Assembly: GCA_037144045.1 (NCBI GenBank)
Contig: JBAWXN010000001.1
Location: 134,744-198,743, forward strand
Length of the DNA stretch: 64,000 nucleotides
Direction of reading: 5' to 3'
Source of the DNA: a bacterium
Lineage (GTDB): Bacteria; Patescibacteriota; Minisyncoccia; Phycocordibacterales; UBA1006
The notes under the pieces are model-generated. The model worked only from the letters and a program-made list of their open reading frames with translations. It searched no databases and was not told where the DNA came from. The position numbers were made by a program, and so were the translations under genes. Shown in pieces: positions 1-64,000 of the stretch. How positions within the stretch are numbered: position 1 is the first letter of the stretch; each line of letters begins with the position of its first letter.

Positions 1-1
1 A

Positions 2-544
2 CCAGAAATTATAGATGATGTTGAATTTGAAGAACTTGACTGGGTAGGGGACGAGAAAAAAGACAAAGAAAAGCTTAAAAAATTACGAGATGATTTAAAG
101 AAGAGTCAATTTGAATCACGAGACCATTTGACTGCGCTGCAACGAGCACGAGCCGACTATGTGAACTTGAAACGGGAGCTTGATGAAACGCGAGAAGTTA
201 CCAAGAAAAAAACCACTGAAAAGTTGCTTGCAGATTTTCTCCCAACACTTGATAGTTTCGATATGGCAATGGGAAATACGGCGGCTTGGGAAGCAGTAGA
301 TAAAAATTGGCGTATCGGGGTAGAGTTTATCTATGGTCAATTAAAAACAGCGCTTGAAAATAATGGAGTTGCTCCTATTGATCAAGTTGGGGTAGAATTT
401 GATCCTAATAAGCATGAACCTATTGAAACGAAAGAAACCGATGATGTAGACTTTGATCATAAAATCGAACGCATTATTCAGAAAGGATATCAAATGGGTG
501 ATCGAGTGATTCGTCCTGCACGAGTAGTAGTATGGAAAAAATAA
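2..544 (+). CDS. grpE: Nucleotide exchange factor GrpE (5' end outside window)
   Basis: The frame is open from position 2 with no upstream stop in the window. The C-terminal region is GrpE-like (LADFLPTLDSFDMAM ... KGYQMGDRVIRPARVVV). Confidence 0.85.
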   Translation, partial: PEIIDDVEFEELDWVGDEKKDKEKLKKLRDDLKKSQFESRDHLTALQRARADYVNLKRELDETREVTKKKTTEKLLADFLPTLDSFDMAMGNTAAWEAVDKNWRIGVEFIYGQLKTALENNGVAPIDQVGVEFDPNKHEPIETKETDDVDFDHKIERIIQKGYQMGDRVIRPARVVVWKK

Positions 545-566
545 AAACCGCATATGCGGTTTTTAT
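545..566. terminator. Bidirectional rho-independent terminator shared by grpE (+) and the phosphoesterase gene (-)
   Basis: AAAACCGCATATGCGGTTTTTATT forms a perfect 8-bp stem with T-tracts on both sides. Confidence 0.7.
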
Positions 567-1654
567 TGTGCGATAAATGTTACGAGAACAATTTCTGGAG
601 TATTAAATAGTCGTGAGGGAAATGCGGCAAGTCCAAGTCCTGACGAGGTAATGATTGGAGTTGATTCAACTATGTTGAGTCCATACCAGAATCGTCCATA
701 TACTTGTTGAACAATATATTTAAGTGGCCAGAATTGTCCACCGTGCGTATGTCCATGTACCACGAGATCTGCTTGATACTTTGCAAAAAGATCCATATAG
801 CGCGGTTCATGATTTATTATGAACAGAGGTAGTTCAGAATTAATAGGAGCGAGTACCCGATTAATTACTTCAGTTCCTATGGCTTCTTTTTCACGTCCAT
901 AATATTTAAAACCAGCAATCGTGATTCCATTCCAGGTGATAGTTTCATCTTCGAGGGTAGTAATACCGTTATTTCGCATAAGGTTTAAGAACGTAGTGTA
1001 ATCACCATATTCCTCATGGTTTCCTGGAGCCATGAATGTAGGGGCAATTTGTGACCATTTTCTAAATTCTTCTTCGAGTACGTTCCATTTAAGGGTTGCT
1101 CCATCAAATATATCACCTGGCATGAGAATTGCGTCTGGCTTGATTACGTTTAATTGTTTGGTGATGCGGCGTGCTAGGTTGTTATTGTTGGCGATATTAA
1201 ATTGTGGATCAGCAAGTACTGCAATACGTTTTCCGATAAGTGCTGGTTCACTTGTTGCGAGTGTGTAAGGCGTGATCTTGATCCAAGTTCGCTGATAGAT
1301 ACCAAATAATGATGCGATACATGCGACGGTAATCAAAATCCAAGTTCCGGTAATGCGCACTTGAGGATTCTTAAGTTTTCTTGCTACTAGTGCCAGTATT
1401 CCTAAAAGAGGTACTAATACAATGCTGTACAAAATAGTTCCTCCTACAATCCAGGCAAAGAAGTAAACAACCGCTAGTAAAAAGTTTGGGTTTTCTGTTC
1501 GTGACAACATGAGTACTCCCATAAAACCAAGGGCGGTGCCCACACCAATAATAATTCGTTGCCACGGAGTAAATAATTTAAGTGATGCCGAATACGCATA
1601 AATCGCCCCGGTTGCAATAATAAGTGAAAAAATACTAATGAATATGAAAAACAT
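563..1654 (-). CDS. Membrane-anchored metallophosphoesterase (calcineurin-like, YkuE-type)
   Basis: There are about four N-terminal transmembrane helices. The C-terminal domain carries the metallophosphatase motifs GDIFDG, GNHE and GHTHGG. Confidence 0.7.
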   Translation of the reverse strand: MFFIFISIFSLIIATGAIYAYSASLKLFTPWQRIIIGVGTALGFMGVLMLSRTENPNFLLAVVYFFAWIVGGTILYSIVLVPLLGILALVARKLKNPQVRITGTWILITVACIASLFGIYQRTWIKITPYTLATSEPALIGKRIAVLADPQFNIANNNNLARRITKQLNVIKPDAILMPGDIFDGATLKWNVLEEEFRKWSQIAPTFMAPGNHEEYGDYTTFLNLMRNNGITTLEDETITWNGITIAGFKYYGREKEAIGTEVINRVLAPINSELPLFIINHEPRYMDLFAKYQADLVVHGHTHGGQFWPLKYIVQQVYGRFWYGLNIVESTPIITSSGLGLAAFPSRLFNTPEIVLVTFIAQ

Positions 1655-1694
1655 AATCTTATAATAGCAGAAAACGTGAAATAAAAATAAACAG

Positions 1695-2168
1695 GTGTAT
1701 AATACCTATATGCAAACAAAAAACATTATTATTTCACTCATAGTAGGGTGTGTCGTTATAGGGGGAGCGTTTTATGCAGTATTTGGTTCATCACTTAAAA
1801 ATTTAAAACAGGAACCGATCACTGAAACTCCTGCCATTGTTAAAGCGACCGATCAGCGGCCGGTTAAAGCACTAGATGCAAATCCTGCAGCAAAACCTGT
1901 GGTAGCCCCAGTATCGACTTCTAATCCAGTAGTATCTGGGTATACCCTTGCTGATGTTCAAAAACATAACTCTACAACAACATGCTGGTCAGCAGTAAAT
2001 GGTACGGTATATGATTTAACATCATGGGTTAATGCACATCCCGGTGGAAAAGCGGCAATCCTTATGATTTGTGGTAAAGACGGATCTGCGCTTTTTAATG
2101 CGCAACATGGTGGTTCAGGAAAAGTAGCGACTATTTTAGCAAAGTTTAAAATTGGTTCACTTAACTAA
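1695..2168 (+). CDS. Cytochrome b5-like heme/steroid-binding domain protein with an N-terminal TM anchor
   Basis: N-terminal hydrophobic helix. The motif HNSTTTCWSAVNGTVYDLTSWVNAHPGG ... LFNAQHGG resembles a cytochrome b5 heme-binding domain. Confidence 0.5.
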   Translation: MYNTYMQTKNIIISLIVGCVVIGGAFYAVFGSSLKNLKQEPITETPAIVKATDQRPVKALDANPAAKPVVAPVSTSNPVVSGYTLADVQKHNSTTTCWSAVNGTVYDLTSWVNAHPGGKAAILMICGKDGSALFNAQHGGSGKVATILAKFKIGSLN

Positions 2169-2175
2169 TAATTCT

Positions 2176-2547
2176 ATGTCAAAAACACATTCATTTGGAA
2201 TTACATTACTACGACTATCACTCGCGTTCGTGTTCCTTTGGTTCGGGTTTTCACAAATCAGTGATGCAGCAATGTGGACTTCATTTGTTCCTGATTGGGC
2301 AACTACGATTGCGAGCGCAGGAACATTGGTATTACTCAATGGGCTTATTGAAATTATTGCAGGTGCAGCACTTGCATTTGGAATATTGAGTCGATGGGTA
2401 GGATTACTCCTTGGAATTCATTTATTTGTTATTGCTATTAGTATGGGACTTACGGCAATTGGAGTACGTGATATTGGACTTGCTTTGGCAACCCTTTCAC
2501 TCTTTTTCCTTGCAAAAGATGAAATTTCAGTCGGAAACTATTTTTAG
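2176..2547 (+). CDS. DoxX-family integral membrane protein
   Basis: About 120 aa with 3-4 hydrophobic helices and LLRLSLAFVFLWFG at the N-terminus. The start was moved to the second Met (2176) to remove an overlap; the ORF track begins at 2152. Confidence 0.45.
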   Translation: MSKTHSFGITLLRLSLAFVFLWFGFSQISDAAMWTSFVPDWATTIASAGTLVLLNGLIEIIAGAALAFGILSRWVGLLLGIHLFVIAISMGLTAIGVRDIGLALATLSLFFLAKDEISVGNYF

Positions 2548-2552
2548 AAATA

Positions 2553-2579
2553 AAAAACCATTCACGCGAATGGTTTTTT
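2553..2579. terminator. Bidirectional terminator hairpin
   Basis: AAAAACCATTCACGCGAATGGTTTTTT. Confidence 0.7.
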
Positions 2580-3114
2580 ATTTCCCAAATTGCTTAAGGA
2601 GCATTTGCTCAGTTTCTATATCAAGGTGTGCTGTGGTAATAATCATCATTTCGGTAGTAAGTCCGAGATCTTGCTTAATATTAGTAAATAGATGCTCTAA
2701 AGGAAACGGGGAGATCCACGCTGAGTTTTTTAAGCATACAAATCCAGCCTTTTTGAGGAGGTATCGTAACGATTCACGTTCACTTTTCCGTGATTCAGGG
2801 AGGTCGAGGAGAATGATGCGCCATTGACCGTCCCAATTAGGAAGGAGGCTCGTATCACTTTCTAGTTTCAGGGTCGTAACTTTTTTACGACCTTTGGTGG
2901 TAAGGCGTGCATAGTCGTTTTGACCTGAAAAATGGCTCTCTATGAGTCCTGACTCAGCAAGTCCTTTCAGGGTCCTGTTTACTGCATAGCGTGCCTTGGG
3001 GGCTAAATTTGAGCCTTCAGAAGCCACTTTCTCTGCGAGTTCTGGCACTGAAACAGCCTTGCTTTCCGCAAGTATTTTAAGGATTTTTTTAGAATAGTCA
3101 GGATGCTTCGCCAT
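2578..3114 (-). CDS. PaaX-like winged-helix transcriptional regulator (putative)
   Basis: The N-terminal region looks like a winged helix (ILKILAESKAVSVPELAEKV). The C-terminal WRIILLDLPESRKSERESLRYLLKKAGFVCLKNSAWISP resembles a PaaX C-terminal domain. Confidence 0.4.
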   Translation of the reverse strand: MAKHPDYSKKILKILAESKAVSVPELAEKVASEGSNLAPKARYAVNRTLKGLAESGLIESHFSGQNDYARLTTKGRKKVTTLKLESDTSLLPNWDGQWRIILLDLPESRKSERESLRYLLKKAGFVCLKNSAWISPFPLEHLFTNIKQDLGLTTEMMIITTAHLDIETEQMLLKQFGK

Positions 3115-3141
3115 ATCAATAGTATGCTATCATAAGTACCT

Positions 3142-3636
3142 ATGTATACCAAAGAACAAATCTGGAATTCGTTTACTAAGGAATTTCGTATTATTAAACA
3201 CTTATCAGAAAAAATTCCAGCAGGTGGCGAACATCACAAGCCAACAGAAAAACAAAGAACTACTCTTGAATTACTGCACTACCTTGCAACATTTGGTGGT
3301 GGGATGTTTACTGTGGTTGCAACGGGTGATGGTGCAGCATTTATGAATTATGCAAAAAATGTTACAGAAATTACTGTGGAAAATTTTGCACAAGCAATTG
3401 ATAATCAAGAAGCTGCCATGAAAGAAATCTATGACGCGTTTACTGATGAGTCACTTGCAGAAGAAGTTTCGATATGGGGACAAACGCAATCACGCGCAAT
3501 CTTTCTATTAGATTGTTTAAGAATGCTTACGGCATATAAAATGCAGTTATTCCTCTACATTAAGGCCTCTGGAAATTTTGCTGTGGGAACCAGTAATGTA
3601 TGGGCGGGAATGGACATGCCTGCTCCGAAAGAATAA
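3142..3636 (+). CDS. Hypothetical protein (possibly DinB/YfiT-like helical bundle)
   Basis: Clean 164-aa ORF with its own spacing and no recognisable motif. The DinB-like assignment is a weak impression only. Confidence 0.3.
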   Translation: MYTKEQIWNSFTKEFRIIKHLSEKIPAGGEHHKPTEKQRTTLELLHYLATFGGGMFTVVATGDGAAFMNYAKNVTEITVENFAQAIDNQEAAMKEIYDAFTDESLAEEVSIWGQTQSRAIFLLDCLRMLTAYKMQLFLYIKASGNFAVGTSNVWAGMDMPAPKE

Positions 3637-3641
3637 TTCGT

Positions 3642-5381
3642 ATGAAGATTTTTCTCTACTATCTCAAAAAGTATTGGGTCATGTGCCTGGGGATATTAGT
3701 GCTTGCATTAATAAATCAATTCTTCTCGCTCCTTGAGCCGTACATCACTCAGCGTTTGATTGATAAATACGCAATGAATTTTGCGAGTTTTACACAATCT
3801 GAATTTTTGAGTGGGGTAGGGTTACTCGTGCTCGCATTTGTAGGGACAGCATTTGTTTCGCGTGTAGCAAAAAACTTTCAGGATTACTATTTAAATACCG
3901 TAAGCAAGCGATCAGGGGCTGATATGTATCGTGAAGGGGTAAAACATTCTTTGGCACTACCGTACAGTATTTTCGAAGACGAACGATCAGGGGAAACCCT
4001 TGGGAAATTACAAAAAGCGCGCCAAGATACGGAAAACTTGATGCTTCAAATCGTAAATACCGTATTTGTTTCGATTATTATTTTTACGTTCGTTGCAATA
4101 TATTCTGCGACTATTTATTGGTTGGTGCCAATTGTATTTTTTTCAATGATTTTTATCATTGGCGGGGTAAGTATTTTAATGTCGAAACGCATTAAGGCGA
4201 TTCAAAAAACGATTGTTGCCGAAACAACGGCGCTTGCAGGTTCTACGACAGAATCATTGCGTAATATTGAACTTGTTAAATCACTTGGTCTTGCTGATCA
4301 AGAAGTAGCCCATTTAAATAGTACGACTGATAAAATCTTGCAGTTGGAATTGAAAAAGCTTCGTTATTTACGTAGTCTTGATTTTGTTCAGGGAACGATT
4401 ACCAATGCAGTGCGTGCCGGACTTGTCTTTTTCTTGTTCTACTTGATTTATACTAAAACGATTACGCTTGGGCAATATTTCTCGCTCAATATTTACAGCT
4501 TCTTCTTATTTTTCCCATTACAGCAGATCGCACCGTTTATTGCTGCGTATCGTGAGACTGAAGCATCACTTGCGAACTATCAAAAACTCATGGATACCTC
4601 TCCAGAACCGAGTCCAGAACATCCTCAAGAAATTGGAGATCTTAAAGAATTTTCTTTTAATGCGGTGTCATTTGGATATGGGACTGCTGAAACAAAAGCA
4701 CTTTCAGACATTTCCTATACCGTTAAACAGGGGCAAACGGTCGCATTCGTAGGTCCATCTGGATCTGGAAAAACATCGCTGGTAAAATTACTGGTTGGAT
4801 TGTATACGCCAAATAGTGGAGCGATTTCATATAATGGTATTCGCTACGATGAAATTAATAAAGACGAACTGCGCTCACAAATTGGTTTTGTAACTCAAGA
4901 CACACAATTGTTTGCTGGTACGATTCGTGAAAACATGTTGTTCGTAAATCCAAAAGCAACGGATGATGAATGTTTGGTAGCACTCAACAGTGCGCAATGT
5001 CAGAATCTGTTGGAACGAGGAGGAAAGGGATTGGATACCGTGATTGGTGAAGGTGGGGTAAAAGTGTCTGGTGGTGAAAAGCAACGGCTTTCTATTGCGC
5101 GCGCGTTACTTCGAAAACCAAGTATCTTGATTTTCGATGAAGCAACGTCTGCACTCGATTCAATTACGGAAGAAGAAATCACGAAGACAATTCGTGATGT
5201 GTCCCAAGGGGAATCGCGAATTACGGTGCTCATTGCGCACCGACTCTCTACAATTATGCACGCAGATAAAATCTACGTTTTGGAAAAAGGTAAGATGGCT
5301 GAAATGGGAACTCATGACGAATTACTCGCTGAAAAAGGCTTGTATTACGCCATGTGGCGTCAGCAGATTGGAGAACGATAG
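3642..5381 (+). CDS. ABC transporter, fused permease/ATP-binding exporter (MsbA/MdlB-like)
   Basis: Six TM helices in the N-terminal half. Walker A GPSGSGKTS, signature LSGGEKQRLSIARAL, Walker B ILIFDEATSALD. Start chosen at the internal Met (MKIFLYY); the ORF track starts at 3600, overlapping the upstream gene. Confidence 0.9.
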   Translation: MKIFLYYLKKYWVMCLGILVLALINQFFSLLEPYITQRLIDKYAMNFASFTQSEFLSGVGLLVLAFVGTAFVSRVAKNFQDYYLNTVSKRSGADMYREGVKHSLALPYSIFEDERSGETLGKLQKARQDTENLMLQIVNTVFVSIIIFTFVAIYSATIYWLVPIVFFSMIFIIGGVSILMSKRIKAIQKTIVAETTALAGSTTESLRNIELVKSLGLADQEVAHLNSTTDKILQLELKKLRYLRSLDFVQGTITNAVRAGLVFFLFYLIYTKTITLGQYFSLNIYSFFLFFPLQQIAPFIAAYRETEASLANYQKLMDTSPEPSPEHPQEIGDLKEFSFNAVSFGYGTAETKALSDISYTVKQGQTVAFVGPSGSGKTSLVKLLVGLYTPNSGAISYNGIRYDEINKDELRSQIGFVTQDTQLFAGTIRENMLFVNPKATDDECLVALNSAQCQNLLERGGKGLDTVIGEGGVKVSGGEKQRLSIARALLRKPSILIFDEATSALDSITEEEITKTIRDVSQGESRITVLIAHRLSTIMHADKIYVLEKGKMAEMGTHDELLAEKGLYYAMWRQQIGER

Positions 5382-5539
5382 AAATAATACTTATTTTTCT
5401 TATTAAAAAGCCTGAAAAGGTTTTTTAATTTTTATAAAGAAAAAATAAATTTATGTGCTATCCTTCGTTGACGTTACGGCATAATTTGTATATATTCTCA
5501 ATGTTGTGATCTTTTGCGGGAGCGAAATGCAGAAAGGCT

Positions 5540-6004
5540 CTACTGCGGGGTGAATTGCTCAATTCTGAGTAATTCATTACGATGAAGGTTGCCGTCCTTC
5601 CTCTCCCACAAAAGCTCATAATCTCTGATATATGTCCAATTTGAACGGAAGAACGTCACAACCTCTTTAGTTGAATGAGAAGTGTGAGAGATATTTTCCA
5701 ATAAACATAAATAGGGTTCATTATTTTTTATTTTTATTAAACAAAGGTTACCTCGCTTGCCGCTTTTATTCAGATAGACCTGATCGGGATTGGTTATGAT
5801 TTTTTGGAGATTTTTTATGAAAAAATCAAATTCCTGAGCAGGTCTTTTATCGTAGACATGTTTCAAGGCTCTTGTAGAAAGTATTACGGTCGGCGTAAGT
5901 TCAATTTTAAAGCTAGATACACGAGTATTTTTCTGTGTATTTCTAACATATTTATTGAAAAACTTCTGAATCGACCTCCTAGACATGGGGAATAGTATAA
6001 TCAA
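5540..6004 (-). CDS. Hypothetical protein
   Basis: 154-aa ORF with no signal peptide and no recognised motif. Alternative start at Met-8 (5983). Confidence 0.35.
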   Translation of the reverse strand: MIILFPMSRRSIQKFFNKYVRNTQKNTRVSSFKIELTPTVILSTRALKHVYDKRPAQEFDFFIKNLQKIITNPDQVYLNKSGKRGNLCLIKIKNNEPYLCLLENISHTSHSTKEVVTFFRSNWTYIRDYELLWERKDGNLHRNELLRIEQFTPQ

Positions 6005-6058
6005 ATCAATTCAAGGATTTGTGAAGAAAAAATAAAGAAAATAAAGGCTTTTAACCCC

Positions 6059-6092
6059 CTTGACGCCTTTTATGGAAAGAATATAATAAATT
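6059..6092 (+). promoter_or_regulatory. Putative sigma70 promoter of dnaK
   Basis: TTGACG, 16 nt, TATAAT, about 110 nt upstream of the dnaK ATG. Confidence 0.45.
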
Positions 6093-6202
6093 TGTACAAG
6101 TATTTCGCGGTCGCTGAAATAAAGTAGAAATGGTTGTTTTTCTGAATCTGCCGTGCTGTACATTAATAAATAGAATTATTAACTTTTTAAACACAGATAT
6201 AT

Positions 6203-8089
6203 ATGAGTAAAATAATCGGAATCGACTTAGGAACTACAAACAGTGCTGTCTCAATCATCGAAGGAGGACAGCCAAAAATTATTGAGAACGTAGAAGGTGC
6301 ACGAACGACACCGTCTATTGTTGCGCTTGCTAAAAATGGAGACCGAATGGTTGGAGCTTTGGCGAAACGACAAGCAGTTACGAATCCAGAAAATACTATT
6401 TTCGGAATCAAGCGCTACATGGGTCACAAATTCACCGATGAAGTAGTACAGAAAGACATGGCTCATTCGCCGTTCAAAATTACTAAAGGGGTAGAGGATG
6501 GGGTTTCTGTAAAATTGGGTGATAAAGAATATCGACCCGAAGAAATTTCATCAATGATCCTTGCAAAAATCAAGGCAGACGTTGAAGCGAAACTTGGTGA
6601 AAAAATCACTGAAGCCGTAATTACGGTGCCAGCATATTTCGACGATTCTCAGCGGCAGGCAACGGTAAACGCTGGTAAAATTGCGGGACTTGATGTAAAA
6701 CGAATTATTAATGAACCAACCGCAGCAGCGCTTGCATACGGATTTAATTCAAAGAAAGATCAGAAAATTGCGGTGTACGATTTCGGAGGAGGAACGTTCG
6801 ATATTTCAGTTCTTGAAGTAGGAGCAGATTTGGTAGAAGTGAAATCAACGGATGGAGACGCCCACATGGGTGGTGAAGACATCGATCGTGCGATTATTGA
6901 ATGGATTGCTGCAGAATTTAAAAAAGAATCAGGAATCGATGTAACGAAAGACGTGCTTGCATTACAGCGCCTCAAGGAAGCTGCTGAAAAAGCAAAGCAT
7001 GAATTGTCTACTGCTATTGAAAGTGAAATTAATATTCCATTTATCGCACAGAACGATGGAGTACCAGCTCACTTAGTAATGAAAATGACTCGAGCAAAAC
7101 TTGAGGAATTAGCTGCGCCATTCATTGATAAATCAATTGAAATTACGAAACGAGCTATTGCGGCATCACCATTTAAAATAAATGAAATTGATGAAGTGAT
7201 CATGGTAGGGGGGCAAACCCGTATGCCAAAAATCGTTGAAGAAGTTAAAAAGTTATTTGGTAAAGAACCAAATCGAACGATTAACCCCGACGAAGTGGTA
7301 GCGCTTGGTGCTGCGGTACAAGCTGGAGTTCTTCAGGGAGACGTTAAAGACGTACTGCTTTTGGACGTAATTCCACTTTCATTGGGAATTGAAACTATGG
7401 GATCTGTTGCCACAAAATTGATTGAGCGAAACACCACTATCCCAACCTCAAAATCGCAAGTGTTTTCAACTGCAGCTGATAATCAGACTTCGGTAGAAAT
7501 TCACATTGTGCAAGGAGAACGCCCTATGGCAGCTGATAACAAGTCACTGGGACGATTCGTGCTTGGTGATATTGCGCCAGCTCCACGAGGAATGCCACAA
7601 ATTGAAGTAACTTTTGATATTGACGCCAACGGAATTTTGAAGGTAAAGGCACTTGATAAAGCAACCAACAAAGAAGCATCTATTACGGTGCAATCAGGAG
7701 GTGGATTGTCAGATGCAGATATCAAGAAGATGCATGAAGATGTAGAAAAATACAAAGCGGAAGACGAGAAGAAAAAAGAACTCGTTGATAAGCGTAATAC
7801 TGCTGATACTACGATCTTTGCGGCAGAAAAGTCTTTGAAAGAATACGGAGATAAAATTCCAGCAGAAACAAAGACGGCTATCGAAGACAAAGTAAAGGCT
7901 TCGAAAGAGACTAAAGACAAAGACGATGCTGATGTGATTCACAAAGCAACCGAAGAACTTTCAACAGAAATGATGAAGATTTATGAAGTGATTCAGAAAG
8001 CTGAACAGGAAAAAGCCGCATCGGCGAATGCTACGCAGGCAGAACCTGCAGCTGATGCAGCGACAGACGGGGAAGCGAAAGCTGAATAA
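6203..8089 (+). CDS. dnaK: Molecular chaperone DnaK (Hsp70)
   Basis: [34 protein letters not shown], the substrate-binding domain and an acidic C-terminus. Full length, 628 aa. Confidence 0.97.
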
Positions 8090-8110
8090 TTCTGCGCAAT
8101 AAAAAAACAA

Positions 8111-8160
8111 CCCTGTTTCTCTTCCGAAATTCAAATTTGAATTCGGGGGAGTGTACAGGG
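8111..8160. terminator. Compound bidirectional terminator (CCCTGT ... ACAGGG outer stem, CCGAAATTCAAATTTGAATTCGG inner stem)
   Basis: Nested hairpins flanked by an A-tract on + and a T-tract on -. Homologous hairpins recur at about 8554-8598 and 9005-9040. Confidence 0.7.
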
Positions 8161-8171
8161 TTGTGTCATGT

Positions 8172-8438
8172 TTAAACATAAAAAATTATCTGACCCAAGT
8201 AAGCCTTAGGTTTCGACATGGCTTGTCCTCCAAATGTTCCTTCATCAGCAATGTTTGAGAAGAACCCAGCTGATAGTTTTGTATATCCAGAATAGATTCC
8301 GATTCCTGCATTATTCGTTCCTTGTTTAATGTAAACTTCAGTAGGAATTTTCCCGTGGAGCAAGATGAAGCAAATCAAGTGAATAAGTCGGTAGGCATAA
8401 ACCAAAAGAGAAATAAGTAGAAAAAGTATTTTCTTCAT
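8172..8438 (-). CDS. Small secreted/membrane-anchored protein, paralog 1 of a tandem family
   Basis: N-terminal hydrophobic signal/anchor (MKKILFLLISLLVYAY). Shares RxIHL ... GKxP ... IGIY ... GFFxN motifs with the 8613..8930 product. Confidence 0.55.
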   Translation of the reverse strand: MKKILFLLISLLVYAYRLIHLICFILLHGKIPTEVYIKQGTNNAGIGIYSGYTKLSAGFFSNIADEGTFGGQAMSKPKAYLGQIIFYV

Positions 8439-8475
8439 ATAGGTTGTATTTTAATTTTGTGAAAAGAATAATTCT

Positions 8476-8503
8476 ATTATACACTAAAAAATTATTTTGT
8501 CAA
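8476..8503 (-). promoter_or_regulatory. Consensus sigma70 promoter (minus strand) for the 8172..8438 gene
   Basis: Minus strand reads TTGACA (8498-8503), 16 nt, TATAAT (8476-8481). Near-identical copies lie at 8966-8993 and 9347-9374. Confidence 0.65.
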
Positions 8504-8612
8504 GTAAAAAACCTTGTTTCCAAAAGGTCGTTGAAAATTCAGGTAAACAAAAACCCTGTACCATCCCAAATAAAATCGGGGAGGGCACAGGAATTGTTGA
8601 GTGGTGAAATAC

Positions 8613-8930
8613 TTAAAAAAGAAAGCAAATTTCACCAGATTTTGAGGTAGGTTTTCTTTTTGGCATGCCACTAGCGTTCTCCCTAAAGTTTGCGAAGAAC
8701 CCATCTTTTAATGTTAGGTATTCATTATAAATACCTATAGTGGAGAGTTTTTGCTTCGGATCGATTATTGGCGCATAAAAATCATACGCAGGAGTATCTT
8801 TTTTAATCGCCCCTACTTTAAAGAAAACTTTATGAGGCACTTTTCCATTATATAATGTCCAAAGGCCTAAATGGATACCTCTTACGATGTAGATTAAAAA
8901 TCCTACAAGAGAAATTGCTATTTTTTTCAT
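8613..8930 (-). CDS. Small secreted/membrane-anchored protein, paralog 2
   Basis: MKKIAISLVGFLIYIVRGIHLG ... signal/anchor, homologous to the 8172..8438 product. Has its own promoter and terminator. Confidence 0.55.
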   Translation of the reverse strand: MKKIAISLVGFLIYIVRGIHLGLWTLYNGKVPHKVFFKVGAIKKDTPAYDFYAPIIDPKQKLSTIGIYNEYLTLKDGFFANFRENASGMPKRKPTSKSGEICFLF

Positions 8931-8965
8931 ATAAATAAAATTTGTTTTTTGAAAGAATAATATAT

Positions 8966-8993
8966 ATTATACACGAAAAATGTATTTTGTCAA
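8966..8993 (-). promoter_or_regulatory. Consensus sigma70 promoter (minus strand), copy 2
   Basis: TTGACA (8988-8993), 16 nt, TATAAT (8966-8971) on the minus strand. The flanking sequence GAAAGAATAATATATATTATACACGAAAAATGTATTTTGTCAAGTAAAAAACC is homologous to copy 1. Confidence 0.65.
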
Positions 8994-9047
8994 GTAAAAA
9001 ACCTGCACACGATCCGAATCAATTCGGGGTGTACAGGGTTGCGAGTT

Positions 9048-9314
9048 CTACCAGCCATGAAATCCAGCCTTCTGTTTCTCATCGCGAAAGCATTCAATGT
9101 ATCCCATAAAATGGAGTGAGTCCATCGCGTGAGGATTTTCTTTGAAGTTATAGCCAATGAAGAAAAGAGAATCATCAAATCGCTTGTTTTCTTTTTTAAG
9201 CGAATCGATAAGGATATCTTGTTGTTTAATTAGTCTATCTTGTTTGTGTAGACTTGTTAGTCCAAATCCTGCAACAACAAAAAGAGCAACTGAAAAAAGA
9301 AAAAAAGATTTCAT
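9048..9314 (-). CDS. Small secreted protein (third cassette, sequence diverged)
   Basis: Signal peptide MKSFFLFSVALFVVAGFG. It sits in the same promoter/terminator context as the two upstream paralogs. Confidence 0.5.
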   Translation of the reverse strand: MKSFFLFSVALFVVAGFGLTSLHKQDRLIKQQDILIDSLKKENKRFDDSLFFIGYNFKENPHAMDSLHFMGYIECFRDEKQKAGFHGW

Positions 9315-9346
9315 AGAGAGTATTTTATTGTTAAAAGAATATCACT

Positions 9347-9374
9347 ATTATACATAAAATAATATATTTGTCAA
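9347..9374 (-). promoter_or_regulatory. Consensus sigma70 promoter (minus strand), copy 3
   Basis: TTGACA (9369-9374), 16 nt, TATAAT (9347-9352) on the minus strand. Confidence 0.6.
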
Positions 9375-9391
9375 ATATATCTAGTTTCTCC

Positions 9392-9427
9392 TTGTTTCTC
9401 AACAAATTTCCTATATAATCTGTTGAG
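9392..9427 (+). promoter_or_regulatory. Putative dnaJ promoter with an overlapping inverted-repeat operator
   Basis: TTGTTT (9392-9397), 16 nt, TATAAT (9414-9419). The 7-bp inverted repeat CTCAACA (9398-9404) / TGTTGAG (9421-9427) brackets the -10. Confidence 0.4.
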
Positions 9428-9454
9428 TATACAGGGCTAAAAACCCGTTCTCTT

Positions 9455-10534
9455 ATGTCAAAAGATTTTTATAAAATTTTAGGAGTCGAGAAAAACGCCA
9501 GTGAGGCGGATATTAAGGTTGCCTTTAGAAAACTTGCTCATCAACATCATCCCGATAAAAACAAAGGTGATGATAAGAAGTTCAAGGAAATTAATGAGGC
9601 ATATCAAACTCTTTCTGATAAAACAAAACGTGCACAATATGATCAGTTTGGTAGCAGTGGTCCACAGTTTGGTGGTGGCGGAAACCCGTTCGGAGGTGCC
9701 GGAGGCAATCCTTTTGAAGGATTTGATTTTTCACAATTCCAGCAAGGTGCTGGTGGCTTTGAATTTGACCTCGGTGATTTGTTTGGTGGTGGCTTCGGTG
9801 GAGGTCGTGGACGACCTCGGAAAGGAAATGACTTAGAAACAAGTATTAAAATTACTTTTAAAGAATCAGTATTTGGTGTGGAGAAAAAAGTAGCTCTTAC
9901 AAAAAACAATACGTGTGCAACCTGTCATGGAAATGGTGCAAAGCCAGGTACTTCACTGCATACTTGTAAAACCTGTAATGGACAAGGACGTGTTACACGG
10001 GTACAGCGAACTATTTTAGGAAACATGCAAACTGCAATAGAATGTGACGTATGTTTCGGAACGGGCAAGGTTCCTGAAACTAAATGTGATACGTGTCGCG
10101 GTGCGGGAATCGTACGAGGCAAAGAAGAACTCACTATTCATATTCCAGAAGGAATTAATAATGGTGACACGTTACGTATGGACGGTGCAGGGGAGGCAAT
10201 GCCTGGAGTAAAATCAGGTGATTTATATATTCACATTCAGGTAGAATCACATGCGACATTCAAACGTATGGGAAATGATCTAATAATGCCTCTTGAAATT
10301 AAATTAGTAGATGCGCTCCTTGGGAAAAATATCGAAATTGAAACACTGGACGGCAAGGAAATCCTTGAAGTTCCCGAGGGGACTGCAACAGGGGATCAGT
10401 TAAAAATTCGCCACAAGGGAATTCCTCATGGGCGTTCTCGAGGTGATATTATTGTAGGTATTAAAGTGACAATTCCTAAGCGACTTTCTAAAAAAGCAAA
10501 AGAACTTATTGAAGTATTGAAACTGGAGCTGTAG
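9455..10534 (+). CDS. dnaJ: Chaperone DnaJ (Hsp40, type I)
   Basis: J domain with HPD (HQHHPDKNKG), a G/F-rich linker, four CxxCxGxG zinc-finger repeats and a C-terminal domain. Confidence 0.95.
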   Translation: MSKDFYKILGVEKNASEADIKVAFRKLAHQHHPDKNKGDDKKFKEINEAYQTLSDKTKRAQYDQFGSSGPQFGGGGNPFGGAGGNPFEGFDFSQFQQGAGGFEFDLGDLFGGGFGGGRGRPRKGNDLETSIKITFKESVFGVEKKVALTKNNTCATCHGNGAKPGTSLHTCKTCNGQGRVTRVQRTILGNMQTAIECDVCFGTGKVPETKCDTCRGAGIVRGKEELTIHIPEGINNGDTLRMDGAGEAMPGVKSGDLYIHIQVESHATFKRMGNDLIMPLEIKLVDALLGKNIEIETLDGKEILEVPEGTATGDQLKIRHKGIPHGRSRGDIIVGIKVTIPKRLSKKAKELIEVLKLEL

Positions 10535-10549
10535 TTTGACTAACTGTTT

Positions 10550-10816
10550 TTGTGTGTTATACTCATAAAAACAGGGCCAATGATTCCAGGATCGATTCTC
10601 GCAATTATATTTATCTTGTTTTGCTTGTTCCTCTTTGTGTCGTATTTCTTCTATTTATATTTTCGAGGCCATAAACACGCTTGGGGAATTACTCAGAAGC
10701 GATGGAGTATTTTTATTTTCTTGATTAAGAATATTCGGACCATGCTGAAAAAGTTTAGTAATGTACTCGTTCATGAATTCGAACAGCAAAACAAAAAAAG
10801 ACCGCCCGATGGGTAG
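10550..10816 (+). CDS. Hypothetical small membrane protein (doubtful)
   Basis: 88-aa ORF with one or two hydrophobic segments. Its 3' end runs into the terminator hairpin, so it may be spurious. Confidence 0.25.
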   Translation: MCVILIKTGPMIPGSILAIIFILFCLFLFVSYFFYLYFRGHKHAWGITQKRWSIFIFLIKNIRTMLKKFSNVLVHEFEQQNKKRPPDG

Positions 10817-10826
10817 GTCTTTTTTT
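10793..10826. terminator. Bidirectional terminator (dnaJ side + / cysS -)
   Basis: AAAAAAGACC gcccgatgggta GGTCTTTTTTT. Confidence 0.7.
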
Positions 10827-10831
10827 ATTGG

Positions 10832-12247
10832 TTATTTTTTCGTAACCTGTTGTTCAACACCGTTGTCTTTTACTATAAACCCGAGGGATTCAATTTCATT
10901 ACGGATCTCATCAGATCGGGTGAAATTTTTATCAGCACGAGCTTGTGATCGTTCTGCAAGAAGCCTCACAACCGTATCAGGAATTTCTATAGTTTCTGGT
11001 TGAGCAAGATCGAGTCCAAGAATACGATCAAAATCAAGAATAGTTGCTTTTTTATCCGCATCGGACACATCATTTTTTTTCAAAAGCTCCCAAACCGTTG
11101 CCAGTCCACTTGCGGTATTAAGGTCATCATTCATGATTTCTTTAAAAAGAGTTTGGTATGATTCTGAGACTGTCCCACCATTGGGAAACTGTTGAATAGT
11201 CGTTCGCAATTTACGGAGCGCAGTTTGCGAAGCAGTAAGCGCGTCCCACGTAAAGTTTTGCTTTGATCGATAATGTGCCTGAAGGAAGAAATAGCGCAAT
11301 GCGAGAGGTTCAAATCCATGGTCAATAATGTCGGACATGAGGTATGAGGTTCCTTCAGATTTCGCCATTTTTTTACCGTCCACCATTAAGTGTTCGTTGT
11401 GCAACCAATAGTTTACGAAGTGTTTATGGTTTGCACAGGTTGATTGTGCAATTTCATTCGTGTGATGAATAGGAATGTGTTCAATACCTCCAAGGTGAAT
11501 ATCGAATGTTTCACCAAGGAAGTGTTTACTCATCGCAGAACATTCAATATGCCATCCAGGAAATCCACGACCGTTTTCTACGAGTGGTGACATAAAAGGT
11601 GATTCCCAAGTCTGAAGCGCATTTGCGTGAGCTCCAACTTTGAAAAACCAAAGGGCAAAATCGTGAGGATTTTTTTTACTGGTATCTACAGCATCACCGT
11701 GACCTGTACCGGTTTCTTGTAGATCAAGCTTTTGACCTGAAAGTTTCGTATAGTCAGGATACTTTGAAACATCGAAATATACTGCTGAATCGGTAGTATA
11801 AGCAAATCCATCATCAAGGAGCTGAACGACCATTGCGATCATGTCGTTAATGTGTTCGGTTGCTTTAGGTGTGTTGGTAGGTGGTAACGTATTGAGTGAT
11901 GCGATATCGCGATTGTAGAGTTCGATGTATTTATTCGCAATTTCATCAGGTGATAATTGTTCGCGCTGTACGGCTTTTGTCATACGGTCAATTCCAGTGT
12001 CTGCATCCCCAATATTGTCACCGGTGAGGTGACCGACATCGGTGTAGTTACGCACCAAGGTAACTTTGTAATTATTGTATTCAAACGTGCGACGCAAAAA
12101 ATCCGCAATTACTACTGCGCGCATATTTCCAATATGTTGATTCCAGTACACGGTTGGTCCACAGTGATACATGCCTACAACACCTTCAGTGATAGGGGTA
12201 AAGAGTTCTTTTTCGTGGGAAAAGGTGTTGGTCAAGTAGATATTCAT
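10832..12247 (-). CDS. cysS: Cysteinyl-tRNA synthetase
   Basis: Class I HIGH motif (CGPTVYWNQHIGN) and KMSKS (KMAKSEG). The length fits CysRS and there is a CysRS-type anticodon-binding C-terminus. Confidence 0.93.
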   Translation of the reverse strand: MNIYLTNTFSHEKELFTPITEGVVGMYHCGPTVYWNQHIGNMRAVVIADFLRRTFEYNNYKVTLVRNYTDVGHLTGDNIGDADTGIDRMTKAVQREQLSPDEIANKYIELYNRDIASLNTLPPTNTPKATEHINDMIAMVVQLLDDGFAYTTDSAVYFDVSKYPDYTKLSGQKLDLQETGTGHGDAVDTSKKNPHDFALWFFKVGAHANALQTWESPFMSPLVENGRGFPGWHIECSAMSKHFLGETFDIHLGGIEHIPIHHTNEIAQSTCANHKHFVNYWLHNEHLMVDGKKMAKSEGTSYLMSDIIDHGFEPLALRYFFLQAHYRSKQNFTWDALTASQTALRKLRTTIQQFPNGGTVSESYQTLFKEIMNDDLNTASGLATVWELLKKNDVSDADKKATILDFDRILGLDLAQPETIEIPDTVVRLLAERSQARADKNFTRSDEIRNEIESLGFIVKDNGVEQQVTKK

Positions 12248-12274
12248 ACGAATGACTATACCAAAAAAGCGGAC

Positions 12275-13180
12275 CTAAATCCACTTTTTATAACGGAAGT
12301 ATACCTGCATGCCAATGAATAATACTATGAGTATTCCAATTGTTATCCAGAATCCATGATTACTTTTGAATAATTCCGGCGCGTTATGCGCAAATAATAC
12401 GGTTGCGACCAAGGTGAGCGGGAATGTAACGAATGCCATCAGGGTGAGTTTCTTGGTAACTTCGTTATTTTTTGCCGTAAGTAATGAATCGTTAGTTTCG
12501 CGAAGTTCTTTCAAGTGTTCGCGGATATTTTCCGAAGCGTTTTCTACGCGTATGTATTCGCGATAGAAATGTTCTTCATCTAACACAAGATGAGGGAATA
12601 GGTGTGGTGCTTGAGCATGAAGCGCTTTAAGGATTGTTTTATGAGAACGGAGCGCTTGGCGAAAATCAAGGAGCTTGCGGCCCAGGCGTGAAATTTCATG
12701 AACCATTTTAAACTCATTTCCTAAAAATATTTCAGATTCAATCTTTGTACCTTCTCGGCGTAATGGTTCAAGTTCTTCGCGTAATCCTCGGTAGAGTCTA
12801 TTGTTGAGCTCAAGAAATAATTCAATACCCGTAGTAATTTGCTCACGTCCTAGAGTAGTGTCTACCTCAAATTGTTTGAATAGTTCCAAGAAGGTATCTA
12901 TAGGGGTGTAGTGCGCAGTAATAATAAACTTATCGCCTACAATATAATCCACTTCTATGTCGCGGGTTTCGAGAGAAAGAGAAGGGTGATCAGGATAGTG
13001 AAGTACTGCGTAGAATGTATTGGTAGTAGTGTCGGTTTTAGCTCGTTCTGTAGGTGTCAACAGATCTTTTGCCCATGACGGGTCGATGTGGAAATCCTTA
13101 ATAATAGTTGTTATGTCTTCTGAAGTAGGGTCTTCGATATCGATCCAGGTGAGTTTTTTGTGATGAAATTGGGTGATCAT
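12275..13180 (-). CDS. CorA-like divalent cation transporter with a non-canonical pore motif
   Basis: About 240-aa soluble N-terminal domain plus two C-terminal TM helices. FPLTLVATVLFAHNAPEL aligns with the CorA FxPLTxxxGxYGMNFxxMPEL region, but with AHN in place of GMN. Confidence 0.55.
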   Translation of the reverse strand: MITQFHHKKLTWIDIEDPTSEDITTIIKDFHIDPSWAKDLLTPTERAKTDTTTNTFYAVLHYPDHPSLSLETRDIEVDYIVGDKFIITAHYTPIDTFLELFKQFEVDTTLGREQITTGIELFLELNNRLYRGLREELEPLRREGTKIESEIFLGNEFKMVHEISRLGRKLLDFRQALRSHKTILKALHAQAPHLFPHLVLDEEHFYREYIRVENASENIREHLKELRETNDSLLTAKNNEVTKKLTLMAFVTFPLTLVATVLFAHNAPELFKSNHGFWITIGILIVLFIGMQVYFRYKKWI

Positions 13181-13218
13181 GGTTCTAGTATACCGACCCT
13201 TGCGTTTTTCTGCAATTC

Positions 13219-13596
13219 ATGTATACTATCGCAACTATGGCAACAGCTAAAAAAACTACTAAAAAGGCAGCTTCAACAGGAACATTTGCAGTAATTGCAA
13301 CTGGTGGTAAGCAATACTTGGTAAAATCAGGAGACATTATTTCAGTTGAAAAGCTCGAAGGAACTTTTGCAGCAGGGGATACTATTTCTTTTGATCAAGT
13401 ACTCCTCAAGGATGACGGTTCAACAACCGTGCTTGGGACTCCAACCATTAAAGGCGCAACCGTAACTGCTGAATTTGTCGAAGCAGGACGAGGTAAAAAA
13501 ATTGACGTTATTCAATACAAGCAAAAGTCACGTTATTTCAAGAAGAATGGTCATCGCCAGCCTTTCATGAAGTTCAAGATTTCTGATATTAAATAG
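13219..13596 (+). CDS. rplU: 50S ribosomal protein L21
   Basis: FAVIATGGKQYLVKSGDIISVEKL and C-terminal KQKSRYFKKNGHRQPFMKFKI match the L21 family. The N-terminus is a basic extension, and an alternative start exists at 13237. Confidence 0.85.
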   Translation: MYTIATMATAKKTTKKAASTGTFAVIATGGKQYLVKSGDIISVEKLEGTFAAGDTISFDQVLLKDDGSTTVLGTPTIKGATVTAEFVEAGRGKKIDVIQYKQKSRYFKKNGHRQPFMKFKISDIK

Positions 13597-13604
13597 TCAC
13601 TAAA

Positions 13605-13630
13605 ACAACCGGGAAACCGGTTTTTTAGTA
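13605..13630 (+). terminator. Rho-independent terminator after rplU
   Basis: AAAACAACCGGGAAACCGGTTTTTTA. Confidence 0.7.
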
Positions 13631-13730
13631 CTTATGAATAGCAATAATAATTGATTGACATCGGTATGCATATGTAGTATTGTAGTAAAGGAATTTATTT
13701 CTTCACAACCACATATTAAATAGTTTTACC

Positions 13731-14690
13731 ATGAAAGAAAAAACGCACCAACCAGGAACTGGTGACTCAGAAAAACCTGCATTAATAACGGACTTAACCA
13801 ATCTCGCATTGGCCGGGCCTATGGGATTATCATTCCCAAAAGAAGTAGGAATTAAGCAGTTCGATGATCTGAAAGTCGTACTTCCATTATTTACTCAGCT
13901 CGCAGCAGCGGCTCAAAAGCGCAAGCTTTCATTAGATGATATTGCCGGAGCTCTTGGAGTTCAGGGATCAACTACTGTACAAGGTCGCACGTTCTATTCA
14001 CCCGAACAGTCTGATGTGGTAAAAAACATATCAATTGCTTTTGAGTTGGAACAGGATGAGGCAGAACGTAACCGATTATGGAAATTACTTGATTTTGCGT
14101 TAAAGTATGAAATTCTCATACCAGAAACTGAGTCAATTAATACTGTCATTTACGAATTGTTTTCTATCGAACCTGATGTGGTTCGTAAGGCATTCATGAA
14201 AAAATTTGGCTTTGCCAAACCAGCTGAAGACCCTGTAAATAAATCACAGGCGTACGGTATTTGGGATGAAGAAGTTGCAGGACAACTTGCATCTATTTTG
14301 TCACAATTACCGAAAGAAGATGTTACTGATATTTTAAAAGCATTTAACCCGGCTGTGTTGTATTTACTTACTTCATTTGAGGTAAGTGCGTATGTGGGAA
14401 TTGAGGTAGAACGACGCACTGAAATCATGTGCGCACTTCATTACCATGACTTGATTCCAGCGGAATGTCCGTTGTTTCAATTCATTCAGGAAAATGCTCA
14501 TGAAGTATTTGAACATGTAAAGACAAATTTTCTTAATTCCGATTTTACAACGAGCCGACATCAAATACATGAAGAAGCTGATCGTTTGTATGGAGAAAAA
14601 ATGGTGCGATATACCGAGCAACCACCAACAGACGAAGAGGTCCTTGAAGACCTCGTTGATCAAATCGACAAAACCAACACTAATGGGTGA
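13731..14690 (+). CDS. Hypothetical acidic protein (319 aa), first gene of a coupled pair
   Basis: Clean ORF with no signal peptide, TM helix or known motif. A possible promoter (TTGACA, 17 nt, TATTGT) lies at about 13665-13700. Its stop overlaps the start of the next gene. Confidence 0.5.
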   Translation: MKEKTHQPGTGDSEKPALITDLTNLALAGPMGLSFPKEVGIKQFDDLKVVLPLFTQLAAAAQKRKLSLDDIAGALGVQGSTTVQGRTFYSPEQSDVVKNISIAFELEQDEAERNRLWKLLDFALKYEILIPETESINTVIYELFSIEPDVVRKAFMKKFGFAKPAEDPVNKSQAYGIWDEEVAGQLASILSQLPKEDVTDILKAFNPAVLYLLTSFEVSAYVGIEVERRTEIMCALHYHDLIPAECPLFQFIQENAHEVFEHVKTNFLNSDFTTSRHQIHEEADRLYGEKMVRYTEQPPTDEEVLEDLVDQIDKTNTNG

Positions 14691-16557
14691 AAAGAAACGC
14701 AAGGCAAAACCCGCCAACGAAGGAGATCTTCCGTTGGCGGTTAAACGCCAGTCGAAACGGCCAAGTATTTTAAAGAAAACCCACTACAGAAGAAAGACTT
14801 TTGATGAAGGGACTAGCTTGGCTCAACTCGAAGAAAACAGTAAGCGATATGCGATACCTGAGAAAATTATTCGCCTGTGTAGTGAAATTGCTAAACGACA
14901 ATACGTTAATCACAATTTCAAACGGGAAAACCTGGAATGGATCCAGGAACAGGTGTTACGTATTGCAATACTGCTTACGGGTTGTCTTGAACGACAACTT
15001 ATTACTGATGCTGATATCGACAAAGCAGCGACCCCTGATAATGTGTTTCAGCTGCTTAAAAAAGCACTCGGAATTGAACAGTATCAGGTCATGATTGATA
15101 ACAGTACCCTTAAACAGAGAGTGCTTAAGCTGGCACAAGAAAGTACTAATTGGGCTGCAATTTCAGAATTTCGTTATCGAGTATTTATCCCGGCAACAAC
15201 ACCGCAACCTTGTTTGGCGTATCTTGATAAATATCAGGCTGCGATCAAAAGTTTAAAATATCGAGTGCGTTTGTTCGAAATCGTTGAAGATAATGTTCCA
15301 AAAAAAGATCGAGAACATTTCATCGGAATAAAAAATGGTTTTGGAGATAATAAAAAAACACTTTATTATTCTTTACAGGCAATCATTGGTAATTTAGTGT
15401 TGCTTACGTATTTTCAAGCTCGTACCGAGAAAAAAACAGTTGATGACTTTATTGAATTAAAGGATTACTGCAGAAGTAACTTTGAAGAGTTTAAAGCGCG
15501 CTTTCGCGAAACGCTTCATAGCATTATAAAGCCAGAAGCATTCGCTGATGGTATCCTTGCACTCCCTGAGGTGGTTACTAGTTTAAAAAAACTTGAAGAC
15601 CGTGCCAAAAATGGTACTGTCAACAATTTCTTATCTTTCTTCGGTGCTGATCCTGAAATTAGAAAGCTTAACTATAAGCTCAGTAAGGTGGTCATTGAAG
15701 TAGGAAGATGGTGCTATCTACGTAAAGTGCAAGAACTGTCGAGTAATCCTGTTGATTTTGTTTCCCCGTCACTTGCTAAAGCAGCAAACGACGAGTACTT
15801 AGAATTCTTGGATGAATATCCTTGGTTTGCAAAGTTCTTGTCCAAGCTAGAAATAGTAAGGTATTTGATTGCAGAAACCGATGATCAGCGAAAAGCAACT
15901 ATCCGTGGCTTTGTAAATCAGGAACGATTGGGTGAAGCACAGCAGTTGCTTGAAAAACAGGTAACCATTGGTGTCATGTTGAAACACTTTTTAGCGAGTA
16001 ATAGTGACCAACAGGAATCGATCGAAATCAGCGAGCTTATTGCAGAACTGTCACGCAAGAATTTGGGTCGATTAGCGAAAGACCGCCATGTCCGTAGAGC
16101 GCAATTATACATTGATCGACTGCTTACCAAATGGAGTGACACGACTATCATTGATGCAATTCTCGACTTTGAATTACCTGACTATGTGGTGCAGTTGTTT
16201 CCTGTAAGTTACCAGCATTACTTATGGTATTTATATCAATTTAATCTGCTGGGGCGTACTGATTGGAAGCCACCGTTTCCGTATCCTCAAGGAGTACTCG
16301 AACATGTTACTCCTACGGATGTTGACCGCTATGTTAAGAGTCGGGACGACCATAAAAAAATGCGTGAAATGAAAAAAGAAGCAGAGAACAACATTTCAGG
16401 TAGTTCGAAAAAAGATACCGTAACAATTACTGAAGAATCGGATAATGGCGAAGAGTTTAATGATTTTGAAACCATTGAAACGGAAGTTGTAGACGATATG
16501 AGAACTCCAGGTTCAGACGATGCTGATGAGGAGGAAATCCTTAATGGTAAAATATAA
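14683..16557 (+). CDS. Hypothetical large protein (624 aa) with a basic N-terminus and a strongly acidic C-terminal tail
   Basis: Start ATG at 14683 lies inside ATGGGTGA, overlapping the upstream stop by 8 nt. The ORF track starts earlier at 14569, in overlap. No recognisable domain. The C-terminus reads EESDNGEEFNDFETIETEVVDDMRTPGSDDADEEE. Confidence 0.5.
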   Translation: MGEKKRKAKPANEGDLPLAVKRQSKRPSILKKTHYRRKTFDEGTSLAQLEENSKRYAIPEKIIRLCSEIAKRQYVNHNFKRENLEWIQEQVLRIAILLTGCLERQLITDADIDKAATPDNVFQLLKKALGIEQYQVMIDNSTLKQRVLKLAQESTNWAAISEFRYRVFIPATTPQPCLAYLDKYQAAIKSLKYRVRLFEIVEDNVPKKDREHFIGIKNGFGDNKKTLYYSLQAIIGNLVLLTYFQARTEKKTVDDFIELKDYCRSNFEEFKARFRETLHSIIKPEAFADGILALPEVVTSLKKLEDRAKNGTVNNFLSFFGADPEIRKLNYKLSKVVIEVGRWCYLRKVQELSSNPVDFVSPSLAKAANDEYLEFLDEYPWFAKFLSKLEIVRYLIAETDDQRKATIRGFVNQERLGEAQQLLEKQVTIGVMLKHFLASNSDQQESIEISELIAELSRKNLGRLAKDRHVRRAQLYIDRLLTKWSDTTIIDAILDFELPDYVVQLFPVSYQHYLWYLYQFNLLGRTDWKPPFPYPQGVLEHVTPTDVDRYVKSRDDHKKMREMKKEAENNISGSSKKDTVTITEESDNGEEFNDFETIETEVVDDMRTPGSDDADEEEILNGKI

Positions 16558-16580
16558 TAATTATACGCAATAGTATTGCG

Positions 16581-16610
16581 AAACCCTTTGGTATCACCAA
16601 AGGGTTTTTT
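16581..16610 (+). terminator. Rho-independent terminator
   Basis: AAACCCTTTGGTATCACCAAAGGGTTTTTT (9-bp stem). Confidence 0.8.
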
Positions 16611-16658
16611 ATTTACAAAATATATTTTTAATGGTATGGTAATCAAAAATCACGACAA

Positions 16659-17144
16659 ATGAAGAAAGTATTTATTATGGTAACATTCTTGGCACTCTGT
16701 GTCGGATGTGGAAAAGAAAATATTTTATGGCTCGAACCGGGTCATGAGTATGAAATTACTAATATTCTAAACAGGAATCAAAACGGTACCTGGGATGAAC
16801 CCTACAAAAGTGTTGGGCAAAACGGAGTACGGTACACCTTTACCAAATTTCATCCATTAGGATTAAGTGGTGATGGTGAGGTAACAATTGTACGAGGTAA
16901 TGCATTTGGTTCACAAACCGAGACGTATCATTTTACCTGGGACAAGGAAAGTCAAAGGAAAATTTCGTTGAAGTTTTCGCGCTACGATCCGATTATTCAG
17001 GGGCAAAATCCAAATCAAGTCTCATTTTTCGAAACTTTAAATGGTGACTATATTGTCGCGAAAGATTCCCGTTTGAAAGGACAGTTGGTTGCACATACTA
17101 TCGTGCTCCGTAACGATTACCATGAAATAATTTTGCGGCAGTAA
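16659..17144 (+). CDS. Putative lipoprotein
   Basis: Signal peptide with lipobox (FLALCVGCG). 161 aa, no other motif. Confidence 0.5.
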   Translation: MKKVFIMVTFLALCVGCGKENILWLEPGHEYEITNILNRNQNGTWDEPYKSVGQNGVRYTFTKFHPLGLSGDGEVTIVRGNAFGSQTETYHFTWDKESQRKISLKFSRYDPIIQGQNPNQVSFFETLNGDYIVAKDSRLKGQLVAHTIVLRNDYHEIILRQ

Positions 17145-17167
17145 TTGAAACGAGTATTTATTGATAG

Positions 17168-17191
17168 AGCAAGCGAAAGCTTGCTTTTTTT
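17168..17191 (+). terminator. Rho-independent terminator
   Basis: AGCAAGCGAAAGCTTGCTTTTTTTG. Confidence 0.75.
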
Positions 17192-17258
17192 GTTATTCAT
17201 AAAGTTGTGAAACGGGGAATAGGCAACGTTACACGGTTATCCACAGAAATGGCAACGA

Positions 17259-17314
17259 TTGGGTTATTGTGTTACACAGTGGGATGATGTACAATACAAG
17301 TGGGATGAAGTGGG
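17259..17314 (+). promoter_or_regulatory. MraZ operator-like direct repeat array overlapping the mraZ promoter
   Basis: TTGGG (17259), GTGGG (17279), GTGGG (17300) and GTGGG (17310) at 20/21/10-bp spacing. A candidate -10 TACAAT at 17289-17294 lies inside the array. Confidence 0.5.
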
Positions 17315-17336
17315 AAACTGCTAAATCCTTACAATT

Positions 17337-17771
17337 ATGCTTATTGGTGAATATCGACATACGATGGACGATAAAAATCGTCTCTCACTTCCAGCGAAAT
17401 TTCGCAAAGAAATGGGAAAAAAAATAATCATCACGCGAGGTCTCGATCGGTGTCTATTTGTGTATCCAATAAGCGAATGGAAAAAGTTTTCACAACAATT
17501 AGCAAACCTTTCAATTGGTTCTGCAGAAGGTCGTGGGTTTTCTCGAGCGATGCTTGGGGGTGCTACCGAAATTGATGTAGATAGTAGTGGACGCGTGCTC
17601 GTCCCTGACCACTTGAAGAGTTACGCAAGTTTAGCTACGAAAGTAGTAGTTGCTGGAATTCATAATCGTATTGAATTATGGAATGAAGAAGCGTGGAATA
17701 ACTACACCAATGGTGTAGAGAAAGAAGCTAATGTCCTTGCTCAAAAATTAGCAGATATTGGAATGATTTAA
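17337..17771 (+). CDS. mraZ: Transcriptional regulator MraZ
   Basis: MLIGEYRHTMDDKNRLSLPAKFR and a duplicated MraZ/SpoVT-AbrB fold, 144 aa. Confidence 0.9.
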   Translation: MLIGEYRHTMDDKNRLSLPAKFRKEMGKKIIITRGLDRCLFVYPISEWKKFSQQLANLSIGSAEGRGFSRAMLGGATEIDVDSSGRVLVPDHLKSYASLATKVVVAGIHNRIELWNEEAWNNYTNGVEKEANVLAQKLADIGMI

Positions 17772-17774
17772 TAT

Positions 17775-18662
17775 ATGCACATTCCAGTTTTATTTAAGGA
17801 ATCAATAGACGCACTTCATATTAAACGAGATGGCATTTACGTAGACGGAACATTAGGGGGTGCGGGACACGCAGCGGCCATTACAGAGCATTTGGGCCCA
17901 GATGGAACATTGATTGGTTTCGATCTGGATTCACATGCTATTAAACGAGCAGCAGAAAAACTTGCAACAGCTACGTGCAAAATTATTCTCGTACAAGACA
18001 ACTTTCGCAATATTGCTCGAGTACTTGCAGAAAAAGGTATTGATCATGTTGATGGAATTTTCCTTGATCTCGGGTGGTCATCATTTCAAATAGCGGATGC
18101 TCAGCGCGGGTTGTCGTTTCAAGAAAACGGACCCTTGCAAATGACGCTCAATGATAAACCAACCAGTGAAGAAATCACGGCTTGGGATATCGTAAATACC
18201 TGGAACGAATCAACGATCGCTGACATGATTTATGCCTACGGTGATGAAGTTGCTTCACGCAAAATTGCACGGGCTATTGTGCAGGCACGTACACAAAAAA
18301 CAATCGAAACTACATTTGATTTAGTAGCAGTTATTCTATCGGTACTTCCTCGAAAGCCATGGATGCGTACTCATCCCGCAACAAAAACATTTCAAGCGCT
18401 GCGGATTGCAGTAAATGACGAATATGGGGCGGTTAAAGAAGTAATGGAAGCAGGATTTGAAGTACTTAAGCCGCAGGGATATTTTGCCATCATTACGTTC
18501 CATAGTGGTGAAGACCGTATTGTTAAAAATTATTTTCGTGACTTGTCACATGCAGCACAGGCACTCTTGATAACTAAAAAACCAATCACACCATCGGATC
18601 AGGAAATTGCTGATAATCCCAGGTCTCGTAGTGCACAGCTCCGCGTTATTCAAAAACATTAA
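17775..18662 (+). CDS. rsmH: 16S rRNA (cytosine1402-N4)-methyltransferase RsmH
   Basis: HIPVLFKESIDAL, the SAM-binding motif DGTLGGAGH, DLGWSSFQ and QALRIAVNDE. Confidence 0.93.
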   Translation: MHIPVLFKESIDALHIKRDGIYVDGTLGGAGHAAAITEHLGPDGTLIGFDLDSHAIKRAAEKLATATCKIILVQDNFRNIARVLAEKGIDHVDGIFLDLGWSSFQIADAQRGLSFQENGPLQMTLNDKPTSEEITAWDIVNTWNESTIADMIYAYGDEVASRKIARAIVQARTQKTIETTFDLVAVILSVLPRKPWMRTHPATKTFQALRIAVNDEYGAVKEVMEAGFEVLKPQGYFAIITFHSGEDRIVKNYFRDLSHAAQALLITKKPITPSDQEIADNPRSRSAQLRVIQKH

Positions 18663-18668
18663 TTAGCT

Positions 18669-18980
18669 ATGATTACTTTCATTAAAAAACTATATAGCGG
18701 ATCATACAATACTCACTTATTTGTGGGGGCTATTGCTATGTTCGGGCTCTATTCGTTTTTAGTGGTAAGTACTATTGTTTCAGTAAATCAACGTAAAGAC
18801 ATTCGTGCTGATATCCGAGCGACTCAAGCGAAAGTATCTGACCTTGAAATTAGTTATTTTAACCTTGCTTCCCAAGTTGATATTCATAAAGCAGAAGCTC
18901 TTGGATTTGTGAACGCTCCGGTTCCTAAGTTTGCATACACCGGTGGGGATCAAGAAGAAAAAGTTGCATTGCTTCGTTAA
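18669..18980 (+). CDS. FtsL-like cell division protein (small bitopic membrane protein)
   Basis: 103 aa with a single TM helix followed by a coiled-coil-like region, in the canonical position between rsmH and ftsI. Confidence 0.5.
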   Translation: MITFIKKLYSGSYNTHLFVGAIAMFGLYSFLVVSTIVSVNQRKDIRADIRATQAKVSDLEISYFNLASQVDIHKAEALGFVNAPVPKFAYTGGDQEEKVALLR

Positions 18981-19043
18981 GACAAAACACCCGAGCACGG
19001 TGTTTTCATTACGAAAAAAATCTATGTTACAATAGCACTCATA

Positions 19044-20753
19044 ATGGACTCAAAACTATTTCACAAAAGAATGTATGTGCCGATGGTGATCATGGTGTTG
19101 GTAGTGCTTGTTTTTATTGTGAAGTTATTTTATTTGCAAATCATTCATGGACGTTCTTATGAACAATTAGCTGATCGACAGTATGTAACTACAACGTCGC
19201 AAGTATTCGATCGTGGTACCATTTATTTTACTCAAAAAGACGGCACCCATGTTTCTGCAGCAACACTTAAAAGCGGATTCAAGCTTGCCGTAAATGGTAA
19301 GCTTATCGATGACCCAGAAAAACTATATAACGCAATTGGTGCAGACCTTAAAATTCCCAAAGATCAATTTATTGCCATGACAGGGAAGAAAAACGATCCA
19401 TACATTGAATTAGGTACTAATTTAGGTACTGATGTTGCTTCAAAGATTTCAGATTTAAAACTACCAGGGGTTACGTTATACCGTAATAATTGGCGGTTTT
19501 ATCCGGCTGATAACTTGGCATCACATGCTGTTGGTTTTATGGCGTATAAAGGTGATGATTTCGTAGGTCGGTATGGTATTGAGAGAACGTATAACGAAGT
19601 ACTTGCCAGAACTGATCAACGATTATATGTGAACTTTTTTGCAGAAGTATTTTCTGATATTTCAAAGTTTATTAGTGAACCAGAAGAAAAAGAAGGTGAC
19701 GTGATTACAACTATTGAGCCGACCGTTCAAAAAAATCTTGAAACGGTAGTTTTAGAAATCAAAGAGAAATGGAACTCAGATCGTGCAGGAGGAATTATTA
19801 TGGATCCTAAAACGGGTGCAATCCTCGCCATGGCGCTTGATAATGAATTTAATATTAATCAAACCAGAACGGTTACCGATATTACACAATTTAATAATCC
19901 ACTAGTAGAAAGTGTGTTCGAGATGGGATCGATCATGAAGCCAGTAATCATGGCCATAGCTCTTGATCAAGGAGTAGTTACTCCAACGACAACGTACTTT
20001 GATCAAGGATTTGTAAAAGTAGGGGATCGTACTATCTATAATTTTGATAAGCGAGGTCGAGGACTTGCGAATATGCAGACGGTGCTTAATCAGTCATTGA
20101 ACACGGGAATGGTGTATGTTATGCAGCGTATGGCAAAACCTGCATTTAAAAATCAATGGTTATCGTTTGGGTTTTCACAAAAAACAGGAGTAGATTTGCC
20201 TGCAGAAGGTGCAGGACTTACTTCAAACCTTAATACTAATCGTGATGTGGAATTTGCAAACGTATCATTTGGACAAGGAGTGGCTGTTACACCTCTTGAA
20301 ATGATTCGCGCCCATGCGGCACTTGCTAATGGAGGTCATCTGGTAACTCCTCATGTTGTTTCTACTATTGAATATCCGAGTGGGCTTACAAAACAATTGG
20401 ATTGGCCAGTAACAGGACAACTCATAAAACCAGAAACACAGGCTACTATTACCAAAATGCTGGTTACTGTTTTTGATAACTATAATAATGGTAAATTAAA
20501 ATTCGATCATTATTCGGTTGCTGCAAAAACAGGAACTGCTCAAATAGCTAAACCAGGGGGTGGATATTATGGGGATAGAAACCTCCATACCTTTATGGCA
20601 TATTTCCCAGCAAACAATCCTCGATTTATTGTATTCCTCTATAATCAGTACCCAAAAAATGGCGCACAGTTTTCATCAGAAACATTGCTGCCGCCATTTA
20701 GTGAGCTCGCTAAATTTTTATTTAGTTATTATGACGTACCTCCGGACCGCTAG
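19044..20753 (+). CDS. ftsI: Penicillin-binding protein, FtsI-type transpeptidase
   Basis: N-terminal TM anchor, PBP dimerisation domain, and the transpeptidase motifs SIMKP (SxxK), SLN (SxN) and KTGTA (KTG). Confidence 0.85.
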   Translation: MDSKLFHKRMYVPMVIMVLVVLVFIVKLFYLQIIHGRSYEQLADRQYVTTTSQVFDRGTIYFTQKDGTHVSAATLKSGFKLAVNGKLIDDPEKLYNAIGADLKIPKDQFIAMTGKKNDPYIELGTNLGTDVASKISDLKLPGVTLYRNNWRFYPADNLASHAVGFMAYKGDDFVGRYGIERTYNEVLARTDQRLYVNFFAEVFSDISKFISEPEEKEGDVITTIEPTVQKNLETVVLEIKEKWNSDRAGGIIMDPKTGAILAMALDNEFNINQTRTVTDITQFNNPLVESVFEMGSIMKPVIMAIALDQGVVTPTTTYFDQGFVKVGDRTIYNFDKRGRGLANMQTVLNQSLNTGMVYVMQRMAKPAFKNQWLSFGFSQKTGVDLPAEGAGLTSNLNTNRDVEFANVSFGQGVAVTPLEMIRAHAALANGGHLVTPHVVSTIEYPSGLTKQLDWPVTGQLIKPETQATITKMLVTVFDNYNNGKLKFDHYSVAAKTGTAQIAKPGGGYYGDRNLHTFMAYFPANNPRFIVFLYNQYPKNGAQFSSETLLPPFSELAKFLFSYYDVPPDR

Positions 20754-21363
20754 CAATAAGGAGTCCGTTATCCATTGGATGAATAGTCCATGTCCATCCT
20801 TCCTGGGTGAGTAAATCAAAAAATGGTTGCATACGTTTATGCATATTACCGGCATTATCTGCGATGATTAATGCGCCTGGCAACAGGTGTTTTTTGATGG
20901 CGTGAAAATATTCGTGGTAATGTCCTCGGTCAGCATCCATGAATACAAAATCGAACATGAGCGCGTCGGGAAATTCGTTAATAACATCACTAATAAACCC
21001 TTCGTGGAGCGTAATGGAGGTAGTAGTGTTTGATTGATTGAAATGGTCTCGCGCTACTGCGACCTTATTAATTGACCGTTCAATAGTGTGAATTGATCCA
21101 TTAACTGGTTCTATAGCATAGGCAAGCCATAGGGTCGAGTATCCAATTGAAGTTCCTAGTTCAAGGATATGTGAAAAACCTTGTTTTTGAACGAGCGAAT
21201 ATAAAAACGCCCCTGTTGTTTCTGGGATAATCCAAGGACGTTCGCCTTTAGTAGGATTGTTTTCAATATGTTCACCACGCGCTAGTTGTTCTGGTTTCCA
21301 CCACACAAGGAATGGTGCATGTCGGGCAATGGCTGCAAGTATTGTCTTTTGGTCTATATTCAT
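20722..21363 (-). CDS. Class I SAM-dependent O-methyltransferase (family 3, TrmR/YrrM-like)
   Basis: ILELGTSIGYSTLWLA (motif I) and FDFVFMDADRGHY. Convergent with ftsI, overlapping it by about 30 nt. Confidence 0.75.
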   Translation of the reverse strand: MNIDQKTILAAIARHAPFLVWWKPEQLARGEHIENNPTKGERPWIIPETTGAFLYSLVQKQGFSHILELGTSIGYSTLWLAYAIEPVNGSIHTIERSINKVAVARDHFNQSNTTTSITLHEGFISDVINEFPDALMFDFVFMDADRGHYHEYFHAIKKHLLPGALIIADNAGNMHKRMQPFFDLLTQEGWTWTIHPMDNGLLIASGPEVRHNN

Positions 21364-21388
21364 GTAAATTAGTTCGAAATGGATCGTT

Positions 21389-21856
21389 ATGAATATACCA
21401 CAGATGTTTACTCGGACAAGCTTTTGTGAACATTGCGCGAATAATGGATTACCCTATGTCAGCGGTGAACAAATAAAGCATCACAAGTTACGATTTTTCG
21501 TTAAAAAAAATGGAGGGCATGATCCTCATCAATTCGAGCCACGTAAGCAAAGTAAAGCAGGAAAACTAGGATATACACCACACCTATTTGTTATTGAAAA
21601 TACCGAGACAGGAGTAGGAGGGAAAAAGATGTTTCGTGGATTTAAAGTGTGTTGCATTGAAAACTGTGGCTTGACTGTTGTAGCAGAAACAATTAATAGT
21701 ATGTCGTTCAATTTCGAGCGGATTACTAAATGTATATGGTACGAAGAAGAATTAGCTCAGATATTTAATTATCGTGACGAGACATTTATGCTCGATACTA
21801 AAGAAATGCAGCCGTATATAGAACCTGGTATCATTGCTGAACTTGATCCTAATTAA
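21389..21856 (+). CDS. Hypothetical Cys-containing protein
   Basis: 155 aa with CEHC and CCIENCG cysteine clusters and no other motif. Confidence 0.35.
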   Translation: MNIPQMFTRTSFCEHCANNGLPYVSGEQIKHHKLRFFVKKNGGHDPHQFEPRKQSKAGKLGYTPHLFVIENTETGVGGKKMFRGFKVCCIENCGLTVVAETINSMSFNFERITKCIWYEEELAQIFNYRDETFMLDTKEMQPYIEPGIIAELDPN

Positions 21857-21861
21857 TAACC

Positions 21862-21886
21862 AAAACCCCACGAAAGTGGGGTTTTT
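21862..21886. terminator. Bidirectional terminator
   Basis: AAAACCCCACGAAAGTGGGGTTTTT. Confidence 0.8.
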
Positions 21887-22304
21887 ATTGATGGTGATAT
21901 TTTCCACCTCCGATCAAGTTGGTAACACGATAGAGCTGTTCTACGAGCACCAGGCGTGCAAGTTCATGGGGTAGAGTAAATTTACCAAGGCAGAGGGTCA
22001 TGTTTGCCCGGTCTCGTACTGATTGATCAAGTCCGTGTGATTCTCCGATTACAAATACGATACGTTTATGTGATGCTTGGAGCAGTTTATCAAGGGTTTG
22101 AGAAAAACTTACGGTTGTAAATTCTTTACCATGTTCGTCTAGTGCAATAACATAGTCTCCTGGTTTGATTTTCTCTATAGCAGTGTTGGTTTGAATAATT
22201 TCAAGTGACAAGTCGAAAGGGGTAGTAATCCGTTTTTTGTATTCGGCAATCATTGTGTCGTGTTCAGATTTTTTCTTGCCAATGGCAATAATATGGAGGT
22301 TCAT
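21885..22304 (-). CDS. rlmH: 23S rRNA (pseudouridine1915-N3)-methyltransferase RlmH
   Basis: SPOUT fold, about 140 aa. The C-terminal LPHELARLVLVEQLYRVTNLIGGGKYHH is RlmH-like. Start taken at MNLHIIAIGKK. Confidence 0.8.
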   Translation of the reverse strand: MNLHIIAIGKKKSEHDTMIAEYKKRITTPFDLSLEIIQTNTAIEKIKPGDYVIALDEHGKEFTTVSFSQTLDKLLQASHKRIVFVIGESHGLDQSVRDRANMTLCLGKFTLPHELARLVLVEQLYRVTNLIGGGKYHHQ

Positions 22305-22422
22305 AAGAATAATAGGTATTATACACAAAAATACACTAGGTGTAACGACTTAATTGACAATGTATTTAATTGTGTTATTCTCGAAAAGAGACAGTATTTG
22401 TTTACCCCCTTATTCCTTTATC

Positions 22423-23070
22423 ATGAATGAATCGTACGTAATTCTCCCTAAATCCGCAGCGACACCGCAACTAGACCCTGGGCAGCATCTTTATTTTTTA
22501 GGTGGTCCTGTACGAGGTGGTGGTGACTGGCAAGCTATTGCAATACAACAACTTTTCGAAAAAGATCCGGGCTGTATTGTAGTGTGCCCGTGTCGTTATG
22601 AACCTAGTCATCCACTATGGTTGAGGCAGGCAATTCCATTTGAGTCTAAATTGGTTTTTGAAAACCAGACGATATGGGAACGGTATTATCTGGAACATGC
22701 GGCATATTTCGGCTCAGTTATTTTCTGGCTTCCTACTGAGGATAGTGAGAATCCCCGTGCTGATGCAGATGGTCCTTATGGTCAGGATACTTATGGTGAA
22801 CTGGGTCGTTGGAGCATAAAAAGTGCGCACAATATTTGCGGGTTCCACAAAGCAGGTAAGGGGACACCACCAATTACTAATGTAGTGGTAGGCGCTGAAA
22901 AAGATTACTATGGACTAAAAGTAATCCAACGTAATTTCGATGCTGATCACGGTCATCCGTATCATATTCATGAAACGCTGGAAGTCACTCTTGATCGTGC
23001 TGTTGAACTTGCAAAATCAACTGACGCACTGCGCGACTATTCTCTTCCCTTTAAAACTGAATTTGTATAA
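22423..23070 (+). CDS. Hypothetical protein, possibly nucleoside 2-deoxyribosyltransferase-like
   Basis: LYFLGGPVRGGGDWQ resembles the glycine-rich N-terminal loop of Rossmann-like deoxyribosyltransferase/LOG-like proteins. This is weak. Start at the internal Met; the ORF track starts at 22354. Confidence 0.3.
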   Translation: MNESYVILPKSAATPQLDPGQHLYFLGGPVRGGGDWQAIAIQQLFEKDPGCIVVCPCRYEPSHPLWLRQAIPFESKLVFENQTIWERYYLEHAAYFGSVIFWLPTEDSENPRADADGPYGQDTYGELGRWSIKSAHNICGFHKAGKGTPPITNVVVGAEKDYYGLKVIQRNFDADHGHPYHIHETLEVTLDRAVELAKSTDALRDYSLPFKTEFV

Positions 23071-23080
23071 TTTCTTAACA

Positions 23081-23110
23081 AAAATGCGACTTATTAGGTC
23101 GCATTTTTTA
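23081..23110. terminator. Bidirectional terminator
   Basis: AAAATGCGACTTATTAGGTCGCATTTTTTA. Confidence 0.75.
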
Positions 23111-23647
23111 TTTACCAAAATGATGAGTAATAGTTGAAATGATAACCGTTACAATTTCATCAGGTGATTGAATTGATGAGTCAAACGTGAGTGGAGAATC
23201 AATCTTGGTTGCATGGTAGGTATCAAAAATTTCTTTGAATTTAGTATGGTCGGTATTTATCTTAACTCCAGGAATGGGGGATGCGATACGCTGGTCAAAT
23301 CGCTCAAGGAGTATTTCCCAAGGTGCAGAAATATTTGCAATAAATAGAGGAATTTGGTGCGTTTGTGACAATGCTACCATTTCATCCAATCCGTAGAGTC
23401 CTCCTTCCTTCATAACTGATAACCCGTGCTCAAGGGCGACACGCATGGTTTCAATAGTCATAATACCTACAAGGTCGTGATGGATGGTGTTGTCATAGTC
23501 AGAAATAAGGCGTTTAATGGTGTCACTTTTTCCTTTGAATATTCCTCCGTATTTTTTGAAGATAATATCAGAAACCGTTGATTTACCACCGCATGATGGT
23601 CCGTGGAGTACGAGGATAAATTGGTTATTAGTAAGTTTTTCTTTCAT
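23108..23647 (-). CDS. P-loop kinase (AAA_33 / zeta-toxin / CPT-like nucleotide kinase fold)
   Basis: Walker A at the N-terminus (LVLHGPSCGGKST), 179 aa, with no other signature. Confidence 0.5.
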   Translation of the reverse strand: MKEKLTNNQFILVLHGPSCGGKSTVSDIIFKKYGGIFKGKSDTIKRLISDYDNTIHHDLVGIMTIETMRVALEHGLSVMKEGGLYGLDEMVALSQTHQIPLFIANISAPWEILLERFDQRIASPIPGVKINTDHTKFKEIFDTYHATKIDSPLTFDSSIQSPDEIVTVIISTITHHFGK

Positions 23648-23758
23648 ATAAGTATTATAACATATGGGATTTTAATCAAATAAGTTTGAATAGGGATATA
23701 TTGACAATTATAAATAATTATGATACAATATTATTATAATTAAATAAAAAAATATCGC

Positions 23759-24145
23759 ATGAAACCATTTGATCCTGAGTTACAGAAATTACTAGTAACA
23801 CCTATTACTCAATCGCGTATATCACCAAGTAGAGAAGTGGTTGGTTTTTCATTTAATATCAAACTTCGTAAAAGCAAAATTGGCTGTATTTATTCAGAAG
23901 AGTCGCTTGAAGATGAGAGTGACATGGAAGATTTTATGGCTTGGGAAAAAATTCTGGCTAAAAAATTGTTTGATATAAACGGAGTAGTAGGATTAACTTT
24001 TGAACCATACGAAATTAGTGTTCAGTTACACTCATCATTTAATCCTGAAAAGATTGAGATTGAAGCAAAGAGGGTTATTGAAAGTTATTTCGTTAATATA
24101 GAAAAAACTAAAAAACCTAATTTTGTGCCTTTTTCACCAAATTAG
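23759..24145 (+). CDS. Hypothetical protein
   Basis: 128-aa ORF preceded by a near-consensus promoter (TTGACA, N17, TACAAT at about 23702-23730) and followed by a terminator. Confidence 0.45.
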   Translation: MKPFDPELQKLLVTPITQSRISPSREVVGFSFNIKLRKSKIGCIYSEESLEDESDMEDFMAWEKILAKKLFDINGVVGLTFEPYEISVQLHSSFNPEKIEIEAKRVIESYFVNIEKTKKPNFVPFSPN

Positions 24146-24166
24146 TATTTTCTACAAAGTAATATT

Positions 24167-24190
24167 AGCCGAGGAAACTCGGCTTTTTTG
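24167..24190 (+). terminator. Rho-independent terminator
   Basis: AGCCGAGGAAACTCGGCTTTTTTG. Confidence 0.75.
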
Positions 24191-24222
24191 TTACTTAAAT
24201 TATGGTTTAGTGATGTTATACT

Positions 24223-24582
24223 GTGTTAATTATGAAAACTACTAAAAAAGCATTGCCGGCAAAAGATTCAAAAAAATTAATTGAAGTATTAAGGGGGCGA
24301 TTTGAAAAAAACATGCATCGCCACAAAGGGTTCAAATGGGAACGTGTTCAAGAAAAACTTGAATCGCAATCAGGTAAGTTATGGTCAGTTTATCAAATGG
24401 AACAAACCGGTGGGGAACCTGATGTAATTGGATATGATAAGAAGGTGGGTGAATTCGACACGAAAACTTCAAGCTGGATTGTGACCCCTCCTGAAATCCG
24501 TAAACTCGGCGGTGCCATCTTTGCAGATCGTCGGTATGATACTTTTTTTGCCTGTGCAATTGGTTTGAGAACTTTCGTGTAG
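24223..24582 (+). CDS. Hypothetical protein (possibly a truncated member of a conserved DUF)
   Basis: 119 aa. The motif MEQTGGEPDVIGYD looks conserved-family-like, but I cannot place it with confidence. Confidence 0.35.
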   Translation: MLIMKTTKKALPAKDSKKLIEVLRGRFEKNMHRHKGFKWERVQEKLESQSGKLWSVYQMEQTGGEPDVIGYDKKVGEFDTKTSSWIVTPPEIRKLGGAIFADRRYDTFFACAIGLRTFV

Positions 24583-24683
24583 TTAGGGTGGGAATTCAAG
24601 AATACGTATTTGACAGACTCCCATATAAATGCTATATATTTGATTAGAAAATAAAAAAAATTAATAACCAAAACAAATTCATT

Positions 24684-25151
24684 ATGAAAAGAATTCAGGT
24701 CGTTTACGCAGTAATGTCAATCATGCTGTCATTCTCTTTTTCCTTGGTATCACATGCTCAGCAGACTGCGTTGCTCCCTGCTCTTGACTTGGGTGAAGCT
24801 CGTGTAATCATTGCTGCAACTCCTCATGTGGATAGTACAAAGGTAAAAACAGACGTATCTGCCGCCTATGTTCACCGTTTAGATTCCCTGCATGTAGGTT
24901 ATCAAGAAAATGTTGGGGGCTGGGTATCATTCAACGATCAAGTAAAAATGTATAAATTCGCAGATTACACCCCATCTCTATCTGAAGACCAGAAACTCAG
25001 TTACCTTGTTTTTAAACCCAAAAACGAACTCCAGTCATCGGTAGTAATTACCGCAGGAAAAGGTAAGACAGGTGAACTGCAGAATCTGTACAGTGAAATG
25101 CGGCAGAAAGCTGTTAAGTCCCTTTTGCAATCTACTGGAGGAAAAAAATAG
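24684..25151 (+). CDS. Secreted hypothetical protein
   Basis: Signal peptide MKRIQVVYAVMSIMLSFSFSLVSHAQQ, 155 aa. Confidence 0.5.
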   Translation: MKRIQVVYAVMSIMLSFSFSLVSHAQQTALLPALDLGEARVIIAATPHVDSTKVKTDVSAAYVHRLDSLHVGYQENVGGWVSFNDQVKMYKFADYTPSLSEDQKLSYLVFKPKNELQSSVVITAGKGKTGELQNLYSEMRQKAVKSLLQSTGGKK

Positions 25152-25211
25152 AAAATAATGCAATTAAGCTTAATCAAGAAGTGGCGCCCATAGAGGCGAC
25201 CACTTTTTTTG

Positions 25212-25283
25212 TGACTCTACTGGGAATCGAACCCAGCTTCCATCCTTGAGAAGGATGTGTCCTAACCGATAGACGATAGAGCC
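25212..25283 (-). tRNA. tRNA-Glu (anticodon CUC)
   Basis: Minus-strand cloverleaf GGCTCTATCGTCTATCGGTTAGGACACATCCTTCTCAAGGATGGAAGCTGGGTTCGATTCCCAGTAGAGTCA. T-loop TTCGATTCC, anticodon loop TTCTCAA. CCA is not encoded. Confidence 0.85.
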
Positions 25284-25427
25284 AAGCTGTTTAACAATAC
25301 TGTAAAAAGGTTTATTTTTCAAGCAGTGTGTGGACCTTCTTCACGAAGTGGAGAGGGTGGATTCCGTAAGGAATCCGGGTGAGGATTTAATGGTTGTTTT
25401 TTCAAGAGACGTGATATAATGGTTTTC

Positions 25428-26111
25428 ATGATTCGATTTGAACACGTTACGAAATATTTTAGTGACCGAGATTTATCCGTAGAAGACATTAGTCTTTCTA
25501 TTGCTGCAGGAGAATTTGTTTCAATAGTTGGACATTCAGGAGCAGGGAAAACGACTATGATTCGATTACTCCTTGGGGAAGTAAAACCAACTTCAGGAAA
25601 TATCTGGTTTGACGACTTTGACGTAGATGGACTTACCCAATCACAATTACCAGGATATCGACGCCGTATCGGAGTAGTATTCCAAGACTTCCGATTATTG
25701 CCAAATAAAACTGCATTTGAAAACGTAGCGTTTGCTATGGAAGCCGCAGGAAAAACTGATGAAGAAATTGTTTCCGATGTACCGCACGCGCTTGAACTCG
25801 TAGGATTGTCGCACAAAGCACGCGCGTTCCCGAGTGAAATGTCAGGTGGGGAACGACAACGTCTTGCGATTGCTCGAGCTATTATTAATCAACCAGAAGT
25901 AATCCTTGCTGATGAACCTACCGGAAACCTTGATCCTCAATCAACCTATGAAATTGTTGAAATTTTGAAGAAGATTAACGATTTGGGTACCACGGTAATT
26001 ATTACTACTCACAACAAAGGAATTATTGATGCTCTTGGTAAGCGAGTAGTTACTATAGAAAAAGGTCGTATTGTAAAAGACGATAAACACGGGCGCCATT
26101 CAATGCAATAA
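25428..26111 (+). CDS. ftsE: Cell division ATP-binding protein FtsE
   Basis: MIRFEHVTKYF, Walker A GHSGAGKTT, signature MSGGERQRLAIARAI, Walker B VILADEPTGNLD. A TATAAT at 25415-25420 sits immediately upstream. Confidence 0.9.
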   Translation: MIRFEHVTKYFSDRDLSVEDISLSIAAGEFVSIVGHSGAGKTTMIRLLLGEVKPTSGNIWFDDFDVDGLTQSQLPGYRRRIGVVFQDFRLLPNKTAFENVAFAMEAAGKTDEEIVSDVPHALELVGLSHKARAFPSEMSGGERQRLAIARAIINQPEVILADEPTGNLDPQSTYEIVEILKKINDLGTTVIITTHNKGIIDALGKRVVTIEKGRIVKDDKHGRHSMQ

Positions 26112-26112
26112 T

Positions 26113-27042
26113 ATGTCATTTCAAACAGACGCAAAACGAATATTACGATGGGGACTTATTAGTTTCTATCGAAACACGGTGGTATCAATTACCTCGATTT
26201 TAATGATGACGGTAACGCTTACCGTTATTGGGATGACGATTTTCCTTAATGCTATTTTAGGATTTTCGCTTGCACAAATTGAAAGTAAAGTAGACGTGAA
26301 TGTGTATTTTTATCCGAACGTTGCAGAATCACAGATTGGTGACGTGAAAAGTATGATTCAACAGTTGCCAGAAGTTGCAAGTGTTGAATATGTAAGTCAG
26401 GATCAGGCGCTTGCTGATTTCAAGGCGCGACACAGTGCTGATGCGCTTACATTGCAGGCATTAGACGAATTAGGAACTAATCCATTGGGTGCCGTACTTA
26501 ATATTCGGGCTAAGGAAGCAGGGCAATATGAATCTATTGCAAAAACATTGGATGATAATTCAAGTCTTGCAAAAGGATCAAATGCAATTATTGAAAAAGT
26601 GAACTATGCACAAAACAAGGAAATCATTGATCGCCTTACCGGAATCATGCGTTCTGTACAGCGGTTAGGGGTAGCAATCACGTTATTCTTCGTAATTATT
26701 TCTATTTTGATTACGTTTAACACGATTCGCCTTGCTATTTACATGGCACGCGATGAAATTACGAACATGCGCCTTGTAGGTGCCGAGAATAAATATATTC
26801 AAGGACCATTCATGATTGAAGGAGTGGTATATGGAGGAATTGCTTCCGTCATCACCTTGATTCTGTTCTATCCGATTACACTATGGCTTACTAATAATAC
26901 CCAAGCATTCTTTGGGGGTATGAGTATTCTGCAGTATTACGGAGACAACTTTATCCAATTATTTGCCATCTTACTTGTTTCAGGGGTGCTCATTGGAATG
27001 ATCTCCGCCTGGTTTGCAATTCGCAAGTATTTGAAGAAATAA
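26113..27042 (+). CDS. ftsX: Cell division permease FtsX
   Basis: Four-TM topology with a large periplasmic loop, immediately downstream of ftsE. Confidence 0.85.
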   Translation: MSFQTDAKRILRWGLISFYRNTVVSITSILMMTVTLTVIGMTIFLNAILGFSLAQIESKVDVNVYFYPNVAESQIGDVKSMIQQLPEVASVEYVSQDQALADFKARHSADALTLQALDELGTNPLGAVLNIRAKEAGQYESIAKTLDDNSSLAKGSNAIIEKVNYAQNKEIIDRLTGIMRSVQRLGVAITLFFVIISILITFNTIRLAIYMARDEITNMRLVGAENKYIQGPFMIEGVVYGGIASVITLILFYPITLWLTNNTQAFFGGMSILQYYGDNFIQLFAILLVSGVLIGMISAWFAIRKYLKK

Positions 27043-27045
27043 TAT

Positions 27046-27069
27046 AAAAACTCCCAATGGGAGTTTTTA
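27046..27069. terminator. Bidirectional terminator
   Basis: AAAAACTCCCAATGGGAGTTTTTA. Confidence 0.8.
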
Positions 27070-27399
27070 TATTTTACGAATTTCAATTCCGACGACTCCG
27101 TGCTGCGCTTCTTCGTGGGGTGGATAGTACTTATGCATTTCAGTGGGATCATCATTTCCAACACCTCCAAAAGCGATTGGATCGAATGCCTTATATAAAT
27201 CTTTAAAAGTAGGGAAGTAGTGCAATGCGATAATTGTAGAATCTATACTTAGATGGGCGTCTTGAGCATGCACAAAAACAATAGTGTCACCTACAGTTAG
27301 TTGCTTTCTTTTTTCATCATTCAGGCGAATTTCAATAACCTTAGTTCCTTCTTGAATTTTCTGAAAAGGGGCAGGTTGTAAATGCATGGTATGGATCAT
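27067..27399 (-). CDS. ASCH (PUA-like) domain protein
   Basis: 110 aa. PFQKIQEGTKVIEIRLNDEKRKQLTVGDTIVFV fits the ASCH beta-barrel signature. Confidence 0.5.
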   Translation of the reverse strand: MIHTMHLQPAPFQKIQEGTKVIEIRLNDEKRKQLTVGDTIVFVHAQDAHLSIDSTIIALHYFPTFKDLYKAFDPIAFGGVGNDDPTEMHKYYPPHEEAQHGVVGIEIRKI

Positions 27400-27556
27400 A
27401 ATTGCTGCGATGTCTGGTCTTGAAACTAATCACACCAGATGTCATAAGGGTATTCTAGCACTTTCCCGTTTTCCAAACTAACGGCTTTGGGTCTATATAT
27501 AATAAAAGCCCTTTGTAGCATAAACATATAATCAAATATTTGATACAATGTGATAC

Positions 27557-28084
27557 ATGAAATTAGGAAGTGATACAAAGGAACGGCTCAAGCAGATCGT
27601 CAGGAACGCGGTAGCGCTCGACCCCATGATTTCCCTGCGAGACCTCCAAGCGGTGCTTCTCCAGAAAGGCATCAAGATCGGCAACCTCAATTCACTGGCA
27701 AGGATCAGGAAAGAACTGACCGAAGATGCCATAGAAGAAATGGATCGGCCGCAAGTGCTTAAGCGGTATGCAGATATGGAGGAACGGATGCGAGTGCTCC
27801 GAACGGAGCTCTTCAAGATTATCTACCCTGACGGCAAGAGCGGTGTCTATCCGAGCTACAGCGAACAGATATCTGCGATGAAGATATTGATGGAAAGCGA
27901 TATCAAGCTCTTCCGTGCGGGTCTTGAGATGGGTATCTATCGGAAGGACATGGCGAAAGGAAAGAAGTATACGAAAGAGGAAGAGTTGGCGATGCGGAAT
28001 AGGCCGTTGAACGCTGAGCATAGGAAAGCTATGCTAAAGGCATTCAAGAACTTTGGATTGATTCCGAAGGATGCGGAGATATAA
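27557..28084 (+). CDS. Hypothetical protein in a GC-rich islet (about 50% GC versus about 38% background)
   Basis: 175-aa charged helical protein. Its GC content is clearly higher than the flanks. No known motif. Confidence 0.5.
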   Translation: MKLGSDTKERLKQIVRNAVALDPMISLRDLQAVLLQKGIKIGNLNSLARIRKELTEDAIEEMDRPQVLKRYADMEERMRVLRTELFKIIYPDGKSGVYPSYSEQISAMKILMESDIKLFRAGLEMGIYRKDMAKGKKYTKEEELAMRNRPLNAEHRKAMLKAFKNFGLIPKDAEI

Positions 28085-28085
28085 A

Positions 28086-28115
28086 AAAGGCGATCATTGC
28101 TGACCGCCTTTATAA
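28086..28115. terminator. Bidirectional terminator between convergent genes
   Basis: AAAAAAGGCG atcattgctgac CGCCTTTATAAAA. Confidence 0.65.
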
Positions 28116-28127
28116 AATAGTGAACAT

Positions 28128-30248
28128 TTAAATTGTTCGCGTGTACTCTGTAAGTTCCTCAAAATTTTTAAAGTGAACATTTATACCAAGTTCTTCCTGG
28201 ATAATTGTATTCGCTTTAGTGATTGCCCTATCCAAATGCGGAACAGGTTCACTTTTCGGAATTTCATGAGACATCGCTTTTAGTTCCTCCCACGTATATC
28301 GTCCGCGGTTTGTCCACCACGGAAGACTCGAAGTGACTCCATACGCCCAATGTTCTCTGCATGATTGCTCAAGCAGATCACGAAGTGCATCAACCTTCTT
28401 GTTGCTTGCTGACAAATAACGAAAATCACGATTCAAGTGCAGCAGATGATCGTCTGGGAGAAGTTCAATATATTTGAAATTCCCATTTTTCTCATCAGGA
28501 GCATTTTTTGCAATCCGATAGCGGCTGCTTTTAATTGTCAGAATCGAGTCTCCGTACTTTTCAATAAATGAAAGCCACTTGAGCGTTTGATGCAAGGGTT
28601 CACCAGGCAATCCCACAATAATGAATATGTGAGTATGAATTCCTGCATTTTTTAAATTAGCAAGAATCTTTCCATAGTGATCTGGCTTGTTCCAACGCTT
28701 ATTCTCATTACCAAGCGTTTGAGTGTCCAGACTTTCCAATCCAATTTGCAAACCACGACAACCGGCATCATATAATTGATGACAGACATCAGGATCAAGT
28801 AAGTGGTGATCAGCTGTACTGTAGCAATACCATTCGGCTTTGTATCTATGAACTTTCAATTCTTCCCCAATTTTAAGCTGGGTTTGTATCGGAAGAATTT
28901 CATCGTAGAAATCAAAGCGGTGTCCGTTTGAAGCGATCATTTGCGAAACAATGTGTTTTGCAGATGAGGTTCTTGGCTTCCCAAGAAAAGTATCACTTCC
29001 TCCAGAAATCGAACAGAACTCGCATTGCATAAAGCAATTTGAAGCAGTGTAGAGTGGATAGACAGGCTCGGGAGACCATTGCGTTGCTCCCCCATCGTAT
29101 GAGGGCGTAGGCAGTAACTCAAATGGCATCGGAGTTTTGGCAGGCTTGTTCATCACAAGCTTTTTTCCGTCGCTCCAGACAGTACCAGAAGTAAGATTAG
29201 GTGAAAGATTTTCCGCCAGTTCAAGAATAGGTAGAAAGCCTTCCCTGTATACAATTGCGTCACAACAACGATTGAACAACTCAAAGAATTGCGGTTCGTT
29301 ATATGCTGTCAGTATGCGTGACCAGAAATTGCCCCCAAGGACAATCTTAGTCTCCGGTAAAGCCTCCTTGACCATAGAGGCAAGAATGAGTCCGGGAAAC
29401 AATTGCCGCTCGTCACCAATACTGATTCCATACAAATCGGGTCTGAATGAAAGGAGGTGCGGAATCTCGAGTGCGGTGAAATAGGGATACCAAATATTTG
29501 ATTCTCTATTATTTAGCGCGTTGAGAGCACCCTCAATCGTTCCGTCCTGATAGCTTGCCACATACACTACATTATTCCTTTCAACAGCAAACTTGTCTTG
29601 GGTGGGTACGCTTTTTGAAATTTCTTCAAAAAGTTTTCGAGCCCTATACCAATCATTAATCGTACTGTTCGGGTTTCTGACAATCCTTAATGCTTCAGCG
29701 GTTTTGCTTTTATCGTGAAGAGAAAGTAAGTACTCCAATCCAATAATATGGCCGTATCGTTGCGATACTTCATAATCGCCTTGCCGTAAAAGCGAGGTCA
29801 GATAAGAAATTCCGCTTGGGAAATGCCAAGGCGAAGATACTGGTGGATTGTTGAGAATAATTCTCCGCGATCTTCCAGCAGGAATGATAACAGCTAAAGA
29901 AAACTTTTCCGGTTTAAGGTACTCAATTTTCTTCAAATCAATTTTGATCTTCTTAATGGGAGTCACAGGATGACTAGGTAGGTTTGCGCCATACTCTGGC
30001 TGACCTCCAATAATCACTTCTTGTACTCCAGTGAAGATAATCTTGCCGTTACTAATCGAACCTTGTTCGCCAGTCTCCGGAACATAGTAGGTGTAAAAGC
30101 CGTGAAGCTTTCCATGGGTGTCTATGGTGAATGATGTCTCGGTTGAAAAACCGAAGCTACTCGCCAAAAACAACAACATAAGTGCAAATATTCCGACACC
30201 TTGTATCGTACTCTTTGCTTTTCGGTAAAGTTGAGATTTCGGTTTCAT
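28128..30248 (-). CDS. B12-binding radical SAM protein with an N-terminal membrane anchor and a long C-terminal extension
   Basis: N-terminal TM/signal segment (GIFALMLLFLASSFGFS). B12-binding-like segment (ILNNPPVSSPWHFPSGISYLTSLLRQGDYEV ... KIVLGGNFWS). Radical SAM CxxxCxxC (SNCFMQCEFCS). About 230-aa extension after the core. Total 706 aa. Confidence 0.7.
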   Translation of the reverse strand: MKPKSQLYRKAKSTIQGVGIFALMLLFLASSFGFSTETSFTIDTHGKLHGFYTYYVPETGEQGSISNGKIIFTGVQEVIIGGQPEYGANLPSHPVTPIKKIKIDLKKIEYLKPEKFSLAVIIPAGRSRRIILNNPPVSSPWHFPSGISYLTSLLRQGDYEVSQRYGHIIGLEYLLSLHDKSKTAEALRIVRNPNSTINDWYRARKLFEEISKSVPTQDKFAVERNNVVYVASYQDGTIEGALNALNNRESNIWYPYFTALEIPHLLSFRPDLYGISIGDERQLFPGLILASMVKEALPETKIVLGGNFWSRILTAYNEPQFFELFNRCCDAIVYREGFLPILELAENLSPNLTSGTVWSDGKKLVMNKPAKTPMPFELLPTPSYDGGATQWSPEPVYPLYTASNCFMQCEFCSISGGSDTFLGKPRTSSAKHIVSQMIASNGHRFDFYDEILPIQTQLKIGEELKVHRYKAEWYCYSTADHHLLDPDVCHQLYDAGCRGLQIGLESLDTQTLGNENKRWNKPDHYGKILANLKNAGIHTHIFIIVGLPGEPLHQTLKWLSFIEKYGDSILTIKSSRYRIAKNAPDEKNGNFKYIELLPDDHLLHLNRDFRYLSASNKKVDALRDLLEQSCREHWAYGVTSSLPWWTNRGRYTWEELKAMSHEIPKSEPVPHLDRAITKANTIIQEELGINVHFKNFEELTEYTRTI

Positions 30249-30405
30249 TATTTGAAGATTTTTTGTTAGTGAACATTTTTCGCATTATAACATAAATCAC
30301 TATCTGTTTCAAGGCTTCTGCGACCTCTGGTAGATTAACTTCCTTCTTAAAATTTGTGTAGTTGACTCTTCGACTCTTCTGCTCCGTATCTCTCTTCTCG
30401 CTAGA

Positions 30406-30461
30406 CTTCGTACATCGTTCCGGTATGTTCGTGTGTATGGACCAAACAACGATGTACGGAG
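30406..30461 (+). promoter_or_regulatory. 14-bp inverted repeat (1 mismatch) upstream of the recombinase gene; candidate recombination or regulatory site
   Basis: CTTCGTACATCGTT (30406-30419) ... AACGATGTACGGAG (30448-30461) with a 28-nt spacer. The 10-bp core GTACATCGTT / AACGATGTAC is perfect. Confidence 0.4.
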
Positions 30462-30472
30462 CCCAAATAGGC

Positions 30473-31759
30473 ATGACACCGGTACTACAGGCGGAACCAA
30501 TCCGATACTGCCTCTACGCCCGTAAATCAAGCGAGGCCGAAGAGAAGCAGGCACTCTCGATTGATTCTCAAATAAAGGAAATGCTTGCAATTGCCCAGCG
30601 CGATAACTTGAACATCATAGAGATGTATCGCGAATCTCACTCCGCGAAAGACTGCGGGCAACGGCCTGTGTTCAACAAACTGCTCATCGACATTCGCGAG
30701 GGAAAGTTTGACGGCATACTTGTCTGGCACCCCGACCGACTTTCACGAAATGCCGGAGATCTCGGAGCAATTGTTGATCTACTCGATCAGAAGAAATTGA
30801 TTGAGATCAGGACTTATAGCCAACGGTTCACCAATAATCCAAATGAAAAGTTTCTACTCATGATTCTCGGCTCACAAGCTAAGCTCGAGAATGATAATAA
30901 GAGCATCAATGTGAAGCGAGGATTGAAAACAAAATGCGAGATGGGACTGTGGCCGAGTGTCGCACCAACCGGATATTTAAACTCAAAGAATAGAGATCAG
31001 AAAGGCGTCATTTTTGTAGACCCGGATCGTGGATCAACAATCAAAGAAATCTTTACTCGAGTCGCCTATCAAGGAGCAAGCGGTAGAAAAATCTTCAAAT
31101 GGTTACGGGAAATCAAATTTGTAACGCGAACCGGAAAACCTCTGACCTTGAGCAATATCTACGTTATTTTGAATAATCACTTTTACCACGGCACATTTGA
31201 GTACCCTAAAGCGAGCGGTCGATGGTTTAGGGGTAAGCATGTACCACTAATTACTAAAGAGCTATTTGATGAGGCGCAAAAACAACTTCAATTACAAAGA
31301 AAAGTTAGAGGCAAGAATAAGGAGTTCGCTTTTACCAAACTCATGTCTTGCGGCCTTTGCGGATCTGGTATCACCGCTGAAGAGAAGTATAAAAATCTTA
31401 AAGATGGATCAGTGAACAAATATATTTATTATGGTTGTACACGTGCGCGAGATTCAAACTGCAAGGGTGGGTATGTTGAAGAAAAAGTATTGATTGCTCA
31501 ACTACTTGAGTTGATGGATAAGATTGATCTTGATAAGTCGGGTATCAAGAAAAAGCTTGAGGTGGAAATTGAGCGGCACAAGAAATTTCATTCAGGGATC
31601 ATGGGCAAACCAAACGCTGAATACTATGTCAAAGATGTAGACATACGAAATTATGCGAAATATCTTTTATCCGATGGTTCAATGTTTGAGAAGCGAGACT
31701 TACTTACTTGCCTGAAGAGCAGACTCTCTTTAGAGAATAAAATACTCACTTTAAATTAG
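30473..31759 (+). CDS. Large serine recombinase (resolvase/invertase catalytic domain + recombinase domain + zinc ribbon)
   Basis: YCLYARKSS (catalytic Ser), HPDRLSRNAGD, a central recombinase domain, and Cys pairs (CGLCGS ... CTRARDSNC) for the zinc ribbon. About 48% GC. Start at Met 30473; the ORF track starts at 30362. Confidence 0.88.
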   Translation: MTPVLQAEPIRYCLYARKSSEAEEKQALSIDSQIKEMLAIAQRDNLNIIEMYRESHSAKDCGQRPVFNKLLIDIREGKFDGILVWHPDRLSRNAGDLGAIVDLLDQKKLIEIRTYSQRFTNNPNEKFLLMILGSQAKLENDNKSINVKRGLKTKCEMGLWPSVAPTGYLNSKNRDQKGVIFVDPDRGSTIKEIFTRVAYQGASGRKIFKWLREIKFVTRTGKPLTLSNIYVILNNHFYHGTFEYPKASGRWFRGKHVPLITKELFDEAQKQLQLQRKVRGKNKEFAFTKLMSCGLCGSGITAEEKYKNLKDGSVNKYIYYGCTRARDSNCKGGYVEEKVLIAQLLELMDKIDLDKSGIKKKLEVEIERHKKFHSGIMGKPNAEYYVKDVDIRNYAKYLLSDGSMFEKRDLLTCLKSRLSLENKILTLN

Positions 31760-32664
31760 TGACCTGCGAGAAGTTTGGCAAGCTCAAATATTATTCCTTG
31801 AGCAATAACATTCCCAGCAACTCCTTCAAAGATAGTCTTTAAAGAAGTCAGTGCTATCTTGATTTTTGACTGCTCAGGGAGGTCTTTAGACATTTCTTCC
31901 TTTAGTTCCCTTGCTAGGGTTTGAACATTCTCTGTTTCTTCTACTTGTAGTTTTATCTCAGGAAGAAATTTTTGTATCTGATTCACTAAATCAATCACTT
32001 TTTCTTGAGAAAATCCGTTTGCTTGCTGGATGGAAACATTCGCCTGGTCACTAATACTTCCAATCGTTCCGGCAAAATTTTCTATATGACCAATACTATA
32101 ATTTGTATTAGCAATTTGAGCTTTCTCCTTATCTGTCTGGGAAAAAGAAATACCTTCTCCAACAACCCCTGCTTTTTCAAGTTTTAGAGCCGTATCTAGG
32201 ATGCGATTACGCACAGCATCTAATATCCCCGTAACAGCACTCCTGCCGATCATAAATCCTACATTCGTTTCGTGACCAATTGATTCCATAATGCTTTTCT
32301 TTACTGCATTACTGTAGCTGATTTCAAAAGTGCTAGAATCTGTTTTTACAAGATCATCAAGTTGTCCTACAGGTGAAGTGAGACCTCTTTTCGACATAAG
32401 CTCTCCAGCTTCAGAGTTACCAAATATAATAGGTTGCCAACCGTGATATGGATTCCACGCTTTCGGTTCTCCAGTAATGATCCGATACTCAGGGAGATCT
32501 GCATTGGAAGGAGCATCATAACCATTTAGCTCTTTTTCTATCCAATCACCAAATTCAGTTAAATCAAGTTTAACAGCAACAATTTTTGCTTTTCTTAGCA
32601 AGTCTGAAACCGAGTTGGTGGTATTTGCAGCTTCACTTTGTAATTCTTGGATTATTGATGACAT
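31756..32664 (-). CDS. AbiTii-like abortive-infection protein (putative)
   Basis: N-terminal MSSIIQELQSEAANTTNSVSDLLRKAKIVAVKLDLTEFGDWIEKELNGY matches my recollection of the AbiTii N-terminal signature. The C-terminal half is helical/coiled-coil. Start moved to the internal Met (32664), because the ORF track extension overlaps a tRNA. Confidence 0.35.
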   Translation of the reverse strand: MSSIIQELQSEAANTTNSVSDLLRKAKIVAVKLDLTEFGDWIEKELNGYDAPSNADLPEYRIITGEPKAWNPYHGWQPIIFGNSEAGELMSKRGLTSPVGQLDDLVKTDSSTFEISYSNAVKKSIMESIGHETNVGFMIGRSAVTGILDAVRNRILDTALKLEKAGVVGEGISFSQTDKEKAQIANTNYSIGHIENFAGTIGSISDQANVSIQQANGFSQEKVIDLVNQIQKFLPEIKLQVEETENVQTLARELKEEMSKDLPEQSKIKIALTSLKTIFEGVAGNVIAQGIIFELAKLLAGH

Positions 32665-32709
32665 GTTATTTTTTGACCCCTCTAGGTCCTTCGATACTAA
32701 ACTAAACTG

Positions 32710-32780
32710 CTGCCAGACTTGGACTCGAACCAAGATAAACGGTACCAGAAACCGTTGTCCTACCATTAGACGATCTGGCA
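32710..32780 (-). tRNA. tRNA-Gln (anticodon CUG)
   Basis: Minus-strand cloverleaf TGCCAGATCGTCTAATGGTAGGACAACGGTTTCTGGTACCGTTTATCTTGGTTCGAGTCCAAGTCTGGCA plus discriminator G. Anticodon loop TTCTGGT. Its 3' end faces the recombinase islet. Confidence 0.85.
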
Positions 32781-32907
32781 ATGGTTCCAAAATAACCCAG
32801 AAGGGAATATATCAGAATTGCTCGGACAGTATAGTACCTTTTGATAAAAAATCAAATGTGTGCTATAGTATAATCCAATTTGTTCATAAAAATCCCTTTG
32901 AGTACGC

Positions 32908-33276
32908 ATGAAAAAATCCCTTTTATTGGCGATAGTAACTATCGTATCTGTGGCTACCTATGCCCAAACATTTTACAGCGGTAAGTATCGCAATTTATTT
33001 TATGACTTGCCAGCCATGGATTGTAGTAAGCACCTTTGCAGAGCAACTGCCGCAGTTGATAGTTTTAAGTATGTAATACAAGGATTCCGTGATGGCGATG
33101 ATTTTTTGGTAATGAAGCTTTGTAATAAGAAACTTATTGTGATGCAATCATTTTACATGAATGGCGAAAAAAAGCTGGATGATGCTACGGTAGGTGATTT
33201 ATTTAAAGACGATTTTACATTAGATTATTTTTTGGAAACCGTGTTCAATTATTCAATTCCCAAGCGGAAAAAATAG
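32908..33276 (+). CDS. Secreted hypothetical protein
   Basis: Signal peptide MKKSLLLAIVTIVSVATYAQ, 122 aa. Confidence 0.5.
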   Translation: MKKSLLLAIVTIVSVATYAQTFYSGKYRNLFYDLPAMDCSKHLCRATAAVDSFKYVIQGFRDGDDFLVMKLCNKKLIVMQSFYMNGEKKLDDATVGDLFKDDFTLDYFLETVFNYSIPKRKK

Positions 33277-33345
33277 CATAGTAATGGTCCTGGAAACAGG
33301 ACTTTTTTTATTGGATAAATTGACAAACTGTGGTATGGTGTTCTC

Positions 33346-34101
33346 ATGAAAGATTTCTATATTTACGGCCGAAACGCCATTGTGGAGCAATTGCTGCACC
33401 ATCCAAAAAACCTTAAACGCATTTACATCAAAGACGGGGTAAAAACCTCTGGTTTTGAGCAAATTCGAGAACTAGCCCATGCAAACCATATTCCTGTGGT
33501 GGCTATTGAAGAAAAGGAAATTACTAAATTATTAAAAGACGAAGTATTGCATCAAGGGGTTTTAGCACTTTCTAAGCCTTTCGAATACACTAATTTCGAA
33601 GAATGGATGCACCAAGTAGACCTCAAGGTGATGCCAACCGTTCTTATCCTTGATCATATTATGGACGTTTCAAACCTTGGAGCGATTATTCGAAGTGCGA
33701 CTGCATCAGGAGTTGCTGCTATTATTGTGGCTGAACTTAACCAGGCTCCAGTAACCAGTGCTGTGTATAAAACATCTGCAGGAACCGTAGGTCGCGTTCC
33801 CTTGATTCAAGTAGGGAACCTTAACCAGATCGTAGAGCGATTTAAGAAGGCGGGATTTTGGATTGTGGGACTTGCTATGGATGAGTCTAAAGGTGGTTCT
33901 ACAGACCTCTGGCAATATAATTTTGATACCCCAACCGTAGTAGTTATCGGAGGTGAAGGTGATGGAATCCGACAAAAAACTCGTGAACACTGCGATACAT
34001 TACTTTCTATTCCTATGGAAAATAATGTTGAATCATTGAATGCATCAGTTACTGCAGCGTTGGTATGTTACGAAATTAAACGACAGCGACTCAATAAATA
34101 A
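33346..34101 (+). CDS. SpoU/TrmH-family RNA 2'-O-methyltransferase (RlmB-like)
   Basis: N-terminal substrate-binding domain (GRNAIVEQL) and SPOUT motifs (LILDHIMDVSNLGAIIRSA, VVIGGEGDGI, ESLNASVTAAL). Confidence 0.8.
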   Translation: MKDFYIYGRNAIVEQLLHHPKNLKRIYIKDGVKTSGFEQIRELAHANHIPVVAIEEKEITKLLKDEVLHQGVLALSKPFEYTNFEEWMHQVDLKVMPTVLILDHIMDVSNLGAIIRSATASGVAAIIVAELNQAPVTSAVYKTSAGTVGRVPLIQVGNLNQIVERFKKAGFWIVGLAMDESKGGSTDLWQYNFDTPTVVVIGGEGDGIRQKTREHCDTLLSIPMENNVESLNASVTAALVCYEIKRQRLNK

Positions 34102-34183
34102 TTAATTTCCTAGCGATAAAGTTTTAATAAAGAAGCAGATTCAGCTGTGTTGTGAGTCCTACATCTTTTGTTATACTGGACTC

Positions 34184-34393
34184 ATGATTACGAACGAGGA
34201 CTACAAAAAATTACAAGAAATGCTTAAAGCAACTATTAAGGAGGAGCTTAAAACGTCTTGGGAACTCCATTCGAAAGACTTTCAAGAATTTGTAGTTGAT
34301 CACTTACAGAAATTGTACGAAGGACAAGAAAAACTTATAGTCCAAGTAGAAAATATTCATTTACGATTAAAAATGCGAAAAAAATATGACTAA
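34184..34393 (+). CDS. Small hypothetical protein (69 aa), overlapping the trpS start by 8 nt
   Basis: ORF only; charged and helical. Possibly translationally coupled to trpS. Confidence 0.3.
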   Translation: MITNEDYKKLQEMLKATIKEELKTSWELHSKDFQEFVVDHLQKLYEGQEKLIVQVENIHLRLKMRKKYD

Positions 34394-35327
34394 AAAAATT
34401 CTCCTATCAGGAGTAAAACCAACAGGACGACCCCATATTGGAAATTATTTTGGAGCCATGAAGCAATTTGTTGATCTTCAAGAAGAATACGAATCATATG
34501 TAATGCTAGCAAACTATCATGCAGTGACTTCTATTCATAATGGCGATGAATTGCGTAAACTTACTCATGATCTTATTTTAGATTACTTAGCAATTGGACT
34601 TGATCCAAAAAAAGTAGTTCTCTTTAAACAATCAGATGTCGTTGAACATACAGAACTCGCGTGGATTTTTGATTGTGTTACTACGATGCCGTATTTGATG
34701 CGAGCACATGCTTTTAAGGATGCCGAAGCAAAAGATCATGAAATCAATGTAGGCGTATTTAACTATCCTATGCTCATGGCTGCAGACATTCTTATGTATG
34801 ATGCTGATGTGGTACCAGTAGGGCGCGATCAAAAACAACATATTGAATATACGCGCGATACGGCTCAGAAATTTAACAATACGTTCGGTGAAGTATTTAA
34901 GCTTCCTAAGGATTTAATCCTTGAATCGGTTGAAACAGTACCAGGAATCGATGGGCAAAAAATGTCTAAATCTTATGGTAATGTTATTCCATTATTCGGA
35001 ACTGATGAAGAAATCACTAAGGCAGTAATGAGTATTGTCACTGATTCAGGTTCTGATATTCCTACGAATGTATACGCTATTCATAAATTGTTTAAATCAG
35101 AGGCAGAATTGGCTCCATTGTACGAAGCACACAAAGGGAAGTATAAAGCGCTTAAAGACGCATTATTGGCCGATATTTTGGCCCTAGTAACCCCAATGCG
35201 TGAACGACGACAATATTATGCAGATCGACCTGACGAGGTCGCTGCGATCCTTGCTGAAGGTGCACAGCGTGCTCAAGCAAAAGCACAAGCCAAAATGAAA
35301 ATTGTCCGTGAAAAAGTAGGACTCTAA
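34386..35327 (+). CDS. trpS: Tryptophanyl-tRNA synthetase
   Basis: HIGH-type motif (TGRPHIGNY), KMSKS and a TrpRS-size class I Rossmann fold. Confidence 0.93.
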   Translation: MTKKILLSGVKPTGRPHIGNYFGAMKQFVDLQEEYESYVMLANYHAVTSIHNGDELRKLTHDLILDYLAIGLDPKKVVLFKQSDVVEHTELAWIFDCVTTMPYLMRAHAFKDAEAKDHEINVGVFNYPMLMAADILMYDADVVPVGRDQKQHIEYTRDTAQKFNNTFGEVFKLPKDLILESVETVPGIDGQKMSKSYGNVIPLFGTDEEITKAVMSIVTDSGSDIPTNVYAIHKLFKSEAELAPLYEAHKGKYKALKDALLADILALVTPMRERRQYYADRPDEVAAILAEGAQRAQAKAQAKMKIVREKVGL

Positions 35328-35414
35328 TCCCAAAAGTCAGGCAGAAATGCTTGACTTTTTATTACGAAGTGTTATTGTAATACTCATTGTTCACTTGTTA
35401 TTTAACAAAAAAAT

Positions 35415-36674
35415 ATGAAAGATAGGCTCGCCTTTGTAACTACTATTCTTAGTAATGGAATGAAAGTATATTCGCAATATGATAGCAGTGTAGCATTCGC
35501 TCACGTATCATTAATTGCTCCTGTGGGAAGTGCCCATAATCATGGAAAAATTATTCCAGGTAGTTTTCACTATTTGGAACACTTGCTCATGAAAAGATCT
35601 GAGCTCTATCCTCAAAAGGGATCACTTAAAGAGAAAGTTTCTCTACTTGGCGGAAGGTTTGGTGCAGGTACTTGGTTTGGTAAGACTTCATATGATTTGA
35701 CTGCTACAACTGAAAACCTACCTGATCTATTTAAAGGTCTCGTATCTCACTTTTTTAACCCTATTATCTTACAAGAAGATGTAATAGCAGAAAGGGGTGT
35801 AATAGCTAACGAGAGAAATCGTAAGTCACCATTTTATCCAGGAACCAATGAGCGTACTCAGTATCTGGGTAGTCAGTGGGTCAATGATGAATTATACTCG
35901 GTTAATCAAATATTTGGTTCTGATGAAGACTTTGAAGGAATGACAGTGGAGTATTTTACTAAGTTGCACAGTGATTACTACAAAACTAATAAAAGTTATT
36001 GTGTGATTATTGGTAATTTTGACCTTGATAGTATCTGCAAGGAGTTGTCGCAGTATGAACTTAAAAGTAATGCGGTGTTTCCAGTTGAGCAGTTTATTCC
36101 AAGGGTTTGGAACAAACGCAATTACCACGAAGTCGTAACCAAGGAAACTAATCGCTTTGAATATTATACTACTTCGCTTTTTCCCATTAACATGCAGGAG
36201 GCCATGAATTATTTAAGACTATTTAGTCTTTCCAGTGCAATCCTTACTGATTATTCTTATGGAGTACTTATGCAGTGGTTACGTCATGAAAAAAATTGGT
36301 GTTATGAAATTAGCGTCAATCATGCAGTGGTGCGCGGAAGTGCGGGTGGTGGATTTATGATCCCGCTCAATTCCGCAACTCAGGTTGCTGAAGTACGTAA
36401 AGAACTATTGGAAAGAATATTTAATGGACTAAGCCAGGAAGATTTACTTACTAAGGCAAGGCAACACAAGAAGAACCTTGCTGTATTCTGGTACCAAACA
36501 ATGGAGTCACGCATGAGTAGTGCACTTAAGGATCTTCACATTTATGGTTCTATAGAAAACGAACAAGAATATTTTGACTCGTTGGATGCGATTACGACTG
36601 ATAACTTGTTGAATTTTTTTCATGAAAGACTCAAGTCTAATTTCGGGGAATTACTATTTGTTCCAGGGAAGTAA
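35415..36674 (+). CDS. M16-family (pitrilysin/insulinase-like) zinc peptidase
   Basis: Inverted zinc motif HxxEH (HYLEHLLMKRSE) near the N-terminus. The length is consistent with an M16 two-domain half. Confidence 0.6.
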   Translation: MKDRLAFVTTILSNGMKVYSQYDSSVAFAHVSLIAPVGSAHNHGKIIPGSFHYLEHLLMKRSELYPQKGSLKEKVSLLGGRFGAGTWFGKTSYDLTATTENLPDLFKGLVSHFFNPIILQEDVIAERGVIANERNRKSPFYPGTNERTQYLGSQWVNDELYSVNQIFGSDEDFEGMTVEYFTKLHSDYYKTNKSYCVIIGNFDLDSICKELSQYELKSNAVFPVEQFIPRVWNKRNYHEVVTKETNRFEYYTTSLFPINMQEAMNYLRLFSLSSAILTDYSYGVLMQWLRHEKNWCYEISVNHAVVRGSAGGGFMIPLNSATQVAEVRKELLERIFNGLSQEDLLTKARQHKKNLAVFWYQTMESRMSSALKDLHIYGSIENEQEYFDSLDAITTDNLLNFFHERLKSNFGELLFVPGK

Positions 36675-36683
36675 TTATTTTAA

Positions 36684-36712
36684 ATACAATTACCTTTGCG
36701 CCATTCGCGCAA
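36684..36712 (+). terminator. Rho-independent terminator
   Basis: CCTTTGCGCCATTCGCGCAAAGGTTTTTTTTA. Confidence 0.8.
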
Positions 36713-36742
36713 AGGTTTTTTTTATTGTAAAATAATGTAACT

Positions 36743-38551
36743 ATGGCAAAACTACCCAACATTATCGAGAAAGAGCGTTCAACGTGGAAAATTATTTCGT
36801 TTGCGTTTATGGCATCAATTCGTGGTTCAAAAATACCTTCAATCATGCGCTATGTTTCTGACGGGCTCATGAGTGTATTTATGTTCCTTGAATTCGGAGC
36901 ATTAGGGTTAATCGTAAATGAATTCGTTCAGTATGGAACCGCAGGTGCACGTTATAGCACTATTTCTTGGGCATTTTTCTTGATAATTATTTCAACATTA
37001 GTACCTTCTATTATTTCTTCACTGCGGGGGTATTTTCAAGATGTTCAAATGAACGACATGCAGCGCTATTTGCAGTCGCTCATTTTTAATCAAATGAAAC
37101 GATTAGATATTGGAACTATTGAACAGCCAGAATTTCAAAACATCCTCGATGTAACGAATTCACGCGGGTGGAGTGCAGTATTCAATATTATTTCAATTAT
37201 TACAGGATCAATTAGAAATATTGTGGCGCTGGTGATTGCGGCGGTATCATTGGTGGTGCTTTCACCGTTATTATTATTGATTATTGTAGTCAGTGTAATT
37301 CCAACCTATATCCTTGAACGAAAAAATGCCGAACGTTCAGCAGAGCTTTGGAAAAAAACTTCAGAAATGCGCCGTATGTGGCAATCAAAATCTGGTCCAG
37401 TATATGGAAAAAGTAGTTTGGTTGAATTAAAGAACTTTGGGCTCGTTTCAGTATTCCTTAAGAAATGGTTAAGTCTTATTGGTTCGTTTCATAATGATTC
37501 TCAAAAATTAGGGATAAAAAATGTACGCAATGAGCTGCTCGCAGTAATCCTCATTACGGCTGGATATGGTATTGGATTCTTCATGATTATTCACAAGGTG
37601 TACATTGGAGCATTACTAGTTGGATCGCTCGTATATACCTTTGCCGTAATCTCACGATTCCAATCAGCACTTCAAGCACTCTTTGAAAACTTTGGGCGAC
37701 TATCAGAACATAAAAAGAACCTTGATACATTTATTGATCTTCTCGAAATGGAACCCATGATTGTATCGGGAACACAGGTAATACATCCTGATGATTTCGA
37801 AACATTGGAGGTGCGTGATGTGTCGTTTACTTATCCTGGGTCGGATAAACATGTGACGGAGCATTTATCGCTTAAGGTTTCCCGTGGTGATAATATTGCA
37901 ATTGTCGGACTTAATGGTGCAGGTAAAACAACGCTCATTAAATTATTGACGCGTGTATACGATCCAACAGAAGGCGAGATCCTGGTGAATGGTGTTAATC
38001 TCAAGGAGTATGACCTTGAATCATGGAAACGATGTTTAGGTATTTTATTCCAAGATTATGCAACGTATAGCGAAGAATCAGTTGCTGAAAATATCATGCT
38101 CGGCGACATTTCTAAACATGATCAGGCATTGGTTGAGAAAAGTGCCAAGGATTCAACGGCACATGATTACATTATGGAACTCGCTGATAAATACGATCAA
38201 CGAGTTGGAACTGAATTTAGAGGTGGGGTAGAGCTATCAAAAGGACAGAAGCAAAAGTTGGTATTAGCTCGGGTGTTTTACCGGGATGCGCCAATTGTTA
38301 TCCTTGATGAACCAACAGCTGCGATTGACGCATTGTCAGAAGACACAATTTTCAAGGCGTTACGTACCAATCATACCAATCAAACCCGTATTATTATTTC
38401 TCATAAATTCTCAAACGTGCGTGAGGCAGATAGTATTATCCTGATTGAGCATGGAAAAATTATTGAACAGGGAAATCATGATGCGTTGATGCAACTCAAA
38501 AATGGTCGGTATAAGACACTCTTCGAATTGCAAGCAGAAGGTTATAAATAG
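36743..38551 (+). CDS. ABC transporter, fused permease/ATPase exporter
   Basis: Six N-terminal TM helices. Walker A GLNGAGKTT, signature LSKGQKQKLVLARV, Walker B ILDEPTAAIDA. Confidence 0.85.
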   Translation: MAKLPNIIEKERSTWKIISFAFMASIRGSKIPSIMRYVSDGLMSVFMFLEFGALGLIVNEFVQYGTAGARYSTISWAFFLIIISTLVPSIISSLRGYFQDVQMNDMQRYLQSLIFNQMKRLDIGTIEQPEFQNILDVTNSRGWSAVFNIISIITGSIRNIVALVIAAVSLVVLSPLLLLIIVVSVIPTYILERKNAERSAELWKKTSEMRRMWQSKSGPVYGKSSLVELKNFGLVSVFLKKWLSLIGSFHNDSQKLGIKNVRNELLAVILITAGYGIGFFMIIHKVYIGALLVGSLVYTFAVISRFQSALQALFENFGRLSEHKKNLDTFIDLLEMEPMIVSGTQVIHPDDFETLEVRDVSFTYPGSDKHVTEHLSLKVSRGDNIAIVGLNGAGKTTLIKLLTRVYDPTEGEILVNGVNLKEYDLESWKRCLGILFQDYATYSEESVAENIMLGDISKHDQALVEKSAKDSTAHDYIMELADKYDQRVGTEFRGGVELSKGQKQKLVLARVFYRDAPIVILDEPTAAIDALSEDTIFKALRTNHTNQTRIIISHKFSNVREADSIILIEHGKIIEQGNHDALMQLKNGRYKTLFELQAEGYK

Positions 38552-38555
38552 TAAT

Positions 38556-38586
38556 TAAAAACTTACACCTGCGTGTAAGTTTTTTG
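38556..38586 (+). terminator. Rho-independent terminator
   Basis: AAAAACTTACACCTGCGTGTAAGTTTTTTG. Confidence 0.8.
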
Positions 38587-38597
38587 TATAAAAAAAT

Positions 38598-38616
38598 AGG
38601 GACCGGATTGGTCCCT
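38598..38616 (-). terminator. Terminator for the minus-strand gene
   Basis: AGGGACCAATCCGGTCCCT followed by T7 on the minus strand. Confidence 0.65.
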
Positions 38617-38640
38617 ATCTCATCCGCGGAATGCAGATGG

Positions 38641-40032
38641 TTATTTAGTTGGTTGTTGTTTTTTGGTTGCTGCTTGAACCGCTTTGCAATGACTCAGGCA
38701 AGAGCTATACAATGGGCATGATGTACCATTTGCAACCTTAACGCAGATGCCGGCTTGGCACTGTTTCTGATTGCGGGTATCGAATTGCTTCTTTACCACG
38801 ATTTGAATAGCGTTCACCACATCCTGAGTGCCCAATTCTTTTCCTATTAGGCCAGGAGCATCAGGATCAGCCTTAGAACCGTTCATGATGATATTCATAT
38901 TATCATCGAAGTAAAGTTCTGGTACCTCATAATGAGTACCGTACTGGCCAATAGTGTCGAAACGTAATCCTTTACCAGTGCGCTTAAACGAAATCTTTTG
39001 TTGCAAAATACGTAACACGTCCGGCATAAACTGCTCGAATCCTGCTTGTGGCATGATTACGAATTGTTTGCCCGCGCCCGGCATAGCTGTTTTCTTCACC
39101 AAAAGCAGTATCCCTAGGGTGCGATTAGCACTTTTTGGGTTTTTGCTTTGGATAGCTTTAGCTGCGAGCCGGTTGTCACTTACCATGGTCATAAGTACAG
39201 GATAATTTTCACCAGGTAGTGAAATAGCGCTCGCTTGAACCGTGTCTTTTTGTAAATCGTACTCAGCACATGCCTTAAGGAATAATTCACGTTGTTCAAC
39301 GTGGAACGCAATAAAATTTTGCGCTGTGTTGAAGACGTTTAGAAATCCTTGCTCATCAGCAGGTTCAATGGTTTCATAACCTTTTTTAATAGCACCCGCT
39401 ATCGTGCTTGTTTGCATAAATCCAAGCATTTCGGATTCCTCTTTACTGATACGCAAAGCGTCTTCGGTAACCGGCTCGCCTTGCTTTTCAATAGCAGATT
39501 TTTTTGCGCGCTGTAGGTTTTTCTTTAAATTATCACCGTGGTTATCCTCATAATTGATATACTCAATTACAGGGCCTAACAAGTCACGGTTCCTTTTTTC
39601 TGCATACAGGTCAAGATGGCGTTTAACTAATTCTGTGCATGAAATCTTGCTTTTACGATCTCCGTGCTCATCAAGTGGACCCTTGCCTAAACCAATAAGT
39701 AGGTAACCTTGCTTTAAAGCCTTTAAAAAGCCTTTAAAGTTGAGGTAATTCGCGTTACGCAGTTTCGTTTCCGAAATTACTGCTGGCAGTGCCTGTTCTA
39801 CGCCTGGGAATAACTTGCGCCCTTCTACTGTATTTCTCAGTATGTAAAATGCAGCATGTGCATCCATTGAAGGGGAATGTCTGAAACCGATAATTTTGAT
39901 TCCTGTGATAGGAATGCGGAAGTTCCAAGCTTCCATCAATTCTTCATCGGTTGCAGTTGAGCAGTCGGTGATGGTGAAAGTAAACTTTCTTGTTGGTTTG
40001 CTTTTTTGGTTTGTTGTCGCTGTTACGCTCAT
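38641..40032 (-). CDS. Hypothetical protein with a C-terminal Cys cluster (463 aa)
   Basis: No TM helix or signal peptide. The C-terminal CQAGICVKVANGTSCPLYSSCLSHC is a possible metal-binding knuckle. The gene is monocistronic, with its own terminator. Confidence 0.45.
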   Translation of the reverse strand: MSVTATTNQKSKPTRKFTFTITDCSTATDEELMEAWNFRIPITGIKIIGFRHSPSMDAHAAFYILRNTVEGRKLFPGVEQALPAVISETKLRNANYLNFKGFLKALKQGYLLIGLGKGPLDEHGDRKSKISCTELVKRHLDLYAEKRNRDLLGPVIEYINYEDNHGDNLKKNLQRAKKSAIEKQGEPVTEDALRISKEESEMLGFMQTSTIAGAIKKGYETIEPADEQGFLNVFNTAQNFIAFHVEQRELFLKACAEYDLQKDTVQASAISLPGENYPVLMTMVSDNRLAAKAIQSKNPKSANRTLGILLLVKKTAMPGAGKQFVIMPQAGFEQFMPDVLRILQQKISFKRTGKGLRFDTIGQYGTHYEVPELYFDDNMNIIMNGSKADPDAPGLIGKELGTQDVVNAIQIVVKKQFDTRNQKQCQAGICVKVANGTSCPLYSSCLSHCKAVQAATKKQQPTK

Positions 40033-40099
40033 GTTGTTAAGTTTTTAATGTTATCTTGTGGCTACCTGCACAAGTTCAGGTTATTTTTACAATTATAGC

Positions 40100-40309
40100 A
40101 TAATATGACTCATAAGTCAAGTATTCTCAAGGGTTTTTGACTGTGCTATAGTAGCCTTGTATTTAAAGACCCAATTGACACTTGGCGAGAATACAAATCC
40201 CAAAAGAAGTCCAAAGTAGGGTGGCACCGCGTTTCCTTCGAAGAATCGCCCCTGCAAATGTATTTATACGTTTGAAGAGGCGATTTTTCGTTTCTTCATA
40301 AAAGACTTT
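40100..40309 (+). promoter_or_regulatory. T-box riboswitch leader of aspS
   Basis: T-box core AAGTAGGGTGGCACCGCG (40214-40231) matches the consensus AAUUAGGGUGGNACCGCG. Downstream terminator stem GAAGAATCGCC (40240-40250) / GGCGATTTTTC (40279-40289) plus a U-tract. Candidate GAC specifier at about 40170-40180. Confidence 0.55.
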
Positions 40310-41725
40310 ATGAAAAACAGGGTATTAATTAATGATTTACAAAATCATGTAGACCAGGAGGTAGTTATTGGTGCGTGGGTAGATACTCGTCGTGACCAAG
40401 GTAAAATGATCTTTTTCGAATTTCGAGACCGAACCGGAAAAGTTCAGGGAGTAACCTTACCTAATAGCGCAGCTCTTGAAGTTGCAAAAACGTTACGAGG
40501 TGAGTGGGTCGTTGCCGTTACTGGAAAAGTAAATAAACGTCCAGAACGAAATGTTCAAGCAGACAAGCAAAATGGTGATATTGAACTTGAGGTGCTCGGT
40601 ATCGAAGTACTGAACGAATCAGAAACACCCGTGTTTGATATTTCAACAGACACCCGAGCAATCGGTGAAGAAGTGCGATTACGTCATAAATACCTCGACA
40701 TGCGCAGTGATCGTGTACAGAAAAATATTCGTATGCGTGCCCATGTTGCAAAATTTGTGAGAGACTTCTTAGCTAATGAAGGATTTATTGAAGTAGAAAC
40801 ACCACTCCTTACTAAATCAACCCCAGAAGGAGCCCGTGACTTTATTGTTCCAGCACGGCTATATCCAGGAAACTTTTATGCGCTTCCGCAATCACCGCAA
40901 CAATATAAACAATTGTTAATGACGGGTGGAATTGAACGGTATTTCCAGGTTGCAAAATGTTTACGTGATGAAGACTCACGTGGAGACCGTCAGCCAGAAT
41001 TTACCCAAATCGATATGGAATTGTCATTTGTGCAACAAGAAGACGTAATGGATGTAAATGAACGCTTGTTGATTAAGGTAGTTCAAGAACTCTATCCTGA
41101 TAAAAAAATTCAACAAATTCCATTTCCTCGTATTACCTATAAAGATGCCATGGAAAAATATGGAAACGATCGTCCAGATTTACGTGAAGACAAGACCGAT
41201 CCTAATTTACTCGCATTTTGTTGGGTAGTAGATTTTCCATTTTTTGAACGAACTGATAAATCAGACAATCCTGATACTCACGGTGAATGGACATTTACCC
41301 ATAATCCATTCTCAGCGCCTAAACCAGAACATATGGACTGGTTAATGAATAAAGAAAACATCGGTGATATTCTTACGACTCAGTATGATATCGCCCTCAA
41401 TGGATACGAAATTGGAGGTGGTTCAATTCGTAACCATAAACCAGATCGATTGCGTAAAGTATTTGAAATCATGGGACATGACCCGGCTGATATTGAATCA
41501 AACTTCGGGCACATGCTTAAGGCATTTTCGTTCGGTACACCACCACACGGGGGTATTGCGTGGGGATTTGATCGTTTGATGATGTTGCTTCAAAACGAAC
41601 CAAATATTCGTGAAGTAATTCCGTTCCCAAAAACAGGGGAAGGAAAAGACTTGATGATGGATTCACCAGCTCCTGTTTCTGATAAACAGTTGAACGAACT
41701 CCAAATTATTGTGAAAAAAGTGTAA
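40310..41725 (+). CDS. aspS: Aspartyl-tRNA synthetase, archaeal/eukaryotic-type short form (no GAD insertion)
   Basis: N-terminal OB anticodon-binding domain. Class II motifs (FYALPQSPQQYKQLLM, FRDEDSRGDRQPEFTQIDMEL, GGSIR). 471 aa, versus about 590 aa for bacterial-type AspRS. Confidence 0.88.
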   Translation: MKNRVLINDLQNHVDQEVVIGAWVDTRRDQGKMIFFEFRDRTGKVQGVTLPNSAALEVAKTLRGEWVVAVTGKVNKRPERNVQADKQNGDIELEVLGIEVLNESETPVFDISTDTRAIGEEVRLRHKYLDMRSDRVQKNIRMRAHVAKFVRDFLANEGFIEVETPLLTKSTPEGARDFIVPARLYPGNFYALPQSPQQYKQLLMTGGIERYFQVAKCLRDEDSRGDRQPEFTQIDMELSFVQQEDVMDVNERLLIKVVQELYPDKKIQQIPFPRITYKDAMEKYGNDRPDLREDKTDPNLLAFCWVVDFPFFERTDKSDNPDTHGEWTFTHNPFSAPKPEHMDWLMNKENIGDILTTQYDIALNGYEIGGGSIRNHKPDRLRKVFEIMGHDPADIESNFGHMLKAFSFGTPPHGGIAWGFDRLMMLLQNEPNIREVIPFPKTGEGKDLMMDSPAPVSDKQLNELQIIVKKV

Positions 41726-41729
41726 CAAT

Positions 41730-41757
41730 AAAACCCTGCTTTCAAGCAGGGTTTTTG
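41730..41757. terminator. Bidirectional terminator
   Basis: AAAACCCTGCTTTCAAGCAGGGTTTTT. Confidence 0.8.
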
Positions 41758-41761
41758 ATAA

Positions 41762-41995
41762 TTAATTAAATAGGTCTCTAAAAATCTTGAATATTTTTTT
41801 GTAGCAAGGAGTGAGGCGCCAGAGGAGTTCGTCTCGTAATAAAGGGAGGTTGGGATCAGTTCTTGAAACAGAATTCATGTGTGCTTGCGCAAATTCATTT
41901 ACAAGTTTTTCCTTAGAAAAACCTTTTACTACTTCTGAAGTGTAGATCATGATAATAGATTTGCTGAAGTATATATAATTTAAAGCTTTTGTCAA
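41762..41995 (-). CDS. Small hypothetical protein (77 aa)
   Basis: ORF only. Confidence 0.25.
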   Translation of the reverse strand: MTKALNYIYFSKSIIMIYTSEVVKGFSKEKLVNEFAQAHMNSVSRTDPNLPLLRDELLWRLTPCYKKIFKIFRDLFN

Positions 41996-42021
41996 AAGGC
42001 TTTTTCGTGTAAAATGGACCT

Positions 42022-42750
42022 ATGGAATATCTCGTAAAAACAGGGGAATTTGAGGGTCCAGTGCACATCCTCTTGCAATTGATTCAGGATCGTAAACTAC
42101 ACGTTTCCGAGGTGTCACTTGCTGTAGTAACCGAGGACTTTTTGAAATTTATTGCTGGGCATAATTTGAATTATTCTCAGGTATCATCGTTCATTGTTGT
42201 TTCTTCAACCTTGCTTTTGATTAAGTCTCGATCATTGTTGCCAAGTATTGAGCTCACTGAGGAAGAAGAAGAAAGTATTGTTGACCTTACGGAACGAGTT
42301 CGTCAGTATGAAGTGGTACGGAAGTACGCAGAATTACTTGCGCCATTGTATGGGAAAAATCCTTTGTTTGCTCGCACCTACCAGGATAAGACACCGGTAT
42401 TTGCTCCAGATGTTCAAATAACTACGACAACGCTGGGTAGCCTCCTTCATGATTTATTTGTTGCATTTCCTGTAGTTGAAAAACTTCCAGAAAAAGCAAT
42501 GAAGGTGGTGGTAAAACTCGAAGTAATGATTGATGACCTTAAGGAACGAATCCAAAGAGGTATGACATTACACAGTCGCGAAATAATGGATAAGTATCGT
42601 AATGCGACAGATCCTACAGAAAAGCGCCAAGCAAAAGTATTTGCGGTAGTGTCATTCCTTGCTATGCTTGAACTCGTTAAAAAGGGGTTTGCGGCAGTAG
42701 TACAAGAAGAAAGCTTTGGTGATATTGAACTTACGAATCCGAATAATTAA
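42022..42750 (+). CDS. scpA: Segregation and condensation protein A
   Basis: N-terminal FEGPVHILLQLIQDRKLHVSEVSLAVVTEDFLKFI and a C-terminal winged helix, about 240 aa, immediately upstream of scpB. Confidence 0.85.
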   Translation: MEYLVKTGEFEGPVHILLQLIQDRKLHVSEVSLAVVTEDFLKFIAGHNLNYSQVSSFIVVSSTLLLIKSRSLLPSIELTEEEEESIVDLTERVRQYEVVRKYAELLAPLYGKNPLFARTYQDKTPVFAPDVQITTTTLGSLLHDLFVAFPVVEKLPEKAMKVVVKLEVMIDDLKERIQRGMTLHSREIMDKYRNATDPTEKRQAKVFAVVSFLAMLELVKKGFAAVVQEESFGDIELTNPNN

Positions 42751-42753
42751 TAT

Positions 42754-43311
42754 ATGAATCTTACACAAAAAATTGAAGGATATTTATTTTACACTGGGGA
42801 ACCAGTGACTCTTAAACAACTTGCAAAAGTGTTTGAAGTGTCCGAAGGTCAAATTACTGATGCACTGCATGAACTTGAACAACACTTAGTAGGACATGGT
42901 ATGGTATTGGTTGTTAATGGTAATGAAGTTCTGCTTACGACTCATCCAGAAATGGCAGGTATTATTACTGCGATTAAAAAACAAGAACTTTCAGATCCAT
43001 TGTCCAAATCAGCTCTCGAAACGCTTACTATTATTCTGTATAAAGACGGCGCTACTAAACCAGAAATTGATTTCATTCGTGGAGTAAATTCTGGATTTAT
43101 GTTACGTAACTTGCTCGTTCGTGGACTCATTGAAAAAGTGTCTAATGATGAGGATAAACGTATTACTAAATACCGTGCAACATTTGATACGTTGCAACAC
43201 TTAGGTATTCGCTCATTGGATGAATTACCCAACTTTGAACTCTTTAAACAAGAAATTGAAAAACGCGAACAGGCAGAACCGGTTGTTGAATCAAATATTT
43301 TTACAGAATAA
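42754..43311 (+). CDS. scpB: Segregation and condensation protein B
   Basis: Tandem winged-helix domains (LFYTGEPVTLKQLAKVF ... LETLTIILYKDGATKPEIDFIRGV), 185 aa. Confidence 0.85.
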   Translation: MNLTQKIEGYLFYTGEPVTLKQLAKVFEVSEGQITDALHELEQHLVGHGMVLVVNGNEVLLTTHPEMAGIITAIKKQELSDPLSKSALETLTIILYKDGATKPEIDFIRGVNSGFMLRNLLVRGLIEKVSNDEDKRITKYRATFDTLQHLGIRSLDELPNFELFKQEIEKREQAEPVVESNIFTE

Positions 43312-43312
43312 A

Positions 43313-43338
43313 AAACCCTCGCAGGGTTTTTTATTCTT
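43313..43338. terminator. Bidirectional terminator
   Basis: AAAAACCCTCGCAGGGTTTTTTATT. Confidence 0.8.
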
Positions 43339-43349
43339 AGGAGAACTTA

Positions 43350-44387
43350 TTATTGTTTCGGAGCTGTCTTTACATTATAGGTCTTTTCAAGACTTTTGGT
43401 AAGGTTTGCTTCGTCAATAACTTGTTCTGCTTTTTGGAGGCTTACTAAAGCTTCACTGTATGATCCTTGGTTAATTTTTTCTTTTGCGCCTGCGACTAAT
43501 TCATTGAGCGTAGGTTTCTTGTCTTCAACAGGTTCGATCACCGCAGGGGTTGTAGTCGAATCAGTAGAAGATAGGGTACTCACGTCCATGGTTTTCATAA
43601 GTGCCATAGTGGCAACTGGTACTGGTTCTACAGGTGCGACGGCAGCAACGGTGGTTATTTCAGGAACGGTCTTTAATTTCTCGGTAATTGCAGTAAATTT
43701 TTCTTCGGTAGTAGTTTTAGTGTTGCTGTTGGGTTTGAGAGCAATTACTTGTTCAAATTTTACTTTTTCAAGAGCAAGTCGTTCCACGGTATGTTCAGCA
43801 GCAAGGACAATAGTACCAATGTTTTGATTAGTGTTTTGTTCTATAGTTGCAAGAACTCGTCCATTACTTGAAAAGGTTGTTTCAAGGTTATTGATAGCTT
43901 GCAGTGCAAGTTCTGGGTTAGTTTCTTGAATACTATCCGCAACGGTGCGAACTGATTCGCGTGAATGTTCAAGTCCTGATTGAATCATTTGCGATGTGGT
44001 GTCATTGAGTTCACGACGTACGGCAAGAGTTGCTGCTTCGTCAAAACGAGTAGTGATACGACGTGTTTCGAATGCTATTTTCGCTTCGGCAGTTTTTTGG
44101 TTATTTGCCTGGAATTCCTCGATCCAAAGTTTTACGCCGTATAATGACTGATTGGGAAGTGCAGTCGTAGACGCACTCGTAATACCTACCGATGTTCCAA
44201 GTACGAGCACAAGACTTGCAAGAGCTACAGTCATGTATTTAAAGGAATAAGGGGAAAGGAGTCCTGACTTGACTGGATGAGTCGTTGCATACTCAAGAAG
44301 CACATGACGCATATCACGTTTTTCGGTAGGGCTCATCTTTTGATTGCCGAGCCAGTATGCGATTGTATCAAATGGGTTATGCTTCAT
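43350..44387 (-). CDS. Putative anti-sigma factor (single-pass membrane protein cotranscribed with the ECF sigma)
   Basis: Start ATG 44385-44387 overlaps the sigma-factor stop by 11 nt (ATGAAGCATAA). Cytoplasmic N-terminus, one TM helix (MTVALASLVLVLGTSVGI), and a Thr/Ala/Pro-rich extracytoplasmic domain. The ORF track extension to 44693 is an artefact. Confidence 0.45.
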   Translation of the reverse strand: MKHNPFDTIAYWLGNQKMSPTEKRDMRHVLLEYATTHPVKSGLLSPYSFKYMTVALASLVLVLGTSVGITSASTTALPNQSLYGVKLWIEEFQANNQKTAEAKIAFETRRITTRFDEAATLAVRRELNDTTSQMIQSGLEHSRESVRTVADSIQETNPELALQAINNLETTFSSNGRVLATIEQNTNQNIGTIVLAAEHTVERLALEKVKFEQVIALKPNSNTKTTTEEKFTAITEKLKTVPEITTVAAVAPVEPVPVATMALMKTMDVSTLSSTDSTTTPAVIEPVEDKKPTLNELVAGAKEKINQGSYSEALVSLQKAEQVIDEANLTKSLEKTYNVKTAPKQ

Positions 44388-44913
44388 AAAATTCTTGATT
44401 AATAGTTTCAAACATTTTTTTCGCTTGTTTGACAGCGCGATGGATGCGAACAGAAACAGTGTTTTCCGATTCTTTGTAAATAGCTGCAATTTCGGAAAGG
44501 GTGAGTTCTTGAATAAACCTGAGTTGGAGTATTTCGAAATGATGTTCATCGAGCTGCTTGAGTTGGTCCATGAACAACTGGTTTTCGATCGCTGATCCAG
44601 TAGGGGTATTTTCAAGGTCAGCAGGTTCATGAGTAAAGACGTCTTCCAATAACGCATCAAGCGACGCGAACTTTTTCTTGCGACTATGGTCAATAATGAG
44701 GTTTCTGCAGATGCGGTAGAGGAATCCTCTGGTTTGATCTATGGTTTTTCCTGACCGGAGATAATCCCAGGTCTTAATAAAGGTTTCCTGGGTAACATCG
44801 AGAGCAAGGTCTCGATTTCTGGTTTTAGTCAGTGAAAACCTGAATATTTCGTCATTAAATGCCTCATAGAGTTCCATGAACTGTTTTTGTGTTTCTTGAT
44901 GTTCGGTCTTCAT
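44377..44913 (-). CDS. ECF-type sigma-70 family RNA polymerase sigma factor
   Basis: Region 2 (LALDVTQETFIKTWDYL ... LYRICRNLIIDHSRKKK) and region 4 HTH (LTLSEIAAIYKESENTVSVRIHRAVKQAKK). Start at MKTEHQE; the ORF track starts at 44991. Confidence 0.8.
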   Translation of the reverse strand: MKTEHQETQKQFMELYEAFNDEIFRFSLTKTRNRDLALDVTQETFIKTWDYLRSGKTIDQTRGFLYRICRNLIIDHSRKKKFASLDALLEDVFTHEPADLENTPTGSAIENQLFMDQLKQLDEHHFEILQLRFIQELTLSEIAAIYKESENTVSVRIHRAVKQAKKMFETINQEFYEA

Positions 44914-44993
44914 ACTTAGATGACGAAAAAGATGGTAATTTCTTACCAAGTCGTATCTTCCCAAGTATAGCATAAATGGTATAATAATCACCT

Positions 44994-46169
44994 ATGCAAC
45001 AACAAAAAGTCGTTATTATTGGAGGAGGATTTGCCGGGATCCGTACAGCGCTCGATTTAGTAAAAACAGGAACCTGTGAAGTCGTGCTTATTTCACAAAA
45101 TCCAAATTTTGAATACTATCCAGGACTCCATAAAATGATCGGTATTCACGATAGTGTAGTAGTTCAAGTACCCCTCGCAACGATTTTTGAAGGTAAATCA
45201 ATTTCTTTGGTATATGAAAAAGTAATAGGAGTTGATATTCATACTAAAACGGTTACTACAGAACATGCTCCTTATCAGGCTGACTATGTAATTCTTGCTA
45301 TGGGAAGTCAGACTGAATATTTTGGAATTGCTGGATTACCGGAAATGGCATTTGGATTTAAGTCGGTAGCTGAAGCTCGAAAACTGCGTAATCATATTGA
45401 AGACATGTTTGCTAAACACGTGAAGACTGACAAGGCAGAATCAGTGGTGGGGCTCCATATGGTTATTGTAGGTGCAGGTCCCAACGGGGTAGACCTGGCT
45501 GGTGAAATTGCTGCTTTGAACAAATCACTTGCAAAAAAATACGGAGTTATTGAATCACTGATCACAGTCGATCTTATTGAAGCTGCGAGTCGAGTCCTTG
45601 CCATGCTTCCTGAGCCAGTAAGTCATCGGGTGGAAAAACGACTCCGTGACCTTGGGGTAACCGTACTCTGTAATCGTGATCTTAAAAGGCAAGAATCATG
45701 GACTGTTGAACTTGCTGATATGACTATGGGTGCTAAAACGGTAGTATGGACTGCAGGAATTATTACCAATGAGTTAGTGAAGAAAATCGAAGGACTTACG
45801 TTAATGAAAAAAAATCGTGTAGCGGTAGACGAATTTCTTCAGGTGAAAGGAGCTCAAAATATATTTTGTGTGGGCGATGTAGCTGATACTCCTTATGCAG
45901 GACTTGCGCAAACAGCGTTGTATGATGGGGAATATGTAGCATCTGTCATCATGAATAAAATTTCGGGACAAAAATTCCACGCATATACTCCCAAACCTAA
46001 TGCATTTAACATTGGTGTTGGTCCAATGTGGTCAGTCATGCAAGTAGGCTCGTTTGTGTCATATGGATTTTTTCCTTATGTATTTAGATCATTAATTGAT
46101 ATTAAATTTTTCCTTTCTATCCTTCCTGTGAAGCAGGTATGGAAATTGTTTTTCAAAAAAGCATCCTAG
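44994..46169 (+). CDS. NAD(P)/FAD-dependent oxidoreductase, type II NADH dehydrogenase (NDH-2)-like
   Basis: First dinucleotide-binding motif VVIIGGGFAGI and second VIVGAGPNGVDLAGE, in an NDH-2-like two-Rossmann layout. Confidence 0.7.
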   Translation: MQQQKVVIIGGGFAGIRTALDLVKTGTCEVVLISQNPNFEYYPGLHKMIGIHDSVVVQVPLATIFEGKSISLVYEKVIGVDIHTKTVTTEHAPYQADYVILAMGSQTEYFGIAGLPEMAFGFKSVAEARKLRNHIEDMFAKHVKTDKAESVVGLHMVIVGAGPNGVDLAGEIAALNKSLAKKYGVIESLITVDLIEAASRVLAMLPEPVSHRVEKRLRDLGVTVLCNRDLKRQESWTVELADMTMGAKTVVWTAGIITNELVKKIEGLTLMKKNRVAVDEFLQVKGAQNIFCVGDVADTPYAGLAQTALYDGEYVASVIMNKISGQKFHAYTPKPNAFNIGVGPMWSVMQVGSFVSYGFFPYVFRSLIDIKFFLSILPVKQVWKLFFKKAS

Positions 46170-46180
46170 GATGCTTTTTT
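46155..46180. terminator. 26-nt perfect palindrome / bidirectional terminator containing the ndh stop codon
   Basis: AAAAAAGCATCCTAGGATGCTTTTTT. Confidence 0.75.
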
Positions 46181-46182
46181 GA

Positions 46183-46584
46183 TTAAAACGTTTGAGAAAG
46201 TGGTCTTGCTCCCTCTCCCTTTGGGAGAGGGTTGGGGTGAGGGGTTGATAATACGTGTCTGATCTTCTGAATAACGCTTTCTGGATGAGCTCGAAGTTCT
46301 TGGTTCGAAAATCTGAGACAGGTAATACCATATCCAGCAAGGTGTCGGCTTTTAGCAGTATCATAGGCTTGAGTATATTCGTGGTAGGGTCCATCTAGCT
46401 CCACGACAAGCATTTTCTCGTGACAATAAAAATCTACAACATAGTAATCAATTGAATGTTGACGTCTGAATTTATATCCAAGTTTCCTATTTCTGAGTAT
46501 TTCCCAGAGTAATGTTTCTTCAGGGGTGGTGTGACGCCGCAAAGATCTTCTCTTGATTAGTTCTCGTTCAAAGTTCCAGTACAT
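46183..46584 (-). CDS. DUF559 endonuclease-domain protein (Vsr/restriction-endonuclease-like fold), copy 1
   Basis: TPEETLLWEILRNRKLGYKFRRQHSIDYYVVDFYCHEKMLVVELDGPYHE is a typical DUF559 core. The last roughly 20 codons read through the left inverted repeat, so the real C-terminus is uncertain. Confidence 0.7.
   Translation of the reverse strand: MYWNFERELIKRRSLRRHTTPEETLLWEILRNRKLGYKFRRQHSIDYYVVDFYCHEKMLVVELDGPYHEYTQAYDTAKSRHLAGYGITCLRFSNQELRAHPESVIQKIRHVLSTPHPNPLPKGEGARPLSQTF
46211..46246. repeat. Left terminal inverted repeat of DUF559 element 1
   Basis: CCCTCTCCCTTTGGGAGAGGG (itself a palindrome) + TTGGGGTGAGGGGTT. Its reverse complement matches 46660-46694. Confidence 0.8.
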
Positions 46585-46659
46585 GCTACAAGTATAGGAA
46601 CATAATGCTCAAGTTTTGATTACTAAAGTGTAAAGAGGTTGTGGCTTTACTATTTTATT

Positions 46660-46694
46660 ACCCCTCACCCCAGCCCTCTCCCAAAGGGAGAGGG
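46660..46694. repeat. Right terminal inverted repeat of DUF559 element 1
   Basis: ACCCCTCACCCCAG + CCCTCTCCCAAAGGGAGAGGG. GC-rich in an AT-rich genome. Confidence 0.8.
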
Positions 46695-46699
46695 AGTAG

Positions 46700-47290
46700 T
46701 TACCTTTGTTTCTTAGCTTTAATAATTTTCAAAATGGCAGGGATTTTTTGAAAGTCTTCCATGAGGGTTGCGCGCATACCGCCATTGTAGAGTGCTGCAG
46801 CGGGGTGATAGAGTGGGAAAAAATATTCTGTGATAATATTAGGAATTTTTCGGTGTACCAATTTACCATGCGCTTCTGATATTTTAAGTTCAGGAAGGAA
46901 GTGATTCATCGAATGGCGACCAAGGAATATAATGACGTCAGGTTTAATGAAATTAAGTTCTGCATGGAGCCATGGTGCACAGTCTATTTTTTCTTGATGT
47001 TCGGGGTCTCGGTTTTGTGGTGGGCGATATTTTACAATGTTAGTAATATAAATATCTTCACGTTTCAAACCAATGCTTGCAAGCATTTCAGCGAGGAATT
47101 TTCCTGCACGACCAATAAAAGGTTTTCCTTGCTCGTCTTCGCTTTTGCCTGGCGCTTCGCCGATAAAAACTATTTTCGCATCAGGGTTGCCGTCACCAAA
47201 TACTGCCTGGATGGCGGTTTTTTTAAGTACACAAACACACTGTTCATGGTGAAGTTTTTGCAGATTGTCGAGTTCGGCTGCTCTGTTCAT
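46700..47290 (-). CDS. Uracil-DNA glycosylase, family 4
   Basis: GEAPG motif (FIGEAPGKSEDEQGKPFIGRAGKFL) and C-terminal HPAAALY. 196 aa. Confidence 0.85.
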   Translation of the reverse strand: MNRAAELDNLQKLHHEQCVCVLKKTAIQAVFGDGNPDAKIVFIGEAPGKSEDEQGKPFIGRAGKFLAEMLASIGLKREDIYITNIVKYRPPQNRDPEHQEKIDCAPWLHAELNFIKPDVIIFLGRHSMNHFLPELKISEAHGKLVHRKIPNIITEYFFPLYHPAAALYNGGMRATLMEDFQKIPAILKIIKAKKQR

Positions 47291-47354
47291 ATAAACAAGT
47301 ATATCAAAAAAATCCCTGACCAGTGTCAGGGAAAGTGTGTTCGCGTAAAAGTTG

Positions 47355-47801
47355 TTAAGCCTCGGTTTCTACAAGAAATTTTTCTTGTTTATAGCGAGTG
47401 CCGCCTGGATTCAGTGATCCTTCAGTGAGCAGGTCTTTATCAATAGCTACCACAGGTTTTTTCCTTTCAGGGGCTACTAATGAAACCGGTTGAGGTTTTT
47501 CTACAAGTGCCTGTTCGTAAGAATCTGCAGGTACTGAGGAATTTGTTTCCGCAACATATATCACTCGTAAAGCAACCGTTACCATGTTAGCAATGATTGC
47601 AATTACTGCCATTTGTATAAAAGGTGTTTCAAAGTCGAACCATTGAAAACCGAGTGCTGCAATCAGTCCAATACACAGCACAGAGGCGGCAAAAGGAATG
47701 AAGCGAGCTTTCTCGAATTCAGGGGTTCTAATAGTGGTTCCCAGTGTTAGTACGATACTGGCGAAAAAGGCGAAAATAAAAATAAATGGACTCATAAGCA
47801 A
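47355..47801 (-). CDS. Hypothetical membrane protein
   Basis: Three or four TM helices in the N-terminal 100 aa. No motif. Confidence 0.4.
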   Translation of the reverse strand: MLMSPFIFIFAFFASIVLTLGTTIRTPEFEKARFIPFAASVLCIGLIAALGFQWFDFETPFIQMAVIAIIANMVTVALRVIYVAETNSSVPADSYEQALVEKPQPVSLVAPERKKPVVAIDKDLLTEGSLNPGGTRYKQEKFLVETEA

Positions 47802-47825
47802 AACGTTTTTTTTGTATTAAATTGT

Positions 47826-48197
47826 TTGAAAGAACTTCCTTGTTTTATCAGGGCGCGAACACGGTCAAAAACATGGCATATGAGTATACCACATCTATTT
47901 AAAACAAGCAACTACCTTGATACTCACCCTATGAATATGCTACATTTCCCGTATATGTTTCAAAAATTTATTCTCAAAAAACTCATTGGCTCAAAATTAA
48001 AAGCAGCGGGAATGAACGATGCTCAAGTAGAACAATTATTAGATGTGGTTGCTAGTAATCCAGAATTTTTCAAGAAGATTCAAGACCAAGTAGAAGCCAA
48101 GAAAAAACAAGGTATTCCTGAACAAGCAGCCATGATGACGGTGATGCGTGAAAATCAAGCTGAATTACAGAAAATTTTAGCGGGAATTAATAAATAA
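47826..48197 (+). CDS. Hypothetical protein (start uncertain; possibly MFQKF at 47957)
   Basis: ORF with a helical, charged C-terminal half. No motif. Confidence 0.3.
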   Translation: MKELPCFIRARTRSKTWHMSIPHLFKTSNYLDTHPMNMLHFPYMFQKFILKKLIGSKLKAAGMNDAQVEQLLDVVASNPEFFKKIQDQVEAKKKQGIPEQAAMMTVMRENQAELQKILAGINK

Positions 48198-48201
48198 GAG
48201 T

Positions 48202-49311
48202 ATGTCACTCTCAATCGGAATTGTAGGACTCCCAAATGTGGGTAAGTCTACCTTGTTCAATGCGCTTACTAAAAAAGGCGTATTAATTGCTAATTATCCA
48301 TTCGCAACTATCGATCCATCAGTTGGGGTTGTTGCGGTACCTGATGAACGTCTTTATAAACTGGCGGATTTTTCGCAGACCCAAAAAACAATTCCTGCAG
48401 CTATTGAATTCGTAGATATTGCCGGGTTGGTTGCAGGGGCTTCACAAGGTGAAGGGTTGGGAAATAAATTCCTTGCGAATATTCGAGAAACTGATGCCAT
48501 TCTTGAAATGGTGCGTATCTTTGCGCTTGATGATGGTAAGGAAGCAATTAATCATGTATACGGTGAAATTGACCCATTACGCGATATAAAAGTGATTAAT
48601 ATGGAATTGATCCTTGCGGATATGGAAACCGTTGAGAAGCGCATTTCAAACCTTCAGAAGGATGTAAAACGTGGCGATAAAACTGCAGTACTTGAAGAAT
48701 CAATTGCAAAACGTATTCAAGAAGCACTCCTTGCAGAAAAGATGGCAAACACCGTAATCCTTACCGACGAAGAAGAAAAAATAGCAAAGCAGTTAAACTT
48801 GCTTACTCGCAAGAAATTCATTTATGGATTAAATAAACGATCAGGTGGAAAAAACCTTGATGAAACTGATCCTGAATTATTTACTAAAATCTGTAAAGAA
48901 ATTGAAAGTTATGGTTCTGAATGGGTGGTAATTGATGCAAAGACTGAACATGAATTATCTGATTTCGAAGGTGAAGAACGCGCCATGATGCGATCAGAAA
49001 TGGGAAGTGGTGATGATGGTATTGATACCCTTATCAAGAAATCTTATAAGCTTCTCGGACTTGCAACTTATTTTACAACCGGTGAAAAGGAAACACGTGC
49101 GTGGACTATCAAAGCAGGTTCAACAGCTCCCGTTGCCGCTGCCGCTATTCACACCGATTTCGAGAAGAAGTTCATTCGTGCAGAAGTAGTATTCTGGAGC
49201 GACCTCCTTGAATCGGGATCTATGGTGAATGCAAAATCTAAAGGATTAGTGCGCACTGAAGGGAAGGAGTATCTGGTAAAAGATGGTGATGTTATTGAGT
49301 TTAGAATCTAG
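48202..49311 (+). CDS. ychF: Ribosome-binding ATPase YchF (Obg-family GTPase)
   Basis: G1 IGIVGLPNVGKSTLFNALT, G-domain with a coiled-coil insertion, and a C-terminal TGS domain (AAAIHTDFEKKFIRAEV). Confidence 0.93.
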   Translation: MSLSIGIVGLPNVGKSTLFNALTKKGVLIANYPFATIDPSVGVVAVPDERLYKLADFSQTQKTIPAAIEFVDIAGLVAGASQGEGLGNKFLANIRETDAILEMVRIFALDDGKEAINHVYGEIDPLRDIKVINMELILADMETVEKRISNLQKDVKRGDKTAVLEESIAKRIQEALLAEKMANTVILTDEEEKIAKQLNLLTRKKFIYGLNKRSGGKNLDETDPELFTKICKEIESYGSEWVVIDAKTEHELSDFEGEERAMMRSEMGSGDDGIDTLIKKSYKLLGLATYFTTGEKETRAWTIKAGSTAPVAAAAIHTDFEKKFIRAEVVFWSDLLESGSMVNAKSKGLVRTEGKEYLVKDGDVIEFRI

Positions 49312-49312
49312 T

Positions 49313-49338
49313 AAAACCCCTCGAAATGAGGGGTTTTA
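49313..49338 (+). terminator. Rho-independent terminator
   Basis: AAAACCCCTCGAAATGAGGGGTTTTA. Confidence 0.8.
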
Positions 49339-49411
49339 GAGTACTTGACTTATATATTATATTGTGCTATAATAGTATCATTCTTTAACAAATCGCATAA
49401 ATATATAAACA

Positions 49412-49795
49412 ATGGGAAAAAATTCTAAAGGCGGAAACAAGGGTAGGCGCGATAGTAAGGGGCCTCATACCATAAGAAATACTACGCGCAAAATTAGGGC
49501 TACGCCTAAGTCAGGAGCAGTTACTCTGGTTATGTTTCAATCGCCAGAGCCAATCAATCTACTTGATACCTTGAAAGAAAAATTTCCTTTAGCTATTGAA
49601 GCTATCATTGGAAAATTTATTAATTTTCAGGCTATGAAGTTCGAAGAGGTGATTTCACGTATTCAGGTCTTTTTCAAGACTATGAACATTACTTGCGAAT
49701 TTCCCAAGGGAGTCAAAGATGTTGTAGTGATTCACGAGCTGATCACTGGTCCACTTGAAAGAGCGGAAACAGATTTAGCTAACCTTTCTTGGTAA
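49412..49795 (+). CDS. Hypothetical protein with a basic N-terminal tail
   Basis: 127-aa ORF, N-terminal GKNSKGGNKGRRDSKG. No motif. Confidence 0.35.
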   Translation: MGKNSKGGNKGRRDSKGPHTIRNTTRKIRATPKSGAVTLVMFQSPEPINLLDTLKEKFPLAIEAIIGKFINFQAMKFEEVISRIQVFFKTMNITCEFPKGVKDVVVIHELITGPLERAETDLANLSW

Positions 49796-49816
49796 TACCA
49801 TTAAAAAATTAAATAG

Positions 49817-49842
49817 AAAACCCTCACAGCAATGTGAGGGTT
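49817..49842. terminator. Bidirectional terminator
   Basis: AAAACCCTCACAGCAATGTGAGGGTT. Confidence 0.75.
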
Positions 49843-49859
49843 AACTAATGGAAAAAATA

Positions 49860-52304
49860 TTATTTCCTTTTTTTATCAGCGCTTGCCATAGCAATAAGTG
49901 CAACAACTTCATCGAGTGAAATTTCCATAGGATCAGTACGATCGGGAATGTAAATCCGTTTCATACCTTGCCGAATAAAGTTTCCTGATTTTGATTTCAA
50001 GATCTGGATTTCTTTTTTTGTTTTTGGATGAATACCTACAGTTCGTAGTAATTCAACACCCTTAGGAAGTGATTTAGGACTGTTTAATAATGTAACTGCC
50101 TGATCCAGGGTAATCGTATACGGATCAAACGGTTTTTTAATTGAACGGAAATCACGATTACGTCCTACGTAAGGCCCAAATCGTCCAATGTTGGCGATCA
50201 CAGGTTCGTGGGTTGTGGGATCGTTACCGAGTTCTCGAGGAAGTTCAAGAAGTTTTACTGCAAGTTCCAAAGTCATGTCTTCAGGTTTCATACGTGGTGG
50301 CAAACTTGCACGTCGTGGTCCCGGAAGCGTCTTTGCGGCTGCAATAATTTCTTTTTCTTGTTTTACTTTTTCCTTGTCGGCAGGTGTTTTTTTGTACCCC
50401 TTAGGCCAGGTGCTGAGCTTTGGTATAGGGATTGATTTACCGAGTTGTACATATGGGCCAAATCGTCCTGTAAGGAGGAAAATAGGTAAACCAGATTTTG
50501 GATGAATACCGAACGGTTTTTCATCGCCAACTTCTTGACCATCAATCGTTAAGGCTCCGTCACATTCTGGATAGCGAGTACACGACAAAAACTTTCCAGA
50601 ACGTCCGAGTTTAATTTCCATAGGGGCACCACACTTTGGACAAACGAATTTTGCATCAGCCATTCCAAGGTTGGTAATCTTAGGGATAGATTCTTTTGCA
50701 GTGACGTCAGCAATAAACGGAGTATAAAATTCACTTAAGGTTTTTTTATAGGTTCGTTTTCCTGCAGCAATATCGTCGAGTTTGTCTTCCATATCGGCCG
50801 TAAACGAATCAGAAATATAGTCCATGAAGTTCTGTTCAAGGAATGTTGATACGACATCACCAGTGTCGGTGGGATAGAGGGTACGTCCTTCTTTTTTCAC
50901 ATATTCACGTTCTTCGAGGGTACGCATAATAGATGCATAGGTCGAAGGTCGTCCAATGCCACGTAATTCAAGTTCCTTGATAAGTCCGGCTTCGGTATAG
51001 CGTCCCGGTGGTTGGGTTTGTTTACCGATGGCATCAAGTGATTCAAGTTTCAAAGTGTCACCAATAGTAAGTTTTGGAAGTTCAACGTCTTCACCTCGAG
51101 CAGCTCGATCAACCGTGAGCCATCCAGGAAATAGAAGTCGTGAACCGTTTGCGGTAAAATCAGGAATTTTTCCTGATGCGATATTTGCAACTAATCGTGT
51201 TTTAAGAAGCTTTGCGTCACTCATTTGTGACGAAACGGTCCGTTCCCAAACGAGTCGATAGAGTTCCTTTTGTTCGTCGGTTGCGCCAGCGTGATCAAGG
51301 TTGAAATGTGTAGGACGGATTGCTTCATGAGCTTCTTGAGCATTTTTAGATTTCGTAGCATAGGTTTTAGGTTGTACGTAGTCCTTACCGTATTTTTTCT
51401 CGATCAATCCAAGGATTTGTCCCTGAGCTTGTTTGGAAAGAGTGGTACTATCCGTACGCATATACGTAATATGTCCTGCTTCGTACAAGCGTTGTGCAAC
51501 TTGCATAGTTCTTGATGGTGAAAATCCGAGACGGGTACTGGCAGTTTGCTGCAAGGTTGAAGTTGTAAACGGAGCACGTGCTGCGCGTTTTTGTTCTGAT
51601 TCTTTAATGTCGGTTACTGACCAAGATTCCTTGTTTCCCAGTTCAAGAATGTGATCAACTATTTTTTTATCACGCGGTTCTTCAACACAGGTGAGTTTAA
51701 GGTCTTTATTAAATAGCCCCTCAATAACCCAAAAGTCTTCAGGAACAAATGCGCGAATTTCTCGTTCGCGTTCCATAATGATACGGAGTGCAGGGGATTG
51801 AACGCGCCCTGCTGATAATCCATACCGTACTTTTTTCCAAATGAGTCCTGATAGATCATACCCTACCAGTCGATCGAGTACGCGCCGTGCTTCTTGAGCA
51901 TGTACAAGTTGTTCATCGATTGCTCGTGGGTGTTGTAATGCTTCGGTTACGGCTTCCTTGGTGATTTCATGAAAGGTTGCACGTTTAATAGGAGCCTTGA
52001 TAGTTGAGTCTTTCAGTAGTTCTTGGAGATGCCAAGAAATGGCCTCTCCTTCGCGGTCGGGGTCAGTCGCAAGAATGATTTCATCAGCTTTGCGTGCGAG
52101 AGTTTGCAGTTCCGAAATAACACGACCTTTACCTGCAGAAATTTCATAGCGAGGAATAAATCCGCCGGGAATATCTATGGCGTCTTTGTTTGATTTTGGT
52201 AAATCACGTACATGACCAATAGATGCTCGCACGGTATATTTTCCGTCGAGGTATTTCTCAATCGTTTTTGCTTTTGAAGGGGACTCTACAATCAATAGTT
52301 TCAT
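49860..52304 (-). CDS. topA: DNA topoisomerase I
   Basis: Toprim (MKLLIVESPSKAKTIEKYL ... ATDPDREGE), catalytic Tyr region (ITYMRTDS), a C-terminal zinc ribbon (CPKCGAPM ... CTRYPECDG) and a basic tail. Start at MKLLIV; the ORF track starts at 52358. Confidence 0.95.
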   Translation of the reverse strand: MKLLIVESPSKAKTIEKYLDGKYTVRASIGHVRDLPKSNKDAIDIPGGFIPRYEISAGKGRVISELQTLARKADEIILATDPDREGEAISWHLQELLKDSTIKAPIKRATFHEITKEAVTEALQHPRAIDEQLVHAQEARRVLDRLVGYDLSGLIWKKVRYGLSAGRVQSPALRIIMEREREIRAFVPEDFWVIEGLFNKDLKLTCVEEPRDKKIVDHILELGNKESWSVTDIKESEQKRAARAPFTTSTLQQTASTRLGFSPSRTMQVAQRLYEAGHITYMRTDSTTLSKQAQGQILGLIEKKYGKDYVQPKTYATKSKNAQEAHEAIRPTHFNLDHAGATDEQKELYRLVWERTVSSQMSDAKLLKTRLVANIASGKIPDFTANGSRLLFPGWLTVDRAARGEDVELPKLTIGDTLKLESLDAIGKQTQPPGRYTEAGLIKELELRGIGRPSTYASIMRTLEEREYVKKEGRTLYPTDTGDVVSTFLEQNFMDYISDSFTADMEDKLDDIAAGKRTYKKTLSEFYTPFIADVTAKESIPKITNLGMADAKFVCPKCGAPMEIKLGRSGKFLSCTRYPECDGALTIDGQEVGDEKPFGIHPKSGLPIFLLTGRFGPYVQLGKSIPIPKLSTWPKGYKKTPADKEKVKQEKEIIAAAKTLPGPRRASLPPRMKPEDMTLELAVKLLELPRELGNDPTTHEPVIANIGRFGPYVGRNRDFRSIKKPFDPYTITLDQAVTLLNSPKSLPKGVELLRTVGIHPKTKKEIQILKSKSGNFIRQGMKRIYIPDRTDPMEISLDEVVALIAMASADKKRK

Positions 52305-52350
52305 AAATGTTCTATTGATAACATATAAGTAGGAGTGTTTGCAAATTACT

Positions 52351-52722
52351 TCACCCAATCCTAACCCGGTTCACGCAGTGAACCACCCTCTCCACTAGCG
52401 TGGAGAGGGTTTCCGAATTCTGTATTTCGCTGTTCAAAATTCTAATAGTCTTAATTCCTCGAGTGCTAAAGAATTTACTCCGAACGGAATCATATTCAAC
52501 TCCTTTCTCGGTGGTGTGATGTAGTCCGTCTATTTCTAGAGCTACTTTTTTTGAGTGGCAGTAGAAATCTACAATATAGTAACCAATACTTACTTGTCTA
52601 CGCCATTTAAGGCCAGATTTATTTTTTCTCAGTAGTTGCCACATAGTCTCTTCCTCGGGTGTTTGTTTTTTTCTGAGCTGTCTACGTTTTTTTAAATTTG
52701 TACCATCATTAATAAGTTTCAT
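52351..52722 (-). CDS. DUF559 endonuclease-domain protein, copy 2 (paralog of 46183..46584)
   Basis: TPEEETMWQLLRKNKSGLKWRRQVSIGYYIVDFYCHSKKVALEIDGLHH aligns with copy 1 at about 45% identity. Start taken at MKLINDG; the ORF track extends to 52779 through the right IR. The C-terminus reads through the left IR. Confidence 0.7.
   Translation of the reverse strand: MKLINDGTNLKKRRQLRKKQTPEEETMWQLLRKNKSGLKWRRQVSIGYYIVDFYCHSKKVALEIDGLHHTTEKGVEYDSVRSKFFSTRGIKTIRILNSEIQNSETLSTLVERVVHCVNRVRIG
52352..52410. repeat. Left terminal inverted repeat of DUF559 element 2
   Basis: CACCCAATCCTAACCCGG + GGTTCACGCAGTGAACC (palindrome) + ACCCTCTCCACTAGCGTGGAGAGGGT (palindrome). Inverted copy at 52748-52806. Confidence 0.8.
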
Positions 52723-52747
52723 AGTAGTTATAGAGCTAATTATTTGG

Positions 52748-52806
52748 ACCCTCTCCACGCTAGTGGAGAGGGTGGTCACCGCAGGTGACCGGGTGAGGAT
52801 TGGGTG
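52748..52806. repeat. Right terminal inverted repeat of DUF559 element 2
   Basis: ACCCTCTCCACGCTAGTGGAGAGGGT + GGTCACCGCAGGTGACC + GGGTGAGGATTGGGTG. Confidence 0.8.
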
Positions 52807-52811
52807 AAGTA

Positions 52812-53678
52812 CTACCTCCTCCTAACCACTCCTTCAGACTCACAAATAAACCCCTTCACCTCCATTTGAGTAATAAGTACCGTTGCTTTATGAATAGGGA
52901 GGTTTAGTTTTCGTATAAGGTCACCACGTGATTGGGGGTGCGTAAGGAGTTCAATAATGCGTTGTTCATCGGGATTGCATTGTGAAAACAGATCAAGCAT
53001 CGGCTGTTCAGTAACCTGAAACCCAAGTGCTTCGAGGATGTGCTCCGATGTTGTCACGGGTGTTGCGCCCATGCGAATAAGTTCGTTGGGTCCCTCGGAT
53101 TGTTGACTGAACATACTTCCGGGAACTGCAAGTACTTCGCGATTGTACTCTGTGGCAAGGCGCGCAGTAATACGAGTACCTGATTTATGGGTTGCTTCTA
53201 TGACCAGGGTTGCATGAGATAATCCTGCCAAGAGGCGATTACGTGCAGGGAATAACCAGTCGTTGGTTTTTTGATGTTCAGTAAATTCACTTACGAGGCA
53301 ACCACCAGATTTGAGAATTTTTTCAGCGAGGAACCTATTTGCACGCGGATAAATTATTTTTTCATCAAGTCCGGATCCTGGAAATGCAATAGTAGTTATT
53401 CCAATTTCAAGAGCTGCCTCATGGGCGATCGTATCAATACCGAGTGCGAGCCCTGAAACAATTACGATAGGGTATCCTCGCAATCCTTGAATCAGTTGTT
53501 TGCATGCTGCAAGTCCATATGATGAGTGGTTACGTGAACCAACAATAGTGAGAAATACTAATTTCTCATGATTAGGAAAAGTGCCACGAATCGTGAGTCT
53601 TCGAGGTGGTTGTGGGATATGTGCAAATAAGTCATTAATCGTACTCTCGGGTAGATAGTGGCAAGGGTAATCTTCCAT
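52812..53678 (-). CDS. dprA: DNA processing protein DprA (Smf)
   Basis: Rossmann-like DprA core (VIVSGLALGIDTIAHEAAL ... ATLVIEA ... SGTRITARLATEYNREVLAVPG) plus a C-terminal winged-helix-like domain. Confidence 0.85.
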   Translation of the reverse strand: MEDYPCHYLPESTINDLFAHIPQPPRRLTIRGTFPNHEKLVFLTIVGSRNHSSYGLAACKQLIQGLRGYPIVIVSGLALGIDTIAHEAALEIGITTIAFPGSGLDEKIIYPRANRFLAEKILKSGGCLVSEFTEHQKTNDWLFPARNRLLAGLSHATLVIEATHKSGTRITARLATEYNREVLAVPGSMFSQQSEGPNELIRMGATPVTTSEHILEALGFQVTEQPMLDLFSQCNPDEQRIIELLTHPQSRGDLIRKLNLPIHKATVLITQMEVKGFICESEGVVRRR

Positions 53679-53755
53679 ACTCCTTAGTATGATTCATGGT
53701 CATCAATAAACGATAAATTGCGAAATAGTGTTATTTTTGTTAGACTGTGCGCATT

Positions 53756-55021
53756 ATGTTAGACATTAAATTCATCCGAGAAAATCCGGAGCTTATTCGG
53801 GAGGCTGCTCGCAAAAAGCATATCAACTTTAATGTAGATGAATTAATATCCTCGGATCAAAAGCGTGTTGAAAAATTATCAGTAGTAGAATCGTTACGCG
53901 CAGAGCAAAACCTGGTTTCAGATAAAATCCCAAGTGCAAGTCCAGAAGAACGTCAGGCACTTATTGCTCAAATGAGTCTCTTAAAAGAAGATTTAAAAAA
54001 GCATGAGGAAGAATTAAAAGTTATTATGACGGACTGGCAAAAGCTGATGCTTGCGGTGCCCAACGTGCCAGATATCTCTGTTCCAGAAGGTGATTCAGAT
54101 GCCGGGAATATGGAAGAACGAGTGTGGGGTGATAAGCCTGCATTTAATTTCCCAGTGAAAGACCATATTGCATTATGCGAAGACCTTGATTTAGCTGATT
54201 TTGAACGTGGTGCAAAAGTTGCTGGGTTTCGAGGATATTTCCTTAAAAATGAAGCAGTGCTCATTGAAATGGCGTTGTGGCAAATGTTCAATGAAAAATT
54301 AGTGAATAAAGGATTTACGCCAATGATTGTTCCATCGCTTGTTAATAAAAAAACTCTCGTAGGAACCGGATATTTACCAGGAGGTGAAGACGACTTATAT
54401 CGCACTCAAGACGATGAATACTTAGCGGGAACCGGTGAAGTGGCAACAATGTCTTATTACAGTGATGAAATAATTGACGGTTCACAATTACCGATTAAAC
54501 TTGCTGCATTTAGTCCTTGTTTCCGTCGTGAAGCAGGATCACACAGTAAGGACACAAAAGGACTTATTCGTGTTCATGAATTCTTCAAACTGGAACAAGT
54601 AGTATTATGTGAAGCATCACATACAGCGTCAGTTGCGCTCCACGAGGAAATTACCACGAACGTTGAGGAACTCTTGCAAGAGCTCGAATTGCCGTATCAT
54701 GTAGTAGTGAATTGTGGAGGCGACCTCGGTCAGGGACAAGTGAAAAAATATGATATTGAAGTATGGATGCCGTCTCAAAATACGTATCGAGAAACCCATT
54801 CAGCGTCTTATTTCCATGATTATCAAACACGACGTTTAAATATTCGTTATCGTGATTCTGAAGGTAAATTACGGTTTGTGCATTCATTGAATAATACCGC
54901 CGTGGCAACCCCTCGTATTGTTGCGTGTATTCTTGAAAATTATCAGCAAGCTGACGGAACCATTAAAATTCCTACGGTTTTGCAAAAATATATTAATAAA
55001 GAACTCATTGTAAAAAAATAA
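53756..55021 (+). CDS. serS: Seryl-tRNA synthetase
   Basis: N-terminal coiled-coil arm (MLDIKFIRENPELIREAA) and class II motifs (FRREAGSHSKDTKGLIRVHEFFKLE, GDLG ... YDIEVWMPS, TAVATPR). Confidence 0.93.
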   Translation: MLDIKFIRENPELIREAARKKHINFNVDELISSDQKRVEKLSVVESLRAEQNLVSDKIPSASPEERQALIAQMSLLKEDLKKHEEELKVIMTDWQKLMLAVPNVPDISVPEGDSDAGNMEERVWGDKPAFNFPVKDHIALCEDLDLADFERGAKVAGFRGYFLKNEAVLIEMALWQMFNEKLVNKGFTPMIVPSLVNKKTLVGTGYLPGGEDDLYRTQDDEYLAGTGEVATMSYYSDEIIDGSQLPIKLAAFSPCFRREAGSHSKDTKGLIRVHEFFKLEQVVLCEASHTASVALHEEITTNVEELLQELELPYHVVVNCGGDLGQGQVKKYDIEVWMPSQNTYRETHSASYFHDYQTRRLNIRYRDSEGKLRFVHSLNNTAVATPRIVACILENYQQADGTIKIPTVLQKYINKELIVKK

Positions 55022-55031
55022 TTACTTCCTT

Positions 55032-55919
55032 ATGGAATCACCAAAAGTGCAATTTAATAAAAACAGTGAAGAACGGCGAAAGCGCCGTACCAAGTTTTTA
55101 TTTGTTGCACTTTTGTTGTTGGTAATAATGATTGTGGGAATTATTGGATTCCTTCGCAAGGAATCGTTTCAGGTGACAGGGGTTGAAGTTTCTGGTGCAC
55201 GTGCATTGAGCACGCGTGATATTATTCAAAAAGCAAAAGAAGACTTTTCAGGTAACTACGCATGGGTTATTCCTCGGAGTAATATTTTGTTGTTTTCAAA
55301 ACGTTCAGTTAAATCACAACTCTTAGAACAATTTCCTGGTATTGAATCACTAGATATTTCATTTAAAGATAAAAATACCGTGAGTATTGTGGTTCATGAA
55401 AAAGAACCTACTGATATTTGGTGTAAAACGACCGATGATTGTTATTTTATTGATGATACGGGACTTATTTATAAACCGTCACCGGCTTTTTCAAGCGGAG
55501 TGTATGTTACCTTTACTGGTAATACACTAGAACTTCCAACGGATGTTATTCGTGCACGATTTATTTCGGTTACTTTATTTTCTAAGCTCCGTACCATTAT
55601 TCAACAACTTCAGCAATACCCAGTATCGGTTACTGGAGTACATCTCGATAGTGAAGGTGATATTGCATTGCGTATTGACCGTATTAAAACCTATACCCTT
55701 GGAGCTATGACTGAATTATTGATTACTGATCAGGTAGATATGCAAACCATTATTGATAACCTTACTATCCTTACCAACGATAAAACCTTTACCAATGGAC
55801 TTATTGCAAAAGGTTCAGACCTTGAAACAATAGATTTCAGATTCCCAGCTAAAATTTATTATAAATTTAAAAATGGTGCTGCAATTCCGAGTGAAAGTAG
55901 TACAACAACTCAACCCTAA
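55032..55919 (+). CDS. FtsQ/DivIB-like cell division protein (putative)
   Basis: N-terminal TM anchor followed by a POTRA-like region (FQVTGVEVSGARALSTRDII). It lies away from the mraZ cluster. Confidence 0.4.
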   Translation: MESPKVQFNKNSEERRKRRTKFLFVALLLLVIMIVGIIGFLRKESFQVTGVEVSGARALSTRDIIQKAKEDFSGNYAWVIPRSNILLFSKRSVKSQLLEQFPGIESLDISFKDKNTVSIVVHEKEPTDIWCKTTDDCYFIDDTGLIYKPSPAFSSGVYVTFTGNTLELPTDVIRARFISVTLFSKLRTIIQQLQQYPVSVTGVHLDSEGDIALRIDRIKTYTLGAMTELLITDQVDMQTIIDNLTILTNDKTFTNGLIAKGSDLETIDFRFPAKIYYKFKNGAAIPSESSTTTQP

Positions 55920-57001
55920 TGGCTAATTTCTGGAAACAATTGAATACTCCTTTCTTTGCGCTTGCGCCTATGGCCGATGTCACTGATCCGGCCTTTCGTC
56001 GTATTATTACGAAATATGGTAAACCAGATGTTACTTGGACTGAATTCGTTTCAGCGGATGGATTATGTCATCCTGCAGGCCGAGATAATTTAATAAAAGA
56101 CCTTGCGTATACCGAAGCAGAACGTCCCATCGTTGCACAGTTGTTTTCAAGTAATCCGGAAAATATGCGCAAAGCGGCGCAGTTATGTGCCGAACTTGGA
56201 TTTGATGGTGTTGATATCAATATGGGTTGTCCAGATCGTACTATAGAAAAACAAGGATGTGGTTCTGCGATGATTAAGACCCCTGATAAAGCTGTCGAAA
56301 TTATCCGTGCGGCTAAACAAGGAATTAGTGATGCAGGAAAAGAAATTCCGGTATCAGTGAAAACGCGCGTAGGATATAATACAGAAATTATTAATGAATG
56401 GATACCAGTACTCCTTAATGAATCTATTGCAGCGCTTACTATTCATGCGCGTACTCGTAAGGATTTATCGCAAGTTCCTGCGAACTGGAACTATGTAATG
56501 CGAGTTGTTGCGTTGCGTAATAAGCTTGCACCTGAAACGGTCATCCTTGGAAATGGGGATGTGGTTGATCGTGCAGATGGACTTGAAAAAGCTGCTACAA
56601 CAGGATGTGATGGAATCATGATCGGGCGGGCCGTATTTGGAAATCCATGGATTTTCAATACGTCCATTGCCGTTGCAAAACGGGGTAATTGGCGTCAAGG
56701 ATTTTTGTTGCGGTTATTGCCACATCGTTGGTCTAAAAGAATCCAAGGTGATAGTCGGTATACCGTTGCACAAATTCCTCTTGCAGAAAAACTGCGGGTA
56801 ATGGTAGAGCATTCACAACTGTTTTGTGAATTACTACCTCATAAAAACTTTGCAGTTATGAAAAAACATTACAAGGCATATGCGCATGGATTTCCCGGCG
56901 CAAAAGATTTACGAGTAGCCCTTATGGAAGCGGTTGATGTCGAATCAGTTAAGGGAATTGTTGAGCAGTTTTTAAAAAACAATACTCACGAATTACTATA
57001 A
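55919..57001 (+). CDS. dus: tRNA-dihydrouridine synthase
   Basis: FALAPMADVTDPAFRRI, the FMN-binding TIM barrel, the DINMGCP catalytic Cys, and a C-terminal helical domain. Confidence 0.88.
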   Translation: MANFWKQLNTPFFALAPMADVTDPAFRRIITKYGKPDVTWTEFVSADGLCHPAGRDNLIKDLAYTEAERPIVAQLFSSNPENMRKAAQLCAELGFDGVDINMGCPDRTIEKQGCGSAMIKTPDKAVEIIRAAKQGISDAGKEIPVSVKTRVGYNTEIINEWIPVLLNESIAALTIHARTRKDLSQVPANWNYVMRVVALRNKLAPETVILGNGDVVDRADGLEKAATTGCDGIMIGRAVFGNPWIFNTSIAVAKRGNWRQGFLLRLLPHRWSKRIQGDSRYTVAQIPLAEKLRVMVEHSQLFCELLPHKNFAVMKKHYKAYAHGFPGAKDLRVALMEAVDVESVKGIVEQFLKNNTHELL

Positions 57002-57028
57002 AAATCCTGTTTTTACAGGCTTTTTTAT
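57002..57028 (+). terminator. Rho-independent terminator
   Basis: AAATCCTGTTTTTACAGGCTTTTTTATT. Confidence 0.6.
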
Positions 57029-57054
57029 TAGATAAACTGTGGTAAAATAGTCGC

Positions 57055-58092
57055 ATGTCACATATCGCACTCTACCGAAAATATCGTCCTCAATCATTTG
57101 ATCACGTACTTGGCCAAGAATCTATAGTGCAAGCGCTTACTGCAGCACTCGCCAAAAAAGAAGTATCACACGCGTATTTGTTTGCAGGGTCGCGCGGAAC
57201 AGGAAAAACTTCCATTGCGCGTATCTTTGCAAAAGAACTTGGAGTTTCTGCAAATGATATTTATGAAATAGATGCTGCATCTAATCGAGGTATTAACGAA
57301 ATGAAAGAGCTCCTTACTGGGGTTGCAACGCTTCCTTTTGATTCCCAGTACAAGGTGTATATTTTAGATGAGGTACATATGTTTACGAAAGAAGCATGGA
57401 ACGCGCTTTTGAAAACATTAGAAGAACCACCAAAACACGTCATCTTCATCCTTGCAACTACCGAGCTCCATAAAGTACTTGATACGATTCGGTCACGTTG
57501 TCAGGTGTTTGAATTTAAAAAACCGAGTATTGAAATTCTTAAACAAATGCTCGTACAGGGTGCGACTGCTGAAGGAGTTTCAGTAGACGATGCAGCACTT
57601 GAAGCTATAGCACAGCATGGCAACGGCGCATTTCGTGATACTTGGGGAATATTTGAACGCGTGGTGCAATCGTCGGGAAAAAGAATAACCCTCGATGATG
57701 TTTCTAAGATCCTTGCTAAGCCGCATCATGTAATCATTACTGATTTTATGAAAGCACTCGTAGGAAATGACTTAGAAACAGCGCTCGATGCAGTACATCA
57801 AGTATATGATCAAGGGTTGGCCATGGATGATTTTCTTGAACATGTTATTGAACAAGTACGCCTCGTGCTATTATTGCGATTCGCGCCAAAATTTGCTGAG
57901 ACCGTTGCAGATTCAGTAAGTGCAGATGTGCTTCCCTTACTCAAAGAATGGTCAGGCCAAAAGAATGTTGTCAATGCTGGATTGCTTGTTGAGCTCCTCA
58001 AAGTACTTGATGAGATTAAAAAGACTCACATGGTGGTAATACCGATAGAGCTTGCATTAATTCGTGTTTTAGGGCAAAATACATCGGTCTAA
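57055..58092 (+). CDS. dnaX: DNA polymerase III subunit gamma/tau, short form (domains I-III only)
   Basis: YRKYRPQSFDHVLGQE, Walker A GSRGTGKTS, Walker B/DEAH-like ILDEVHM, and the SRC/sensor 2 region. Only 345 aa. Confidence 0.8.
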   Translation: MSHIALYRKYRPQSFDHVLGQESIVQALTAALAKKEVSHAYLFAGSRGTGKTSIARIFAKELGVSANDIYEIDAASNRGINEMKELLTGVATLPFDSQYKVYILDEVHMFTKEAWNALLKTLEEPPKHVIFILATTELHKVLDTIRSRCQVFEFKKPSIEILKQMLVQGATAEGVSVDDAALEAIAQHGNGAFRDTWGIFERVVQSSGKRITLDDVSKILAKPHHVIITDFMKALVGNDLETALDAVHQVYDQGLAMDDFLEHVIEQVRLVLLLRFAPKFAETVADSVSADVLPLLKEWSGQKNVVNAGLLVELLKVLDEIKKTHMVVIPIELALIRVLGQNTSV

Positions 58093-58113
58093 AAGGCTTT
58101 CGGGCTTTTTTAT

Positions 58114-58184
58114 TGGGAGATCGTCTAAAGGTAGGACAGAGGCCTTTGAAGCCTTTAATCTAGGTTCGATTCCTAGTCTCCCAG
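58114..58184 (+). tRNA. tRNA-Gln (anticodon UUG)
   Basis: TGGGAGATCGTCTAAAGGTAGGACAGAGGCCTTTGAAGCCTTTAATCTAGGTTCGATTCCTAGTCTCCCAG. Anticodon loop CTTTGAA, T-loop TTCGATTCC, discriminator G. Confidence 0.85.
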
Positions 58185-58186
58185 CA

Positions 58187-58223
58187 CCAAAGAAAAACAC
58201 CTCAGCGAGGTGTTTTTCTTTGG
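58187..58223 (+). terminator. Long perfect hairpin after the tRNA (17-bp stem)
   Basis: CCAAAGAAAAACACCTC agc GAGGTGTTTTTCTTTGG. Confidence 0.7.
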
Positions 58224-58280
58224 TTACGATAAGTATCTAAGGTGGTTTTTGCTTGGAAGGTGTGTTACATTTATAAAAGT

Positions 58281-58775
58281 ATGACTGATGCAACACGGGT
58301 ACATTTTTATCCGCCAGATGAATTGTTTGAAAGATCAGCAAAGATATTTGCTCAAGAAAAACAGTTTCTCCATTCATTGCTGGGTGATCTAGAGATTCAG
58401 CATGTAGGAAGTTCTGCGGTGCCGGGAGCTTGGGGAAAATATGATGTTGATATTCAAATTAGAGTTCCTCAAGAAAAATTTAATGAGGTAATGAAAAAAC
58501 TTATCCCTGTATTGTCGCCAAAACATGTCGCAATCTGGGACGATCGCTTTGGGTTATTTTCTGAACAATCAGGAACACTTATAGATATTGATTATATGGT
58601 AACGGTTATTGGTGATTATAGGGATGACTACTATAAAATGAGAGATTATTTCATTAATAGCCCAGTGGCTCTAGATGAATATAATAAACTAAAACTGAAA
58701 TTCGGAGGAAAGCCATATGATGAATACAGAATTGCAAAAAAAGAATTCATGAAAAATCATGGTGGTCAGTGGTAA
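58281..58775 (+). CDS. GrpB-family (UPF0157) nucleotidyltransferase-fold protein
   Basis: LLGDLEIQHVGSSAVPGAWGKYDVDIQIRV is the GrpB signature. Start at MTDATR; the ORF track starts at 58242. Confidence 0.6.
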   Translation: MTDATRVHFYPPDELFERSAKIFAQEKQFLHSLLGDLEIQHVGSSAVPGAWGKYDVDIQIRVPQEKFNEVMKKLIPVLSPKHVAIWDDRFGLFSEQSGTLIDIDYMVTVIGDYRDDYYKMRDYFINSPVALDEYNKLKLKFGGKPYDEYRIAKKEFMKNHGGQW

Positions 58776-58797
58776 TTACTAATTTAAATAATACGAC

Positions 58798-59244
58798 ATG
58801 AGAACATTTTTTGGAACCGCAGAGCTAATTTTTATAGTCAACCTTGCACTGTCTATTGGATTGGGAGCTTTTATTGGATTAGAACGAGAACTACGCAACA
58901 AGGACGCGGGTATTAGTACTAGTGTTTTTATTGTGGCAGGGGCCATGTTATTTACCTATATTTCTACAATAATTGGAGTGAATGATTCTGCACGCGTTGC
59001 TGCACAGATTGTTTCAGGGATTGGGTTTATTGGGGCCGGGCTTATTATTCGAGATGGTTCCAATATTAAAAACCTTACCACTGCAGCCGGTGTTTGGTTT
59101 ATGGCTGCGGTGGGAATGGCAATTGGATTTCAGTTGTACTTCATTGCCATTGTGGGTGCTGCAGCAGCTGCTTTTATTCCTCGTATTCCATATTATCGCA
59201 CGGTACACGCAGTTGATGGTGAAGAAGAACACGAAAAAAAATAA
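58798..59244 (+). CDS. MgtC/SapB-family membrane protein
   Basis: Four TM helices with GAFIGLERE ... and the IVSGIGFIGAGLIIRDG MgtC motif. Confidence 0.7.
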   Translation: MRTFFGTAELIFIVNLALSIGLGAFIGLERELRNKDAGISTSVFIVAGAMLFTYISTIIGVNDSARVAAQIVSGIGFIGAGLIIRDGSNIKNLTTAAGVWFMAAVGMAIGFQLYFIAIVGAAAAAFIPRIPYYRTVHAVDGEEEHEKK

Positions 59245-59266
59245 ACTCGCCGAAGCGAGTTTTTTT
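59243..59266. terminator. Bidirectional terminator
   Basis: AAACTCGCCGAAGCGAGTTTTTTT. Confidence 0.8.
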
Positions 59267-59268
59267 AA

Positions 59269-59793
59269 TTATTTTTTTATGAGTTGTCGTAATGCAACCA
59301 CAAGTGCGGTAACAAGGGTTTGATGCCTTGATACCGTTCCGTTAGTTATTGTAGAATGAGGGTCTGACGTGCTTCCTCCGAGCTCCTCTGCAATAATTGA
59401 TCCTACGGTAGTAGTTTCAAAACCTGCTTGCTGTGCCTTCTCAACATAATAAGCAGGGAATCTAATTCCTGGTGATGTTGTTACAAAATCTTCACCTTGT
59501 TCATTGATGATAACTATTACTGCGGTGTCAAAGTATTCAATACTTGCACCTGGGCGCTGTAGTGCAACAATACCATTTTCAATACCAATTCCAATGACTC
59601 CAGAACTGTTACTACGTGCACCGAGTGCACGATTAAATGCTCCCGTATAGATTTCATTAAATCCAACAGGTTGACTGTTCACTTCAGACGAAACATCGAT
59701 ACCAAAAGGTATTGTTGGTATATCTAAAATTGTACAAGCTTCTTGCACGGCTCTAATCTTATCAGAATTACCTGAACCTACTCTTATTTTCAT
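59269..59793 (-). CDS. Non-canonical purine NTP phosphatase (YjjX/DUF84-like), putative
   Basis: MKIRVGSGNSDKIRAV ... topology and size fit inosine/xanthosine triphosphatase-like proteins. This is a weak call. Confidence 0.4.
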   Translation of the reverse strand: MKIRVGSGNSDKIRAVQEACTILDIPTIPFGIDVSSEVNSQPVGFNEIYTGAFNRALGARSNSSGVIGIGIENGIVALQRPGASIEYFDTAVIVIINEQGEDFVTTSPGIRFPAYYVEKAQQAGFETTTVGSIIAEELGGSTSDPHSTITNGTVSRHQTLVTALVVALRQLIKK

Positions 59794-59932
59794 AATAACA
59801 CTTTTAAACAAAGTACTATACATATTTTTATTTGTCAATTAATAAGAGTATTTGACCACTATAGTTATTCGTGATATTGTGCGTTGAACAGAATAAAAGA
59901 TTATTTTATTCCTTAAAAGTAAATTGTATACA

Positions 59933-60538
59933 ATGAGTAAGAAAATTCTTGTTTTTGATTTTGATGGTCCTATTGTGGACAGTCTTGACGCGGCTTATGC
60001 TGTCGCAAGAAAAATTTCACCAGCACTCAGTCTTGAAAATTACAAGGCACGTTTTCTGCAAAATATATTTGTCGCAACAGATGCGGCACCTGAACCAAAA
60101 GATGAAACAATTTCATTTGATGCTGAATACGCAATTCAGATAAAAGCACTTGATTTACATCCTGGAAAAAAAGACGCACTAGCACTACTTGCTGAGCAGT
60201 ATGATTTTCATATTATTTCAGGTGCTAAAAGTGACACTATTTGTGAATATCTGCAACGTCACCAAGTAGATCATTTTTTCTTCGATGTACTTGGAGGTGA
60301 TGTTGAAAAAAGCAAGGTAAAGCGTTTTAAAATGCTCTGTGATAAATATTCAATCGAGCCGAAAGATATTGTATTTGTAACTGATACGGTAGGCGACCTT
60401 CATGAGGCGTTCGAAGTAGGCGTTGGAACTACTATTGCGGTATGTGACGGCTTTCAAGCAAGAGAGCTTCTCGAGGCACAAAATCCTACTTTTGTTGTAG
60501 ATTCTATTATGGATATTCCACAATTGCTCCTTAATTAA
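59933..60538 (+). CDS. HAD-superfamily hydrolase (phosphatase)
   Basis: Motif I ILVFDFDGPIVDS. Motifs II/III and IV (VFVTDTVGD) present. Confidence 0.7.
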   Translation: MSKKILVFDFDGPIVDSLDAAYAVARKISPALSLENYKARFLQNIFVATDAAPEPKDETISFDAEYAIQIKALDLHPGKKDALALLAEQYDFHIISGAKSDTICEYLQRHQVDHFFFDVLGGDVEKSKVKRFKMLCDKYSIEPKDIVFVTDTVGDLHEAFEVGVGTTIAVCDGFQARELLEAQNPTFVVDSIMDIPQLLLN

Positions 60539-60612
60539 ATAATTAACCCTGAACATATAGATGATTCGGGGTTTTTAATGAAATAAAATTAATTTTTTGG
60601 TATACTGCCGCA

Positions 60613-60870
60613 ATGCTTATTAAGCGGATTGTGTTTAGTGTAATCGCAGTAATACTTGCCTTTTTTGCACCGTGGTGGGTCGTTTTAATGTACGCTATTA
60701 TTGGAATTATCTTGTTTCCTTGGTATCTCGAAGCATTATTCCTTGGTCTTTATTTTGATACTATGTACGGTATTCCTACATTACAGTGGTATATCAGGAT
60801 AATGCATACGGTACTTTTCGTTACTCCTCTTGGTATTGCAGAATTTATTAAGCGTCGCATCAATCTATGA
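60613..60870 (+). CDS. Small hypothetical membrane protein (two TM helices)
   Basis: 85-aa ORF that overlaps the start of the downstream PBP gene by 4 nt. Confidence 0.35.
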   Translation: MLIKRIVFSVIAVILAFFAPWWVVLMYAIIGIILFPWYLEALFLGLYFDTMYGIPTLQWYIRIMHTVLFVTPLGIAEFIKRRINL

Positions 60871-62573
60871 TTTTTGGAAAACACAACAAAAAAATTAATA
60901 CACACTCTATTGATCCTGATGAAATATTCATGGACACTCTTAATGTGTCTGGGCTCGACACTCAGCAATTTGAAGGAGTTATTGAGCGCTCCATCACAAA
61001 AAAAACAATTTGGGTCGCAGGTATTTGTTTTTTACTTGTTGGAGTAATTTTTACTGTAAAACTGTTTCAGCTGCAAATTATAAACGGGGGAAGCTACCTT
61101 ACCCGCAGTGAAAACAACAGATTACATCATACTCCTATTTTTGCAGATCGAGGAGTTATCTACGATCGCAACAATAATGAGCTTGCATGGAATGTGGCCG
61201 GAGCCAGTGATGAACCCTTTTCAGTTCGTTCATATATTAACCATGGTGGGTTTGCTCATTTAATTGGATATGTTGGATACCCCTCAAAAGACACTTCAGG
61301 ATTTTTTTGGCAAAATGAAATTATTGGTAAATCAGGAGTAGAGAAAAAACTGAATGATTATTTGTCGGGTGAAAACGGTCAAAAAATCGTTGAGCTTGAT
61401 GCGTATCAAAAAGTACTTACTGAAAATATGGTTACCCTTCCTCAGCCAGGATCAAATGTGATTCTTACTATTGATTCAGGAATACAGGGTGCTATGTACG
61501 ATGCAATCAAGGAGCTTGCGATTAATAAAGGGTTCGAAGGAGGTGCTGGAGTAATGATGGATGTCCGCACCGGTGAAGTATTGGCCCTTACTAGTTATCC
61601 TGAATACGATCTTAATATTTTGTCACATGGTGACGACTATCAAACTATTAGTCAGTATGCAATCGATGAACGTCATGTGTACTTGAACCGAGTACTTGCT
61701 GGACTCTATACTCCTGGATCGATTGTAAAGCCCTATTTAGCCATGGGAGCACTTAACGAAGGTATTATTACTCCAAGCACTACCGTTTACTCAGTAGGAC
61801 AAGTAGAAATTCCTAATCGGTATGATCCTACAAAACCACAAATTTTCCGTGACTGGAAGAAAGGTGGACACGGCGTGACAGATGTATACAAAGCAATCGC
61901 CGAATCAGTAAACACCTTTTTCTATAGTATTGGAGGTGGTTATAAGGGACAGCAGGGTCTAGGTATTGCTCGCATTGATGACTACATTTCACGATTCTTA
62001 ATTGGTCAAAAAACAGGAATTGATATCGATGGGGAAGTTGCCGGGAATGTTCCAAGCCCAGAATGGAAGAAAAAAGTATTTCCCGCAGATGGAACCTGGT
62101 ATCAAGGAGATACTTATAACTCGTCAATTGGTCAGTTTGGGTTCCAAGTGACTGCAGTACAAATGGTGCGTGCGGTTGCTGCAATTGCCAATGGAGGAAC
62201 ACTCCTTCAGCCTTATGTAACTATGAGTCCTAAGCCGGTTATTGCACCCCCGCAACAAGTCCAGGGCATTGATCAAAAGTGGTTTACTGTAATTAGGGAT
62301 GCTATGCGCAAAACTGTTACTGACGGAACGGCAAAAATTGTAAACGTTCCGTATGTGCACGCAGCGATAAAAACAGGTACGGCACAAGTAGGTGCTAAAA
62401 ATGCATTTATGAATTCATGGTCAACAGGTTTTTTTCCTTATGAAAACCCAAGGTATGCATTCGTAATTGTTATGGAAAAAGCTCGTTCAACGAATGAAAC
62501 AGGGGCTACTTTTGTCATGAGTAAGGTATTTGACTGGATGAATTTAAATACGCCTAATTATTTTAAACCGTAG
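60867..62573 (+). CDS. Penicillin-binding protein 2-type transpeptidase (MrdA-like)
   Basis: TM anchor, dimerisation domain, and SIVKP (SxxK), SVN (SxN), KTGTA (KTG). This is a second PBP, distinct from ftsI. Confidence 0.85.
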   Translation: MIFGKHNKKINTHSIDPDEIFMDTLNVSGLDTQQFEGVIERSITKKTIWVAGICFLLVGVIFTVKLFQLQIINGGSYLTRSENNRLHHTPIFADRGVIYDRNNNELAWNVAGASDEPFSVRSYINHGGFAHLIGYVGYPSKDTSGFFWQNEIIGKSGVEKKLNDYLSGENGQKIVELDAYQKVLTENMVTLPQPGSNVILTIDSGIQGAMYDAIKELAINKGFEGGAGVMMDVRTGEVLALTSYPEYDLNILSHGDDYQTISQYAIDERHVYLNRVLAGLYTPGSIVKPYLAMGALNEGIITPSTTVYSVGQVEIPNRYDPTKPQIFRDWKKGGHGVTDVYKAIAESVNTFFYSIGGGYKGQQGLGIARIDDYISRFLIGQKTGIDIDGEVAGNVPSPEWKKKVFPADGTWYQGDTYNSSIGQFGFQVTAVQMVRAVAAIANGGTLLQPYVTMSPKPVIAPPQQVQGIDQKWFTVIRDAMRKTVTDGTAKIVNVPYVHAAIKTGTAQVGAKNAFMNSWSTGFFPYENPRYAFVIVMEKARSTNETGATFVMSKVFDWMNLNTPNYFKP

Positions 62574-62642
62574 CTATTCTTGTTTTAATCTTGGTAATTG
62601 GTAAAATAATTACGTGGGTGGTTGTGCCGCATCGGCATGACC

Positions 62643-62690
62643 AACCCACACCCAACCTTCTCACTTGTGTGGGTTGGTTATTTTTTTTAC
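62643..62690 (+). terminator. Rho-independent terminator (11-bp perfect stem)
   Basis: CCAACCCACAC ... GTGTGGGTTGG followed by TTATTTTTTTT. A second, imperfect hairpin sits just upstream at about 62614-62650. Confidence 0.8.
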
Positions 62691-62710
62691 CTGGAAAATA
62701 CTGAATAATT

Positions 62711-63193
62711 ATGGTACACTCGATTTCTATGGAACGAGTAACTATGATTACCGCTCAGAAGAAAACTGAGCTTGAAACAGAATTAGTACACCTTAAAACC
62801 GTCGTACGCCCTGCAATTGGTGAACGGCTTATGGCTGCACGAGCATTAGGTGATCTTTCTGAAAATGCAGAATATCAAACTTCTCGTGAAGAACAAGGAA
62901 AGAACGAAACCAGAATTCAGCAAATTGAAGGTATTTTGAAGTACGCAAAAGTAATTGAACGGTCAGGAACTGATAAAGTAGAATTAGGTGCAACAGTAGT
63001 CGTTAAAAAACTTTCTGATAATACAGAAAAAACTTATGTAATTGTTTCTGATGCAGAAGCTGATATTATGGCAAATAAGGTTTCAACTAATTCTCCAATT
63101 GGATCAGTCATGGTAGGAAAACAATCAGGTCAAACCTTTACTCTTGAAACACCTCGCGGTGCTGTTGAATACAGCATTGTGAGTGTGTCATAA
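62711..63193 (+). CDS. greA: Transcription elongation factor GreA
   Basis: Coiled-coil N-terminal domain (MITAQKKTELETELVHLKTVVRPAIGERLMAARALGDLSENAEY) and a C-terminal FKBP-like domain. The start may be the internal Met at 62744. Confidence 0.9.
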   Translation: MVHSISMERVTMITAQKKTELETELVHLKTVVRPAIGERLMAARALGDLSENAEYQTSREEQGKNETRIQQIEGILKYAKVIERSGTDKVELGATVVVKKLSDNTEKTYVIVSDAEADIMANKVSTNSPIGSVMVGKQSGQTFTLETPRGAVEYSIVSVS

Positions 63194-63200
63194 TACCTCT

Positions 63201-64000
63201 ATGGCAACATTATCTGAACTACGCGAAGTACGTATTGAAAAACTTAATAAGCTAAGAATGTTTGGTATGGATGCCTATCCAGCTGAAGTTCCTAAAACAC
63301 ACACCCTTAAAGAACTTATGGGTTCCTTCCCACAATTAGAATCTGATCAAACAATTATTTCTGTGGTAGGACGCATTACATCGCTGCGTGGTCAAGGTGC
63401 GATTATGTTCGTGACGTTATTTGATGGAACTGAAAAATTTCAAGCAGTGTTCAAAAAAGACGCTATTGAGGAATCATTGTTTACATTATTTACTGACGCA
63501 GTTGATTTAGGTGATTTTATTTCAGTTACCGGAACTGCGTTTACTACCCAACGAGGGGCACCAAGTATTTTGGTTACGTCGTGGGTGATGGCAACTAAGG
63601 CACTCCTTCCAATTCCTTCAGAACATTACGGACTTGAGGATGTTGAGGAAAAAATGCGTAAGCGCTATTTAGATGCTGTAGTAGATCACGATGTATTTAC
63701 TCGTTTTGAAACACGAGCAAAAATCATTAAATATATTCGTAACTTTTTTGATGAAAAAAACTTTCTTGAAATTGAGACGCCTATTTTGCAAAATCAAGCT
63801 GGAGGAGCTATGGCTCGAACGTTTAATACTCACCATAACGATTATGATATAGATATGGTGTTGCGTATCTCATTAGAACTTGAACATAAAATGATGATGG
63901 TTGCCGGATATAACCGTATTTATGAAATTGGTAAAAATTTTCGTAATGAAGGTTCTGATCCGACTCATATTCAAGAATTCACTATGATTGAATGGTATGC
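63201..64000 (+). CDS. lysS: Lysyl-tRNA synthetase, class II (3' end outside window)
   Basis: N-terminal OB domain, then FLEIETPILQNQAGGAMARTF and FRNEGSDPTHIQEFTMIEWY (motifs 1/2). The frame is open to the end of the window. Confidence 0.9.
   Translation, partial: MATLSELREVRIEKLNKLRMFGMDAYPAEVPKTHTLKELMGSFPQLESDQTIISVVGRITSLRGQGAIMFVTLFDGTEKFQAVFKKDAIEESLFTLFTDAVDLGDFISVTGTAFTTQRGAPSILVTSWVMATKALLPIPSEHYGLEDVEEKMRKRYLDAVVDHDVFTRFETRAKIIKYIRNFFDEKNFLEIETPILQNQAGGAMARTFNTHHNDYDIDMVLRISLELEHKMMMVAGYNRIYEIGKNFRNEGSDPTHIQEFTMIEWY

What the first reader, a model, noticed from the sequence alone, without database searches (positions are those of the whole stretch)
28128..30248. Unusual architecture: signal/TM anchor + B12-binding domain + radical SAM core + about 230-aa C-terminal extension
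Class B (cobalamin-dependent) radical SAM enzymes are typically cytoplasmic methyltransferases or RiPP/antibiotic tailoring enzymes. This one has an N-terminal hydrophobic anchor and about 100 extracytoplasmic-looking residues before the B12 domain (INPP-like ILNNPPVSSPWHFPSGISYL). The canonical CFMQCEFC cluster sits near residue 430, and a long extension follows the core. Its position on a mobile islet next to an Abi-like gene suggests a non-housekeeping role, such as nucleic-acid or peptide modification, possibly defence-associated. No obvious precursor-peptide ORF lies adjacent, although small ORFs were not searched exhaustively.
Basis: partly seen in the sequence, partly recalled or inferred. 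Interest (0 to 1): 0.6.

Follow-up and report, generated by a model that had tools for sequence, protein, structure and literature searches.

The report
Membrane-anchored B12-type radical SAM, mobile cargo
This gene encodes a real but uncharacterised cobalamin-type radical SAM enzyme with an unusual export-like membrane anchor; it belongs to a small family found mostly in ultra-small CPR bacteria, and here it is carried as cargo on a 5.3-kb integrative element, so its enzyme class is clear but its substrate is not.

Summary
The 706-aa ORF (28128-30248, minus strand) is real. It is a radical SAM enzyme with the class-B (cobalamin-type) build: Rossmann domain, rSAM barrel with CxxxCxxC at residues 405-412 (not ~430), and a C-terminal helical domain. 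The AF2 model has pLDDT 92, and its best PDB matches are TsrM, CysS, OxsB, TokK, MgmA and AprD4. The 'C-terminal extension' is the standard helical domain of this class.

The unusual part is the N-terminus: a Sec-type signal/anchor plus a ~75-aa beta-sandwich. This module is present in 39 of 68 aligned family members and absent from otherwise 45-55% identical short forms.

The family is small and reaches no curated NCBIfam cutoff. It is mostly Patescibacteria/CPR, with outliers in Woesearchaeota and actinomycetes. It has no conserved operon and no precursor peptide.

In this window the gene is monocistronic, with its own promoter and terminator. It sits in the variable cargo slot of a serine-recombinase element (27403-32712) inserted at the 3' end of tRNA-Gln, next to AbiTii.

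The non-housekeeping, mobile reading is supported for this copy. A defence role rests only on association, and a RiPP role is not supported. Substrate and membrane topology remain unknown.

The parts
27403..32712 (.). About 5.3-kb integrative element (serine-recombinase type) that carries the rSAM gene. Both ends have a TGCTG core (27403-27407 and 32708-32712).
   Evidence: blastn of the window against L001-L003 gives a shared block at 27403-31765 (85% identity) plus an identical 41-nt end at 32672-32712, with different outer flanks. The junction sequences were read. GC3 of the element's genes differs from the flanks.
27557..28084 (+). 175-aa element-end protein with no known family. It is a hallmark of this element family and may be a regulator or a recombination directionality factor.
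   Evidence: No Pfam, NCBIfam, PADLOC or PHROG hit. GC3 is 0.63 against 0.26-0.36 in the flanks. Its 11 homologs always lie at one end of serine-recombinase elements with differing cargo.
28086..28111 (-). Intrinsic terminator (11-bp stem, then a T run) just after the rSAM stop codon. It lies between the two convergent genes.
   Evidence: sequence.
28128..30248 (-). The 706-aa class-B-type radical SAM protein (whole ORF including the stop codon).
30144..30212 (-). N-terminal hydrophobic signal/anchor helix (residues ~13-35), preceded by a K/R-rich n-region.
   Evidence: Hydropathy and flanking charge; the AF2 model has a helix at 2-30; family statistics.
29934..30155 (-). Small beta-sandwich module (residues 32-105), followed by a basic low-confidence linker (110-124).
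   Evidence: AF2 models. No significant fold match. The module is deleted in frame in P0002.
29139..29864 (-). Cobalamin-type Rossmann domain (residues 129-370). It has a helical insert (166-268), a near-invariant DERQ loop (279-282) after beta3, an invariant GG (305-306) after beta4, and a beta-hairpin at 356-366.
   Evidence: The HMM alignment to TokK covers beta4 and the GG motif. The class-1 description comes from PMC13331322.
28449..29060 (-). Radical SAM partial TIM barrel (residues ~397-600).
   Evidence: Pfam PF04055 at 403-561; model; Foldseek and HMM matches.
29013..29036 (-). CFMQCEFC, the CxxxCxxC [4Fe-4S]/SAM cluster motif (C405, C409, C412).
   Evidence: Invariant in 68 of 68 aligned sequences.
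28131..28403 (-). C-terminal helical domain (residues 616-706), with near-invariant C630 and a WWxNR motif at 644-648.
   Evidence: Equivalent to the C-terminal helical bundle of class-1 Cbl-rSAMs.
30284..30312 (-). Near-consensus sigma-70 promoter of the rSAM gene: TTGAAA, 17-nt spacer, TG-n-TATAAT.
   Evidence: 11 of 12 matches plus the extended -10 TG; sequence.
30268..30278 (.). AGTGAACATTT 11-mer at the predicted transcription start. Exact copies also lie at 28119-28129 and 28172-28182. It may be an operator; its role is unexplained.
   Evidence: Three exact copies in 64 kb, all around this gene. Only the 5' copy is conserved in L001.
30362..31759 (+). Large serine recombinase (Resolvase + Recombinase + Zn_ribbon_recom). 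The true start is probably the ATG at 30473.
   Evidence: Pfam E-values of 4e-25, 7e-15 and 2e-7; CcrB-like and XisF-like NCBIfam hits below cutoff.
31756..32667 (-). AbiTii-family abortive-infection protein (303 aa from the internal ATG; the longer listed ORF overlaps the tRNA).
   Evidence: Pfam PF18864 at 3e-45; PADLOC AbiTii at 2e-47 and AbiTi at 7e-9. This allele differs from the 396-aa one in L001-3.
32709..32780 (-). tRNA-Gln(CTG). Its 3' end is the integration site (attR side).
   Evidence: ARAGORN and Rfam at 58.9 bits; junction read.

Best explanation
The ORF encodes a functional, membrane-tethered radical SAM enzyme of the cobalamin-type (class B, 'class 1') architecture. It belongs to a small, uncharacterised, horizontally mobile family centred on Patescibacteria/CPR.

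Mechanism, inferred from the class: the [4Fe-4S] cluster on C405/C409/C412 reductively cleaves SAM to a 5'-deoxyadenosyl radical, which abstracts a hydrogen from the substrate. The preceding Rossmann domain most likely holds a corrinoid that delivers a methyl group, or otherwise assists the radical chemistry, at an unactivated C or P centre. This domain has an invariant GG after beta4 and a near-invariant DERQ loop after beta3, whose Arg281 falls at the position of TokK Trp76 and TsrM Arg69.

The gene stands alone. It has no conserved partner enzyme, no precursor peptide and no SPASM domain. Its product is held at the membrane by an N-terminal anchor. The substrate is therefore most likely a non-peptide molecule available at or near the membrane or envelope, or a common small metabolite.

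In this genome the gene is accessory cargo. It occupies the variable slot of a 5.3-kb large-serine-recombinase element integrated into the 3' end of tRNA-Gln(CTG), and it is transcribed from its own near-consensus promoter to its own terminator.

Shown: the ORF, motifs, fold class, family distribution, element boundaries and cargo-slot variability. Inferred: cobalamin use, methyl transfer, membrane-proximal non-peptide substrate, and cytoplasmic orientation of the catalytic domains.
For: Enzyme class:
- Pfam Radical_SAM scores above its cutoff.
- The CxxxCxxC is invariant in 68 sequences.
- The AF2 model has pLDDT 92, with the domain order helix, beta-sandwich, Rossmann, barrel, helical domain.
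- Foldseek top hits are all class-B enzymes: TsrM, CysS, OxsB, TokK, MgmA, AprD4, at E 1e-16 to 1e-12.
- The profile search against PDB sequences finds AprD4, TokK, MgmA, CysS, OxsB and TsrM.
- Weak NCBIfam hits are all to B12-rSAM families.
- PF02310 is recorded on several homologs.
- The class-1 domain plan and the role of the loop after beta3 come from PMC13331322.

Stand-alone, non-peptide:
- No operon is conserved in more than 35 loci.
- No conserved short ORF is present.
- Only 3-5 other conserved Cys residues exist.

Anchor:
-. The anchor is retained when the beta-sandwich is deleted in P0002.

Mobile cargo:
-.
- Own promoter and terminator.

Regulated accessory gene elsewhere:
- A divergent TrmB-type regulator lies 110-230 bp upstream in at least 8 CPR lineages.
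Against: - No Pfam B12-binding hit on the query itself.
- The closest sequence match in the core is AprD4, a member of this fold class that works without cobalamin (own knowledge of AprD4).
- CPR bacteria are not known to make corrinoids (own knowledge).
- The N-terminal signal obeys the positive-inside rule for an N-in/C-out orientation, which would put the catalytic domains outside the cytoplasm, where an Fe-S/SAM enzyme should not work.
- Homologs 54% identical occur in archaea (Woesearchaeota), whose lipids and walls differ, which argues against a bacterial-envelope-specific substrate.
- In actinomycetes the homolog is linked to a tRNA-Leu-like RNA and a GCS2 ligase, hinting at quite different chemistry.
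- No experiment bears on substrate or product.
Confidence: 0.5

Rival explanations
1. A cobalamin-independent radical enzyme that keeps a vestigial B12-type Rossmann domain, as AprD4 does. It would carry out a dehydration or rearrangement, possibly on a sugar-like substrate, rather than a methylation.
For: AprD4 is the best sequence match, both for the single sequence (E 2e-5) and for the family profile (E 3e-13). There is no PF02310 hit on the query. TrmB-family regulators, which are sugar-sensing in characterised cases, are the only recurrent CPR neighbour. Sugar-metabolism genes lie next to the gene in Uhrbacteria (G6PD, transketolase and transaldolase directly downstream). CPR organisms lack corrinoid synthesis (own knowledge).
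Against: The top structural matches are cobalamin-binding enzymes. The GG after beta4 and the loop after beta3 are invariant or near-invariant, which suggests a retained ligand site. The AprD4 match covers only the rSAM core, not the Rossmann part.
Confidence: 0.22
2. A single-gene defence or counter-defence effector carried by mobile elements, for example one that modifies a nucleotide, nucleic acid or envelope receptor to block phage or competing symbionts.
For: In this window it fills the cargo slot that in sister elements holds AbiEii plus an Hsp70-like gene, APH-type kinases or unknown genes. AbiTii lies beside the recombinase. The distribution is patchy and HGT-like across CPR, DPANN and actinomycetes. 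GC3 is atypical in 5 of 9 actinomycete loci. Tyrosine integrases lie 76-616 bp away in two other loci.
Against: No PADLOC model hits it. Phage genomes hold no homolog, and plasmids hold only distant ones at <=31% identity. Most family members lie among housekeeping genes with no defence neighbours. The TrmB pairing looks like metabolic regulation.
Confidence: 0.13
3. An RNA- or aminoacyl-tRNA-directed enzyme. The family would act on a tRNA or tRNA-like RNA, or on an amino acid carried by one.
For: In 9 of 11 actinomycete loci a conserved ~90-nt tRNA-Leu-like RNA lies immediately next to the homolog, whatever the other flanking genes. It has an aberrant anticodon arm and compensatory changes at 7 pairs. 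A GCS2 carboxylate-amine ligase is a second partner in 5 of these loci. A substrate common to bacteria and archaea would fit the family's distribution.
Against: The covariance model finds no equivalent RNA in the window or in CPR loci. tRNA proximity in CPR loci is about what chance predicts (my estimate). A membrane anchor is hard to reconcile with an RNA substrate. The RNA could instead be a relic of an integration site.
Confidence: 0.08
4. A truly exported or surface-exposed enzyme. The N-terminal sequence would be a working Sec signal or type II anchor, and the catalytic domains would act outside the cytoplasmic membrane, for example at the symbiont-host interface.
For: Signal-peptide anatomy in 39 of 68 members: positive n-region, uncharged h-region of 13-26 aa, acidic or neutral flank, and often small residues at -3/-1. 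There is no second membrane-spanning segment. The beta-sandwich directly after the helix resembles periplasmic modules such as MmpS, although not significantly.
Against: Radical SAM chemistry needs a cytoplasm-assembled [4Fe-4S] cluster, SAM and a low-potential reductant. Sec exports unfolded chains, and only 2 of 39 members have a twin-arginine. Short forms 45-55% identical have no signal at all, so the same core works in the cytoplasm.
Confidence: 0.05
5. A RiPP or antibiotic-tailoring class-B methyltransferase whose precursor or cluster partners were missed.
For: Weak hits to TIGR03975 (RiPP C-methyltransferase, E 1e-11) and ApyD. CysS and TokK are among the best structural matches.
Against: Scores are far below the cutoffs (43.8 against 281.85). 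No conserved short ORF is present in ~30 loci. There are no RRE or SPASM features and no biosynthetic neighbours. The gene is monocistronic here.
Confidence: 0.02

Closest known systems
Class-1 cobalamin-dependent radical SAM enzymes (TsrM, TokK, CysS, OxsB; class B rSAM)
   Same: The same domain order: Rossmann Cbl-type domain with a beta-hairpin after strand 5, the rSAM barrel with CxxxCxxC, then a C-terminal helical domain. They are the best Foldseek matches at E~1e-16, and HMM matches extend into the Rossmann beta4-GG region. OxsB also carries an extra N-terminal domain.
   Different: Only 12-15% identity. No curated model is reached. The Rossmann domain has a ~100-aa helical insert (166-268). 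There is an N-terminal signal/anchor plus beta-sandwich. The gene is stand-alone rather than a member of a biosynthetic cluster. Cobalamin binding is untested.
AprD4 (radical SAM 1,2-diol dehydratase of apramycin biosynthesis, PDB 6fd2)
   Same: The closest sequence relative with a solved structure (E 2e-5 for the single sequence, 3e-13 for the profile). It has the same two-domain fold class.
   Different: AprD4 is a soluble 457-aa cluster enzyme that acts with a partner reductase on an aminoglycoside. The match covers only the core (query 458-565). NF033070 scores 26 bits against a cutoff of 500.
PhpK-type P-methyltransferases, TIGR03975 RiPP C-methyltransferases, and HpnJ/HpnR hopanoid rSAMs
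   Same: These are the best-scoring curated families, and all are B12-rSAMs. HpnR and other lipid-modifying B12-rSAMs give a precedent for membrane-lipid substrates (own knowledge; archaeal lipid B12-rSAMs are listed).
   Different: All scores are 5- to 25-fold below the family cutoffs. No phosphonate, RiPP or hopanoid genes are nearby.
SCCmec-like and other large-serine-recombinase integrative islets
   Same: A large serine recombinase with Resolvase/Recombinase/Zn-ribbon domains (CcrB-like, E 1e-39, below cutoff), short core repeats at both ends, insertion next to a conserved gene's 3' end (here a tRNA), and swappable accessory cargo.
   Different: Only 5.3 kb, in a CPR chromosome. The cargo is an rSAM plus AbiTii. 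A 175-aa protein of unknown family marks the far end of the element.

Membership tests
Radical SAM superfamily (PF04055) | CxxxCxxC motif that ligates the [4Fe-4S] cluster | tested here: met
   C405/C409/C412 are invariant in 68 of 68 aligned sequences.
Radical SAM superfamily (PF04055) | Profile score above Pfam's gathering threshold | tested here: met
   39.3 bits against 29.5, residues 403-561.
Radical SAM superfamily (PF04055) | Partial TIM-barrel fold around the motif | tested here: met
   The AF2 model (pLDDT 92) has alternating beta/alpha elements at 397-600. Foldseek matches many solved rSAM barrels. This is a predicted structure, not an experimental one.
Radical SAM superfamily (PF04055) | Reductive cleavage of SAM | not testable with these tools
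   Needs anaerobic biochemistry.
Class B / class-1 cobalamin-dependent rSAM | N-terminal Rossmann-type Cbl-binding domain directly preceding the rSAM domain | tested here: met
   Model residues 129-370. The top Foldseek hits TsrM, CysS, OxsB and TokK are aligned over more than 600 columns. The TokK HMM alignment includes beta4 and the GG motif.
Class B / class-1 cobalamin-dependent rSAM | Pfam B12-binding (PF02310) sequence signature | tested here: inconclusive
   No hit on the query at E<=0.1. PF02310 is recorded for the homologs P0008, P0020, P0062 and P0076.
Class B / class-1 cobalamin-dependent rSAM | C-terminal helical domain after the barrel | tested here: met
   Helices at 616-703; class description in PMC13331322.
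Class B / class-1 cobalamin-dependent rSAM | Actual binding and use of cobalamin | not testable with these tools
   AprD4 shows that this fold can lack Cbl. The placement of Arg281 under the cobalt is an inference by offset from the TokK alignment.
PhpK family (TIGR04479), RiPP C-methyltransferase (TIGR03975), HpnJ, HpnR, ApyD, AprD4 (NCBIfam equivalogs and subfamilies) | Score at or above the curated cutoff | tested here: not met
   68.6 against 600; 43.8 against 281.85; 38.9 against 577.6; 26 against 650; 25 against 750; 26.4 against 500.
RiPP-maturing rSAM | Adjacent precursor peptide gene, or an RRE or SPASM domain | tested here: not met
   No conserved ORF of 18-90 aa within 700 bp of the gene in CPR loci. 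The intergenic gaps in the window are 43 and 113 bp. The only conserved Cys residues are C475, C497 and C630.
Known anti-phage defence proteins (PADLOC-DB v2) | Match to a defence-system model | tested here: not met
   No PADLOC hit for the rSAM at E<=0.1. The neighbouring gene hits AbiTii and AbiTi.
Housekeeping rSAMs (HemN-type, MiaB/RimO-type, YgiQ/UPF0313 as annotated by JGI) | Family-specific profile or accessory domains (HemN_C, UPF0004/TRAM, Radical_SAM_N/DUF3362) | tested here: not met
   Only PF04055 is found. A HemN-like model scores 12 bits against 504. MiaB and RimO appear only as lower-ranked generic fold matches.
Large serine recombinase integrative element | Resolvase + Recombinase + zinc-ribbon recombinase; defined ends with a short core repeat; the same element in different flanks | tested here: met
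   (TGCTG at both ends; the flanks in L001, L002 and the window differ). Excision activity is not testable here.

The most novel reading that the evidence does not exclude
The long-form proteins are true membrane-topology oddities. Either a cofactor-rich class-B radical SAM enzyme is displayed outside the cytoplasmic membrane of episymbiotic CPR cells, acting on the envelope or on the host surface. Or it is a new kind of mobile single-gene accessory or defence function based on B12-type radical chemistry, shuttled between CPR bacteria, DPANN archaea and actinomycetes. Actinomycetes are known hosts of Saccharibacteria (own knowledge).
Probability: 0.1. Interest if true: 0.85.

Novelty: new variant of a known kind. 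Interest (0 to 1): 0.45.

Why it matters
Class-B radical SAM enzymes carry out some of the hardest alkylations known, and most of the ~10^5 known sequences have no assigned function. This family adds three features.

1. An export-type signal/anchor sits on an enzyme whose cofactors demand the cytoplasm. This is a clean, testable topology puzzle.
2. It is a compact, self-contained gene that moves between ultra-small symbionts (CPR, DPANN) and actinomycetes, here caught inside a defined 5.3-kb integrative element. This suggests a portable single-enzyme trait.
3. Its lineage-specific partners could lead to a substrate: TrmB regulators in CPR, and a non-decoding tRNA-Leu-like RNA plus a GCS2 ligase in actinomycetes. 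The cultured actinomycete homologs (Actinomadura, Streptomyces lilacinus, Kitasatospora purpeofusca) make the family experimentally tractable even though CPR organisms are not.

If the function turns out to be an ordinary methylation of a common metabolite, the finding is a useful annotation but not a surprise.

Tried and rejected
- Fold search of the N-terminal module alone gave no match better than E 0.4. It is a generic small beta-sandwich.
- A precursor-peptide search across ~30 loci found nothing conserved in CPR.
- PADLOC and PHROGs gave no meaningful hit for the rSAM or the 175-aa ORF.
- A tblastn search against phage genomes found nothing, and against plasmids only <=31% identity.
- I tested whether the outer ~2,600 relatives (E<1e-30) belong to a named family. 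None reaches any NCBIfam cutoff.
- An NJ tree meant to polarise CPR-to-actinomycete transfer shows the actinomycete sequences as one clade, but the deep branching is star-like, so the direction is unresolved. GC3 is only suggestive, and my neighbour set was pre-filtered for high GC3.
- I considered tRNA proximity as a general island signature for the family. About 7 of 30 CPR/DPANN loci have a tRNA within 2.5 kb, which is roughly the chance expectation for ~1-Mb genomes, so I dropped it.
- A covariance model of the actinomycete tRNA-like RNA found no counterpart in the window or in CPR loci.
- I tested AGTGAACATTT as an att or operator site. Only one of the three copies is conserved in the sister island.
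- I tested the second hydrophobic patch before the Rossmann domain as a possible second membrane span. It is only ~8 residues long.
- Literature searches for this family, for secreted rSAMs, and for the GCS2/tRNA-like module found no prior description.
Full report
**Observation**

The window holds a 706-aa ORF at 28128-30248 on the minus strand. Pfam finds a Radical_SAM domain at residues 403-561, at 39.3 bits against a cutoff of 29.5. NCBIfam gives only sub-threshold hits, and all of them are to B12-binding radical SAM families: PhpK, the TIGR03975 RiPP C-methyltransferase, HpnJ, HpnR, AprD4 and ApyD. PADLOC gives no hit for this protein.

**Anatomy**

An AlphaFold2 model built on a 68-sequence alignment is confident, with mean pLDDT 92 and pTM 0.81. 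It shows the following parts:
- a long N-terminal helix (2-30)
- an eight-strand beta-sandwich (32-105)
- a low-confidence basic linker (110-124)
- a Rossmann domain (129-370) with a ~100-aa helical insert and a beta-hairpin after strand 5
- the rSAM barrel (397 to ~600)
- a helical C-terminal domain (616-703)

Foldseek against the PDB ranks the cobalamin-dependent radical SAM enzymes first. TsrM, CysS, OxsB, TokK, MgmA and the cobalamin-free AprD4 score E 1e-16 to 1e-12 at 12-15% identity. A family profile against PDB sequences finds the same set, led by AprD4 (3e-13) and TokK (8e-11).

A recent review describes exactly this three-part plan as 'class 1' and notes that OxsB carries an additional N-terminal domain (PMC13331322). 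The plan is a Rossmann Cbl domain with a hairpin after strand 5, the RS domain, and a C-terminal helical bundle.

Two features suggest a retained cofactor site. The GG after beta4 (G305-G306) is invariant and aligns with TokK's VVAGG. The near-invariant DERQ loop (279-282) follows beta3, which is where class-1 enzymes place the residue beneath the cobalt. By offset from the TokK alignment, Arg281 corresponds to TokK Trp76, and TsrM uses Arg69 at that position.

**The family**

The word-indexed search found 84 relatives, nearly all labelled Patescibacteria/CPR, at 41-93% identity. The exhaustive profile search of 1.84 billion representatives shows about a dozen 50%-identity clusters scoring above ~590 bits. 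Scores then drop sharply into a large halo of generic, unnamed class-B rSAMs: 2,639 proteins at E<1e-30, including giants of 1,000-2,300 aa. None of ten sampled halo proteins reaches an NCBIfam cutoff.

A scan of GTDB species representatives names the hosts:
- Saccharibacteria-, Berkel-, Moran-, Zambryskii-, Pacei-, Uhr- and Doudna-bacteria and other Parcubacteria
- two Woesearchaeota, at 54% identity
- cultured actinomycetes at 45-49% identity, which I did not expect: Actinomadura logoneensis and A. roseirufa, Streptomyces lilacinus, Streptomyces sp. CA-251387, Spirillospora, Kitasatospora purpeofusca, plus Streptosporangiaceae MAGs

The actinomycete sequences form one clade, but the deep branching is unresolved. 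In five of nine actinomycete loci the gene's GC3 (0.66-0.80) is well below that of the neighbours I kept (~0.9), which is compatible with acquisition. That neighbour set was pre-filtered for high GC3.

**The N-terminal module is the unusual part**

Of the 68 aligned members, 39 are 'long' forms of about 690 aa and the rest are 'short' forms of about 580 aa. Short forms begin directly at the ILNYPPVSSxWHLP motif. The Uhrbacteria, Woesearchaeota and actinomycete members are among the short forms.

The long forms have signal-peptide anatomy:
- an n-region with a median net charge of +2 (+5 in the query)
- an uncharged h-region of 13-26 residues, median 16
- a neutral or acidic flank after it
- a twin-arginine in only 2 of 39

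After the signal comes a divergent beta-sandwich with a conserved 'GW…PVKPKP…LRK…KPEP' pattern. It has no significant structural match. The best Foldseek E-value is 0.4, and MmpS5-like modules (a TM helix plus a periplasmic sandwich) appear only at E~1. A second hydrophobic patch lies just before the Rossmann domain, but it is only ~8 residues long and cannot span a membrane.

P0002, 77% identical to the query, is a natural in-frame deletion of exactly the beta-sandwich. It keeps the anchor and the catalytic domains. The anchor is therefore the retained feature and the sandwich is dispensable.

By the positive-inside rule everything after the helix should be outside the membrane. Yet an Fe-S/SAM/corrinoid enzyme is expected to need the cytoplasm, and the same core works without any signal in the short forms. 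I could not resolve this contradiction. I assume a membrane-tethered enzyme with cytoplasmic catalytic domains, and I keep true export as a low-probability rival. Reductive dehalogenases give a precedent for corrinoid/Fe-S enzymes that are either Tat-exported or carry N-terminal helices (PMC6797604, listed).

**Genomic setting in the window**

Comparison with three metagenome contigs that carry a 93%-identical homolog (L001-L003) shows a shared block at window 27403-31765 (85% DNA identity). There is also an identical 41-nt end at 32672-32712, and the outer flanks differ. Both ends carry a TGCTG core. On the left it reads ataat-TGCTG-cgatg at 27403-27407. On the right it reads aaac-TGCTG-ccagac at 32708-32712 and overlaps the 3' end of tRNA-Gln(CTG) at 32709-32780.

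The element is about 5.3 kb and contains four genes:
- a 175-aa ORF of unknown family (27557-28084, +; GC3 0.63 against 0.26-0.36 in flanking housekeeping genes)
- the rSAM gene (-)
- a large serine recombinase (30362-31759, +; Resolvase, Recombinase and Zn-ribbon domains)
- an AbiTii gene (31756-32667, -)

The AbiTii allele differs from the one in L001-3. The rest of the window is ordinary chromosome: DnaK, two PBPs, aminoacyl-tRNA synthetases, TopA, and FtsE/FtsX.

The rSAM gene is a self-contained unit. It has a near-consensus promoter (TTGAAA, 17 nt, TG-n-TATAAT, at 30312-30284) and an 11-bp-stem terminator (28111-28086).

**The cargo slot**

The 175-aa protein has 11 homologs. In three further contigs it again marks one end of an element, with a large serine recombinase a few kilobases away, and the genes in between differ each time:
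- two unknown genes plus an HTH regulator (L061)
- AbiEii, a 214-aa protein, an Hsp70-like protein and an HTH regulator, in a region that also holds KwaB (L063)
- two APH-type kinases (L064)

In this window the rSAM gene occupies that variable slot. This supports 'accessory, non-housekeeping' for this copy and gives a guilt-by-association argument for defence, but nothing stronger.

**Context elsewhere argues against a dedicated defence or RiPP role**

I clustered neighbours across more than 35 distinct loci. No operon is conserved. The 62%-identical relative sits between signal peptidase I and peptidyl-tRNA hydrolase. No short ORF is conserved beside the gene in CPR loci.

The only recurrent CPR neighbour is a ~266-aa TrmB-family regulator, divergently transcribed 110-230 bp upstream in at least eight lineages. 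In one genome a second B12-rSAM is paired with a TrmB regulator in the same way. Tyrosine integrases lie 76 bp and 616 bp from the gene in two loci. Phage genomes hold no homolog, and plasmids hold only distant ones.

**An unexpected lead from actinomycetes**

In five actinomycete genomes a GCS2-family ligase lies directly upstream of the homolog. It resembles plant-type glutamate-cysteine ligase and scores below the curated cutoff.

In nine of eleven actinomycete loci, with or without the ligase, a ~90-nt tRNA-like gene abuts the rSAM gene. The nine copies are homologous. They have a tRNA-Leu-type acceptor stem, D-arm, long variable arm and T-arm, with compensatory changes at seven base pairs. 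Their anticodon arm is aberrant, with a 6-8-bp stem and a 4-7-nt loop. Only one copy passes Rfam's tRNA threshold.

Bacterial LeuRS does not read the anticodon (own knowledge). Such an RNA could therefore be charged with leucine yet not decode. A covariance model finds no counterpart in the window or in CPR loci. The Woesearchaeota neighbour is a normal tRNA-Leu(UAG). This is a lead for the family's chemistry, not evidence about the window's gene.

**Verdict**

The protein is a genuine class-B-type radical SAM enzyme from an unnamed, small and mobile family, and here it is cargo on a defined integrative element.

Its most likely mode of action is SAM-derived radical chemistry, probably corrinoid-assisted methylation, on a non-peptide substrate at the membrane. 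The substrate, cobalamin use and topology are inferred, not shown. I found no published description of the family.

I rate it a new variant of a known kind, with moderate interest.

Noticed in passing
L029 7848-7935, L031 6871-6960, L032 7530-7619, L033 7852-7938, L034 7689-7778, L036 6560-6653, L037 7572-7662, L038 7685-7774, L052 7868-7958: A conserved ~90-nt tRNA-Leu-like RNA lies immediately next to the rSAM homolog in 9 of 11 actinomycete loci. It has the type-II shape with compensatory changes at 7 pairs, but its anticodon arm is aberrant. It could be a non-decoding, chargeable tRNA mimic, or a relic of an integration site.
   Followed up: partly
L031 5381-6751, L032 6062-7516, L034 6259-7647, L037 6115-7446, L038 6225-7631: A GCS2-family carboxylate-amine ligase (glutamate-cysteine-ligase-like, below the curated cutoff) is encoded directly upstream of the rSAM homolog in five actinomycetes. 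It is the only conserved protein neighbour there.
   Followed up: partly
L061, L063, L064 (element family); window 27557-28084: The 175-aa protein of unknown family marks one end of a family of small serine-recombinase elements whose cargo varies: AbiEii plus an Hsp70-like gene, APH-type kinases, unknown genes, or the rSAM. It may be a new accessory-gene shuttle in CPR-like genomes.
   Followed up: partly
window 28119-28129, 28172-28182, 30268-30278: The 11-mer AGTGAACATTT occurs exactly three times in 64 kb, and all three copies lie around the rSAM gene, one of them at the predicted transcription start. Only that 5' copy is conserved in the sister island L001.
   Followed up: partly
L002 593-1973: In one metagenome contig a diversity-generating-retroelement-like pair (a reverse transcriptase, RVT_1, and a bAvd-like gene) lies immediately beyond the AbiTii end of the same island.
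   Followed up: no
L001 2262-3545, L003 2598-3881: In the sister islands the serine recombinase is called as two genes: an 82-aa Resolvase part and a 300-aa Recombinase part. This suggests a frameshifted, possibly immobilised copy. The window's copy is one intact ORF.
   Followed up: no
L004 8001-9890 (P0002): A 77%-identical homolog carries a clean in-frame deletion of the whole beta-sandwich module and keeps the membrane anchor. It sits between a GT2 glycosyltransferase plus an unknown gene and a SAM-dependent methyltransferase.
   Followed up: yes
L009 5789-12496: Three TrmB-family regulators alternate with two different B12-type radical SAM genes within 7 kb of one Saccharibacteria-labelled genome, as if each rSAM had its own local regulator.
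   Followed up: no
window 27397-27407: The left end of the element (TGCTG at 27403) lies only 3 nt upstream of the ASCH-domain gene's start codon (27399, minus strand). That gene's ribosome-binding site and promoter must therefore now lie inside the element.
   Followed up: no
L006 570-5130 and L011 2607-15107: In two unrelated CPR loci the rSAM gene lies within a few kilobases of copper-homeostasis genes (CsoR-like repressor, Cu-ATPase, HMA/DsbD, cupredoxin). I did not test whether this is more than chance.
   Followed up: no

What the first reader, a model, noticed from the sequence alone, without database searches (positions are those of the whole stretch)
40100..40309. T-box riboswitch leader controlling an archaeal-type aspS
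AAGTAGGGTGGCACCGCG at 40214-40231 matches the T-box consensus AAUUAGGGUGGNACCGCG. It is followed by a terminator (GAAGAATCGCC...GGCGATTTTTC + U-tract) ending about 15 nt before the aspS ATG. The variable N is C, which would pair with the G73 discriminator of tRNA-Asp. A GAC triplet in an upstream loop region (about 40175) is a candidate specifier. T-boxes are mainly a Firmicutes/Actinobacteria feature. Finding one on a GAD-less (archaeal-type, probably non-discriminating) AspRS in a small-genome bacterium is taxonomically informative and may be uncommon.
Basis: partly seen in the sequence, partly recalled or inferred. Interest (0 to 1): 0.55.

Follow-up and report, generated by a model that had tools for sequence, protein, structure and literature searches.

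The report
Stripped-down T-box leader before aspS
The aspartyl-tRNA synthetase gene of this tiny-genome (CPR/Parcubacteria) bacterium is preceded by a real but drastically reduced T-box tRNA-sensing RNA switch that lacks every accessory domain current models consider necessary, so it may show the smallest form in which this kind of switch can work.

Summary
AAGUAGGGUGGCACCGCG lies at 40214-40231, inside an antiterminator (40218-40253) that shares a strand with a terminator hairpin (40239-40290, then a U tail) just upstream of aspS. GAC at 40177-40179 is the specifier.

Rfam's T-box model fails here (19 bits against a gathering score of 93; only the 3' part matches). Comparison rescues the call: 12 of 80 related Parcubacteria aspS loci carry the same element. 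Covariation supports the antiterminator and a tiny Stem I, in which a K-turn is capped by a 4-bp hairpin with GAC in a 7-nt apical loop.

A -10-like box 6-9 nt upstream of Stem I in 12 of 12 leaders puts the transcript start at about 40159, so no long Stem I exists. The window's leader also lacks:
- the elbow-binding double T-loop (IDTM);
- Stem II and its pseudoknot;
- the Stem III helix;
- the G.U sensor pair.

It still ends in a terminator, so it fits none of the four published T-box classes.

The enzyme is a bacterial-type AspRS without the GAD insert.

Verdict: a genuine T-box-derived aspS attenuator of a new minimal variant. Function has not been tested.

The parts
40124..40152 (+). Candidate sigma-70 promoter of the aspS leader: -35 TTCTCA (40124-40129), 17-nt spacer, extended -10 TGcTATAGT (TG 40144-40145, hexamer 40147-40152). 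It predicts a transcript start at about 40159.
   Evidence: Consensus scan, 9 of 12 matches with TG. A TAnnnT hexamer lies 6-9 nt upstream of the Stem I base in 12 of 12 related leaders, against 10.7% of background positions. The start site is inferred, not measured.
40159..40194 (+). Ultrashort Stem I. The C-stem is GUAUUU (40159-64) paired with GAAUAC (40189-94). A K-turn (GA motif) has bulge AAA 40165-67 and pairs G40168.A40188 and A40169.G40187, with C40170.C40186 next. The NC stem is CCAA (40171-74) paired with UUGG (40182-85), closing the apical loop UUGACAC (40175-81).
   Evidence: Hand-registered alignment of 12 leaders: 92.6% of cells paired against 67.5% in shuffles, 6 of 10 pairs with changes on both sides, covariation 0.54 against 0.16, 0 of 500 shuffles reach it, and slid controls collapse. 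There is a compensatory change against the nearest relative L001 (GCAUUU/GAAUGC).
40177..40179 (+). Specifier triplet GAC (Asp codon), preceded by U40176 and followed by the conserved purine A40180. It lies in the apical loop.
   Evidence: GAC-A is conserved in 11 of 13 leaders. AAC-A (Asn) replaces it in L062 and L037, both also upstream of aspS.
40195..40217 (+). Single-stranded, purine-rich linker AAAUCCCAAAAGAAGUCCAAAGU. [quoted passage not shown] There is no Stem II, no IIA/B pseudoknot and no Stem III helix.
   Evidence: Only 23-24 nt separate Stem I from helix A1. Alignment A2 shows the conserved pattern AnGAG-N1-4-AAAGUA. Relative L001 has a real 6-bp Stem III at this spot (GGGAG-GAUUGCuuuuGCAAUC-GAAGAA). 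Motif definition from PMC7583486.
40214..40231 (+). T-box sequence AAGUAGGGUGGCACCGCG. The 7-nt bulge UGGCACC (40222-40228) has its UGGC positioned to pair with a tRNA 3' end GCCA.
   Evidence: [A/G]GGUGG(C)ACC[A/G]CG is invariant or nearly so in all 13 leaders.
40218..40253 (+). Antiterminator. Helix A1 is AGGG (40218-21) paired with CCCU (40250-53). Helix A2 is GCG (40229-31) paired with CGC (40247-49), with an extension. The pair at the base of A2 is G40229-C40249, Watson-Crick rather than G.U.
   Evidence: Rfam local alignment. Pair counts: 98.1% paired, 4 of 8 pairs compensatory, 0 of 500 shuffles. The A2 base pair is GC in 10 and AU in 3 leaders, never GU. Energy -12.4 kcal/mol.
40239..40299 (+). 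Intrinsic terminator: hairpin 40239-40290, whose 5' arm includes the antiterminator 3' strand CGCCCCU, followed by the U-rich tail UUUCUUCAU (40291-40299).
   Evidence: -26.5 to -27.1 kcal/mol against -12.4 for the antiterminator. Equivalent hairpins with U tails occur in all 12 other leaders. The simple scan missed it because part of the U run pairs within the stem.
40310..41725 (+). aspS, the regulated gene: a 471-aa bacterial-type aspartyl-tRNA synthetase without the GAD insertion domain.
   Evidence: Pfam tRNA-synt_2 and tRNA_anti-codon only, no GAD. TIGR00459 557 bits, above its cut-off; TIGR00458 is below its cut-off. The PDB alignment is split around the GAD position.

Best explanation
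The leader (about 40159-40309) is a tRNA-Asp-sensing T-box transcription attenuator in a minimal architecture.

Proposed mechanism:
1. Transcription starts at the base of a 36-nt Stem I. There a K-turn carries a 4-bp hairpin that displays U-GAC-A in a 7-nt loop laid out like an anticodon loop.
2. The GUC anticodon of tRNA-Asp pairs with GAC.
3. If the tRNA is uncharged, its 3' GCCA pairs with UGGC in the 7-nt bulge. This stabilises the weak antiterminator (A1 and A2, -12 kcal/mol), and RNA polymerase reads through into aspS.
4. If the tRNA is charged or absent, the much stronger terminator (-27 kcal/mol), which uses the same CGCCCCU strand, forms and transcription stops at the U tract.

Shown here: the sequence elements, their conservation, covariation of Stem I, A1 and A2, the mutually exclusive terminator, restriction to aspS, and the absence of IDTM, Stem II, the pseudoknot, the Stem III helix and the G.U pair.

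Inferred: the transcript start, tRNA binding, sensing of aminoacylation, and that the switch works without the missing domains. Possible compensations are the heptaloop acting like an anticodon loop in a loop-loop kissing complex, the retained purine-rich linker, or a protein helper.
For: Core T-box elements
- Exact T-box sequence and antiterminator; local Rfam T-box match to model positions 183-216.
- The antiterminator covaries.
- Stem I (K-turn plus specifier hairpin) covaries. Its GAUGA...GAG signature matches the 5' and 3' K-turn positions of the Rfam consensus as displayed.

Specificity
- The specifier is an Asp codon, or an Asn codon in 2 loci, always upstream of aspS. The bulge base is C in 12 of 13 leaders.
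- A covariance model of the discriminator finds only these 13 aspS leaders in 571 kb. It finds none at the window's cysS, serS or trpS/tyrS genes.

Read-out
- The terminator overlaps the antiterminator and is about 15 kcal/mol more stable. Terminators are conserved in all leaders.

Maintenance over evolution
- The element persists across AspRS divergence down to 51% identity. Carrier lineages are scattered over the AspRS tree, with short and long forms interleaved.
- After curation, all 6 leaders that keep a Stem II S-turn have 6-nt loops, and all 7 that lack it have loops of 7 nt or more.
- -10 boxes are placed 6-9 nt before Stem I in 12 of 12 leaders.
Against: - Rfam's T-box model scores only 19 bits (22-31 bits in relatives) against a gathering score of 93.
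[quoted passage not shown] The window lacks all four. Direct tRNA binding and charge sensing are therefore not assured.
- No tRNA-Asp gene from this organism or its relatives was available to confirm GUC and G73.
- The Stem I alignment was registered by hand, so it leans towards the structure.
- The transcript start is inferred.
- Only 13 sequences were available, and they are related to each other.
Confidence: 0.63

Rival explanations
1. It is a T-box relic. The leader descends from a T-box but lost tRNA responsiveness along with Stem II and Stem III. It now acts only as a constitutive or leaky terminator, or as a structure governed by something else, such as NTP levels or polymerase speed.
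For: All accessory domains considered necessary for tRNA affinity and charge discrimination are absent (with PMC7583486). Most relatives have lost the leader altogether (68 of 81 loci), so it is dispensable.
Against: A relic should decay. Instead GAC-A, UGGC, the 7-nt bulge, the K-turn and both antiterminator helices are kept, with compensatory changes, in minimal forms whose AspRS is only 57-84% identical to the window's. The specifier changes only to AAC, the one other codon that makes sense for an AspRS. Minimal forms occur in several branches of the AspRS tree.
Confidence: 0.15
2. It is a protein-assisted T-box. The RNA still senses tRNA-Asp through the specifier and bulge, but a protein replaces the missing tRNA-clamping domains. 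Candidates are an L7Ae-family K-turn binder or a factor specific to this clade.
For: A well-formed K-turn is the most conserved feature of the reduced Stem I. K-turn-binding proteins (YbxF/YlxQ) are known partners of T-box K-turns (PMC7583486). The RNA alone lacks both known affinity aids.
Against: No candidate protein gene was identified next to the leader. The divergent 463-aa ORF has no recognisable family, and it is not established that it co-occurs with the leader. Nothing in the data requires a protein.
Confidence: 0.2
3. It is a chance resemblance, or a different RNA such as an AspRS-binding operator that mimics the tRNA-Asp anticodon arm.
For: Rfam gives no gathering-level T-box hit. 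Core matches with up to 2 mismatches occur at the chance rate.
Against: - The zero-mismatch core is expected about 0.015 times per window. It recurs upstream of aspS in 12 other genomes, with covarying helices.
- The apical loop shows the codon GAC, not the anticodon GUC, so it is not an anticodon-arm mimic for AspRS.
- No other Rfam family matches at E<0.3, apart from hairpin-driven noise.
Confidence: 0.02

Closest known systems
Class III T-box riboswitches (actinobacterial ileS, e.g. Nocardia farcinica and Mycobacterium tuberculosis; the 'ultrashort' Stem I type)
   Same: Short Stem I without IDTM. A K-turn at its base. The Specifier sits in a small apical loop followed by a purine. The T-box bulge and helices A1 and A2 are the same. 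The long-form relatives (L019, L021, L047, L062, L071, L037) also carry a Stem II with the GAA/AGUAGA S-turn signature. Except for L037 they also have an IIA/B-like pseudoknot, and they have 6-nt loops like class III (class definition in PMC10482949).
   Different: Class III requires Stem II and mostly controls translation by sequestering the ribosome-binding site. The window's leader has no Stem II or pseudoknot (24-nt linker), has a 7-nt loop, has no Stem III helix, uses an intrinsic terminator, is specific for Asp rather than Ile, and comes from CPR bacteria rather than Actinobacteria.
Class II (glyQS) T-box riboswitches
   Same: A single-stranded linker takes the place of the Stem II domain. 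The read-out is transcription termination. The K-turn is followed by a flexible linker (PMC10482949; PMC7583486).
   Different: glyQS T-boxes keep a long Stem I with the elbow-binding IDTM, an internal-loop Specifier with an S-turn, and a Stem III helix. They are glycine-specific. The window has none of these features.
Canonical class I T-box leaders (Rfam RF00230; Bacillus subtilis tyrS type), including Firmicutes aspS leaders
   Same: T-box sequence, 7-nt UGGN-ACC bulge, competition between antiterminator and terminator, the K-turn GA motif (GAUGA...GAG), and specifier-plus-purine logic that matches the regulated aaRS.
   Different: Missing here: distal Stem I (IDTM), specifier-loop S-turn, Stem II, pseudoknot, Stem III helix, and the G.U pair at the base of A2. 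The element scores 19 bits against the family's gathering score of 93.
Bacterial-type aspartyl-tRNA synthetase (TIGR00459; Thermus thermophilus AspRS1 6hhv/1efw; E. coli 1c0a)
   Same: The catalytic core and the N-terminal OB anticodon-binding domain are bacterial-type (E 1e-136 to Thermus AspRS1; TIGR00459 is above its cut-off).
   Different: The roughly 120-residue GAD insertion domain is missing. The alignment jumps from residue 295 to residue 420 of the Thermus chain. The protein is not archaeal-type: TIGR00458 is below its cut-off, and archaeal structures match only at 1e-44.

Membership tests
T-box riboswitch (general) | Conserved T-box sequence that forms a 7-nt bulge (UGGN-ACC) between helices A1 and A2 of an antiterminator | tested here: met
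   AGGG-UGGCACC-GCG...CGC-CCCU at 40218-40253. 98.1% of cells paired and 4 of 8 pairs compensatory across 13 leaders.
T-box riboswitch (general) | A mutually exclusive terminator (or sequestrator) that uses the 3' strand of the antiterminator | tested here: met
   The hairpin 40239-40290 includes CGCCCCU. It scores -27 against -12 kcal/mol, with a U-rich tail. It is conserved in all 13 leaders.
T-box riboswitch (general) | A Specifier trinucleotide in Stem I that matches the amino acid of the regulated gene, followed by a conserved purine | tested here: met
   GAC-A at 40177-40180 upstream of aspS. GAC occurs in 11 of 13 leaders and AAC in 2 of 13.
T-box riboswitch (general) | The variable bulge base is complementary to the discriminator base (N73) of the cognate tRNA | not testable with these tools
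   The bulge base is C in 12 of 13 leaders. This would pair with G73, which by general knowledge of bacterial tRNA-Asp and tRNA-Asn identity is the discriminator base. No tRNA-Asp gene is in the window or in any fetched locus.
T-box riboswitch (general) | A K-turn (GA motif) at the base of Stem I | tested here: met
   C-stem, 3-nt bulge, tandem G.A/A.G, then NC stem at 40159-40194. GA is invariant or nearly so on both strands, and both stems covary.
T-box riboswitch (general) | Rfam RF00230 gathering score (93 bits) | tested here: not met
   19 bits, with model positions 183-216 only. Relatives score 22-31 bits.
Class I/II T-box (transcriptional) | [quoted passage not shown] | tested here: not met
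   Stem I is 36 nt and the Specifier is in the apical loop. A -10 box 6-9 nt upstream in 12 of 12 leaders leaves no room for more 5' structure. There is no Rfam alignment to the Stem I positions.
Class I/III T-box | A Stem II domain with an S-turn, plus the Stem IIA/B pseudoknot | tested here: not met
   Only 23-24 unpaired nt lie between Stem I and A1 in the window. The domain is present in long-form relatives (GAA/AGUAGA S-turn signature).
T-box discriminator domain | A Stem III helix flanked by 5'-RRRxG ... AA-3' purines | tested here: inconclusive
   The helix is absent in the window and in 11 other leaders. AGAAG-UCC-AA occupies its place, so the purine flanks may be retained. L001 has the full GGGAG-Stem III-GAAGAA. 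Whether the flanks act as the purine string needs a structure.
T-box discriminator domain | A G.U wobble pair at the base of helix A2 (the steric sensor of the 3'-aminoacyl group) | tested here: not met
   G40229-C40249. Across the leaders the pair is GC in 10 and AU in 3, never GU.
Class III T-box | Controls translation by sequestering the ribosome-binding site | tested here: not met
   The hairpin ends 19 nt before the ATG and is followed by a U tract. It does not cover the region just upstream of the start codon.
Archaeal-type (non-discriminating) AspRS, TIGR00458 | Scores above the family cut-off, and the closest structures are archaeal or AspRS2 enzymes | tested here: not met
   213 bits against a cut-off of 368. 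Archaeal PDB chains match at 1e-44, against 1e-136 for bacterial AspRS1.
Bacterial-type AspRS, TIGR00459 | Scores above the family cut-off; GAD insertion domain present | tested here: inconclusive
   The score is met (557 bits against a cut-off of 374). The GAD domain is absent. The protein is therefore a bacterial-type enzyme with an atypical domain make-up.

The most novel reading that the evidence does not exclude
The window carries a fifth architectural class of T-box. It is a natural, functional, transcription-terminating tRNA sensor of about 95 nt (Stem I to A1) that recognises tRNA-Asp through only two short pairings: a kissing contact between the anticodon and an apical heptaloop, and the NCCA-bulge pairing. 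It has no elbow platform, no Stem II clamp, no Stem III helix and no G.U steric sensor. Such forms would have arisen repeatedly from class III-like ancestors in genome-reduced CPR bacteria.
Probability: 0.45. Interest if true: 0.75.

Novelty: new variant of a known kind. Interest (0 to 1): 0.62.

Why it matters
Current structural models hold the following about T-boxes:
- A T-box needs either the elbow-binding IDTM or the Stem II S-turn to hold its tRNA.
- Stem III is indispensable.
- A G.U pair at the base of helix A2 senses the amino acid on the tRNA.

A conserved natural leader that lacks all four, yet keeps the specifier, the bulge and the terminator under selection, has two possible meanings. 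Either it defines the true minimal requirements of tRNA sensing by RNA, or it points to an unknown helper.

It would give a very small natural scaffold for structural and synthetic-biology work. It extends T-box regulation to CPR/Patescibacteria, where standard annotation (Rfam, and TBDB built on it) cannot see it. It also shows that one aaRS gene, aspS, keeps feedback control in otherwise stripped-down genomes. The Asn-specifier variants tie that control to the indirect Asn-tRNA pathway.

Tried and rejected
1. Rfam at the gathering threshold on the whole window found tRNAs only. This failure is itself a finding.

2. A long Stem I closed by GUAUUCUC (40121-28) paired with GAGAAUAC (40187-94) appears in the MFE fold of 40060-40312. 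I rejected it for three reasons:
- The 5' strand is not complementary in the nearest relative L001.
- That segment overlaps the -35/-10 promoter boxes.
- The local C-stem GUAUUU/GAAUAC covaries instead.

3. The single metagenome scan used TGACAN{30,60}HN{0,30}GGTGGCACCRCG. The pattern was too permissive. None had the K-turn and hairpin context, so the scan was wasted.

4. A viral-contig scan with a specific pattern found 0 hits.

5. MAFFT on the Stem I segments mis-registered rows with different loop lengths. I replaced it with a hand-registered, N-padded alignment.

6. ARAGORN found no tRNA-Asp in the window or the 80 loci.

7. The simple terminator scan missed the T-box terminator, so I checked terminators by folding instead.

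8. The idea of an AspRS-binding anticodon-arm mimic was rejected because the loop carries the codon, not the anticodon.

9. Vitreschak et al. 2008 is not held in the library.

10. A raw regex for the S-turn misclassified L049 and L021, and I curated those by eye.

Full report
**1. The observation**

AAGTAGGGTGGCACCGCG lies at 40214-40231, GAC at 40177-40179, and the aspS ATG at 40310. The region 40033-40309 is the gap between a divergent 463-aa ORF (38641-40032, minus strand) and aspS (40310-41725).

The zero-mismatch core GGGTGGNACCRCG occurs once in the window. About 0.015 copies are expected by chance (my arithmetic). Hits with up to 2 mismatches are at the chance level.

**2. The suggested test fails, but it misleads**

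Rfam 15 at the gathering threshold finds only three tRNAs in the window. On 451 nt with permissive filters, RF00230 aligns only model positions 183-216 of 219. This covers the T-box sequence and the antiterminator, at 19 bits against a gathering score of 93, E=0.039. Nothing aligns to Stem I, Stem II or Stem III.

**3. Host and enzyme**

The AspRS finds 597 or more relatives. The 80 retained are all CPR/Patescibacteria (Parcubacteria/Paceibacteria, Nomurabacteria and similar) at 50-84% identity, with proteins of similar length.

- The enzyme has tRNA-synt_2 and the OB anticodon-binding domain but no GAD domain.
- It passes the bacterial model TIGR00459 (557 bits, cut-off 374) and fails the archaeal/non-discriminating model TIGR00458 (213 bits, cut-off 368).
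- Its best solved relatives are bacterial AspRS of 580-620 aa. The alignment is split into residues 11-292 and 302-468, exactly around the GAD insert.

So this is a bacterial-type enzyme without GAD, not an archaeal-type one.

**4. Comparative evidence for the switch**

- Eleven of the 80 loci carry [A/G]GGUGGCACC[A/G]CG 90-200 nt upstream of aspS.
- A twelfth, L037, has a UGGU variant upstream of a two-gene operon: a 196-aa ORF followed by aspS.
- Rfam scores all of these at only 22-31 bits.
- On a 13-sequence alignment (A2), helices A1 and A2 flanking the 7-nt bulge are 98.1% paired. Four of 8 pairs show compensatory changes, 0 of 500 shuffles reach the score, and slid controls collapse.
- Every leader has a strong hairpin (-16 to -33 kcal/mol) that reuses the antiterminator 3' strand and is followed by a U-rich tail.
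- In the window the terminator (40239-40290, then UUUCUUCAU) scores -27 kcal/mol, against -12 kcal/mol for the antiterminator.

This is the classic T-box decision module with a transcriptional read-out.

**5. Stem I**

All complete leaders share one block: C-stem / 3-nt bulge / GA / N / 3-5 bp stem / apical loop N-(U/A)-GAC-A-(N) / stem / N / GA / C-stem.

In the window:
- the C-stem is GUAUUU (40159-64) paired with GAAUAC (40189-94);
- the bulge is AAA;
- the tandem pairs are G40168.A40188 and A40169.G40187;
- the upper stem is CCAA paired with UUGG;
- the loop is UUGACAC.

This is a standard K-turn capped by a hairpin. Its GAUGA...GAG signature matches the K-turn positions of the Rfam consensus as displayed.

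On a hand-registered alignment (A4) the ten pairs are 92.6% paired, against 67.5% in shuffles. Six pairs change on both sides, covariation is 0.54 against 0.16 (0 of 500 shuffles), and slid controls collapse. The caveat is that I registered the alignment to fit the structure.

The window and its nearest relative L001 differ by a compensatory change in the C-stem.

A TAnnnT -10-like hexamer, often with an upstream TG, lies 6-9 nt before the C-stem in 12 of 12 leaders, against 10.7% of background positions. In the window this is TTCTCA-17-TGcTATAGT at 40124-40152. The transcript therefore very probably starts at about 40159, and no longer Stem I can exist.

The long-range helix in the MFE fold is rejected on these grounds.

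**6. What is missing**

Definitions come from PMC7583486 and PMC10482949. The window's leader lacks:
- the IDTM;
- the specifier-loop S-turn;
- Stem II and the IIA/B pseudoknot (only 23-24 unpaired nt link Stem I to A1);
- the Stem III helix (AGAAG-UCC-AA sits where RRRxG-Stem III-AA should be);
- the G.U pair at the base of A2, which is GC in 10 leaders and AU in 3, never GU.

Those papers state that:
- transcriptional T-boxes generally require the IDTM;
- Stem III is indispensable;
- binding is aided by the IDTM, the Stem II S-turn, or both.

Of the four published classes, the window combines the class III Stem I with the class II linker and a terminator. It fits none of them.

**7. Variation among relatives**

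- Six leaders (L019, L021, L047, L062, L071, L037) keep a Stem II with the GAA/AGUAGA S-turn signature. All but L037 also keep a pseudoknot-like IIA/B. These are class III-like but end in terminators.
- Seven leaders (window, L001, L005, L017, L022, L049, L050) lack the S-turn. L001 alone has a real Stem III.
- After curation, all 6 S-turn forms have 6-nt loops, and all 7 forms without it have loops of 7 nt or more. The raw regex table gives Fisher p=0.03.
- On an AspRS NJ tree (no support values) carrier lineages are scattered, and short and long forms are interleaved. This suggests an ancestral leader with repeated loss and repeated trimming.
- Most loci without the leader have aspS packed directly behind the preceding gene.
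- Two leaders carry AAC (Asn) in place of GAC. This makes sense if those AspRS also charge tRNA-Asn.

**8. Specificity**

A covariance model of the discriminator finds only the 13 aspS leaders in 571 kb of CPR sequence. The window's cysS (10832-12247), trpS/tyrS-type gene (34386-35327) and serS (53747-55021) have no such element.

**9. Prior knowledge**

- Full-text searches found no paper that links T-box riboswitches with CPR, Patescibacteria or Parcubacteria.
- TBDB was built from RF00230 plus an Actinobacteria-only model, and it discarded sequences under 100 nt. It would have missed these leaders.
- The library is incomplete, so prior description elsewhere cannot be excluded.

**10. Verdict**

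This is a genuine T-box-derived attenuator of aspS, probably sensing tRNA-Asp, in a minimal architecture outside the described classes. I rate it a new variant of a known kind.

- Confidence that it is T-box-derived and works by competition between terminator and antiterminator is high.
- Confidence that it senses tRNA charge unaided is moderate.

Noticed in passing
window 40310-41725; L001-L080: Bacterial-type AspRS without the GAD insertion domain (about 460-470 aa) appears to be the norm across at least 80 Parcubacteria/Paceibacteria genomes. I found no paper describing this in the searchable library.
   Followed up: partly
L062:2799-2801 and L037:207-209: Two related aspS leaders carry AAC (Asn) instead of GAC in the apical specifier loop. 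L037 also has UGGU in the bulge. This suggests that these AspRS are non-discriminating and are regulated by tRNA-Asn.
   Followed up: partly
L037:187-1146: Here the T-box controls a two-gene operon: a 196-aa ORF at 554-1144, then aspS. About 200 nt of GC-rich, apparently structured spacer lies between the terminator and the first ORF.
   Followed up: no
L049:2855-2880; L001:751-832: There are lineage-specific insertions. L049 has a 24-nt hairpin inserted into the 3' strand of the Stem I K-turn region. L001 has a greatly extended helix A2 and is the only leader with a Stem III helix.
   Followed up: partly
window 38641-40032 (-): A 463-aa ORF divergent from aspS has no Pfam or NCBIfam match. 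Its own near-consensus promoter (TTGACT-17-TATAAT with TG, 40120-40092 on the minus strand) sits back-to-back with the aspS leader promoter.
   Followed up: partly
window 30362-32790: A large serine recombinase (30362-31759) and an AbiTii-family protein (ORF 31756-32790) sit next to tRNA-Gln(CTG) at 32709-32780. The ORF call overlaps the tRNA. This may be a small integrated element at a tRNA gene.
   Followed up: no
window 13731-16557: Two sizeable ORFs (319 aa at 13731-14690 and 662 aa at 14569-16557) have no Pfam match at E<=1e-5.
   Followed up: no
window 40175-40181 and equivalent loops in relatives: The apical loop reads U-GAC-A, or U-AAC-A in L062. It is potentially complementary to five tRNA anticodon-loop positions (U33-G34-U35-C36-A37), not just three. 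Loops have 7 nt or more wherever Stem II is absent. The possible extended kissing contact is untested.
   Followed up: partly
L021:423-514: A sub-threshold Rfam 'tmRNA' hit is in fact a tRNA-Ser(GCT) gene with an encoded CCA end, according to ARAGORN.
   Followed up: yes
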